Shown piece by piece: positions 1 to 37,612 of a stretch of 37,612 bases of DNA. Position numbers and translations under genes: made by a program. The notes below the pieces were generated by a model, which worked only from the letters and a program-made list of their open reading frames with translations, was not told the origin of the DNA and did not search any database. The DNA comes from an uncultured Candidatus Saccharibacteria bacterium (GTDB taxonomy: Bacteria > Patescibacteriota > Andersenbacteria > UBA10190): NCBI GenBank assembly GCA_964371255.1, contig CAYJKV010000004.1, positions 1-37,612 on the forward strand, in the 5' to 3' direction. How positions within the stretch are numbered: the stretch's first letter is position 1; the number at the start of each line of letters is the position of its first letter.

Positions 1-63
1 AAGCCTTCCTACGGTAGGCAAGCCTTCCTACGGTAGGCAAGCCTTCCTACGGTAGGCAAGCCT
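1..63. repeat. 19-bp tandem repeat (AAGCCTTCCTACGGTAGGC) x3 plus partial copy, each unit palindromic; may extend beyond the window start
   Basis: Exact copies at 1-19, 20-38, 39-57 and AAGCCT at 58-63; internal hairpin CCTAC-G-GTAGG; no spacers. Confidence 0.95.
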
Positions 64-77
64 GAAAGGAGATTGTC

Positions 78-701
78 ATGTCTGCTGCGTTAGAAATGGT
101 GAAGGGTTGGAGTGTAGGTCAGCTGGCGGCGTTGGTACACAAGATGGGTGACGAAAACGCTCAAAGGATGCTGACGTGTCGCAAAGTCACAGTGACTTTC
201 GACGACACTAACCAATCTGCTGCAATCACAGCGGTATCATTGGTTCTCGACTGCACCAAGCTCTTCGATCCCGTCGCTTTCCTCGGCGAAGGTTGGAAAG
301 AGTTGGAACGGGATGAACGTGCCTATGCTTTGACACAAGTCGACTTCTCCCGATGTCAGTTCCTTACCTGTCTTAAAGAAGGAGAGGGTCTGATCAAAGG
401 AGAAGAAGAGCTGCGTCGTTTCAAGGAAGAACATTCTCAGCTAATCCGCCACGGCGGCAACCAGTTTCTGGCTTTGTGGGAAGACTACCTGAAGAACGTC
501 GACAACAGTGTCCTTGAACACCTGCGCCTGACCCAAGGCATTACCTTCCTGGACTTTCCCGGGCTGATTCTGCGGAACCCGGGCAGGCACCGGGGTGTGT
601 TGCACTTGCGCTGGGTTGGTGACCACTGGCGCTGGAACTGCTACTGGCTTGGTGGCGAGTGGGATGGCCGGGTTCGGTCGTCTGTTTCTCCTGCAAGTTA
701 G
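78..701 (+). CDS. Hypothetical protein, probable DGR target (copy 1) with C-terminal variable region
   Basis: 207 aa, GAAAGGAG upstream; paralog of 8113-8730; Trp-rich C-terminus HRGVLHLRWVGDHWRWNCYWLGGEWDGRVRSSVSPAS resembles CLec-type DGR variable regions. Confidence 0.8.
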   Translation: MSAALEMVKGWSVGQLAALVHKMGDENAQRMLTCRKVTVTFDDTNQSAAITAVSLVLDCTKLFDPVAFLGEGWKELERDERAYALTQVDFSRCQFLTCLKEGEGLIKGEEELRRFKEEHSQLIRHGGNQFLALWEDYLKNVDNSVLEHLRLTQGITFLDFPGLILRNPGRHRGVLHLRWVGDHWRWNCYWLGGEWDGRVRSSVSPAS

Positions 702-716
702 CCCTTAGTGCTTGAG
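573..716 (+). repeat. Putative DGR variable region 1 (573-677) plus invariant IMH-like 3' segment (676-716)
   Basis: Ungapped alignment to 8602-8745: 21 mismatches in 15 codons, 19 at codon positions 1-2, 15 with A in one copy; then 41 identical bp spanning the stop. Confidence 0.7.
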
Positions 717-866
717 CTTCTTTGCTCTGGCCCTTGGAAACTTTGTTCTTGATATTTTCGGTGGATCGATTTGAGCTTCATGTAATTTGAAAAAATTGCA
801 GTGGCTCTTTTTTATTACACTTTCGTATCGTGTTTTGTGGTTGTGGTTTTTTGTTTTTGGATTTTG

Positions 867-941
867 AATTTGTTTCTCCCGAAGGGATCCCCTTGGGAGG
901 ATTTAAGAGTTTCGTCCCTAGGGGACCCCATAGGGGGATTT
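867..941. repeat. 75-bp palindrome-rich dispersed repeat, copy 1 (inverted relative to 2210-2284)
   Basis: Reverse complement of 2210-2284 with one mismatch; modules TCCCGAAGGGATCCCCTTGGGA and CCCTAGGGGACCCCATAGGGG. Confidence 0.92.
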
Positions 942-947
942 CGGATT

Positions 948-2132
948 TTATGGCAATATCTGCTTTATCTTCTCGTGGGCTTTAGTCTCGGCAGCCTCGA
1001 TGGATGGGGCGATAACTTTGAAGACCAGGGCGCCGTTTTCTTTGGTGGCAGATAGCATCTCCTGGATTTCACGGCGGCGGGGACGCAAGCCGTGACCTAG
1101 TAAAAGATAGGCATGGTAGGCGCGGTCGTCAGTCATGGACAGGCTGGAGGATGGGGAGGACGGATCCTCGAAAAGCAGGAAGGCGGCATTGAAACCAGCG
1201 ATATTGTTAGCCAGTTCCTGCATGACGGCAGCTACATCGGCGGCACTGGCGCCGCTTTCGGTGAAGTCGTTCTTTTCGAGGATGGTCCAGTAAAGCTGGA
1301 CTTGTTCTTCGTAGCGCAGATGGGCATAGACAGAACCGGCTAATTTAATCAGTTTGAGCGGTTTGGTTTTAACCAAGTACTGAATAACCAATTCCCGCTT
1401 GGCTTGCAGTTCGATCAAGTTAGCGGCGACTTGAAAGGAGCGGGGAGTGGTAGAGGGTCTTTGAAAAGAGTCCGTGCCCGAGACGATGCCGGCATAGAGG
1501 GCCGTGGCAACGTCCTGGTTGAGCAGGTCGGGAGAGCGGGCGGAAATAAAATCAAAAACAACTTCAGCGCAGGAGCCGGCTGTGATGTCGACTAAGTTCA
1601 CCGTGCCAAACTGTTCATTGGCAGCGCGATGATCAATGTTGATCAGCGGGGTATTGTAAAAAAAGTCAGCGTGCTTGGTAAAGGTGGGGCCGAGTTCTTC
1701 CAGGTCGGTGGCACCGATAATAATAATAGCGTCATAGGGGAGCAGACGGACCGTTGTTTCCAGCTGGTCTTTGTGAAGCGGCGTGCTGGCGGGGAAAGTG
1801 ATGTGCAGGCGAGTGCCGCCGTTCAGTTCTTGTTGTTGAATGTTTTTGATCGTGTGCGGGCCGACCATGTCGATTACCAACTCAGGCTGTTCGGTTGGTG
1901 CAGTTTTGACTTGGGATGAGCCGGCCAGGAATTGCAGGGACGTCGGGACGTGGGAGACACTCACCTGATCGATGATGCGGCGGTCTTTAGAGGAGGAGGG
2001 TGGCTGGAGAGTAAGAAAAAGAGCGATCATTGAAGCGATGGCATCCCAGGATGATTTTACTGGGACGGTGAGTAAGAGATTACTGGCGCGGTTGAGGATG
2101 GCCGTGGCTTGTTGAATTTCTGACAGAGACAT
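948..2132 (-). CDS. DHH-family phosphoesterase-like protein (NrnA/c-di-AMP PDE-like) with degenerate motifs
   Basis: PLINIDHRAANEQFG (DHH motif as DHR), AGSCAEVV, VATALYAGIVSGTDSF; motif I reduced to SSWDAIAS. Confidence 0.8.
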   Translation of the reverse strand: MSLSEIQQATAILNRASNLLLTVPVKSSWDAIASMIALFLTLQPPSSSKDRRIIDQVSVSHVPTSLQFLAGSSQVKTAPTEQPELVIDMVGPHTIKNIQQQELNGGTRLHITFPASTPLHKDQLETTVRLLPYDAIIIIGATDLEELGPTFTKHADFFYNTPLINIDHRAANEQFGTVNLVDITAGSCAEVVFDFISARSPDLLNQDVATALYAGIVSGTDSFQRPSTTPRSFQVAANLIELQAKRELVIQYLVKTKPLKLIKLAGSVYAHLRYEEQVQLYWTILEKNDFTESGASAADVAAVMQELANNIAGFNAAFLLFEDPSSPSSSLSMTDDRAYHAYLLLGHGLRPRRREIQEMLSATKENGALVFKVIAPSIEAAETKAHEKIKQILP

Positions 2133-2209
2133 AGTGAGTAGTTATTGAAGGCTGAGAGAATAATCTATGAACAGCGCCTGTCACGGCCGGTCCCAATGGA
2201 ATATAAGGA

Positions 2210-2284
2210 AAATCCCCCTATGGGGTCCCCTAGGGACGAAACTCTTAAATCCTCCCAAAGGGATCCCTTCGGGAGAAACAAATT
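2210..2284. repeat. 75-bp palindrome-rich dispersed repeat, copy 2
   Basis: Inverted copy of 867-941. Confidence 0.92.
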
Positions 2285-2623
2285 AGAAATTAAAAACTGC
2301 AGAAAGATGAAACAGCAGCCGTGTTTCAATCCGGCAGGGGAAGGATTAATCAATATAGAGCCGTGAGCACACACCATAAGAGAATGACAGGTTAGCTGCG
2401 GATTAATTTATCGAGTTTAACAGTGTTGATCATAAATCTAGATATGGTAACGGTATTCGGTTTTGTTTGGAACAGCAGAGGTGGGGAAAAGTGCTGGTGA
2501 TATTAATGGCGAGAGAATAATCCAGGGAAAATACGTCTGACTTAAATAGATGTAGATTAAAAAATTGAGAAAGGGCCGTGATAAAAGCTTCCCGCGAGCG
2601 GGAGAAAGAGATACGCTGTGTTT

Positions 2624-3412
2624 ATGTTATTGAATGAGGTGATAATATTGGGCCTGGTGCAAGGATTGACGGAATTTTTGCCGGTTAGTTCATCGGGCCA
2701 TTTAGTGGCAGTGCGAGCTATTTTTAACTTTTCTGACATTGAAGGCAATGCGGTTGATGCTTTTTTGCATTTGGGCACATTATTAGCCGTGCTGGTTTTT
2801 TATAACCGGGTATGGTGGGGAATGATCAGGAGTGTGGTAACAAACGACAGTGAAGGGCGCGATAAGCGGGAACTAGCGGCTAAGTTGGCTTTAGCCACAG
2901 TACCGGCAGCGGTAGCTGGGTACCTGTGGCAGGACCAGGTAGCGCGTTATTTCCGGGAACCAAATACGGTGGCCGCGAGTTTGTTAGTTACCGCGGTTAT
3001 CTTAGCGACGGCGGATTGGTTAGCGATAAAAAAGATTACGATAAAGCGAGCGAGTTTTTTGGACGCGGGATTGATTGGGTTAGCGCAGGTGGTGGCTTTA
3101 CTGCCCGGAATATCAAGGTCTGGCATGACAATGGCGGCTGGCCGGTGGCGGGGGTTATCCCGCAGACAGGCAACCAACTTTTCCTTTTTATTGTCCGCGC
3201 CGATTATCGCGGGGGCCAGCCTGACAAGCTTGGCTTCGCTAGCAAGTAACGGGACGTTATCCTGGGGACAGATGGCAATAGGACTATTAGTTTCGTTCGG
3301 GGCTGGTTTAATAGCGATATTTTTATTGTTAAAGGTAGTGGAGAGAATATCGCTACGACCGTTCGCGGTGTACTTGGCAGCCTTGGCCATACTGCTTGTG
3401 TTGGTTGGTTGA
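2624..3412 (+). CDS. uppP: Undecaprenyl-diphosphate phosphatase (BacA/UppP)
   Basis: LGLVQGLTEFLPVSSSGHL and ALLPGISRSGMT signatures; multi-TM; ATG 2624 preferred over GTG 2618. Confidence 0.97.
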   Translation: MLLNEVIILGLVQGLTEFLPVSSSGHLVAVRAIFNFSDIEGNAVDAFLHLGTLLAVLVFYNRVWWGMIRSVVTNDSEGRDKRELAAKLALATVPAAVAGYLWQDQVARYFREPNTVAASLLVTAVILATADWLAIKKITIKRASFLDAGLIGLAQVVALLPGISRSGMTMAAGRWRGLSRRQATNFSFLLSAPIIAGASLTSLASLASNGTLSWGQMAIGLLVSFGAGLIAIFLLLKVVERISLRPFAVYLAALAILLVLVG

Positions 3413-3454
3413 GAAGGATTCATAGGCGGTGTTAAGTGATCTTCTATAGCCGAT

Positions 3455-3925
3455 ATGAGAACGGGCAGTCTTAAGATCAGCAGTGTGGCGGAGATGCAGC
3501 AGTTAGCCGAGTTAGCGGCTAAAGAAATAACTGGTGGTACTGTCTTGTGGTTGGAAGGAGAGCTGGGGGCTGGTAAGACTACCTTTGTACAAGGATTGGC
3601 GCGGGAGTTAGGGATAGACGAGAAAGTGACTTCGCCGAGTTTTACGGTGGTGAGTGAATACCCAGCGAGCCATAAGAACGGATTAAGACTGATCCATGTT
3701 GATTTGTATAGATTAAACAAAGGAGCTGAAGACGACATAGCCGTAAAAGACGCGTTAGAGAAGGCGACGAATACGGATCGGGTGACCGCGATTGAATGGG
3801 CGGACCGATTGCCGCAAGACTGTTTGGAGGGGAAGGCGGCGGCGGACAAGATATGGCGGATAAGGTTCTCGCATGGTAAGAGTCCAGAAGAAAGAAAGGT
3901 AGAATTTGAGAAGGGAATAAGATGA
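3455..3925 (+). CDS. tsaE: tRNA threonylcarbamoyladenosine biosynthesis ATPase TsaE
   Basis: LEGELGAGKTTFVQG, VTSPSF, HVDLYRL, IEWADR. Confidence 0.97.
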   Translation: MRTGSLKISSVAEMQQLAELAAKEITGGTVLWLEGELGAGKTTFVQGLARELGIDEKVTSPSFTVVSEYPASHKNGLRLIHVDLYRLNKGAEDDIAVKDALEKATNTDRVTAIEWADRLPQDCLEGKAAADKIWRIRFSHGKSPEERKVEFEKGIR

Positions 3926-6705
3926 CTGAGATGGCACCAAAAAAAGAAAAAATTAAATTAGCTTTATTAGATTCGCACGCGTTGATTCATCGGGCGTATC
4001 ACGCGCTGCCGCCGATGACAACTAGCGATGGCAGGCCGACTGGGGCAGTGTTTGGTTTTACTGCCATGCTGCTGAAAATGTTGAAAACAATTAAACCTAC
4101 CCATGTGGCGGCCGCTTTTGATTTGAAGGGACCGACTTTTCGGCACCTAGCATACAGTGAATATAAGGCGCATCGGAAAAAACCAGAGGAAGACTTGATC
4201 GCGCAATTCGTGATTGTGCGAGAGGTGTTAACAGCCATGAATATCCCAATTATCGATAAGAGCGGATTTGAGGCGGACGATATTATCGGCACAATTGCCA
4301 AACAGGTGATGGGGCAGGCCAAAGTGGTGATCGTAACGGGCGACAAAGACGCGCTGCAGTTGGTCGACGAGGACGTGACGGTCTTTACTTCAAGGAAAGG
4401 GATGACTGATACGGTGCTATTTGATGAAGCGCTAGTGCGAGAGCAATATGGCTTTGGACCGAGGTTGTTACCTGATTATAAAGGCCTAGCGGGGGATCCG
4501 TCGGATAATATCCCGGGGGTGGCGGGGATAGGGGATAAGACGGCCAAGGAGCTGGTGAGCAAATTTGGTGCCATTGAGGAGATCTATCAGCATATAGACG
4601 AAGTAGCTAACCGAGCTAAAACACGGTTAGAGAAACACAAGAAAGAGGCGCTGTTCAGCCGCGAGCTGGCGACGATTAAGAGAGACGTGAGTATTGACTT
4701 TGATATTAATGAAGCAAGGATGGATGACTTTGACGTCGAGGTTGTGAGACAAGTGTTTGAAAAGTTAGAATTTCGCAGTTTATTGGGAAGGCTGCCAGAA
4801 AGTGCGCGAGGCGGGATACAGCCAACGCTGTTCAGGGAACCAGCCAGACCGGCAGGAGCAGCAAGACCCGCGAGGCCAACAAGTGCGGCCGGCGGGCGGT
4901 TGGATAATTTTCATCTGGCGGAGAGTGAGGCGGAGCAGGAGAAATTAAGGAAGCGTCTGCGGGGCGAAAAACTAATCGCAGTGGATACAGAGAATGAAAG
5001 ATTGGGGGCGCGGGAGTATCCGATAGTCGGGCTAAGCGTGGCGATAAAAAACGGGGGAAAAATAGAGGCTTGGTACGTGCCGACAAATCGGCAGCAAGTT
5101 AAGAGCTGGCGGGAAATATTAGAGAGTCCGAGGATCGGGAAGATGGGGCATAATTTAAAATACGACGCTGAAGTATTAGCCCAATCAGGGATTGAACTTC
5201 GACCAATTGTCTTTGATACGATGGTCGCCAGCTATTTAATTAATCCAGGTTCACGGCAGCATGGGTTAGATTTTTTGGCAGGACAAGAATTGGGATACAA
5301 CTGTATCCCAATAACCGATCTGATTGGCACGGGTAAGAAGCAGCTAATGATGAGCGAAGTACCGCTCGAACGGATAGTGTCTTATGCCTGCGAGGACGCG
5401 GCTGTAGCCTGGAGGCTGTATGAATTATTTCAGACGAAACTGGCAGAACAGGGATTAACGCGAGTATTGGAGGAGTTAGAAGTGCCTTTGATACCAATTT
5501 TAGCGGAGATGGAGCTGGCCGGCGTGAAGATTGACGCGGCCGTATTAGGGCGGCTTGAGAAAACCGTGACGGAGACACGAAATGGTTTGCAGAAAAAAAT
5601 CTGGCAAGCGGCAGGCAAGGAGTTTAACGTCAATTCCACGCAACAGTTGCGTAAAATATTATTTGAAGAGCTGCAACTGCCGATCGCTGGCATCGCCCGC
5701 ACGCAGTCGGGATATTCTACAGCCGCAGCCGAGTTAGATAAGCTAAGGGGCCAACATCCAATAATTGTCTGGCTTGAAGAATATCGGGAAGTCAGCAAGC
5801 TGCTGAATACTTATATTGAGACGCTGCCGGAATTGGCGGACAAGAAAACAGGCAGAATTTATGCCAAATTTAATCAGGCAGTAACGGCAACGGGAAGATT
5901 ATCGTCATCGGATCCGAACTTGCAAAATATTCCGATCAGGACGGATTTAGGAAAAGAAATAAGGGCGGCTTTTGTGGCTGAGCGGGGTAAGCGGTTGGTG
6001 AAGGCCGACTACTCGCAGCTGGAACTGCGGGTAGCGGCTCATATCGCGCGAGACGAAAAGATGATGGCGGCCTTTCAGGCCGGAGAAGATATCCATAGCG
6101 CAACGGCAGCCTGGGTGAACGGGATAGACATAGCCAGGGTAACGGAAAAACAACGGCGGCAGGCCAAGACGTTAAATTTTGGCGTACTGTATGGTATGGG
6201 TCCGCAGAAATTTGCCAGGTCAGCGGACGTATCGGTCGAAGAGGCACGGTCCTTTATCGAAAGGTATAAAGAGCAATACGCGGGAATTGCCCGATGGATT
6301 GAGGCAACGATTCGACAGGCGCGGGAGTTGGGTTTTGTGGAAACATTGCTGGGCAGGCGACGTTATATGCCGGAGATTAATGCGCGGGCGCCGATGGTCC
6401 GGTCGGGGGCGGAGAGAGCCGCGTTCAATTTTCCGGTGCAGGGGACGGCGGCGGACATATTAAAGAAGGCAATGGTGGAATTGGCGGCGGCGCTGCAAAA
6501 AGATTGGCCGGAGACCAAAATGGTGCTGACGGTGCATGATGAACTTGTTTGTGAGGTGCCGGAAGAGCAAGCGGAAGCAGTAGCGAAGGTGATGAAGAGG
6601 ACAATGGAGGGAGCTGTTAGATTGGACGTGCCGGTGATTGTTGAGGTGTCGGTGGGGAAAAATTGGAGGGACATGAAAAAAGTAGAGAGGATATCGGAAG
6701 AGTGA
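3922..6705 (+). CDS. polA: DNA polymerase I (5'-3' exonuclease, 3'-5' exo-like and polymerase domains)
   Basis: LLDSHALIHRAYHA, GFEADDIIGT, GDPSDNIPGVAGIG, TGRLSSSDPNLQNIP, ADYSQLELR, AKTLNFGVLYG, VHDELV; start may be ATG 3931. Confidence 0.99.
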   Translation: MTEMAPKKEKIKLALLDSHALIHRAYHALPPMTTSDGRPTGAVFGFTAMLLKMLKTIKPTHVAAAFDLKGPTFRHLAYSEYKAHRKKPEEDLIAQFVIVREVLTAMNIPIIDKSGFEADDIIGTIAKQVMGQAKVVIVTGDKDALQLVDEDVTVFTSRKGMTDTVLFDEALVREQYGFGPRLLPDYKGLAGDPSDNIPGVAGIGDKTAKELVSKFGAIEEIYQHIDEVANRAKTRLEKHKKEALFSRELATIKRDVSIDFDINEARMDDFDVEVVRQVFEKLEFRSLLGRLPESARGGIQPTLFREPARPAGAARPARPTSAAGGRLDNFHLAESEAEQEKLRKRLRGEKLIAVDTENERLGAREYPIVGLSVAIKNGGKIEAWYVPTNRQQVKSWREILESPRIGKMGHNLKYDAEVLAQSGIELRPIVFDTMVASYLINPGSRQHGLDFLAGQELGYNCIPITDLIGTGKKQLMMSEVPLERIVSYACEDAAVAWRLYELFQTKLAEQGLTRVLEELEVPLIPILAEMELAGVKIDAAVLGRLEKTVTETRNGLQKKIWQAAGKEFNVNSTQQLRKILFEELQLPIAGIARTQSGYSTAAAELDKLRGQHPIIVWLEEYREVSKLLNTYIETLPELADKKTGRIYAKFNQAVTATGRLSSSDPNLQNIPIRTDLGKEIRAAFVAERGKRLVKADYSQLELRVAAHIARDEKMMAAFQAGEDIHSATAAWVNGIDIARVTEKQRRQAKTLNFGVLYGMGPQKFARSADVSVEEARSFIERYKEQYAGIARWIEATIRQARELGFVETLLGRRRYMPEINARAPMVRSGAERAAFNFPVQGTAADILKKAMVELAAALQKDWPETKMVLTVHDELVCEVPEEQAEAVAKVMKRTMEGAVRLDVPVIVEVSVGKNWRDMKKVERISEE

Positions 6706-6719
6706 GACGAGAACAATTT

Positions 6720-6854
6720 CCAATTTTCAATTTTTCCCTAAGGGATCCCTTCGGGACAATTTTCAAATAAATATCAATACTTCAATTTTCAAACAGGGAT
6801 GCATAAAAATTCCAATATCTAAATCCCCCCTATGGGGTCGCCTAGGGATAAACT
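6720..6854. repeat. Third, rearranged occurrence of the palindromic modules embedded in CAATTTT heptamer runs
   Basis: CCCTAAGGGATCCCTTCGGGA at about 6736-6756 and AAATCCCCCCTATGGGGTCGCCTAGGGA from 6821; repeated CAATTTTCAA. Confidence 0.8.
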
Positions 6855-6925
6855 GGAGAAATCGTAAACATGGACTAAGTCTGAGTCTTAAACCGGTGTT
6901 CTTCTCTTGTTTTTTCATTTTTCGT

Positions 6926-7926
6926 TGTTTATTCTTCATACATTTGTCCCCTGAAACGTAGCAAGTTTTTCTACTGGCGTTAAGCCATCCAGTCCTAAGT
7001 GGGGACATACTTCGTTGTACCAGCGGGCGTAAGCCCGCTGTTTTCGTCGTGCTTCCGGGACAGTGTCGAATCGTACTTTGTTCCAGAATCTCTCCCGGTC
7101 GTTACGATGACTGCGTTCGACTTTCCCGTTCTGCGCCGGCTTGCCCGGCGCGATGAGGTAGTGGACAAGTCCTAATTCAGCACATACATGATCAAAAATG
7201 TGGAGACGTGGCTTCATTGGGTTGGCGCTCTTAGGATAGCCGACGTAGTAATTGGTGAAGATGCTGGCATTGTCGGTTTTAACCGCTTGCACGGGAAACG
7301 GGGCACTGTCCATAACCATCCGGAGAAACTGGACGGCAGTTCGGTTGCTTTGCTCACTCGTCGCCCATAAATACCGCCACCTGGTGCAGCAATCAATGGC
7401 GGTGAACTGAAACAGCCATTTGCCCTTGAGTTTGCGGACGTAGACCACATCAATCTCAATAATCTCACCTGGCACCGTGGTCTTTGGTTTCCAAGTCTCC
7501 TTCTTCTTCAAGCGCTTTCGTGAGCGTGACAGTCCCTCGCGTTTCAAGAGCTTAGCCAAGCCGCTAGCGGAGACCACGATCCCTTCCCGTTTAAGCAGGT
7601 GCACCAGCACGTCGGGACCTAAACTCGTTTGAGCACGCAGTTGCCGGACTCGTGTAATGAGCTGATCGTCATACTGTCTGGCATGAGAATGTGGCCGGCG
7701 GGATTGCGGAGTGAGACCGGCTGTGCCGCCTCGACGCCAGGCAGCCACCCAGCGCTTGAGGGTGCGGTAGGTAAAGGAGATATGTCAGCGATCTCTCTCA
7801 ACGAGCGCTGACCATCTAGATACGGCTGTATCCACCGCAGCCGCTCCGCGGCTGCGTCTGCAGGTAATGTTTGAGACATACGCCCCATCCTACGGCTTGA
7901 GGGGACATATGTATGTGGGGAGTACC
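6926..7926 (-). mobile_element. IS481-family insertion sequence (about 1.0 kb)
   Basis: Inverted repeats CATACATTTGTCCCCTGAA (6937-6955) and TTGAGGGGACATATGTATG (7897-7915), 2 mismatches; TGT at 6926; TCGT(T) on both flanks (6922, 7927) as a candidate target duplication. Confidence 0.85.
6936..7879 (-). pseudogene. IS481-family DDE (rve) transposase split by a 1-nt frameshift near 7773
   Basis: N-part MSQTLP..ERLRWI..LREIADISP continues in another frame as YRTLKRWVAAWRRGG; DDE motifs IEIDVVY, KTDNASIF, QNGKVERSH; PHLGLDGLTP. Confidence 0.88.
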
Positions 7927-7934
7927 TCGTTTGA

Positions 7935-7963
7935 TTGACGGGATGTATGTTTTAGGGTAATGT
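7935..7963 (+). promoter_or_regulatory. Candidate sigma70 promoter for 8113-8730
   Basis: TTGACG-N17-TAATGT. Confidence 0.35.
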
Positions 7964-8112
7964 GGGGTGTTCGGTTTTAGGTTTGACTGACTAATTGGAA
8001 AGTCAGGAATGGTTGGCTCTTTTTTAATTATTGCTTACTGCTTAAGGGTAAGCCCCAAGGCCTCGGGTAGAGGCGAATTTTTGAGCGACTAGCTCAAGAA
8101 AGGTGGTATGTC

Positions 8113-8730
8113 ATGACATGTAAGTACAGCGATTGGTCGAGAGGGCAGGATGAAGCATTGTTGAACAAATTGGGAGGGGAGGAAGTGGCAATGAAGCTTC
8201 TCTCCTGCCGCCAGGTCACCGTAACCTTCGACGATTCCACTCAAATTGCCAAGGTGGTGGGTGTCCTGCCAATGCTCGACTGCACCAAGCTCTTCGATCC
8301 CACCGATTTCATCGGGAAAGACTGGAAAGAGTTGGAACGGGATGAACGCGCCTATGCTTTGACACAAGTCGACTTCTCCCGATGTCAGTTCCTGTCCTGC
8401 CTTAAGGAAGGAGAGGGGCACATCAAGGGAGAAGAGAGACTGCGCCGGCTCAAGAAAGATCATTCCCAGCTAATCCGTCTTGGCGGCAACCAGTTTTTAG
8501 CCCTGTGGGAAGATTACCAGAAGAACGGCGATAACAGTGTCCTTGAACACCTGCGCCTGACTCAAGGAATTACCTACCTGAACTTCCCCGGCCTGATTCT
8601 GCAGAACCCGAGCAGGCACCGGAATGTGTTGTACTTGCGTTGGAGGGGTGGCCACTGGCGCTGGCGCTGCAGCTGGCTTGATAACGAGTGGAATGACCGG
8701 GGTTGGTCGTCTGTTTCTCCTGCAAGTTAG
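8113..8730 (+). CDS. Hypothetical protein, probable DGR target (copy 2)
   Basis: 205 aa paralog of 78-701; C-terminus HRNVLYLRWRGGHWRWRCSWLDNEWNDRGWSSVSPAS. Confidence 0.8.
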   Translation: MTCKYSDWSRGQDEALLNKLGGEEVAMKLLSCRQVTVTFDDSTQIAKVVGVLPMLDCTKLFDPTDFIGKDWKELERDERAYALTQVDFSRCQFLSCLKEGEGHIKGEERLRRLKKDHSQLIRLGGNQFLALWEDYQKNGDNSVLEHLRLTQGITYLNFPGLILQNPSRHRNVLYLRWRGGHWRWRCSWLDNEWNDRGWSSVSPAS

Positions 8731-8745
8731 CCCTTAGTGCTTGAG
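8602..8745 (+). repeat. Putative DGR variable region 2 plus invariant 3' segment
   Basis: Counterpart of 573-716 at a constant offset of 8029. Confidence 0.7.
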
Positions 8746-8776
8746 ATTTTGTTCTTGATCTTGGTCCTTTGTTTTT

Positions 8777-8805
8777 AGCCCTTCGCGTGTGCGTCGGGCT
8801 TTTTT
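8777..8805 (+). terminator. Hairpin plus T-tract after the second paralog
   Basis: AGCCC-TT-CGC-GTGT-GCG-TC-GGGCT followed by TTTTT. Confidence 0.6.
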
Positions 8806-8984
8806 ATTTATGCCAGCTATGGACATAAAGGCGGGACTTATGTATGGTGGAGGGTCGTCGTGCGCGTACACCGGCCGGCGATTATGCCTGCCGTTGTGGA
8901 TTTAAGGTGGCTGTCGTGTCGGCAGTCACCAAAGTCTAGGAAAACGCGCCACAATTGCCGGCAACAGAAAAAGGGAGTGGAGAG

Positions 8985-9995
8985 ATGAAATCCACATGGC
9001 TGTTGCTCTTTATCAATTTGTTGTGGGTTGGATCAGCTGCTGGAGCAGACGGACCGCCAATTGTCGAGGAGAAGAAACATGGGATGGCGGATGACCGGCT
9101 GAAAGCAGAAAAGGGAGCGGAGGTGAAGGAAGGTGGCTATCTGCTGGAAACGACGAAGACGCTGATTAAGAACTACGGAGCGACCTGTCCTGATTTTCCG
9201 TGTGCCACAGAGAGTATTACGCATTGGAAAATTAGAGGAAGGAGGCTGACTGGCGATAGGTTCGAAAGGCTGATTCCGCTATTGGAGCAGTTTCCATTGT
9301 TGCAGCGGCTGGATCTGGAAGATAACCCGGTGACAGACGAGGACATTAAGTTGTTAGTAGAGTCCAAAGTTGAACTAGTCGAGATCAATCTGGACAAAAC
9401 CAGAATTACTGACAAGGCGTTGTCTTTGCTGGCAGACAGGTATCCTAGCTTGAACAGTTTAGGATTAAACCTAACAGCTGTTTCGGACGAGGGGCTCAAG
9501 GCATTGGAATCGTTGGACCTGAACTACCTGCACATTGGTGGCACGAAGGTTACCAATAAAGGCATGGAGTCAGTGGCTAACTTCGTTAATTTGCGCGATT
9601 TGAATATCGCGCTGACAAAAGTTGACGGAAAAGGCTTGGCTACCATGATGGCCGTGGAGGTTGATAGCGCCACTTTTAGTAAGTTGTTCAAGGACCATCG
9701 ATTAGATATTGAGGCTTGGATAGAGAGGAAAGGACAGCAGTCATATCAAAGAAGCCCTTCCGACGCCATGTACGCCGGGCAGGGGCGCAATTGGATGATG
9801 AGTGAGTTTCACATCGATCTAACGGAATTACGGATCTATGGGCTGGACAAATCAGATTGGGTCCTGAGAGGACGCGGTGTGCAAAATCTGGAACGTCTCT
9901 GGTGGATCCGTTCCGGCGTGACCTTACGAGATCTGATCTGTGTACAGGCTGTAAGCTCGAAGAGAGTTCTGTTTTATTCCCGTCCTGACTTCTAG
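8985..9995 (+). CDS. Secreted leucine-rich-repeat protein
   Basis: Signal peptide MKSTWLLLFINLLWVGSAAGA; about 5 LRRs of type LxxLxLxxTxVTDxGLxxL (LQRLDLEDNPVTD, LNSLGLNLTAVSDEGL, LRDLNIALTKVDGKGL). Confidence 0.85.
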   Translation: MKSTWLLLFINLLWVGSAAGADGPPIVEEKKHGMADDRLKAEKGAEVKEGGYLLETTKTLIKNYGATCPDFPCATESITHWKIRGRRLTGDRFERLIPLLEQFPLLQRLDLEDNPVTDEDIKLLVESKVELVEINLDKTRITDKALSLLADRYPSLNSLGLNLTAVSDEGLKALESLDLNYLHIGGTKVTNKGMESVANFVNLRDLNIALTKVDGKGLATMMAVEVDSATFSKLFKDHRLDIEAWIERKGQQSYQRSPSDAMYAGQGRNWMMSEFHIDLTELRIYGLDKSDWVLRGRGVQNLERLWWIRSGVTLRDLICVQAVSSKRVLFYSRPDF

Positions 9996-10019
9996 TGGAG
10001 TTTTGTATCTTTAGTGTTT

Positions 10020-10048
10020 GCCCGTCTTAACATAAGCCGGGCTTTTTT
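10020..10048 (+). terminator. Rho-independent terminator
   Basis: GCCCG-T-CTTA..TAAG-C-CGGGC followed by T6. Confidence 0.7.
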
Positions 10049-10053
10049 AATAT

Positions 10054-10082
10054 TTGACATTATTTATTATCTGTGCTACAAA
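10054..10082 (+). promoter_or_regulatory. Candidate sigma70 promoter for the GT2/GT-C-GH5 operon
   Basis: TTGACA-N17-TACAAA with TGn extension. Confidence 0.45.
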
Positions 10083-10179
10083 TTGTGGTTATGTTTTTTT
10101 GTGGTATTTGAGGTTATCTGGGTGTTTTGATGGGGAGAACATAATGTAAGACTTTGTTTCTAATCGTTTTAAACAGATT

Positions 10180-12387
10180 ATGCAGGACATCGCAAACAAA
10201 CAACCCAGGGGAGTCAGTGTGATAATACCGACGCATAATGATGCGGCAATCTTGCCGGGGTTATTGGAGCGGATGCATAGGACTTTGTCTTTATATGGCG
10301 AATGGGAGGCGATTATAGTTGATGAGCGTTCGGCAGATAATTTAGGAGAGATGGTTCGGTTATTGGCCCTGCAATATCCGATAAAGCTTATAACCGGGCT
10401 CGGGAAAAACAAAGAAGCGCAACTAATTTGTGAAGGATTAAAAGCGGCTCAGTATCCGATCTTGGCTGTTTTCAACGCGGGGGCAGAATATCGGCCAGAA
10501 GACTTGGGCGTAATGTGGGAGGGGTTAATGGCGGGAGAGGCAGACGTTGTAGTAACCAGGCGGAATGGTGGCGCAAAGAAAACTGTCGGTCAGCGAATGT
10601 TCCAAAGAGGAGAATGGTTGTTTATGAGACTGATGTTCGGTTTGAATTATGACGCGGGTTCTAGCTTGATTATGTTTTCCCGGCAGTACTTGCCGGTGGC
10701 GACATCTGCAGGACTAAAGAATTTTAACTTGTCCTTTTTATGGCACGCCGCACAGGCGGGGGCGAGAATAGCTGAGCAGGACATTCTTTATATTCAGGAA
10801 GGGAAGAGAGTTGATCCGATGAGAACGGTGGTGGGTGGTTTAGTCATGGCGTGGGAGGCGCTGCTAATCCGGCTAAGAGGGTTGTTGGTGGTGCCGTTTG
10901 CGGATGGAAATCAGATAGGTCAGGCGGGGAGCGGTATTTGTTATAAAGATAAAAAATATATTACGCACAATTATTTGCCGCCCGAGCAGTCCGCTTTTAA
11001 ACGGTTTAACCGAAAAGAAATAATAATTTTGATATTAATTGCTATTTGTTTGGGATTTGGTTTCCACAAAAATTGGCAGGCGACGCTGGTTGGCATCGTG
11101 GGGGCAGTGTCCCTGATTTATTTAATGGACGTGATCTTTATGTTTTTATTGTCAGCGCGAAGTCTGTTAGCTTCTCCGGAAATAAAGGCTGAGCAGGCAG
11201 AGATTGATCGGCTTAAAGATGAGGATTTGCCGGTTTATACGGTGCTATGTCCCCTCTATAAGGAACCGGAGGTAGTGGAGCAGTTTGTTGAAGCGATGAG
11301 GGGTATTGACTGGCCGACGGATAAGCTGGATGTGCAATTATTAATTGAGGAGGATGATCAGCTGACACAAGAAATGATCAATTGGATGGTGCTGCCGCCT
11401 CACATTCAGGTTAGGATCGTGCCGCCGGGTCTGCCTAAAACAAAACCAAAGGCTTGTAACTACGGATTGGCACATGCCAAAGGAGAATATGTGGTGATAT
11501 TTGACGCGGAGGATATTCCGGAGCCTGACCAACTAAAGAAAGCCTACATAGCTTTTCAAAAAGTTGAGCCCGAGGTGGTTTGTATGCAAGCCAGGTTAGA
11601 CTATTTCAACGCCAAACAGAATTTGTTAACGCGTTTATTCGCGACTGAGTATAATTTGTGGTTTGGTGTAATATTACCTGGTTTGTATGCCTTGCAAGCA
11701 CCGATTCCGTTAGGAGGAACGTCTAATCACTTCCGACGAATGGTTCTGGATGAATTGTCCGGCTGGGATCCGTTCAACGTGACCGAGGACTGCGATTTGG
11801 GTATTCGTTTATTCAGTTTGGGTTATCGTACGGCGATTATAGATTCTAATACCCATGAAGAAGCCAACAGCCAGCTGGGGAACTGGATAAGGCAACGGTC
11901 CCGTTGGATTAAGGGGTATGCCCAGACGCAATTAGTAGCTTGGCGTAAGATTGACGCTATCGCGCTGCAGGGGTGGGATAAGTTTATTATTTTTATACTG
12001 GTATTTGTCCATAAAGCTTTTTCATTGTTTATAAACCCTTTGCTGTGGTTGCTGACAATCGGTTATTTTTTGGCGCCGCATATGGTGCAACCTCTAACCA
12101 AGATGTTATTCTCGGGACCGATCGGTTATATCGGGGCATTTACGATGATCGTGGGCAATTTTTTGTATTTCTACTCGCATATTTTAGCGGCGATAAAAAC
12201 AAAGCAATGGTGGATGGTTAAATACACGTTCGTCATCCCGTTCTATTGGCTGCTGATGAGCGTGGCGGGCTGGTATGGAATGTGGCAATTAATCGTTAAA
12301 CCGCATTACTGGGAAAAGACGCGGCATGGCTTATCAGCACAACCGAAAAAAATATGGGTGCCTTTAGCCTCGGGCAGCGAAGTTTAA
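10180..12387 (+). CDS. Processive GT2 glycan synthase (cellulose-synthase-like) with an extra, degenerate N-terminal DPM1-like GT2 domain
   Basis: N-term VSVIIPTHND..IIVDERS; C-term YTVLCPLYKE, KTKPKACNYG, IFDAED, VTEDCDLG, RQRSRWIKG, then TM helices. Confidence 0.9.
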   Translation: MQDIANKQPRGVSVIIPTHNDAAILPGLLERMHRTLSLYGEWEAIIVDERSADNLGEMVRLLALQYPIKLITGLGKNKEAQLICEGLKAAQYPILAVFNAGAEYRPEDLGVMWEGLMAGEADVVVTRRNGGAKKTVGQRMFQRGEWLFMRLMFGLNYDAGSSLIMFSRQYLPVATSAGLKNFNLSFLWHAAQAGARIAEQDILYIQEGKRVDPMRTVVGGLVMAWEALLIRLRGLLVVPFADGNQIGQAGSGICYKDKKYITHNYLPPEQSAFKRFNRKEIIILILIAICLGFGFHKNWQATLVGIVGAVSLIYLMDVIFMFLLSARSLLASPEIKAEQAEIDRLKDEDLPVYTVLCPLYKEPEVVEQFVEAMRGIDWPTDKLDVQLLIEEDDQLTQEMINWMVLPPHIQVRIVPPGLPKTKPKACNYGLAHAKGEYVVIFDAEDIPEPDQLKKAYIAFQKVEPEVVCMQARLDYFNAKQNLLTRLFATEYNLWFGVILPGLYALQAPIPLGGTSNHFRRMVLDELSGWDPFNVTEDCDLGIRLFSLGYRTAIIDSNTHEEANSQLGNWIRQRSRWIKGYAQTQLVAWRKIDAIALQGWDKFIIFILVFVHKAFSLFINPLLWLLTIGYFLAPHMVQPLTKMLFSGPIGYIGAFTMIVGNFLYFYSHILAAIKTKQWWMVKYTFVIPFYWLLMSVAGWYGMWQLIVKPHYWEKTRHGLSAQPKKIWVPLASGSEV

Positions 12388-12397
12388 TTTAAGAAAT

Positions 12398-15028
12398 ATG
12401 AGCAATCTTTGGACCATTATTAAGTGCTGCCATATTAAATCTTATGTGCCGGTATTGCTGCTGGCGATTGGTTTATCGGTTATCAGTACTTGGTATTTTA
12501 TGGACCAAGGTTTGGTGACTAATTATAACGATGCCCGAGCGCATTTGAATTTAGCCCGTCTGGTCTTTGATAACCAAAAGCCGGGGTTAGCTCAACTGGG
12601 TGGGGTGTGGCTGCCTTTACAGCACTGGTTAATGCTGCCGTTTGTATGGAGTCGGGTGTGGTGGCAAAACGGTTTGGCAGGATCTATCGTTTCGATGGTC
12701 AGCTATATTGTCGCGGGAACAGCGGTTTATGCTCTGGGTGAATTGGTGACGGGAAAACGCAGTATTGGTTTAATGGCAACTCTAGTGTTCCTGCTGAACG
12801 TCAATGTTTGGTATATGCAAAGCGTGCCGATGTCAGAATTGTTATTGCTAATGTTCTTTGTTTTGACCACGTACTGTTTAGTGCGCTGGGTGATGATGCG
12901 AGATCCGTGGTGGTTAACGGCTACCGCCTTAGCGTGTGTAGGGGCGACTTTAACCAGATATGATGGTTGGTTCATGCTGTTGTGGGTGACCGGGGTGGTA
13001 GTGGCCGTCGAGTGGAGTTGGGTTAAGCAAAGGACGACATCGATCGAACAGGCCGGTGCTTTGCTATTAATGTTTTTAGCTTTGGCTTTTGTCGGAGTGG
13101 TGTTTTGGTTGGGGTGGAACTGGGTGATATATAGCGACCCACTCTTCTTTGCATATGGCCCATATTCGGCTAAAGCGCAGCAAGCAGTGATTGCGGCTAG
13201 CGGTAAGTTGTATACAGTCCAAAACTTACCATTGTCGCTGCGGGCTTACGGCTGGGCAACCTTTAATAATGTGGGTTTGGTTGGTACAGGTTTGTTGTTG
13301 AGCGGATTGATTGTTTGGCCGGGAAGCTGGCCACGGAAGGAATGGAAGATTCTCTTACCTCTGACAGTATTGTTGTCACCTTTTTTCTTCCATGTGCTGG
13401 CGTTGTATCGAGGGCAGAGCATTTTAATGGTGCCAGAGCTTGGGTTGTTTGACCCTGAGCGGCCGGCCAGCGCGTGGTTTAATGTGAGATATGGATTGGT
13501 GATGTTGCCGGCCGCGGCTATTTGGGGGACATATTTCTTAAGAAAAAAGATTTGGCAGGTAATGTTGGTGCTGTTGTTGATTGGACAAGCGTCATATTCT
13601 TTGGCTACGCATGACATTGTGACTTTGACCGACGCTACTAAAGGCACTAGCGCCCTGGTCGTTGATCAGGAAGCTAAATGGCTAGCGACGCACATTAAAG
13701 AGGGCGAGTTAGTGATGGCCTCACTGGCATTTCACAACGCATTCGCATACGAAACGGGCGTGCCAATGAAGCAGTTTATTCATGAAGGAACAGATGATAT
13801 ATGGCGGGTGGCACTGGCCGACCCAGCGGCACTGGCTGAGTGGGTGATTATGATGAAGGGGGATTTGGGTGATCCACTTTATGACGGATTTATTAAGAGC
13901 GGTAATGAACAGTTCAGGCAAAATTATCGTATTGCTTACCGGGGTGACTTTTTAAATATTTACCGGCGATCAAACTTTGTTGTTCGTGACGGCTCAACCC
14001 TTTATTACAAGGGGCAACCACTTAGATTTGTGGGAGTAAACTCTTATGACTTGCTATATCAGGAACCGGCCATAATGCGTGAGACAATGCGACAGGCAAG
14101 GATTTATGGTTTCCCAGTGATTAGGTTTTGGGCGTTTGGTGAAGGATTTCCGGGAGCGATGCAACCGCAAGCGGGGGTGTTGGACGAAGATGTAGCGACC
14201 AGGCTTGATGTCCTGTTGTCTATCGCACGGGACGAGAACGTGCGGCTGGTACCGGTACTAGGCAACTATTGGGCCGATTATGGAGGAGTAGGGGTTTATT
14301 TGAGCTGGTTGGGTAAGCCACAGACACGGTTGTCAGAACAGGACGTCTTCTTTGCCAGCCCAGAAGCCCGAGCGTTGTATTGGAATTATGTAGAAAAAAT
14401 TGTTAATCGGCGGTCGGGGGTCACGGGCATCCGGTATAAAGATGATCCGACAATCTTAGCCTGGGAGTTAATGAACGAACCGCGCACGGCTGACCGTATG
14501 GATCAAGAACTAGTGCGAGCGTGGGTGGACCAGCTGGGGGAATATATCCATGGACTAGATAATAATCATCTGGTAATAAGCGGTGTGGAAGGTTTTATGA
14601 ACGATGTTTATCCGGACGTCTCCGGACCGGACCATATTGTTGGCAATAGCTCGAAATACGTTGATATTGCGTCAGGCCATTTGTATCAGAAGTACTTGGC
14701 AGAACCAACTGATAATAGAAACCTTAGGCGAGTGATTGCGGCCTGGGCGGATAATGCGCAAGCAATGACTAAGCCTCTGTTTGTTGGTGAAATTGGTTTC
14801 CCCCGCGACAAAGTGGGAGGGAGGGAACGAGGAGTGGGCTTGATTGATGTATTGGAGGAAGCACAAGAGGATAATGTCAGCGGACTGTTTATTTGGAACT
14901 GGGCTTTGTATGCGGGGGAACCACACAATATTTCTCCGTTGGTAGCAGAAGACAGGCTGGTTTTACAGAAAATCAGGCCATTGGTGCCAGTGGTAGAGTT
15001 TGCAGCAGAGACAGTAACGGAAAAATAA
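12398..15028 (+). CDS. Fusion of GT-C (PMT/ArnT-like) membrane glycosyltransferase and C-terminal GH5 (beta-mannanase-like) domain
   Basis: YNDARAHL, GGVWLPL, PMSELL, LTRYDGW plus many TMs; GH5 motifs FVGVNSY, IRFWAF, NYWADYGG, YKDDPTILAWELMNEPR, FVGEIG. Confidence 0.85.
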   Translation: MSNLWTIIKCCHIKSYVPVLLLAIGLSVISTWYFMDQGLVTNYNDARAHLNLARLVFDNQKPGLAQLGGVWLPLQHWLMLPFVWSRVWWQNGLAGSIVSMVSYIVAGTAVYALGELVTGKRSIGLMATLVFLLNVNVWYMQSVPMSELLLLMFFVLTTYCLVRWVMMRDPWWLTATALACVGATLTRYDGWFMLLWVTGVVVAVEWSWVKQRTTSIEQAGALLLMFLALAFVGVVFWLGWNWVIYSDPLFFAYGPYSAKAQQAVIAASGKLYTVQNLPLSLRAYGWATFNNVGLVGTGLLLSGLIVWPGSWPRKEWKILLPLTVLLSPFFFHVLALYRGQSILMVPELGLFDPERPASAWFNVRYGLVMLPAAAIWGTYFLRKKIWQVMLVLLLIGQASYSLATHDIVTLTDATKGTSALVVDQEAKWLATHIKEGELVMASLAFHNAFAYETGVPMKQFIHEGTDDIWRVALADPAALAEWVIMMKGDLGDPLYDGFIKSGNEQFRQNYRIAYRGDFLNIYRRSNFVVRDGSTLYYKGQPLRFVGVNSYDLLYQEPAIMRETMRQARIYGFPVIRFWAFGEGFPGAMQPQAGVLDEDVATRLDVLLSIARDENVRLVPVLGNYWADYGGVGVYLSWLGKPQTRLSEQDVFFASPEARALYWNYVEKIVNRRSGVTGIRYKDDPTILAWELMNEPRTADRMDQELVRAWVDQLGEYIHGLDNNHLVISGVEGFMNDVYPDVSGPDHIVGNSSKYVDIASGHLYQKYLAEPTDNRNLRRVIAAWADNAQAMTKPLFVGEIGFPRDKVGGRERGVGLIDVLEEAQEDNVSGLFIWNWALYAGEPHNISPLVAEDRLVLQKIRPLVPVVEFAAETVTEK

Positions 15029-15122
15029 CCACTGATGCCTTTGGGTCAGTATAGGGTTTTATGAAGACGTGCCTAGAGTGCTGGGAAAGTTTTTGAGCAA
15101 AAAATCAGGCAACAAAGTGGCG

Positions 15123-16403
15123 TCACTTGATTTGCCAGAGAGCGGTAAGTTGGCGCCAGTGGGCGGGTGTCAGTGTGTGAAAAGCATAAAAAGAGGTGCC
15201 GGCTACATTTTCCTGAGAGGCGGCCGAGAGGGCGGCGGTGAATTGACTGGGTGAAAGCGGCTCGTGGCTAGCAAAACCTTGTACGCTGACGGCGATGGGG
15301 ATGTTCTTGTTTAACTGTTGTTTGAATTGCCTAACCATAGAAGCTGTCCAATCAGGAGACTGAGGATATTCGAAGTCCAGGAACAGGCTTTGGATCTCAA
15401 TGATGTCAGGTTGTAGATGAGCCAGCGCCGTGATATCTGTGCCGAGCCATTCTTTGATAGCGCTGAAGTTTTTTAAATGGCCGGTAGCATCAGGCTCAGT
15501 AAAAACGGTGATAATAACAGGGCGGCTTCGGTATTGTTTGATTTGGCGCATGGTTTGAGCCACAAAATTGGTGACAATATCGGCGCGGGCGTTTATAAAC
15601 CGCTGGTACGTCTGAAGAACGGCAGGATCATCTGACTCGCGCAAATATTTAAGAAGTTGAGCAGGTTCGCGGACGCCTTGCTGCTCATAAAGCGCCAGGG
15701 CGGCGGGGGAGAAATCAGTATAAAAATTGTCGTCTTTATCACCCCAGCCGATCAGCGGTTCCGAAATAACCCAACCATCGATCGGCAGTTTGTTAACCTC
15801 GTGAATGGTTTGTAAGTGATACTGTAGAAAATCTGGGTTGGCTAAGGAGGCGAAGGGTAAATTAACGCCAGGCTCATCGGCTTGATTATAAGGCTGGTGG
15901 TTGATGGTGCGTGCGTACCAGTCGGGATGCGCAGCGGAGGGAAAGTTGTCTTTGCCGACGACAAACCAGGCGTAAACCTGCAGGTTTTGAGAATGAGCCT
16001 CCTCAATAAATTTTTCAAGCCAGTCTTGTTGGCCGAGCGGACTTAAAGAAACTAGCTGGCTGCGATAGTTAGCTTGGCCATCACTCCAGGGATTTATGAA
16101 AACAGTATTGGCGCCGGCAGAAGTTAGTTGCTTAATAATTTGTTGGCGCAGGTCAGCTTGATTGACAGGTATGGGCATTGATGACAGATCAACGCGCACG
16201 GATTTGAGGGCGGCGGGGGCAGAAGCGGGCGACAGAACCGGGGAGAGGAGAGGTGAAGTAAACGAATTTAAAATAGGCGCGGGTTTGATAAAAAAGAAGA
16301 TGGCAGCAAGGAAAGCGCTTGCGACAAGCGTGATGACGAGGTATTGGTATTTAGTAGAGGCTATGATAGGATAAATGGATTTTATAAATAAGATGTTTCT
16401 CAT
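15123..16403 (-). CDS. Membrane-anchored TIM-barrel glycoside-hydrolase-like protein (GHL10/GHL13, PgaB C-domain-like)
   Basis: GANTVFINPWSDGQANYRS, FIEEAHSQNLQVYAW, HPDW, IDGWVISEP; N-terminal TM; start trimmed from 16766 to ATG 16403. Confidence 0.7.
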   Translation of the reverse strand: MRNILFIKSIYPIIASTKYQYLVITLVASAFLAAIFFFIKPAPILNSFTSPLLSPVLSPASAPAALKSVRVDLSSMPIPVNQADLRQQIIKQLTSAGANTVFINPWSDGQANYRSQLVSLSPLGQQDWLEKFIEEAHSQNLQVYAWFVVGKDNFPSAAHPDWYARTINHQPYNQADEPGVNLPFASLANPDFLQYHLQTIHEVNKLPIDGWVISEPLIGWGDKDDNFYTDFSPAALALYEQQGVREPAQLLKYLRESDDPAVLQTYQRFINARADIVTNFVAQTMRQIKQYRSRPVIITVFTEPDATGHLKNFSAIKEWLGTDITALAHLQPDIIEIQSLFLDFEYPQSPDWTASMVRQFKQQLNKNIPIAVSVQGFASHEPLSPSQFTAALSAASQENVAGTSFYAFHTLTPAHWRQLTALWQIK

Positions 16404-17664
16404 GACTAATATATTTAATGGTTTTATTAGTAAAGCTGTCAATTTGTCTTTTATAACTTTATTAATAGTAACCAGTGTACTGTGGTCAGCCGGCAGCGTG
16501 GAGGCGCAGACTGTGGGAGCGGTAACTAATCCAGGTTTTGAGGAACAAGGGGCAGGGAAATCTAGCAAGATAGCCGCAGGCTGGCAGCTATATGAGCAAG
16601 GATATAGGCGAGTAAAGACGGCGCATACAGGAAGCTGGGGGATAACTTTACAGAGTGCTCGATCAGGGCAATTGATTGCTGGAGCATCGCAGCGGGTTGA
16701 TTTGCAGCAAACCGAAATGAAGCCGGTGCAAATAACAGGCTTCGTCAAAGGCAACAGGATTGTCAATAACGGCGGTTGGTTTGGCGCTAGTCTGTACGCA
16801 GAAATTCATTTGCAGGACGGATCGATAGCGTACTGGAACTCTGTACCAAACTTCGGGACATTTGGCTGGCGGTGGATTGGATTTAACACAGGAACGTTGG
16901 CGTCTGTTAATCAGCCAATTGATCATATCTTTATTGTACCGATTTTGGGTGAAGCCACCGGGCAAGCATGGTTTGATGATATTAGTGTTAAAGAGTATGG
17001 GCCGGGGGAAGGGGCGGTGACGATTATGTTTGATGATGGAGAGCTGAACACTTATGAGCAGGCGTTACCGGCGATGGAGCAACATGGATGGCCGGGAGCG
17101 ACGGCAGTGATAACAGAAATGGTGGGGGAAGAAGGGTTTATGGACTGGGACCAGTTAAAGATATTGCAGCAGAAAGATTGGGATGTACTGTCTCACGGTA
17201 TAACCCATTCGGACTTAACGACTTTAACGACACTGGGAGCAAAGCAAGAATTATATAAGTCAAAGCGTTTGTTAGAGATAAACGGTTTTGAGATTAGGCA
17301 CTTTGCTTTGCCGTTCGGGGCATACAACGCCGAAATTATGGCGCTGGGAACTAATTATTATAAATCAGTGAGGCCTTATGAGCAGGGCAGCAATCCGGCT
17401 GGAGCTTTGCCGTGGGAAGTGAAAGTGCGCGGGGTGACGACCGCGACCGATACTGCCACGATTGAGGAGTGGGTTAATGAAGCAAAAAACAATGGGCAAT
17501 GGGTTGTGATTGTGTATCACAAGATTGCTGAGACAGGAGATGACGCTTACTTTACGACGCCGGATGAATTAGCGAATATGCTACAGACAATTGATGATAG
17601 CGGAGTTGAGGTTGTGGCTTATGACCAGGGCTGGCAGAAATTTGGAACGAACGCAGTAAAATAA
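16402..17664 (+). CDS. Secreted polysaccharide deacetylase (CE4) with N-terminal CBM4/9-like domain
   Basis: Signal ending VEA-Q; NPGFE..W..AHTG..WFDDISV; TIMFDDG, SHGITHSDL, FALPFG, IVYH; start uncertain (16375-16444). Confidence 0.88.
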   Translation: MTNIFNGFISKAVNLSFITLLIVTSVLWSAGSVEAQTVGAVTNPGFEEQGAGKSSKIAAGWQLYEQGYRRVKTAHTGSWGITLQSARSGQLIAGASQRVDLQQTEMKPVQITGFVKGNRIVNNGGWFGASLYAEIHLQDGSIAYWNSVPNFGTFGWRWIGFNTGTLASVNQPIDHIFIVPILGEATGQAWFDDISVKEYGPGEGAVTIMFDDGELNTYEQALPAMEQHGWPGATAVITEMVGEEGFMDWDQLKILQQKDWDVLSHGITHSDLTTLTTLGAKQELYKSKRLLEINGFEIRHFALPFGAYNAEIMALGTNYYKSVRPYEQGSNPAGALPWEVKVRGVTTATDTATIEEWVNEAKNNGQWVVIVYHKIAETGDDAYFTTPDELANMLQTIDDSGVEVVAYDQGWQKFGTNAVK

Positions 17665-17683
17665 CTATAGCAATATAAAATAT

Positions 17684-18952
17684 CTAGTGGGGAGGGGGCG
17701 GCTCAGAACGGCGTTGAGGCGGAGTCCAAACGCCAGAGGACTTGGTGGTAAAAGCTTTTTTAAAGGCATAGAGGAAGATTGCGGCGTCCACATAACGAAG
17801 CAGAGGAAAAGCAAGGCCGTAAATGGATAGCTTATCCTCGCGTTCTTTAAAGCCGACAATAATAGTCACGAGGTAATCAGTTAAGATTAAGAAGGCATAA
17901 ACTAGGAATAGCTCGGTCCAATGGCTGATGAGCCAGTCTAGAGCTAGGCTGTCGGGCGGGAAAAGGGCAGGCAGGAAAGAATAGGCTAGGGTTAGGATGA
18001 GCAGGATCGGAATAATCAAAAGGAGTAAGGAAAAAATAAACATCTCAACCAAAGAAGCCCCAAGCGACAACCAGAAAAAAGAAGGCCACACTCCCCAGTA
18101 TCTAATAGTCTGGAAAAATCCAAGATTCCAACGCAATAGCTGGGAGCGGTAATCGGTGAAATTGTCTGGATCCTGGGTAGTGGCGATAACGGAGGGGTGG
18201 TGGGCGATCGTCCCGAGTTTTAAGCGGTGTAATTGGAAGGCCATGTTAAAGTCTTCGATGATTACCCCAGGCGCATAGAAACTTAGATGACGCAGAATGT
18301 CAGTACGATACAGACAAGCAAAACCAGGGATAACTGGATTGACGTTGGTGCGGTGCCAGGTTTGGCCGTACATAATAAAGGGCTGGATAAACCCATAGAG
18401 CCGCAGGCGATAAGCCACAAAGAGCAGCTGCCAGGAAGGCCTGGTATGCTTCGGCCAGCGCGTCTTAGTGTATGCAGCCACAACGGCGACGCGCGGTTTT
18501 TGCTTAAATAGAGGCAGGGCGTGGCGCAGATAATTACTATCAAAGATCGTATCCGCGTCGGCAATAAGGAGGTAGCGGTAACGATTGAGCAGGCGAAAAT
18601 AAGCAATGGTTTTTTGCAGGGCTTTAGCTTTGCCGAGGCCTGGATTTATTTCCAGGACAACACAACCCAGGCGGCGGGCAAGGTTGGCAGTTTGGTCATT
18701 AGAGCCATCACTCACGACGTAAATTTGTCTGGTCGAGACCAGGGCTTGCAAGGAAGTGATGGTGTCCTCAAGGACTAAGGCTTCGTTGTGGGCAGGTATA
18801 CACACGGCTACTTCTTTGGCTGAAGCTAACAATTCCTGATCGGATAAAGGCATAAGTCCCCGTTTTTTTTCGGTGCGGTCAGAGAGGTAGCGGAGGGTGC
18901 CGATACAACACCAAAACAATGTATTGAGGCTGATTGGTAGAATGCCTTTCAT
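17684..18952 (-). CDS. Processive GT2 glycosyltransferase (IcaA/PgaC-like)
   Basis: CIPAHNE, VSDGSND, GKAKAL, ADADT, IEDF, QLLRW, C-terminal TMs. Confidence 0.88.
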   Translation of the reverse strand: MKGILPISLNTLFWCCIGTLRYLSDRTEKKRGLMPLSDQELLASAKEVAVCIPAHNEALVLEDTITSLQALVSTRQIYVVSDGSNDQTANLARRLGCVVLEINPGLGKAKALQKTIAYFRLLNRYRYLLIADADTIFDSNYLRHALPLFKQKPRVAVVAAYTKTRWPKHTRPSWQLLFVAYRLRLYGFIQPFIMYGQTWHRTNVNPVIPGFACLYRTDILRHLSFYAPGVIIEDFNMAFQLHRLKLGTIAHHPSVIATTQDPDNFTDYRSQLLRWNLGFFQTIRYWGVWPSFFWLSLGASLVEMFIFSLLLLIIPILLILTLAYSFLPALFPPDSLALDWLISHWTELFLVYAFLILTDYLVTIIVGFKEREDKLSIYGLAFPLLRYVDAAIFLYAFKKAFTTKSSGVWTPPQRRSEPPPPH

Positions 18953-19148
18953 AAAATGGAAGAATAGGATAATGCAGGTGGTCTGTCGAACCCAGTTGGC
19001 GCAGAAGGGTTTTAGCCTTGCATATTTAAAAAACTAATCTATAGTGGAGGATAAGTTTAAGCGAGAGAAAAAATGGGTGGAGGGATTGCTTTTAGAAAAG
19101 CACCTCCATTTTTATTTTTAATACCGGGCATTAAATAAACAGATCAAT

Positions 19149-20126
19149 ATGAAGCGAGCATTGGTGACAGGCGGGGCAGGGTTTATCGGTTCTCATATGT
19201 GTGCCTTGCTAGTGGAGAAAGGATACCAGGTAACTTGTCTGGATAATTTTAGTACAGGGACAAAAGCCAATGTCGCGGGGCTAAAAGGTATACAGGTGGT
19301 GGAAGGCGATGCCAACGATTGGCTGGTTATGAAACAGCTGAGGGAAACGAAGTTTCACGTTGCTTTTCATTACGCGGCCCAGGTGGGCGTGCAACGTACG
19401 GAGGAGGCGCCGTTGGGGGTGCTGAATGATGTGCTGGGTATGCGTCATCTGGCTCGTCTGGCGAAAGAGGGCGTTATAGGAAAAATCGTTTTTGCGTCGT
19501 CCTCTGAAGTCTATGGCAATCCGCAGCGACTGCCAGAGGATGAAGAGGACGGAATAGTAGGCTGGACGCCGTACACCGCCGTCAAGCTATATGGTGAGCA
19601 TGTATTTGTCTCATTGTGGCAAGAACACAAAATACCCACAGTCAGTCTGCGTTTCTTTAATGTCTACGGGCCAAGGCAGATAGGCACTGCCTACGGTTTT
19701 GTGGTTTCAATTTTTATCAACCAAGCGTTAGCAGGCAAAGAACTAACAATTTATGGTGATGGTGGGCAGACTCGAGACTTTGTGCATGTGGCGGATAATG
19801 TCCGGATGACATTAGCGGCCGCCGAGAGCGAACGGTCCTTTGGTCAGGTGATTAATGTTGGTTCGGGACAAGAGGCCAGTATTCTGGATTTGGCGGTGCT
19901 GGTTAATAGTGTAGCTGGCATAAAAAAAGAGGGAGCATTAAAATTTTTGCCGGCGAGAGCGAGGGAAGTAGGTCGCCGGTGCGCTTCCACCAAAAAGATG
20001 ATGGAATTAGTTGGGGTAAGCAGTGATATTGGTTTGGCAGAAGGAGTTAAGAAAACAATTGCCGCGGGGCAAATGGTAGATACGTGGAAAGGGGAGCCAC
20101 TGCGGATGGCGGCGGTGAAGGCATAG
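19149..20126 (+). CDS. NAD-dependent NDP-sugar epimerase/dehydratase (extended SDR)
   Basis: LVTGGAGFIGSH, ASSSEVYG, YTAVK, LRFFNVYGPRQ, GDGGQTRDF. Confidence 0.93.
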   Translation: MKRALVTGGAGFIGSHMCALLVEKGYQVTCLDNFSTGTKANVAGLKGIQVVEGDANDWLVMKQLRETKFHVAFHYAAQVGVQRTEEAPLGVLNDVLGMRHLARLAKEGVIGKIVFASSSEVYGNPQRLPEDEEDGIVGWTPYTAVKLYGEHVFVSLWQEHKIPTVSLRFFNVYGPRQIGTAYGFVVSIFINQALAGKELTIYGDGGQTRDFVHVADNVRMTLAAAESERSFGQVINVGSGQEASILDLAVLVNSVAGIKKEGALKFLPARAREVGRRCASTKKMMELVGVSSDIGLAEGVKKTIAAGQMVDTWKGEPLRMAAVKA

Positions 20127-20134
20127 GCTAACTG

Positions 20135-21154
20135 TTAATCCAGGAATTGATCAGCACATTCGTTATAGGCGCGAACTTGGACGTTGAATTGATCGGCTAA
20201 TTTTGCTAATTCGTCATTGAGTTGATTGTAGGTGTCGACTTGGCTGTTATAGCTAGCTAATTGTGTCGCTTGCTCTGCGTTTAATTGTTGAGCGGTGTTA
20301 TTGGCGGTAACTGCTTGCCCAACCAGCTCTTGCCCGTCTTGCTGAAGTTGGCGGGCTAGGGTGTAAAGAGAGTCAGTATCAGGCTGGGCGCCTGGGGCGA
20401 GCGGATCACTGCCTGCTTTGATAATGGCGTTGCCTCGACTGATTTTTGCGTTACCTTCGTCAGACAGGCGTGAGGCTTCGGCCAATAAAGCCTCAATTTT
20501 GTCCGTACGTCGCTGGAGTTCTTCCTTGGTATTACTTAGTTGGGCGGAAAATTGTTCTAGGTGAGCGCGCTTAGAATTAAAAGTTTGTTGAAGAGTTGTC
20601 TCGGGTTCGGGACAGGCGCTAACGGGTAAGGAAAAAGTTTGCACGGCGATCCAGGTGGACTGACCGTCAAATTGGCCGGCGGTGGCGGCGATACCGATTT
20701 CAGAAAAACCGCGGCTGAGAATATTGGCCCGATGGCCGGGGCTATCCATCCAGGCTCGGACAAGGTCGGCATCGTCAGTGAAATTGCCTAACGCTAAATT
20801 CTCGCCGACACGCAGGTACTTATAACCAACACGGTCAACGACATCGGCGGGGCCAACGCCATCAGGAGAATCATGATCAAAATATTGTTTGGTAAACATG
20901 TCTTTGAGCTTGTTCTCGGCGGCTAAACTCAGGGTTGGATTCAGAATAAGCGGCGGAAGACTATCAATTTGCCGATGTCGGTTAGTTTCTGACAAGATCC
21001 CGGCTGGCGTGAGGGGGTTGCCGGGATAGTCACTGGATCCTCTAAGTGGGCCTGGCAGGCCACTGTTTTGTCGAAAACTGAGGCGGAGGTAGATAAGGGC
21101 AACTATGAACAAGACAACCAATACGGAAAGGAATATTTTATATAGTCTACGCAT
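20135..21154 (-). CDS. Membrane-anchored CAP (SCP/YkwD-like) domain protein with C-terminal coiled coil
   Basis: TNRHR, QYFDHDSPDG, VGENLALGNF, AWMDSPGHRANIL, EIGI; Q/N-rich heptads. Confidence 0.9.
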   Translation of the reverse strand: MRRLYKIFLSVLVVLFIVALIYLRLSFRQNSGLPGPLRGSSDYPGNPLTPAGILSETNRHRQIDSLPPLILNPTLSLAAENKLKDMFTKQYFDHDSPDGVGPADVVDRVGYKYLRVGENLALGNFTDDADLVRAWMDSPGHRANILSRGFSEIGIAATAGQFDGQSTWIAVQTFSLPVSACPEPETTLQQTFNSKRAHLEQFSAQLSNTKEELQRRTDKIEALLAEASRLSDEGNAKISRGNAIIKAGSDPLAPGAQPDTDSLYTLARQLQQDGQELVGQAVTANNTAQQLNAEQATQLASYNSQVDTYNQLNDELAKLADQFNVQVRAYNECADQFLD

Positions 21155-21356
21155 GGATAGGTGAAGGATCAAAAGATGGCGAAAATGGTTATGTTCTATC
21201 GAAGGGAGAAAAATTGTGGGTATGATTTAGTCGAGTTTATAATAATAAACTTAACATATACCTAACAAAAAGGCGGGGTTAAAACATGAGATGAGTGAGA
21301 TGGGGCCTTGGTTGGATTGGAAAACTTATTAGATAATCAACCGAGCCAGCTCAACA

Positions 21357-21589
21357 ATGCATTTGCGGGTTGCGGGAACGCGCGAGGAAAGCCAAGAGAC
21401 TAAGGAAAAGAATTTTTATAGCCGGGGGAGATCCGGCAGGGGTAGTTTGAGAGAGTGGTGCGGTTGCCAGCAATGGCGGAGCAGGAGTCGGCGGAGGCTG
21501 ACTTGACGGAAGGGGTCTTGAAAATATCAATGACAAGATCGACTGATAAGGCAGCTGATAAAGTCAAAGTAAAAATTAATAAAAAATAA
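21357..21589 (+). pseudogene. Hsp20/alpha-crystallin small heat-shock protein remnant (absent from the ORF track)
   Basis: Frame A: HLRVAGTREESQETKEKNFYSR; after a frameshift at about 21423-21448 frame B: EIRQG*FERVVRLPAMAEQESAEADLTEGVLKISM..KVKINKK*; N-terminal half missing. Confidence 0.8.
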
Positions 21590-21608
21590 TAGGCGGTAGA
21601 AAAAGATT

Positions 21609-21640
21609 AGCACCGGCTGGTGAGCCGGCGCTATGTTTTG
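21609..21640 (+). terminator. Hairpin after the Hsp20 remnant
   Basis: AGCACCGGCT-GGTG-AGCCGGCGCT followed by ATGTTTT. Confidence 0.5.
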
Positions 21641-21780
21641 CTTAAAAAACGTGAATACCTAATATTATGACATTACATAATATCGTAATGAAAGGTAGGA
21701 GGTGTAGTTGAGGCAGGGACGTATGATGTGATGGTTTTTTATTAGTTTTGGTAGTGTGGAAAACTTTGTTATGAGCAGAG

Positions 21781-21789
21781 TGATATAAT
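21781..21789 (+). promoter_or_regulatory. Extended -10 promoter candidate for the SipW operon
   Basis: TGATATAAT (TGnTATAAT) about 180 nt upstream of 21970. Confidence 0.5.
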
Positions 21790-21969
21790 TTAGGCAGAGT
21801 AGCGGAGGGGAGGGGGATACTCCTTTAATTTCCTGGTGGTTGCTGACCGGTGCTAATCCGGCTCAAGCCAAGAACACTAACATCCGACACAAAACGCAGA
21901 GCTTATCTGTGTTTTTCGTATGTCTGGGTGTTGATCGGGAAAGAAGATAATTGAAAGGAGGTGGAAAAT

Positions 21970-22584
21970 ATGAATATAAAAATAATTAAAAGCACCATCA
22001 CGTTGGTGGCGGTCTTAGTGTTAGGCGCCGGCGTGACGTACGCACAACTGACTTCGAATGAAGTGACTATTGGGACTTCCGCAATGACGAGCGGTGAGTC
22101 GGCTTTAAAGTTGTGTAATGACACTGGCGATGATATGTGGAAATTGACGATTAGTCCGGCATTAAGTTTGGCTGGCATGGTGCCAGGAGAGGCGGAACGA
22201 GAGCTGACTGAAGGTAAGGATATCTATGCAGGGAATGATGATGGTACTTTAAATGCGAACAGCCTTAATCCAGTTGGTTGTAACGGCTATGGCGACACAG
22301 CGGGAAGCTCGGATGTCAATATGCGGCTGGTACCAAGTATTGAGAATCCGGTGTGTGCAGAGGGTATCTCCCTAACTGACATGACGTTAAGTTTCCAAAT
22401 CGGTGATACTGGTTCAAACCATGCTGATCTTAGTTTCTGGGATAATAACATCACGGCATTCGGAGATACTTTAGCTCCTAGTAATCTAAAAGAAATTAAG
22501 ATCTTCGCAAAATTAAAATCAAATGTGACAAAGCAGAATGCAGCATGCACGTTTGACGTCAAGTTTAGCGGTGAGCAGATATAA
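21970..22584 (+). CDS. TasA/CalY-like secreted protein with SipW-type signal peptide (subunit 1)
   Basis: SD AAAGGAGGTG; signal ..LVLGAGVTYA|QLTSNEVTIG; LAGMVPGE; C-terminal CTFDVKFSGEQ; adjacent to SipW. Confidence 0.8.
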   Translation: MNIKIIKSTITLVAVLVLGAGVTYAQLTSNEVTIGTSAMTSGESALKLCNDTGDDMWKLTISPALSLAGMVPGEAERELTEGKDIYAGNDDGTLNANSLNPVGCNGYGDTAGSSDVNMRLVPSIENPVCAEGISLTDMTLSFQIGDTGSNHADLSFWDNNITAFGDTLAPSNLKEIKIFAKLKSNVTKQNAACTFDVKFSGEQI

Positions 22585-22638
22585 AGTGCCCAAGATCCTG
22601 AAGTTAGATATTAATTCAAGGTAAAGGAGGTGACGTTT

Positions 22639-23274
22639 ATGGACACACGACTTATTAAGAGCTTTGTTGTGCTGGGGCTGGTGGGTGCGTTGGGTGTGGG
22701 TGCGACGTATGCACAATTAACATCTAACACGGTGACTATCTCTGGTAACACCATTAACACCCCGGACGCGAAAATAAAAGTATGTAATAACGCGGTGAGC
22801 AGTGGGGCAGGCTGGGATACCAGCTTGGCTGGTTTTACGGTGAATAACCTAGCACCGGGAGCTTCTACTGAGCTGACGGCAGGGAAGGTGGTGTCGGTAG
22901 GCAATGACGACGGAACGCTGGCAACGGAAGGACAAAATGACGGCGATGCTAACAGCTGCGCCTCTTATACCGCACCAGCGGAAAACTCAGGCGTGGCGCT
23001 GAATATTGTCCCGCAGGTTGTGCAGGCGGGTTGTAATGGAGATTTGGCTAACGATCTGACGTTGACATTCCAGCTGGATAGCGGCACAGAAGTTGCTGAC
23101 ACACTGTTTAACTGGACAACTAATACTACCTCGCTGGGGCCGACTTTGGCACCGGGTGACTTTTATAATCTCACGGTCGATGTTGCCCTGTCGAATGATG
23201 CCACAGATGCTGAGACTAGTTGTACGTTCGATATTAATTTGACTGGGCAGCAGGCACCTCCGCCACCGGTCTAG
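22639..23274 (+). CDS. TasA/CalY-like secreted protein with SipW-type signal peptide (subunit 2)
   Basis: SD AAGGAGGTG; ..LGVGATYA|QLTSNTVTISGN; NNLAPG; GNDDGTL and four Cys shared with 21970; CTFDINLTGQQ. Confidence 0.8.
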   Translation: MDTRLIKSFVVLGLVGALGVGATYAQLTSNTVTISGNTINTPDAKIKVCNNAVSSGAGWDTSLAGFTVNNLAPGASTELTAGKVVSVGNDDGTLATEGQNDGDANSCASYTAPAENSGVALNIVPQVVQAGCNGDLANDLTLTFQLDSGTEVADTLFNWTTNTTSLGPTLAPGDFYNLTVDVALSNDATDAETSCTFDINLTGQQAPPPPV

Positions 23275-23328
23275 TTTCAGTGGTTGCTAAAGTGCTGAAA
23301 AAAAGTTTTTCAGCACTTGGTGGAGCCT

Positions 23329-24762
23329 ATGAATTCTGCACTGCTTAAACGAATTTTCCTAAACGTTCTTAATTGGACAAGTTTTGCTGTATTGGTGCCA
23401 GCGGCAGTGTTAGTCATTGCGTCGCTGGTACCAATCCCGGGAGGATTCAAAGTGTACACGGTCCTGACAGGGAGTATGGAGCCGGCGGTACCGACGGGGG
23501 CCTTGATTTTGACAAGGACGGGAATGCCGGCGGATAAAATATCCACCGGTGATATCGCGACGTTTAAAAGCCCGCGGTCTGACGATGTTCTGATAACACA
23601 TAGAATCGCAGAGGTGATTGGCGAGGGTGAAGGACTAAGGTTTATCACCCGCGGCGATGCCAATGGGGCGGTTGACCCCTGGGAAGTTAGGGCGGGAAAT
23701 ATTGAAGGGATATATCGGCAACACGTACCGTATGTCGGTTTCGCCTTGGAGTTTGCTAAGACGCCAATGGGATTACTGCTGCTGGTTATTTTGCCTACCG
23801 TTTTAATTGCAGCCAGTGAGTTGCGGCAGATTGTGCGTGTCTTGGTAGAACGCCAGCTTAATCAAATCGCGGCTGCCTATGGCTATGATAATTTTACGAG
23901 CCTACTGCAAAACGTCAGTCAAAAGGCAAAGCGTCCCGCGCGCCGGGTGGCGCAGGTATTAAGTCGTCAAGCGAGAGTGACACCAGCCTTTCGGCCAGCG
24001 GTGAGGAACGAGGGGCCCACAGTAATGAGCCGGCGGCTAGACTCGGTCTGGCTTAAACCCACAGTGCGCAAAGTCGAACCGCTAATCATAGTTGCTCCTT
24101 CACGCCATCACTGGCTGGCGGGAGGGTCATTGCTCGTATTGTTGTTATTAGTGGGGACGGTTATGGCTTTATTGGTTTCTAATACGGTGGTATTAGGCAG
24201 TAATGTAGTCATAACAGCGGCCAGGCCGCTTTCGGTTATTCCAGAGGAATGCAGTCATATAGAGTTTGCTGGTGAACCATTGGTTGGTGAGGATAAGAGT
24301 GAGGTGTTGGAGGGAACCGAAGGAAATGATTTGATTATCGGGAATGGCGGGAGCGATAAACTGGAGGGGCTGGGAGGGGATGATTGTCTGGTAGGTGGTG
24401 CAGATAGCGATTCGCTGCGGGGAGGGGATGGTAATGACATTCTTTTGGGAGGAGAGAGTACGGACACACTGCGCGGTGAGGCGGGGGATGATAAATTATA
24501 TGGTGGTGAAGGGACAGATTCTTTGCGTGGAGGCAGCGGCGATGATGAAATGTACGGGGGCGGAGGGAAAGACAGTATCGATGGAGAGGATGGAGACGAC
24601 AGCATGTACGGCGAGAACGACGATGATTCTATTAAGGGAGGCAGCGGCGATGATTATTTAACGGGCGGCGATGGCGTGGATGTGGCACGAGGTGAAGACG
24701 GGGTTGATAACTGCGAGGCGGAAGTTGTTAAGACGTGTGAGGCGGTGCTGGATATTGAGTGA
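23329..24762 (+). CDS. SipW-type (S26B) signal peptidase I fused to an internal signal-like TM and RTX-like Ca-binding repeats
   Basis: VLTGSMEP, ITHRI, FITRGDAN..DP, PYVG; about 12 GGxGxD-type nonapeptides (about 24310-24710). Confidence 0.88.
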   Translation: MNSALLKRIFLNVLNWTSFAVLVPAAVLVIASLVPIPGGFKVYTVLTGSMEPAVPTGALILTRTGMPADKISTGDIATFKSPRSDDVLITHRIAEVIGEGEGLRFITRGDANGAVDPWEVRAGNIEGIYRQHVPYVGFALEFAKTPMGLLLLVILPTVLIAASELRQIVRVLVERQLNQIAAAYGYDNFTSLLQNVSQKAKRPARRVAQVLSRQARVTPAFRPAVRNEGPTVMSRRLDSVWLKPTVRKVEPLIIVAPSRHHWLAGGSLLVLLLLVGTVMALLVSNTVVLGSNVVITAARPLSVIPEECSHIEFAGEPLVGEDKSEVLEGTEGNDLIIGNGGSDKLEGLGGDDCLVGGADSDSLRGGDGNDILLGGESTDTLRGEAGDDKLYGGEGTDSLRGGSGDDEMYGGGGKDSIDGEDGDDSMYGENDDDSIKGGSGDDYLTGGDGVDVARGEDGVDNCEAEVVKTCEAVLDIE

Positions 24763-24987
24763 ATCAAGTAAATCAGCAAACGTAAGTTAACAGGTAAATA
24801 AATTAAATAACGGCTATTGCAAAAAAATTTTCAGCAGGACTGCTTTTTTGTTACTTTCTAGTACCCAAGATATATGTTGTCTGATGGGCGGGTGTGTTAT
24901 GGCTTGAAGTTATTCACAGGCAGGTCATTGCGGTTATGTCGTGTTTCCTTAGACTTATGTAGATATGCAAAAAGGGGGTGAAGGAAT

Positions 24988-25641
24988 ATGTCATTAATTA
25001 ATAGTGGCCGCGGGTGGCTAGTTTTACTAGTTGGAGGTTTGCTGGTGACTGCTTCACCGGCAACAGCCTATGATCGAACTGCTTTGGAACAGCGCTTGGC
25101 GGAGCGGCGGGCGCAAATAGAGGCGCGCCGAGCAGAGCGGGAGGCGGCCAGGGCAGAGCAAGGGAGCGATGAGACTGAACCGGCAGTAGAAGAAACGTGC
25201 CGTTGCACTGCGAAGTTAGGCTTTAGCAAACCCAGTCTACAATGGCGGGATGGAAAATTATTATTTACCCCTAAGGTAGATGTCAGTATTCGCTCGCGTG
25301 GGGAGGAGCGAATAGTGTGGACAGCACGCTTAAGCTTAGAGGGAGTAACCGGGTATAAATCAACGGACGTGACTGTACCAGCTGGTGTTGGTTTTAACGG
25401 CAGTTATGAATTGTTCAGCGGGCAGTGCGGGGATACATATTCTTATAGCGGATGGCAGTTGCCGGCGGTTGAACTGGGTGGATTAACTAGAAATTTGGCA
25501 AAGGGGCAGGAGGTTGATGGGCGGGTGCAGATGCAAGCTTGGCTGACTGGTTGTGGTGAAGATAGTGAAAAGAAAGCGTTTGATTTTACGCTGACTGATT
25601 TCGGCAATATGAAAGTGCGAAGCTGGCGGAACGTAAGATAA
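24988..25641 (+). CDS. Secreted hypothetical protein (signal peptide, charged helix, Cys-containing beta domain)
   Basis: SD-like GGGGGTGA/AAGGA; signal ending SPATA-Y. Confidence 0.75.
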   Translation: MSLINSGRGWLVLLVGGLLVTASPATAYDRTALEQRLAERRAQIEARRAEREAARAEQGSDETEPAVEETCRCTAKLGFSKPSLQWRDGKLLFTPKVDVSIRSRGEERIVWTARLSLEGVTGYKSTDVTVPAGVGFNGSYELFSGQCGDTYSYSGWQLPAVELGGLTRNLAKGQEVDGRVQMQAWLTGCGEDSEKKAFDFTLTDFGNMKVRSWRNVR

Positions 25642-25742
25642 GAAGGCGATTGGAACGCGGTGCAGAGGCAGCAGATGACCGCAAAAAAAGATCTATGTGG
25701 GTGAGTTTAGAAAGGTTCTTTGAGGAAAATGAAGAGCTAGCC

Positions 25743-25780
25743 TGTGGAAAAGTATAGTTATCCACTGTTTTTGTGGATAA
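25743..25780. promoter_or_regulatory. Cluster of three DnaA-box-like 9-mers
   Basis: TGTGGAAAA 25743-25751, TTATCCACT 25758-25766, TGTGGATAA 25772-25780 versus consensus TTWTNCACA. Confidence 0.6.
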
Positions 25781-26026
25781 GTTTGCTTGCTGGCGCTTCT
25801 GAATGTGATACGAAGGTATGAGGTCAAAAAATGTGTTTTTAGAGGGGGTTTTTAAACACTTACGCTGGAGGGGGACCTTACCACTTCTGATTTGATACGT
25901 GTGTTGTCGTACTGGTGGAAGGATACAGGAATAAGTGTTTTTTAATTATCGATACGGTTTATTAGCAGTAAACAGGCGGAGAATATAACGCATGTGTAGA
26001 TTATCTGTGAAAGGAGGTGAGTACAG

Positions 26027-27160
26027 ATGAAGAAAACTCTTCGTGCACTATTAGGCGTGTCTGCACTCGCTCTAATGTTTGTGTCCTCTCCAGTATTAGC
26101 AGCCAGCGTAAACGTAACTGGCGAAAATCTAGTAACCGGAGCCGATTCAGACAATGAGAACGAGTACGATGTAGACAACGACCTAGACGTAGACGTAGAT
26201 AACGACGCAGAAGATATCGACAATATTGCTGACGTTGACGCCAATACAGGCGGCAATGAGCAAGAAAAGAATACGACTGCCGAAAACCAGTTGTCAGGCA
26301 CAGTGGATGTGACTGGCGCATGGGACACGGTTGTGAATGAAGGTGCTTCCTTGATGGGAGCAGCGGAAGGCAACCTCGAGGTTGATGGTGAATTCACCAA
26401 CGACACGACAGGTGCGGATTCTAACAACGAGAACGAGTTAGACGTTGATAACGACGTAGAACTGGACCTCGAAAACATGGCTGATATCTTCAACATGCTT
26501 GATTTTGACGCCGAGACCGGCGACAACGAGCAGAACAAGAACACCACCGCTGGTGATCAAACATCCGGCGATGCGATCTTGTTTACGATGATTGAAAACT
26601 TCGCTAATAACGAAGCCGGCCTGGAAGACGCTACTGGTAATGCGGTAGTAGTCGATGTCGTAGGCGAGAACTCGACAACCGGTGCCGATTCAAACAACGA
26701 GAACGAGTTTGATATCGACAATGATTACGATCTCGAGATCGATAATGATGCCGACGTTGACAACAAAGTTGATGTTGACATTCACACCGGCGGTAACGAG
26801 CAGAACAAAAATACCACAGGTGGAAACCAAACTTCAGGCAATGCCGAAGTTACGGTTGATCTCGTAAATGAAGCGAACAATGGTTCAAGCGTAGCAGGTG
26901 CTGGCTTGAGCGATGTTGAAGTTGGTGGAACATTCTCCAACGACACAACTGGTGCGGATTCTGATAACGAGAATACGCTAGATGTCGAAAACGATGTTGA
27001 TGTAGACGTTGATAACGACGCCGAAATCGACAACGACGTAGATGTCGATGCCAATACCGGTGATAATGAACAGAACAGAAACACCGAGGCAGGCAGCCAA
27101 ACAAGTGGAGACGTAGTGGTGGATATCACTATCTCCAACGCAGCCAACAACAGCAATTAA
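26027..27160 (+). CDS. Secreted, extremely acidic D/N-rich repeat protein (4 x about 85-aa TGADS repeats)
   Basis: SD AAGGAGGTG; signal ending PVLA-A; repeat NxxTGADSxNENExDVDN..DAxTGxNEQNKNTTxGxQTSG. Confidence 0.88.
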   Translation: MKKTLRALLGVSALALMFVSSPVLAASVNVTGENLVTGADSDNENEYDVDNDLDVDVDNDAEDIDNIADVDANTGGNEQEKNTTAENQLSGTVDVTGAWDTVVNEGASLMGAAEGNLEVDGEFTNDTTGADSNNENELDVDNDVELDLENMADIFNMLDFDAETGDNEQNKNTTAGDQTSGDAILFTMIENFANNEAGLEDATGNAVVVDVVGENSTTGADSNNENEFDIDNDYDLEIDNDADVDNKVDVDIHTGGNEQNKNTTGGNQTSGNAEVTVDLVNEANNGSSVAGAGLSDVEVGGTFSNDTTGADSDNENTLDVENDVDVDVDNDAEIDNDVDVDANTGDNEQNRNTEAGSQTSGDVVVDITISNAANNSN

Positions 27161-27180
27161 TTTTACTGTTGTCTTTGTGT

Positions 27181-27276
27181 AGGGGGGATGGTACTTAACC
27201 GTCCTTCCTCATAAGGAAGGGGACAAAAGCCTGGTCCCTCTTATAGACGAAGGGTTCTGGGGATAAGGAGCTCTTT
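27181..27276 (+). promoter_or_regulatory. Three consecutive stem-loops between the two TGADS-repeat genes
   Basis: Stems at 27181-27209, 27211-27244 and 27249-27276, with G-U pairs on the + strand. Confidence 0.5.
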
Positions 27277-27346
27277 GTAGGGAAGAACACCAACAAATCT
27301 AACAATAAATTCGAAGCCAAAGATCCTAAACCATAAACCAAATTAC

Positions 27347-30300
27347 ATGTCTAAAGGGAAAAGAAAATTTATAGTATTGAAGAGGGCAGTCGGAGTTTTT
27401 TTGATGTTGTGGATGAGCGCGCTAAGCCCAGCGATAGCTTTGGCGGACGAGGCCACAGATGCCGCGGGTAATCCTACTGGAGCGCCGGTTGACACCGGGG
27501 CGCCGGAGGATACGGGAGCGCCGGAATGTACCGGAGCGGGTTGTGGTCAGGGGGCAGACCAGGGGGTGGATCAAGGAGTGGATCAAGGCGGTTTAAGCGC
27601 TGAGGATTTGGGTGCGGATGAAAACGGTAATTTACCGGAGGGAGTAGCAGATACCAGACAGGGAGCCAGCCAGGGGGCAACGCAAGGGACGGGCCAAGGG
27701 TCAGCGGAAGTTACCGCGACTAATAGTAATACGGGAGCAGGTTCAAATAATGAAGTGACGACGGGAGTTAGTGACACGACGGCGACTGATGTCAATAATG
27801 CGGCCAATGACTCGACAAACGTTGATGCGACGGCTAAAACGGGCGGTAATAGCCAAAACGAGAATACGCAAGCCGATGGTCTGACTACAGGCACGGCCAG
27901 TATTGGCGTGACGCAGGTGAAAAATGACAACTCAACGACGGTGGGCGGAACTTCCGGCTTAAACATTAATGGCTACAACGGTGATTTCAACGGAGATTTA
28001 ATGCTGGAATTTGGCGCTATGCTGGGCGGCTTGACGGGGGAAGATGGCTCAGTACGGGCGGTAAACAACGCAACGGGAGCGGATTCGAACAATGAGATTA
28101 ATTTGAGCACCATCGTGGACAAACTAACCGAGGTGCAAAACGATGGGGTGATAAATAATATTTTAGATTTGGCGGCGATCAGCGGGCAGAATGAAGCGAA
28201 TAAAAATACTAGCGGCGGATCAATCACGACCGGGGACGCTAACATCGCAGCCACTTTAGTTAACTTACTAAATACCACCGTGATCAATGGCGGTTTATGG
28301 CTGACGGTGGCAGATATTTTTGGCAACTTGAATGGCAATATTGTACTGCCGGAGTTCGGTGCGTTAGCGGCCGCGGCCGGATTTGGCAATGTTACGGTTG
28401 ACGCCGTGAATGAGGCAACAGGAGCGGAATCGGACAACCAAATAGATATTGATGTGATAGAGGAGCAGGTGACGGATATCAATAATGAGGCGGATATAAA
28501 CACGAGGATAAAGGCCGACGCGATCACTGGTCAGAACGAAACAATGGCTAACACCGGCGGCGGAAATATTATAACAGGCGATGGTAAAGTCACAGCCAGT
28601 AACATCTCGCTAGCGAATACGACAGTGGAAGGCGGCAATTGGGGATTGGTGGTAGTGAACGCTCTAAACAAGTGGCTGGGATTTATGGTGGGAGAAGAAG
28701 GTCAGGTTAGAGCCTTGTCCCAAGAAGAGACGCTGCGCGAAATTGAGGCGCAAAATTCCCAGACCGGGGCGGATTCGGCGAATAGTATTGCCGTGAATGA
28801 CGAATCTTACGATACGACTTTGGTGGATAATAACGCGGTTATAAATAATGAGGTGACCGCCCAGGCGATCACCGGGCAGAACATGGCGAATAAGAACACA
28901 GGAGCAGGCAACATTGAGACCGGAGACGCTAACGTGGAAGTAACCGCAATCAATGTGGCTAATACGACGGTGAAGGATGGATCATTGTTTATCGCGGTAG
29001 TTAATGTGTTTGGCGATTGGTTTGGCGACTTGCTGTATGGCGGATCTTCATTACTGGCAGCAGCGGGAGGAGCGGCCCCAACAGTGGCGGTTGACGCGAC
29101 CAACAGCGAGACCGGGGCGGACTCTAACAATACAATAGATGTAGATGTGAACCGCAGTCAGGAAGTGATGGTAGATAACGAGGCTAATATTAATACCTTA
29201 CTGGACGCTAATATTGAAACAGGCGGCAACAAAGCGAACCGAAACACCCTAGGAGGGCAGGTGGAGACTGGCGACGGTTTGTTAGCCTTGCATTCCAGGG
29301 CGGTGGCCAACTTAACCGGGGTGGTAATGGATCCAGTAGCAGGCTTGGTAGTAAACGGATTGAACGATACAACCGGTTTTGAGTCGCAGAATAAGATAAA
29401 AGTGCGGTTGAATGAGGAGCGATTGCTAACCATCGATAACGAAGCAAATGTCAGCACGATATTTAGCGCACTGGCAAACACGGGTAATAACGAAGCCAGT
29501 CAAAATACAACAGGAGGAAGCATTCTGACGGGTATGATCGGCGCTAACGTCGGCATAGGAAACTTAATTAATCAGATAATGGTGGCAGCGGGCTGGGATG
29601 GCGGAGACCGACAAGTCGAAGCGGAGCTGAGCAATCTATTAACGGGTGCATCGTCTGAAAATGACAATAGCGCGGAGGCCTTATATAACTTACTGGCGGA
29701 TATTGCGAATAGAGGCGTGATAGATAATATTGTGGACTTGATACTAAACACGGGCGGCAACAAGAGTAACGACAATACAGGCGGTGGGGAAGTGTTAACA
29801 GGAGCAGGCTGTGTGAATGGATCAGTTAATAATGAGGCTAATACAGTGCAGCTGGCAGGGATGGGCGGTTGGTCAGTTAATAGTGATAACTTCGTGGACA
29901 TAAATAACGTCTTTGGAGTGATGGGTACGACCGGTAATAATGAAAGCAATAATAATACCGGTGGACAAGTTAGTGACGAAAAAAACAATGGTTGTCCCGA
30001 GATAGCCAAGGAAGAAGAGCCGGAAGAGTCTGAAGAAGAGGAAGAAAATGGTGAGGAAGTGGCTGAGGCAGGCGGCATGGGCGGCGGTGACGTGGGGCCA
30101 GATGAACCGGAAGGCAGGGTGGCAGCGGCGGTCAGCGATCACCGGGGAGAAAACGGACAAATCAAACAAGCCGGTAATGGACTATTAAAACGTTTTCCGG
30201 TTGCCGGAGAAGCGGGGCAAGCGTACTGGCTGGCCGGGCAGAAAGATTATCGTCTGTGGAGTTTGTTTTTTGCCGCGAGCGTGCTATTGTTGGCGGTTAC

Positions 30301-30361
30301 CTGGCACTTCGAGCAAAAGAGAAGAGCTAAGGACTTGGGGATATTGATTAGACCTAGCTAA
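27347..30361 (+). CDS. Large secreted/surface TGADS-repeat protein with LPXTG-like C-terminal anchor
   Basis: Signal ending AIALA-D; about 7 repeats NxxTGAxSxN..AxTGxNxxxxNTGGGxIxTG; acidic linker; RFPVAG, TM, KRRAK. Confidence 0.85.
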   Translation: MSKGKRKFIVLKRAVGVFLMLWMSALSPAIALADEATDAAGNPTGAPVDTGAPEDTGAPECTGAGCGQGADQGVDQGVDQGGLSAEDLGADENGNLPEGVADTRQGASQGATQGTGQGSAEVTATNSNTGAGSNNEVTTGVSDTTATDVNNAANDSTNVDATAKTGGNSQNENTQADGLTTGTASIGVTQVKNDNSTTVGGTSGLNINGYNGDFNGDLMLEFGAMLGGLTGEDGSVRAVNNATGADSNNEINLSTIVDKLTEVQNDGVINNILDLAAISGQNEANKNTSGGSITTGDANIAATLVNLLNTTVINGGLWLTVADIFGNLNGNIVLPEFGALAAAAGFGNVTVDAVNEATGAESDNQIDIDVIEEQVTDINNEADINTRIKADAITGQNETMANTGGGNIITGDGKVTASNISLANTTVEGGNWGLVVVNALNKWLGFMVGEEGQVRALSQEETLREIEAQNSQTGADSANSIAVNDESYDTTLVDNNAVINNEVTAQAITGQNMANKNTGAGNIETGDANVEVTAINVANTTVKDGSLFIAVVNVFGDWFGDLLYGGSSLLAAAGGAAPTVAVDATNSETGADSNNTIDVDVNRSQEVMVDNEANINTLLDANIETGGNKANRNTLGGQVETGDGLLALHSRAVANLTGVVMDPVAGLVVNGLNDTTGFESQNKIKVRLNEERLLTIDNEANVSTIFSALANTGNNEASQNTTGGSILTGMIGANVGIGNLINQIMVAAGWDGGDRQVEAELSNLLTGASSENDNSAEALYNLLADIANRGVIDNIVDLILNTGGNKSNDNTGGGEVLTGAGCVNGSVNNEANTVQLAGMGGWSVNSDNFVDINNVFGVMGTTGNNESNNNTGGQVSDEKNNGCPEIAKEEEPEESEEEEENGEEVAEAGGMGGGDVGPDEPEGRVAAAVSDHRGENGQIKQAGNGLLKRFPVAGEAGQAYWLAGQKDYRLWSLFFAASVLLLAVTWHFEQKRRAKDLGILIRPS

Positions 30362-30434
30362 GAGGGTTGGCACAGATAACGAACAGGTAACGATCAATAG
30401 CTAGCGGCACGAAATTTGTATTTGCATAAGAGAA

Positions 30435-31340
30435 ATGGATAAAAAAAGAAAAATTTTAATTGGTGCAGGGGGGGTTGTTTTGGTTGCGATGGTGGCGATC
30501 GTGGCTTGGGCGCAGGCGAACCAAGTTAAAAAGGGCAGTAAGGTTATGGAAAAAGCGATAGAACAACTGCAACAGGCAGGCGGTTTACATAGTGAGATTA
30601 ACTTATCGCTTAATCTGCCGGAGCGGATGAGAAACAGACAAAGGCCTCTGACCAAGGTGAGTATAGATCTGGATGGGGATGTAGTGAAAAGTGGGGAAGC
30701 TTTGGAGGTGGCAGGGGTGATGAACTTAGAAGCGAAAGGTCCTGGTAATATTTTCTTTGCTCAAGGTGAGATAAGCGCATGGGAAAATATAACAGCGTTC
30801 AAGTTGAGCGAGTTTCCAGTACTGCTTAATCCGAGCGGCAACTTGAGCGGCAAATGGACGTATGTGCGAACTAGGCTGTTGGGCATTAAATCAGAGGGAC
30901 AACCATTGGCAGCGTTGCGCAGTTTAGGAGAAGGATTAACTTATCAGGGAACAGACAAGGTTGGCGAGGAGCCGGCGTGGCGGTATTCAGGAACGGTGTC
31001 GGATGAAGCGAGTAAGCAATTACAGGAGGCATGGCGCCTGAGCACGTCTGACAATAAAGGGTTGGATGTAATTGCCCGGTTGTTGGCTGCTAATAAAGTA
31101 AAGCAGTTGGATGTGTGGGTGGCCAAGAACGACAGCCAACTGCGTCAGGTAAAAGTTAATTTTGTGCGTCCGTTAAGCAATGGCAATGAATTTGATTTTG
31201 CCACACTGGATATTTTGCTGACGGACTATGGTAAAGTGGCGGTGATTGACCGGCCAGCGGAGGAATTAACCGTGAAACCAGAAGTATTTGCCAAATTATT
31301 TGGTACCGGAGAGATTGAAGAGATAAAAACTGAAGAATAG
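30435..31340 (+). CDS. Membrane-anchored hypothetical protein, possibly LolA/LppX-like fold
   Basis: KKRK plus N-terminal TM; GTDKVGEEPAWRYSG, LDVWVAKND..LRQV, LTDYGKVAVIDRP pattern. Confidence 0.6.
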   Translation: MDKKRKILIGAGGVVLVAMVAIVAWAQANQVKKGSKVMEKAIEQLQQAGGLHSEINLSLNLPERMRNRQRPLTKVSIDLDGDVVKSGEALEVAGVMNLEAKGPGNIFFAQGEISAWENITAFKLSEFPVLLNPSGNLSGKWTYVRTRLLGIKSEGQPLAALRSLGEGLTYQGTDKVGEEPAWRYSGTVSDEASKQLQEAWRLSTSDNKGLDVIARLLAANKVKQLDVWVAKNDSQLRQVKVNFVRPLSNGNEFDFATLDILLTDYGKVAVIDRPAEELTVKPEVFAKLFGTGEIEEIKTEE

Positions 31341-31494
31341 GAGGCGGAGGTTAAAAGTTAAGCAGGCCAACGGCCATGAGCGTTGGCAAAGAAGTGATAT
31401 GAGCCACTAAAAGTGGCTTAGTTAATAGGACTAGGCCAGCGCATGTGAATAAGAATAAGTTTATTGGCAGGTGATGATATGAGATAATGAAGGG

Positions 31495-34263
31495 ATGAGT
31501 ATAGAAACAATGCCATCAGCAACCGGGAAGGAGTTTGTGCCGGAAGGAGAAGAACCGCAGTGGGGTTATCAGGTGGAATATTCTAGTGGAAACGCAGAGC
31601 ATGACGAGGTCTTGGATAAGCGTGCAGAAAGAATTGAGGAATTATTAGGGAAACCATTGCCAGTAAAGTTGGTGGCGGATACAGACCAATATATTGGTAA
31701 TATATTAGCCGAACGTGATGAGGCGGGGAAGGGCGGTTTTATAAAGGAAGGGGAAGGCATGAACAGAAAGGATGTGTTGGCCCAGAACGTGATTGAAATG
31801 GACAAGTCATCGGCTACCGACAGCTATGTGGATTTGATTAAACGGTTACGAGGACACGAGGGTCAGACAGCGAGGAGTTTAGATGAAATTATGCAGGAAG
31901 CAAATCAGTTGGAAGGAACTGATAAAGTCAGGCGGTTACAAGCTATTAAGGTTTTTAGTTTAGCGTTAGATGAAATGATCCCGGCTCATTCATTGTCAGT
32001 AGACTGGGAAAAATTGGAGGAAGAGAAAAAGGCGTTGATTCGAGTGGCGGAGATTACAAAATTTAGAGTAGACGTTGAGTTGGGTGAGGCGGTAGTGTTC
32101 GCCAGCGACAAGGCGCCAGAGGAAGCGCGCGTTGCTTATGCGAAACAAGTGGAAGAGACAATGAGAGACTACGCAAACGGAGATGATCTGCCGTGGGGGG
32201 TGCGAGTGGAATTTGGCAACGAGGCCGACCGAATGAAATATTATATCAATCAGCAGTTAGAGACACAGTCTGCAAAGACAGGTGAAAACAAGAAAGAATC
32301 CGTGGGTGATGATAATGAAGCAGAAACTGTTATACAAAAGGGAAGCGAAACGGACACGGTGATTATGTCTGACCAAACAGCAACCGAGCCGGCGCCTGAA
32401 CAATCTGCGCCAACGGTTCACCCGAAAATGGCGGCGGAGGCAGAAACTGTTGCAGTGGCGGCGGAACAGTCAGAAGCGGCGGAGAAAGCGCCTGAGTCGG
32501 AATATGTTGATCGGCCAATATTTGGCCGGGAAGCGATTAAGAGTAAGGACGTAAAGGCAATACAGGAACAGTTAAAACAATTAGCCGAGAAGAATGATGC
32601 GCGCAGCGCTTTTGATTTAGCGCGCCAATTAGCGTATTTGAAGCGGGCCGGGATTAAATTGTCAGACCGCGGCAAGGAATATTATGCCCAAAGTCTGGAT
32701 AGGCAGGGTGAGGCGATGCGCGAGCGGGGGGGCAGGGCAGTGGCGCAGTACCATACGTATTTGAAGTATCTGGGAATGGAGCAAGATTTGGCAGCCGAAG
32801 ATAAGGCGATTATCCGTGAGTCTTGTGAAGCGGGAGGGTTAGGGAACCGAAGACATTTGGCTTCGCTAGCGGTGAACGCTAAATATTTGGGGGTATTGGA
32901 TGATGTGGAATTTATCAAAGATGATTTGGAGGCTGACTTTAGAGGGCAGTTGGAGGAGCATGTACCTGCCGACAATATTGCGCTGGAGATGGCCAGGCGA
33001 AAATATTTGCAGGTACCGTATAAATTGCCGGAAAAATATGAGGAGGTTCAAGAGTTAGTTGATAGTCGGCTTGAACGGTGCGTCAAGGATGGGTTGTGGG
33101 ATAAGTATGTGCGACTTAAGGGACATGTGGACTATGTGCAGGGTGGCGGGACAGTGGAGGAGGAGAACAAAGAAAAAATAGCGGGCTATGTAGAAGAAAT
33201 GGCCAAGAGGGCGAGAAAGGACGGGATCTGGCAGGAATACTCGGCTTATATAGGCGATGCGGCACACTTGTCCCGTCATAATGGAAAGTATGGACAAGCC
33301 AATGAAACAAAAGAGAACCAAACGGAAGCGGAGAGTATTGTCGTTGGTTCATGGATCAATTTGGAAAGTGAAGAGGGGCAAAGAGAGGCTGAAGGAGGAG
33401 AGGCAAAAAAAGAAGATGGGATACCGGATACCGGCATGGCTAAAGAAACAGAGCGGGACGAGGCAGGAAACAAAAGAGTGATTGATCCGGAGCAATATCC
33501 GAACCGGGCACAGTTTGAGGAAAAAGCCAAAAAATTTAATGAGGCACAGGAGAATAATCCCAAGGCCTGGGGCAGTGTCCAGGATATCTTGCACCGGGAA
33601 AGATTGGAGCTGAAGCAGCGTGAGAATTATTTATTGAAAAAACGGCAAGAACAAGAGAGGGAGGGGAGTGTCGAGGCGCAGTGGGCGAACGAGGCAATGG
33701 ATAGGCTGAGGGAGGGCGCAGACTTCTCGGAAGTAGTAAATGAGGATTATTTGATGGAGCATTTGTTGAGGCATAAAGTCAGCGCACCAGAAAGAGAAGA
33801 ACGACGAGGGCGATATCTGGGAATAATGCGTAATGAGCTGGGGTTAGCGCAAATGATAGATGAACCGACGATGATGGATCGGGTCAGTTCGATATGGATG
33901 GAACGGTGGTATGCCCGTTGGCAGGTAGCCAAAGGAGTAAATAAGCTGAAGGCAGTATGGCCATGGGGCAAGGCTAAACGACGAGAGGTAGTGAGGGCTC
34001 GGCAAGATATGATTAGTACTATAGAGGAGGCAGCAGTGGATGAGAAAGTAGACGGCCGGGTGCGGGCGTTGCTGCAGCGACTGGCGACTGAGTTTGAATT
34101 GATGAATGTGCGGGATGCCGGGCCATTAGCAGGGAAGAAACACGTAAGTGAACAAAAAAAGAAGAAGAATAAAACAAAAGGGGCGGCACAACCGCAGAGA
34201 GGAAAGGGAAGGGAGAGCGCTGCCGAGAAAGAAAAAGAAGCTTCTTATGGAGGGAGGGGCTAG
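31495..34263 (+). CDS. Large charged, helical hypothetical protein
   Basis: 922-aa ORF, E/K-rich, no signal peptide and no recognised motif. Confidence 0.8.
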   Translation: MSIETMPSATGKEFVPEGEEPQWGYQVEYSSGNAEHDEVLDKRAERIEELLGKPLPVKLVADTDQYIGNILAERDEAGKGGFIKEGEGMNRKDVLAQNVIEMDKSSATDSYVDLIKRLRGHEGQTARSLDEIMQEANQLEGTDKVRRLQAIKVFSLALDEMIPAHSLSVDWEKLEEEKKALIRVAEITKFRVDVELGEAVVFASDKAPEEARVAYAKQVEETMRDYANGDDLPWGVRVEFGNEADRMKYYINQQLETQSAKTGENKKESVGDDNEAETVIQKGSETDTVIMSDQTATEPAPEQSAPTVHPKMAAEAETVAVAAEQSEAAEKAPESEYVDRPIFGREAIKSKDVKAIQEQLKQLAEKNDARSAFDLARQLAYLKRAGIKLSDRGKEYYAQSLDRQGEAMRERGGRAVAQYHTYLKYLGMEQDLAAEDKAIIRESCEAGGLGNRRHLASLAVNAKYLGVLDDVEFIKDDLEADFRGQLEEHVPADNIALEMARRKYLQVPYKLPEKYEEVQELVDSRLERCVKDGLWDKYVRLKGHVDYVQGGGTVEEENKEKIAGYVEEMAKRARKDGIWQEYSAYIGDAAHLSRHNGKYGQANETKENQTEAESIVVGSWINLESEEGQREAEGGEAKKEDGIPDTGMAKETERDEAGNKRVIDPEQYPNRAQFEEKAKKFNEAQENNPKAWGSVQDILHRERLELKQRENYLLKKRQEQEREGSVEAQWANEAMDRLREGADFSEVVNEDYLMEHLLRHKVSAPEREERRGRYLGIMRNELGLAQMIDEPTMMDRVSSIWMERWYARWQVAKGVNKLKAVWPWGKAKRREVVRARQDMISTIEEAAVDEKVDGRVRALLQRLATEFELMNVRDAGPLAGKKHVSEQKKKKNKTKGAAQPQRGKGRESAAEKEKEASYGGRG

Positions 34264-34352
34264 CGGTTTTTGCTAGAACAGGATAAATAGACAGAGCCTG
34301 GGCCGAGAACAGATATGCTAGATAATAGGAATCGAGTTACACTGTCTTTTAT

Positions 34353-34856
34353 ATGTTGTCAGGCGCAGAAAAATTACCACAGAGGGGTGTAACAGAGGAA
34401 GAAAAACCCGAGTCGCTAATTTGGCGCAACAAAGAAGGGGCGAGGGAATTTATTAAAAGGGTGGAAAACAGAAAGGAACAAGAGACGCGGCAGGGAGTGC
34501 GGCGTGACCGAGAGCTGTTAGCTGATGAGCTGGCGCGCGAAATAGAAAAACAGGGCGAGGAAGCCGTGGATACGAGTTGGCCGTGGGAGCATAGCCCGGA
34601 GGAACATCGAGAAGTGCAGCGTTTGGTGGAAGTGGCTTTTAGGGAGGATTTAGTGCTGGCCTTAAAGAAGATGAGGAAAAGTGAGCATTATCCAAGAATT
34701 GTTGATTTGTTTCATGATGTGCTGACTGAGCAGATGTATGAGGTCTTAATAAAAGCAGGGCTGAATAAGCAGCGAGTAGGGAAGGGGATGTGGACACTAA
34801 TCGGCCTGGCTGGGTTGCTGGTATTGGGAGCGTTAGCGGCGCTTATTTTTGCATAG
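34353..34856 (+). CDS. Hypothetical protein with C-terminal TM, upstream partner of the ATPase
   Basis: 167 aa; VQRLVEVAF..IVDLFHDVL; 27 bp before the next gene. Confidence 0.75.
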   Translation: MLSGAEKLPQRGVTEEEKPESLIWRNKEGAREFIKRVENRKEQETRQGVRRDRELLADELAREIEKQGEEAVDTSWPWEHSPEEHREVQRLVEVAFREDLVLALKKMRKSEHYPRIVDLFHDVLTEQMYEVLIKAGLNKQRVGKGMWTLIGLAGLLVLGALAALIFA

Positions 34857-34883
34857 AGATCTAAAATTCGAGCTTAAATTATT

Positions 34884-37370
34884 ATGTCTTTACTCACGAT
34901 AGTTATTGCCGGATTATTGGTGGCGGCGGCCGGGGTGCTTTTATGGCTGCTTGTAATGACGTTGCGTGAACAAGCTGTGCTGCGGCGGACACTGGATATT
35001 GTGATGCTGCAAGTGACACTACCGAAGGATGTTAAAGCGGAGGAAAGAAAAGAAGGGGTAGGGGATGAGATTAAGGAGAAAATTAGCGTAGCCGAGCAGT
35101 TCCTGTCGACGTTATCCAAATTACCGGTGCAGCTAATGGACCGACTGATCTACGGCCGGCCGGTAGTAGTGTTTGAAATAGTGACAGCTAATAGCGGAGT
35201 GATTACGTTCCAAGCAGGAACAGAACGGCGTTTTATTGACTTAATGGAGAAACAAATTTACGCGCTCTATCCCGAAGCGGAAGCGCAAAGGGCGGCGCCT
35301 TATACACTTTTTGATGAAGGCGATTCTATTAGGGGTGGTCGAGTACATATGAAACATGCGTCCCATTTGCCAATTGCGACCTATAAGGAGCTGGAGGCCG
35401 ATCCGATGCAATCGTTAACTGGCGCCCTGGCAAACATCCAGGCCACGGATGCGGCGGTTATTCAGTTCGTGTGCCGGCCATCAGCCGAAAGGGTCAGGAA
35501 AAAGGGGCAGGCAGCCGCCCGGAAAACAGTCCATGGAATGCAAAACGACATCAGAGGCGGTGCGAAAATGAAGTCAGCGGCAGAGGTGCTGACAAAAACT
35601 GAGGCGCAGCGAGAAAAAAAGGAACAGCGGCAGGCGCAACTGACGCCGCGAGCACAGGAAAGGGTGGAGCTGGTGGAAAAGAAAGCGAGCCAGCAATTGT
35701 TTGATGTGAATATTCGGGTGGCAGTATCGACGCGGGATGCGATGGAAGCAGACCGGGTGTTCGATAGCATTGCGGCTGCCTTTTCTCAGTACGATCTGTT
35801 GGATTTGAACGAATTAAAGATTAGTAAAATAAGACGAACGGATAGATTTATCCGGGACCTGGTTTTCAAGATGCCGAGGCAGAGTACGGCTAGTGTTTTT
35901 AGTACTACAGAATTAGCTTCGCTGTTCCATTTTCCGTTGCCAACTACGGAGACACCAAACATCCTGTGGCGTGGTTCCCGGACGGCACCAGTGCCAGCTA
36001 ATTTGCCGCAAGAAGGAGTATTGCTGGGATACAACGATTACCGTGGTGTGAGAGCAAGGGTCTATTTCGCACCGGATGATCGGCGGCGTCATCTTTACAT
36101 GGTGGGACAAACAGGGACGGGCAAGACAACAATGTTCCTGAATATGATTATGCAGGACATTGAAGCGGGGCACGGTGTGGGCGTGATTGATCCGCATGGC
36201 GATTTAATTGAAGATGTATTATTGCGAGTACCGGCGGGGCGCCGGGACGATGTGATATTGCTTGATCCGCGGGATGAAGATCGGCCGCTCGGTTTTAATA
36301 TTTTAGAAGTAAGGGGGGAAGCGCAAAAAGACTTAGTGGTCAATGAAGTGGTGCAGATTTTACAAAAATTAGCGGCCAGACTAAATCCTGAGTCGATTGG
36401 ACCGATGTTTGAGCATTATTTGCGCAATGCCTTACTGGCACTAGTGGAAGATCCAGAGGCCACTTTAATTGACGTGCCCAGAATGTTCGTCGATGAGAAA
36501 TTTAGACAGGGTGTGCTGACCAAGAACAAAAATCCAACCGTCAAGCAGTTTTGGGAACAGGAATTCGCGCAAAGCCAGCGGGGGCAGATGTCGGCGGACA
36601 TGCTGAGTTACGTAATCAGCAAACTGGGCCGGTTTGTGAGTAACCGGACGATGCGTAATATTATCGGGCAGGCATCATCTAGTTTTGATGTGCGCAAAGT
36701 GATGGATGAGAAGAAGATATTATTATGCAATTTATCTAAAGGTAATTTAGGGGACATTAATTCGGACCTGCTTGGTTTTGTGCTGGTGTCAAAAATGCAA
36801 ATCGCGGCGCTGAGCCGCGCGGATGTTGGCGAAGATAAACGTCCTGATTTTTACCTTTACTTAGATGAATTTCAGAATTTTACGACCGATAGTATCGTGA
36901 CGATCTTATCAGAAGCGAGGAAGTACCGATTGAACCTAAATTTAACGCATCAATTTTTACAGCAGTTGGAGGATAAGATCAGAGAAGCCGTGCTGGGCAA
37001 TGTCGGGACGGTAGTTTGTTATCGAGTGGGCGTGGAGGATACGGAACTGCTGACTAAGCAGTTTGAACCGGTGTTTACTGAATATGACTTAGTAAACATG
37101 AAGCGGTTCACGGCGGCGGTTAGGCTGCTGGCCGGAGGAACACCCCAACGCGCCTTTAGTTTGAATGTGCCGAGAACACAGATGAATGGAGATTGGAAGG
37201 GAAGAGAAGAGATCAGGCAGCGATCGCGCAGCAAATACGGGCGCCCTGTGGCACAGGTGGAGGAGAGAATTATGCAGAGATTTGTGTATAACCAAGGGCC
37301 TCTAAAGAAGAGAAAGACGACAGCGGGCGACGGGGACTATTTAAGCGAGTCCTTGTTTGATGTGAGCTAA
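34884..37370 (+). CDS. Membrane-anchored VirD4/TrwB/HerA-superfamily P-loop ATPase
   Basis: N-terminal TM; DRRRHLYMVGQTGTGKT, VIDPHGDL, LYLDEFQNF, LSEARKYRL, VLGNVGT. Confidence 0.9.
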   Translation: MSLLTIVIAGLLVAAAGVLLWLLVMTLREQAVLRRTLDIVMLQVTLPKDVKAEERKEGVGDEIKEKISVAEQFLSTLSKLPVQLMDRLIYGRPVVVFEIVTANSGVITFQAGTERRFIDLMEKQIYALYPEAEAQRAAPYTLFDEGDSIRGGRVHMKHASHLPIATYKELEADPMQSLTGALANIQATDAAVIQFVCRPSAERVRKKGQAAARKTVHGMQNDIRGGAKMKSAAEVLTKTEAQREKKEQRQAQLTPRAQERVELVEKKASQQLFDVNIRVAVSTRDAMEADRVFDSIAAAFSQYDLLDLNELKISKIRRTDRFIRDLVFKMPRQSTASVFSTTELASLFHFPLPTTETPNILWRGSRTAPVPANLPQEGVLLGYNDYRGVRARVYFAPDDRRRHLYMVGQTGTGKTTMFLNMIMQDIEAGHGVGVIDPHGDLIEDVLLRVPAGRRDDVILLDPRDEDRPLGFNILEVRGEAQKDLVVNEVVQILQKLAARLNPESIGPMFEHYLRNALLALVEDPEATLIDVPRMFVDEKFRQGVLTKNKNPTVKQFWEQEFAQSQRGQMSADMLSYVISKLGRFVSNRTMRNIIGQASSSFDVRKVMDEKKILLCNLSKGNLGDINSDLLGFVLVSKMQIAALSRADVGEDKRPDFYLYLDEFQNFTTDSIVTILSEARKYRLNLNLTHQFLQQLEDKIREAVLGNVGTVVCYRVGVEDTELLTKQFEPVFTEYDLVNMKRFTAAVRLLAGGTPQRAFSLNVPRTQMNGDWKGREEIRQRSRSKYGRPVAQVEERIMQRFVYNQGPLKKRKTTAGDGDYLSESLFDVS

Positions 37371-37457
37371 AGGTATGATAGAGACTGGGGTTTGAAGGTA
37401 AGAATTGCACCATGGTAGGATAGGCACAGAGGGGCTTATTATTTAGCATCTATAAAA

Positions 37458-37612
37458 ATGACAGATAAAAATGGAGGTATTGATAATGAAAGTAGAAATC
37501 AGACAACAGGTCCTGGCGATGGAGTTAACAATCGGTCAGGAGAGGGAATAGCAAAGAAATTAGTAGGTACAGCCGGTCGTGTGCAATTACGATCAGATGC
37601 GGTTTTGCAGGG
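37458..37612 (+). CDS. Partial ORF running off the window end
   Basis: ATG 37458 open to the end (MTDKNGGIDNESRNQ..). Confidence 0.4.
   Translation, partial: MTDKNGGIDNESRNQTTGPGDGVNNRSGEGIAKKLVGTAGRVQLRSDAVLQ

What the first reader, a model, noticed from the sequence alone, without database searches (positions are those of the whole stretch)
78..8745. Two dispersed paralogs with DGR-style hypervariable C-termini and no RT nearby (remote targets)
Seen: over the last 35 variable codons (573-677 vs 8602-8706) there are 21 substitutions in 15 codons. 19 fall at codon positions 1-2, only one codon change is synonymous, and 15 involve an A in one copy (GGT/AAT, AAC/CGC, TAC/AGC, GGC/AAC, GAT/AAT). 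Trp codons are fixed, and 41 bp across the stop are identical. The middle of the genes instead shows many synonymous third-position changes. Established: DGRs mutagenise template adenines, typically AAY codons, upstream of an invariant IMH, and are frequent in CPR. Inference: both genes are diversified in trans from one AAY-rich template elsewhere in the genome, while embedded among housekeeping genes. Neither has a signal peptide, so the ligand would be intracellular.
Basis: partly seen in the sequence, partly recalled or inferred. Interest (0 to 1): 0.8.

Follow-up and report, generated by a model that had tools for sequence, protein, structure and literature searches.

The report
Orphaned DGR variable-region genes, no retroelement
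Two small paralogous genes of an ultra-small (CPR) bacterium end in hypervariable tails of the kind written by a diversity-generating retroelement, but the genome as assembled has no such retroelement and the tails look frozen.

Summary

The two genes (78-701, 8113-8730) belong to a large, Pfam-less CPR protein family. Thirteen more distant members sit directly upstream of a template repeat and bAvd, eleven of them with the RT as well. Those templates align in the same register as these tails, and 199 of 217 template/variable mismatches lie at template adenines. So the tails are genuine DGR variable regions on a probably C-type-lectin-like fold.

Third codon positions differ far less between the two tails (2/39) than between the gene cores (25/105). 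This fits both tails having been rewritten from one template after the genes diverged.

However, the 98%-complete assembly has no RT, bAvd or template. The sister species has no matching template either. Each tail is identical in 20-26 assembled contigs, whereas related clusters carry a new tail in nearly every member. Four more genes in the genome carry similar or more degenerate tails.

Best reading (about 0.6): orphaned, frozen DGR targets after loss of the cassette. Main rival (about 0.25): an active cassette on DNA missing from the bin.

The parts
78..701 (+). Copy A coding sequence, 207 aa. It has an N-terminal module of about 50 aa, a conserved core and a variable tail.
   Evidence: ORF. 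It belongs to a family of 1132 cluster representatives at E <= 1e-3. No Pfam family reaches its cut-off. AlphaFold2 model with mean pLDDT 89.5.
567..696 (+). Copy A variable region (VR). It aligns in register with the TR/VR pairs of cassette-linked homologues and ends at ...GCAA.
   Evidence: Alignment with 12 TRs and 12 VRs and with G042. The A/B differences are enriched in TR-adenine columns.
676..716 (+). 41-nt block identical to 8705-8745. It holds the IMH-like 3' end of the VR, the stop codon and 15 nt of 3' flank.
   Evidence: The ...CTC(C)TGCAAGT end is shared with bona fide VRs, in G008 in a different reading frame.
8113..8730 (+). Copy B coding sequence, 205 aa.
   Evidence: ORF. 73% identical to copy A.
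8596..8725 (+). Copy B variable region. It keeps an A at 11 of the 21 sites where the copies differ (copy A at 4).
8705..8745 (+). 41-nt block identical to 676-716.
8777..8807 (+). Terminator-like hairpin followed by a T run, downstream of copy B.
   Evidence: Fold (z = -3.6 for 8699-8830).

Best explanation
Both genes encode small proteins without a signal peptide. Residues from about 55 to the end form a compact, probably C-type-lectin-like domain. Their last 44 or so codons are a genuine DGR variable region, randomised at AAY-type codons by adenine-mutagenic retrohoming from a template repeat. Shown: the family membership, the register, the adenine-column enrichment and the IMH-like end. 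Inferred: A and B were last rewritten from one shared (in-trans) template after the two genes had diverged, which is why their tails share third codon positions and the 41-nt 3' block. Inferred, most likely: the cognate cassette (TR, bAvd, RT) has since been lost from this lineage. The two tails, and four further similar or more degenerate tails elsewhere in the genome, would then be frozen alleles of once-hypervariable binding proteins, kept as ordinary genes under purifying selection.
For: Family and cassette linkage: of the 57 loci fetched with the family alignment, 10 have bAvd and RT directly downstream and 2 more have bAvd at the contig end. All 12 have a VR at the 3' end of the homologue and a TR 440-535 bp downstream, and 180 of 195 mismatches lie at TR adenines. 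G042, of the same GTDB family, adds a 13th pair with 19 of 22. Same register and same ...GCAAG end as A and B. 13 of 21 A/B differences fall in majority-A TR columns. Fold: VIA-align's top rows are almost all C-type-lectin-fold proteins, including the DGR variable proteins TvpA (2y3c, Z 4.1, 137 aligned) and Mtd (1yu0, Z 3.9, 115 aligned). Shared template in the past: third-position divergence 2/39 in the tail against 25/105 in the core. No cassette. The nhmmer controls found TRs in L048, L105, L116, L031, L008, L030 and, weakly, L029. Stasis: the copy A protein is on 19 contigs plus one variant that differs only outside the tail. Copy B is on 25 contigs plus one A/B chimera with the same tail. 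The C6 copy is on 18 contigs plus 4 variants without hot-spot changes. Contigs covering 8364/8373-8734 are identical to the window in 3 of 4 runs. Positive control: relatives of a cassette-linked target show 13 distinct tails in 14 members, 5 in 5 and 2 in 5. Precedent for loss: the DGR of sister species G001 has an RT split into two frames, serves another target type (18 of 25 at A) and has no template for its own two A/B-type genes. G016 (2 contigs, 100% complete) and G015 have such tails but no RVT_1. G051 has no RT and G052 has no matching template for its non-adjacent family member. The core is under purifying selection (positions 1+2 at 9%, position 3 at 24%).
Against: The genome is a 21-contig bin, 98% complete, so a 2-kb cassette could be missing. 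In relatives, cassettes often lie on short contigs (G001 C17 is 6.5 kb; G050 and G011 have a TR hit but no RVT_1). The 41-nt IMH-like block is perfectly conserved between A and B, and tail third positions are nearly identical, so any loss must be recent relative to the A/B divergence. Both observations are equally expected if the cassette still works. The contigs that show stasis may come from one study and a near-clonal population (4 runs of one study). Assembled contigs hide rare variants. One control cluster (4 members) and the cassette-linked pair L055/L056 also show one tail only. Five A/B differences lie in columns where none of 12 TRs has an A. This needs either drift after freezing or a lineage-specific template.
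Confidence: 0.6

Rival explanations
1. One reading: both tails are being diversified now, in trans, by one DGR cassette of this organism that is simply missing from the assembly (unbinned short contig, plasmid or prophage). Activity would be low or conditional, so that one variant dominates the assemblies.
For: A and B keep an identical 41-nt IMH-like block. Their tails have very low third-position divergence (2/39 against 25/105 in the core). Their differences concentrate in TR-adenine columns. DGR cassettes of relatives are often on short contigs or partly unassembled. Remote targets are documented for other DGRs (Wu et al. 2018 and Paul & Eren 2022, passages read).
Against: No RT, bAvd, TR or TR-spacer signal anywhere in 1.18 Mb at 98% completeness. 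No matching template in the sister species. Tails are invariant over 20-26 contigs while related clusters vary in nearly every member. Wu et al. [quoted passage not shown]
Confidence: 0.25
2. The tails are serviced only occasionally by a DGR cassette carried on a mobile element (phage or plasmid) that is present in some cells or at some times. The chromosome would keep homing-competent targets without owning the machinery.
For: The same as for the rival above, plus the recurrence of family members without any cassette in the genome (G016, G015, G045, G022, G051).
Against: No direct evidence. A scan of viral contigs with the window's 19-nt IMH-like stretch gave two matches with no similarity beyond the 19 nt. 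Roux et al. 2021 describe CPR clade-2 DGRs as almost entirely cellular (passage read). The other RT-less genomes carry visibly degenerate tails, which points to decay rather than service.
Confidence: 0.08
3. No retroelement was ever involved. Ordinary diversifying selection, with or without gene conversion among paralogues, produced the variable tail.
For: Chimeric alleles exist: P0018 is the A N-terminus joined to the B C-terminus, and P0004 is the B N-terminus joined to another core. So paralogues do recombine.
Against: The tails are homologous, codon for codon, to VRs that have adenine-specific templates next to RTs. Variable codons are NNY with conserved third positions. The 3' end is conserved at the DNA level even where it is read in another frame.
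Confidence: 0.04

Closest known systems
Cellular DGRs of Patescibacteria/CPR ('DGR clade 2' of Roux et al. 2021, PMC8144416; 'CPR set' with unclassified VR classes UVR1-6 of Wu et al. 2018, PMC5758913; passages read)
   Same: Same phylum-level group. Same cassette in the homologues (target, then TR, then bAvd on the opposite strand, then RT). Small targets with no transmembrane segment or known domain. VR at the C-terminus. Adenine-specific mismatches.
   Different: Here there is no cassette at all in the genome, and there are six tail-bearing genes instead of the single adjacent target that Wu et al. call typical for CPR DGRs. I could not check whether this VR class is one of UVR1-6, because the supplements were not consulted. 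Paul et al. 2017 is not held.
Treponema denticola DGR and its variable protein TvpA (PDB 2y3c), with up to seven non-adjacent targets (number from Wu et al. 2018, passage read)
   Same: Several dispersed targets for one template. C-type-lectin-fold variable domain. TvpA is among the best structural matches (Z 4.1, rmsd 4.8, 137 aligned).
   Different: Treponema has the RT and TR in the same genome. TvpA is a surface lipoprotein of the FGE-like subtype (recalled). The structural match here is weak (Z < 5) and sequence identity is 4%.
Bordetella phage BPP-1 Mtd (PDB 1yu0) with its IMH and downstream hairpin (the IMH and hairpin details are recalled from Guo et al. 2011, which I saw only as an entry in the reference list of PMC8144416)
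   Same: VR at the C-terminus of a C-type-lectin fold (Z 3.9, 115 aligned). TR/VR homology ends in a short conserved element, and VR and TR diverge immediately after it.
   Different: No convincing hairpin follows the VR end here (copy A fold z = 0.14). This is a chromosomal cellular gene, not a phage tail fibre.
Remote DGR targets of cyanobacteria such as Trichodesmium (Paul & Eren 2022, PMC8867640, passage read)
   Same: Targets far from the RT, embedded among unrelated genes.
   Different: In that genome the RTs and TRs are present, and at least 11 of 18 loci with TR/VR homology show localised hypervariability in metagenomic reads. Here neither the machinery nor variability was found.

Membership tests
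DGR target (variable) protein family of CPR bacteria | Homology of the whole protein to targets that lie next to TR, bAvd and RT | tested here: met
   Of 57 loci fetched with the family alignment, 12 have bAvd (10 of them also RT) directly downstream. G042, of the same GTDB family, is a further case.
DGR target (variable) protein family of CPR bacteria | C-terminal VR in the same register as VRs whose TRs differ at adenines | tested here: met
   Alignment. 180 of 195 plus 19 of 22 mismatches lie at TR adenines in the homologues. 13 of 21 A/B differences fall in majority-A TR columns.
DGR target (variable) protein family of CPR bacteria | IMH-like conserved 3' end of the VR | tested here: met
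   ...TCTCCTGCAAGT in A and B against ...CTCGCAAGT or ...TGCGCAAGT in the cassette-linked VRs. TR and VR diverge right after GCAA.
DGR target (variable) protein family of CPR bacteria | C-type-lectin fold carrying the VR | tested here: inconclusive
   The model is confident (pLDDT 89.5). Foldseek found no match at E <= 0.001. VIA-align's top 50 rows are dominated by C-type-lectin, FGE, intimin and invasin folds, including TvpA and Mtd, but every Z is below 5.
Complete, active DGR system in this genome | DGR-type reverse transcriptase | tested here: not met
   No RVT_1 match at E <= 1. No match to the G008 DGR RT. The assembly is 98% complete in 21 contigs, so absence from the organism is not proven.
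Complete, active DGR system in this genome | Template repeat differing from the VR at adenines | tested here: not met
   BLAST finds only copies A and B (and, the more distant C6 paralogue). Covariance model R1 gives 0 matches in G000 against matches in 11 of 35 family genomes, but only 106 of 358 first-look candidates were scored. nhmmer over the whole genome finds only the VRs of B (E = 0.028) and A (E = 0.5), while control TRs score 7e-30 to 0.011.
Complete, active DGR system in this genome | Accessory protein bAvd | tested here: not met
   No PF22296 match. Two four-helix proteins match PF05635 instead and have no RT beside them.
Complete, active DGR system in this genome | VR-restricted variation among members of the population | tested here: not met
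   One tail for copy A (19 + 1 contigs) and one for copy B (25 + 1). Contigs over 8364/8373-8734 have no differences in 3 of 4 runs. Control clusters show 13/14, 5/5, 2/5 and 1/4 distinct tails. Only assembled contigs were seen, so rare variants are invisible.

The most novel reading that the evidence does not exclude
A reduced CPR genome keeps several homing-competent DGR targets, with the IMH-like end and 3' flank conserved to the base in two of them, but owns no reverse transcriptase. The tails would be rewritten only when a cassette arrives on a mobile element or an unsampled replicon, so targeted hypermutation would be a borrowed, population-level resource rather than a fixed property of the genome.
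Probability: 0.1. Interest if true: 0.8.

Novelty: new member of a known kind. Interest (0 to 1): 0.45.

Why it matters
DGR surveys start from the reverse transcriptase, so variable-region genes left behind after cassette loss, or served from afar, go uncounted (Roux et al. [quoted passage not shown]

This case shows that a 1.18-Mb genome can hold six such genes among housekeeping loci. It also shows that the family profile, the TR+spacer model and the contrast between tail and core third positions can recognise them and roughly date the last rewriting.

If the tails are frozen, they are natural examples of binding proteins fixed after hypermutation. That bears on what these abundant, uncharacterised, apparently cytoplasmic CPR proteins bind. 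If a cassette does turn up, it would be a CPR DGR with remote targets, which Wu et al. 2018 did not find in that group.

Tried and rejected
- **Pfam on A and B:** only sub-threshold Death-domain hits (14.7 and 13.3 bits against a cut-off of 22.6). Rejected as noise.
- **PDB by sequence profile:** one hit at E = 0.13.
- **Foldseek against PDB:** nothing at E <= 0.001.
- **Hairpin after the VR end:** none for copy A (z = 0.14). The signal for copy B is its terminator.
- **Viral contig scan with the window's 19-nt IMH-like stretch:** two matches with no similarity beyond the 19 nt and no RT. Chance.
- **Laying contigs of 4 runs on 1-9000:** the tables were cut (298 'other letter' rows and 340 pieces not shown). 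No template-like piece and no tail variants were among the rows shown. Contigs cannot show rare variants. One contig in X3 joins 200 to 8597 and remains unexplained.
- **Fuzzy regular expression for the TR-spacer motif in the genome:** far too permissive, so discarded in favour of the covariance model and nhmmer.
- **The two PF05635 four-helix proteins of G000 as bAvd candidates:** rejected.
- **Identity of the same locus across metagenome records as a test of stasis:** weak, because a cassette-linked pair (L055/L056) was also identical.
- **Earlier notes of this scan:** nothing on these genes.
- **Paul et al. 2017 (PMC5436926):** not held.
- **Searches for papers on orphan or cassette-less VRs** ('diversity-generating retroelement' + 'orphan'; passages): no description found. 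Nothing beyond these searches is claimed.
Full report
**Observation**

The window is the first 37.6 kb of contig C4 of a 1.18-Mb genome in 21 contigs, 98% complete. A source names a homologue from the sister species 'Candidatus Andersenbacteria' (CPR/Patescibacteria).

Copy A is 78-701 and copy B is 8113-8730.
- 21 substitutions in 15 codons of 573-677 against 8602-8706.
- 19 of them at codon positions 1-2.
- One synonymous codon change.
- 15 changes with an A in one copy.
- A 41-nt identical block, 676-716 = 8705-8745.

The gene core behaves in the opposite way, with 21 synonymous and 16 non-synonymous changed codons in 107. The neighbours are housekeeping genes plus one IS481-type transposase.

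**What the genes are**

Neither protein reaches any Pfam cut-off. A profile of 14 homologues nevertheless finds 1132 cluster representatives at E <= 1e-3 in 1.84 billion proteins. In the family alignment the core is highly conserved, and the last 40 or so residues alternate invariant positions (P, R, VL, L, W, W, WL, W, R, S) with hypervariable ones.

Fetching DNA around relatives gave 52 metagenome loci and 5 loci from named genomes.
- In 10 of these 57 loci a bAvd gene on the opposite strand and an RT follow the homologue directly. In 2 more, bAvd is cut by the contig end (Pfam confirmation of such a cassette).
- All 12 carry a 123-135-nt repeat. One copy is the 3' end of the homologue and the other lies 440-535 bp downstream.
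- 180 of the 195 mismatches sit at adenines of the downstream copy.
- G042, a genome of the same GTDB family as the window, gives a 13th pair with 19 of 22.

These TRs and VRs align without ambiguity to 567-696 and 8596-8725. They share the same Trp codons and the same end at ...GCAAGT, and TR and VR diverge right after GCAA. In G008 the shared 3' sequence is read in a different frame, so it is conserved as DNA rather than as protein.

Of the 21 A/B differences, 13 lie in the 33 of 130 columns where at least half of 12 homologous TRs have an A (odds ratio 7.2, p = 1e-4). The tails are therefore DGR variable regions.

**Fold**

An AlphaFold2 model built on 105 family members is confident (mean pLDDT 89.5; about 98 from residue 60 onwards). 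Foldseek finds nothing at E <= 0.001, although its best rows are C-type lectins.

VIA-align against 48,161 chains gives only Z <= 4.5. However, the list is almost entirely C-type-lectin-fold proteins: TvpA (Z 4.1, 137 aligned), Mtd (Z 3.9, 115 aligned), FGE-like enzymes, intimin and invasin, and animal lectins. I read this as a divergent C-type-lectin-like fold. It is not proven.

**Was there one template for both?**

Third codon positions (Trp and Met codons excluded) differ at 25 of 105 codons in the core but at 2 of 39 in the tail (p = 0.009). Positions 1+2 differ at 19/214 in the core and 19/88 in the tail. Two tails evolving independently since the duplication should have third positions as diverged as the core.

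The sister species pair shows the same trend more weakly (35/105 against 6/41). Between-genome pairs are intermediate. The third paralogue (C6) shows no such effect.

This fits both tails having been overwritten from one template after the genes diverged. It is an inference, because nucleotide-level constraint on the VR could contribute.

**Is the machinery there now?**

The assembly contains none of the expected parts:
- No third DNA copy of the tail.
- No RVT_1 match.
- No tblastn match to DGR RTs or bAvd of relatives.
- No bAvd family match.

I built a covariance model of the TR 3' half plus the conserved spacer hairpin. Three of the 7 hairpin pairs show compensatory changes.
It finds none in G000 or G001. 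Only part of the first-look candidates were scored.
- An nhmmer profile run over the whole genome finds only the two VRs themselves (E = 0.028 and 0.5). It detects control TRs that were not in the model at E from 7e-30 to 0.011.

The sister species G001 has two genes of this type and no template for them. Its one DGR has an RT split over two frames and a template of another type, with 18 of 25 mismatches at A.

Family members without any RVT_1 in the genome also occur in G016 (2 contigs, 100% complete), G015, G045, G022 and G051, some with clearly degenerate tails. G052 has a DGR, but no template matching its non-adjacent family member.

Among the 24 loci with at least 2.5 kb downstream, 9 have the RT and 15 do not. 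The 15 collapse to 12 distinct places once duplicate records are merged.

**Are the tails varying?**

- The copy A protein occurs unchanged on 19 contigs. Its only variant differs at residue 21.
- Copy B occurs unchanged on 25 contigs. Its only variant is an A/B chimera with the B tail.
- The C6 copy occurs on 18 contigs plus four variants that show no hot-spot variation.
- The G001 copies are identical in several MAG records.
- Contigs of three of four runs cover 8364/8373-8734 without a difference.

As a positive control I looked at 90% clusters of relatives of the cassette-linked L065 target. These show 13 different tails in 14 members, 5 in 5, 2 in 5 and 1 in 4, with nearly constant cores. 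So the database can show DGR activity, and these genes do not show it.

Caveats: the contigs may come from one study, assemblies hide rare variants, and the read-laying output was cut.

**More tails in this genome**

A profile of the tail finds six genes:
- Copy A and copy B.
- C6:68228-68929 on the minus strand.
- Three more distant ones with other N-terminal or middle parts: C1:174411-175001, C1:232053-232643 and C3:162600-163226.

All end in ...GCAAGT before or at the stop codon, and all sit among housekeeping genes. They are too different from one another to share one template with A and B (72% identity or less).

**Verdict**

The tails are genuine DGR variable regions (about 0.95). A shared template for A and B at some past time is likely (about 0.7).

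For the present state my estimates are:
- About 0.6 on orphaned, frozen targets after loss of the cassette.
- About 0.25 on a working cassette missing from the bin.
- About 0.08 on service by a mobile cassette.
- About 0.04 on no retroelement at all.

The kind of system is known (CPR DGRs: Roux et al. 2021; Wu et al. 2018; passages read). What is new is a set of cassette-less members and a way to recognise them. In the searches and passages listed under Tried and rejected I found no description of such orphan VR genes. Paul et al. 2017 and all supplements were not seen and may bear on this.

Noticed in passing
window 1-62: The contig starts with 3.3 tandem copies of a 19-nt unit (AAGCCTTCCTACGGTAGGC, itself partly palindromic), directly upstream of the ribosome-binding site of copy A. 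It probably caused the assembly break.
   Followed up: no
window 6921-7927: The IS481-type transposase gene (6936-7748, minus strand; rve, rve_3 and HTH_32 domains), together with the overlapping upstream 89-aa ORF (7619-7888, minus strand), is absent from some contigs of runs X2-X4 (joint 6921 to 7927). The insertion is therefore polymorphic in the population.
   Followed up: partly
window about 800-940, 2165-2290 and 6720-6800: A short repeated element. Its spurious ORFs share the peptide LFLPKGS(P/L)WEDLRVSSLGDPIGGF. Contig depth doubles or triples in bins 2101-2400 and 6601-6900, with many loose ends there. It may be the kind of repeat covered by the earlier notes e1-762225 (palindromic repeat) or e1-1553021 (MITE-like inverted-repeat elements).
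   Followed up: no
window 78-233 and 8113-8277; L030 407-571; protein P0016: The N-terminal 45-50 residues of A and B recur on DGR targets with a quite different variable domain: the G008 target next to its RT (58% identity) and P0016 (75% identity). Chimeric alleles also exist (P0018, P0004). Targets are therefore assembled from shuffled modules.
   Followed up: partly
L029 (G001:C17) 4193-5750: The DGR of the sister species has its RT in two overlapping frames (4646-5344 and 5319-5750). 7 of 25 of its TR/VR mismatches are not at adenines. One of its VRs lies on another contig (C27) and one on the same contig in a partly masked stretch. It looks like a decaying cassette.
   Followed up: partly
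TR 3' flanks of L048-L096 and L114; VR 3' flanks including window 697-730: Downstream of every TR lies a conserved ...TTCATTTCTCTCC...GGAGAGTTTT hairpin. Three of its 7 pairs show compensatory changes. Downstream of the VRs, cassette-linked and orphan alike, a loosely conserved non-coding motif of the type AG(Y)CCTT(T/A)G(G/A)ACTT follows the stop codon. Neither was tested for function.
   Followed up: partly
G011:C36:3133-3236 and G050:C52:140-253: TR-like matches to model R1 in two genomes where no RVT_1 was found. These are probably cassettes cut by contig ends, which shows how easily DGR RTs drop out of such bins.
   Followed up: no
window 200 joined to 8597 (run X3): One contig of depth 8 aligns to copy A up to position 200 and to copy B from 8597 on, with an unknown stretch in between. 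It may be another paralogue or a relative with an A-like N-terminus and a B-like tail. Unexplained.
   Followed up: no
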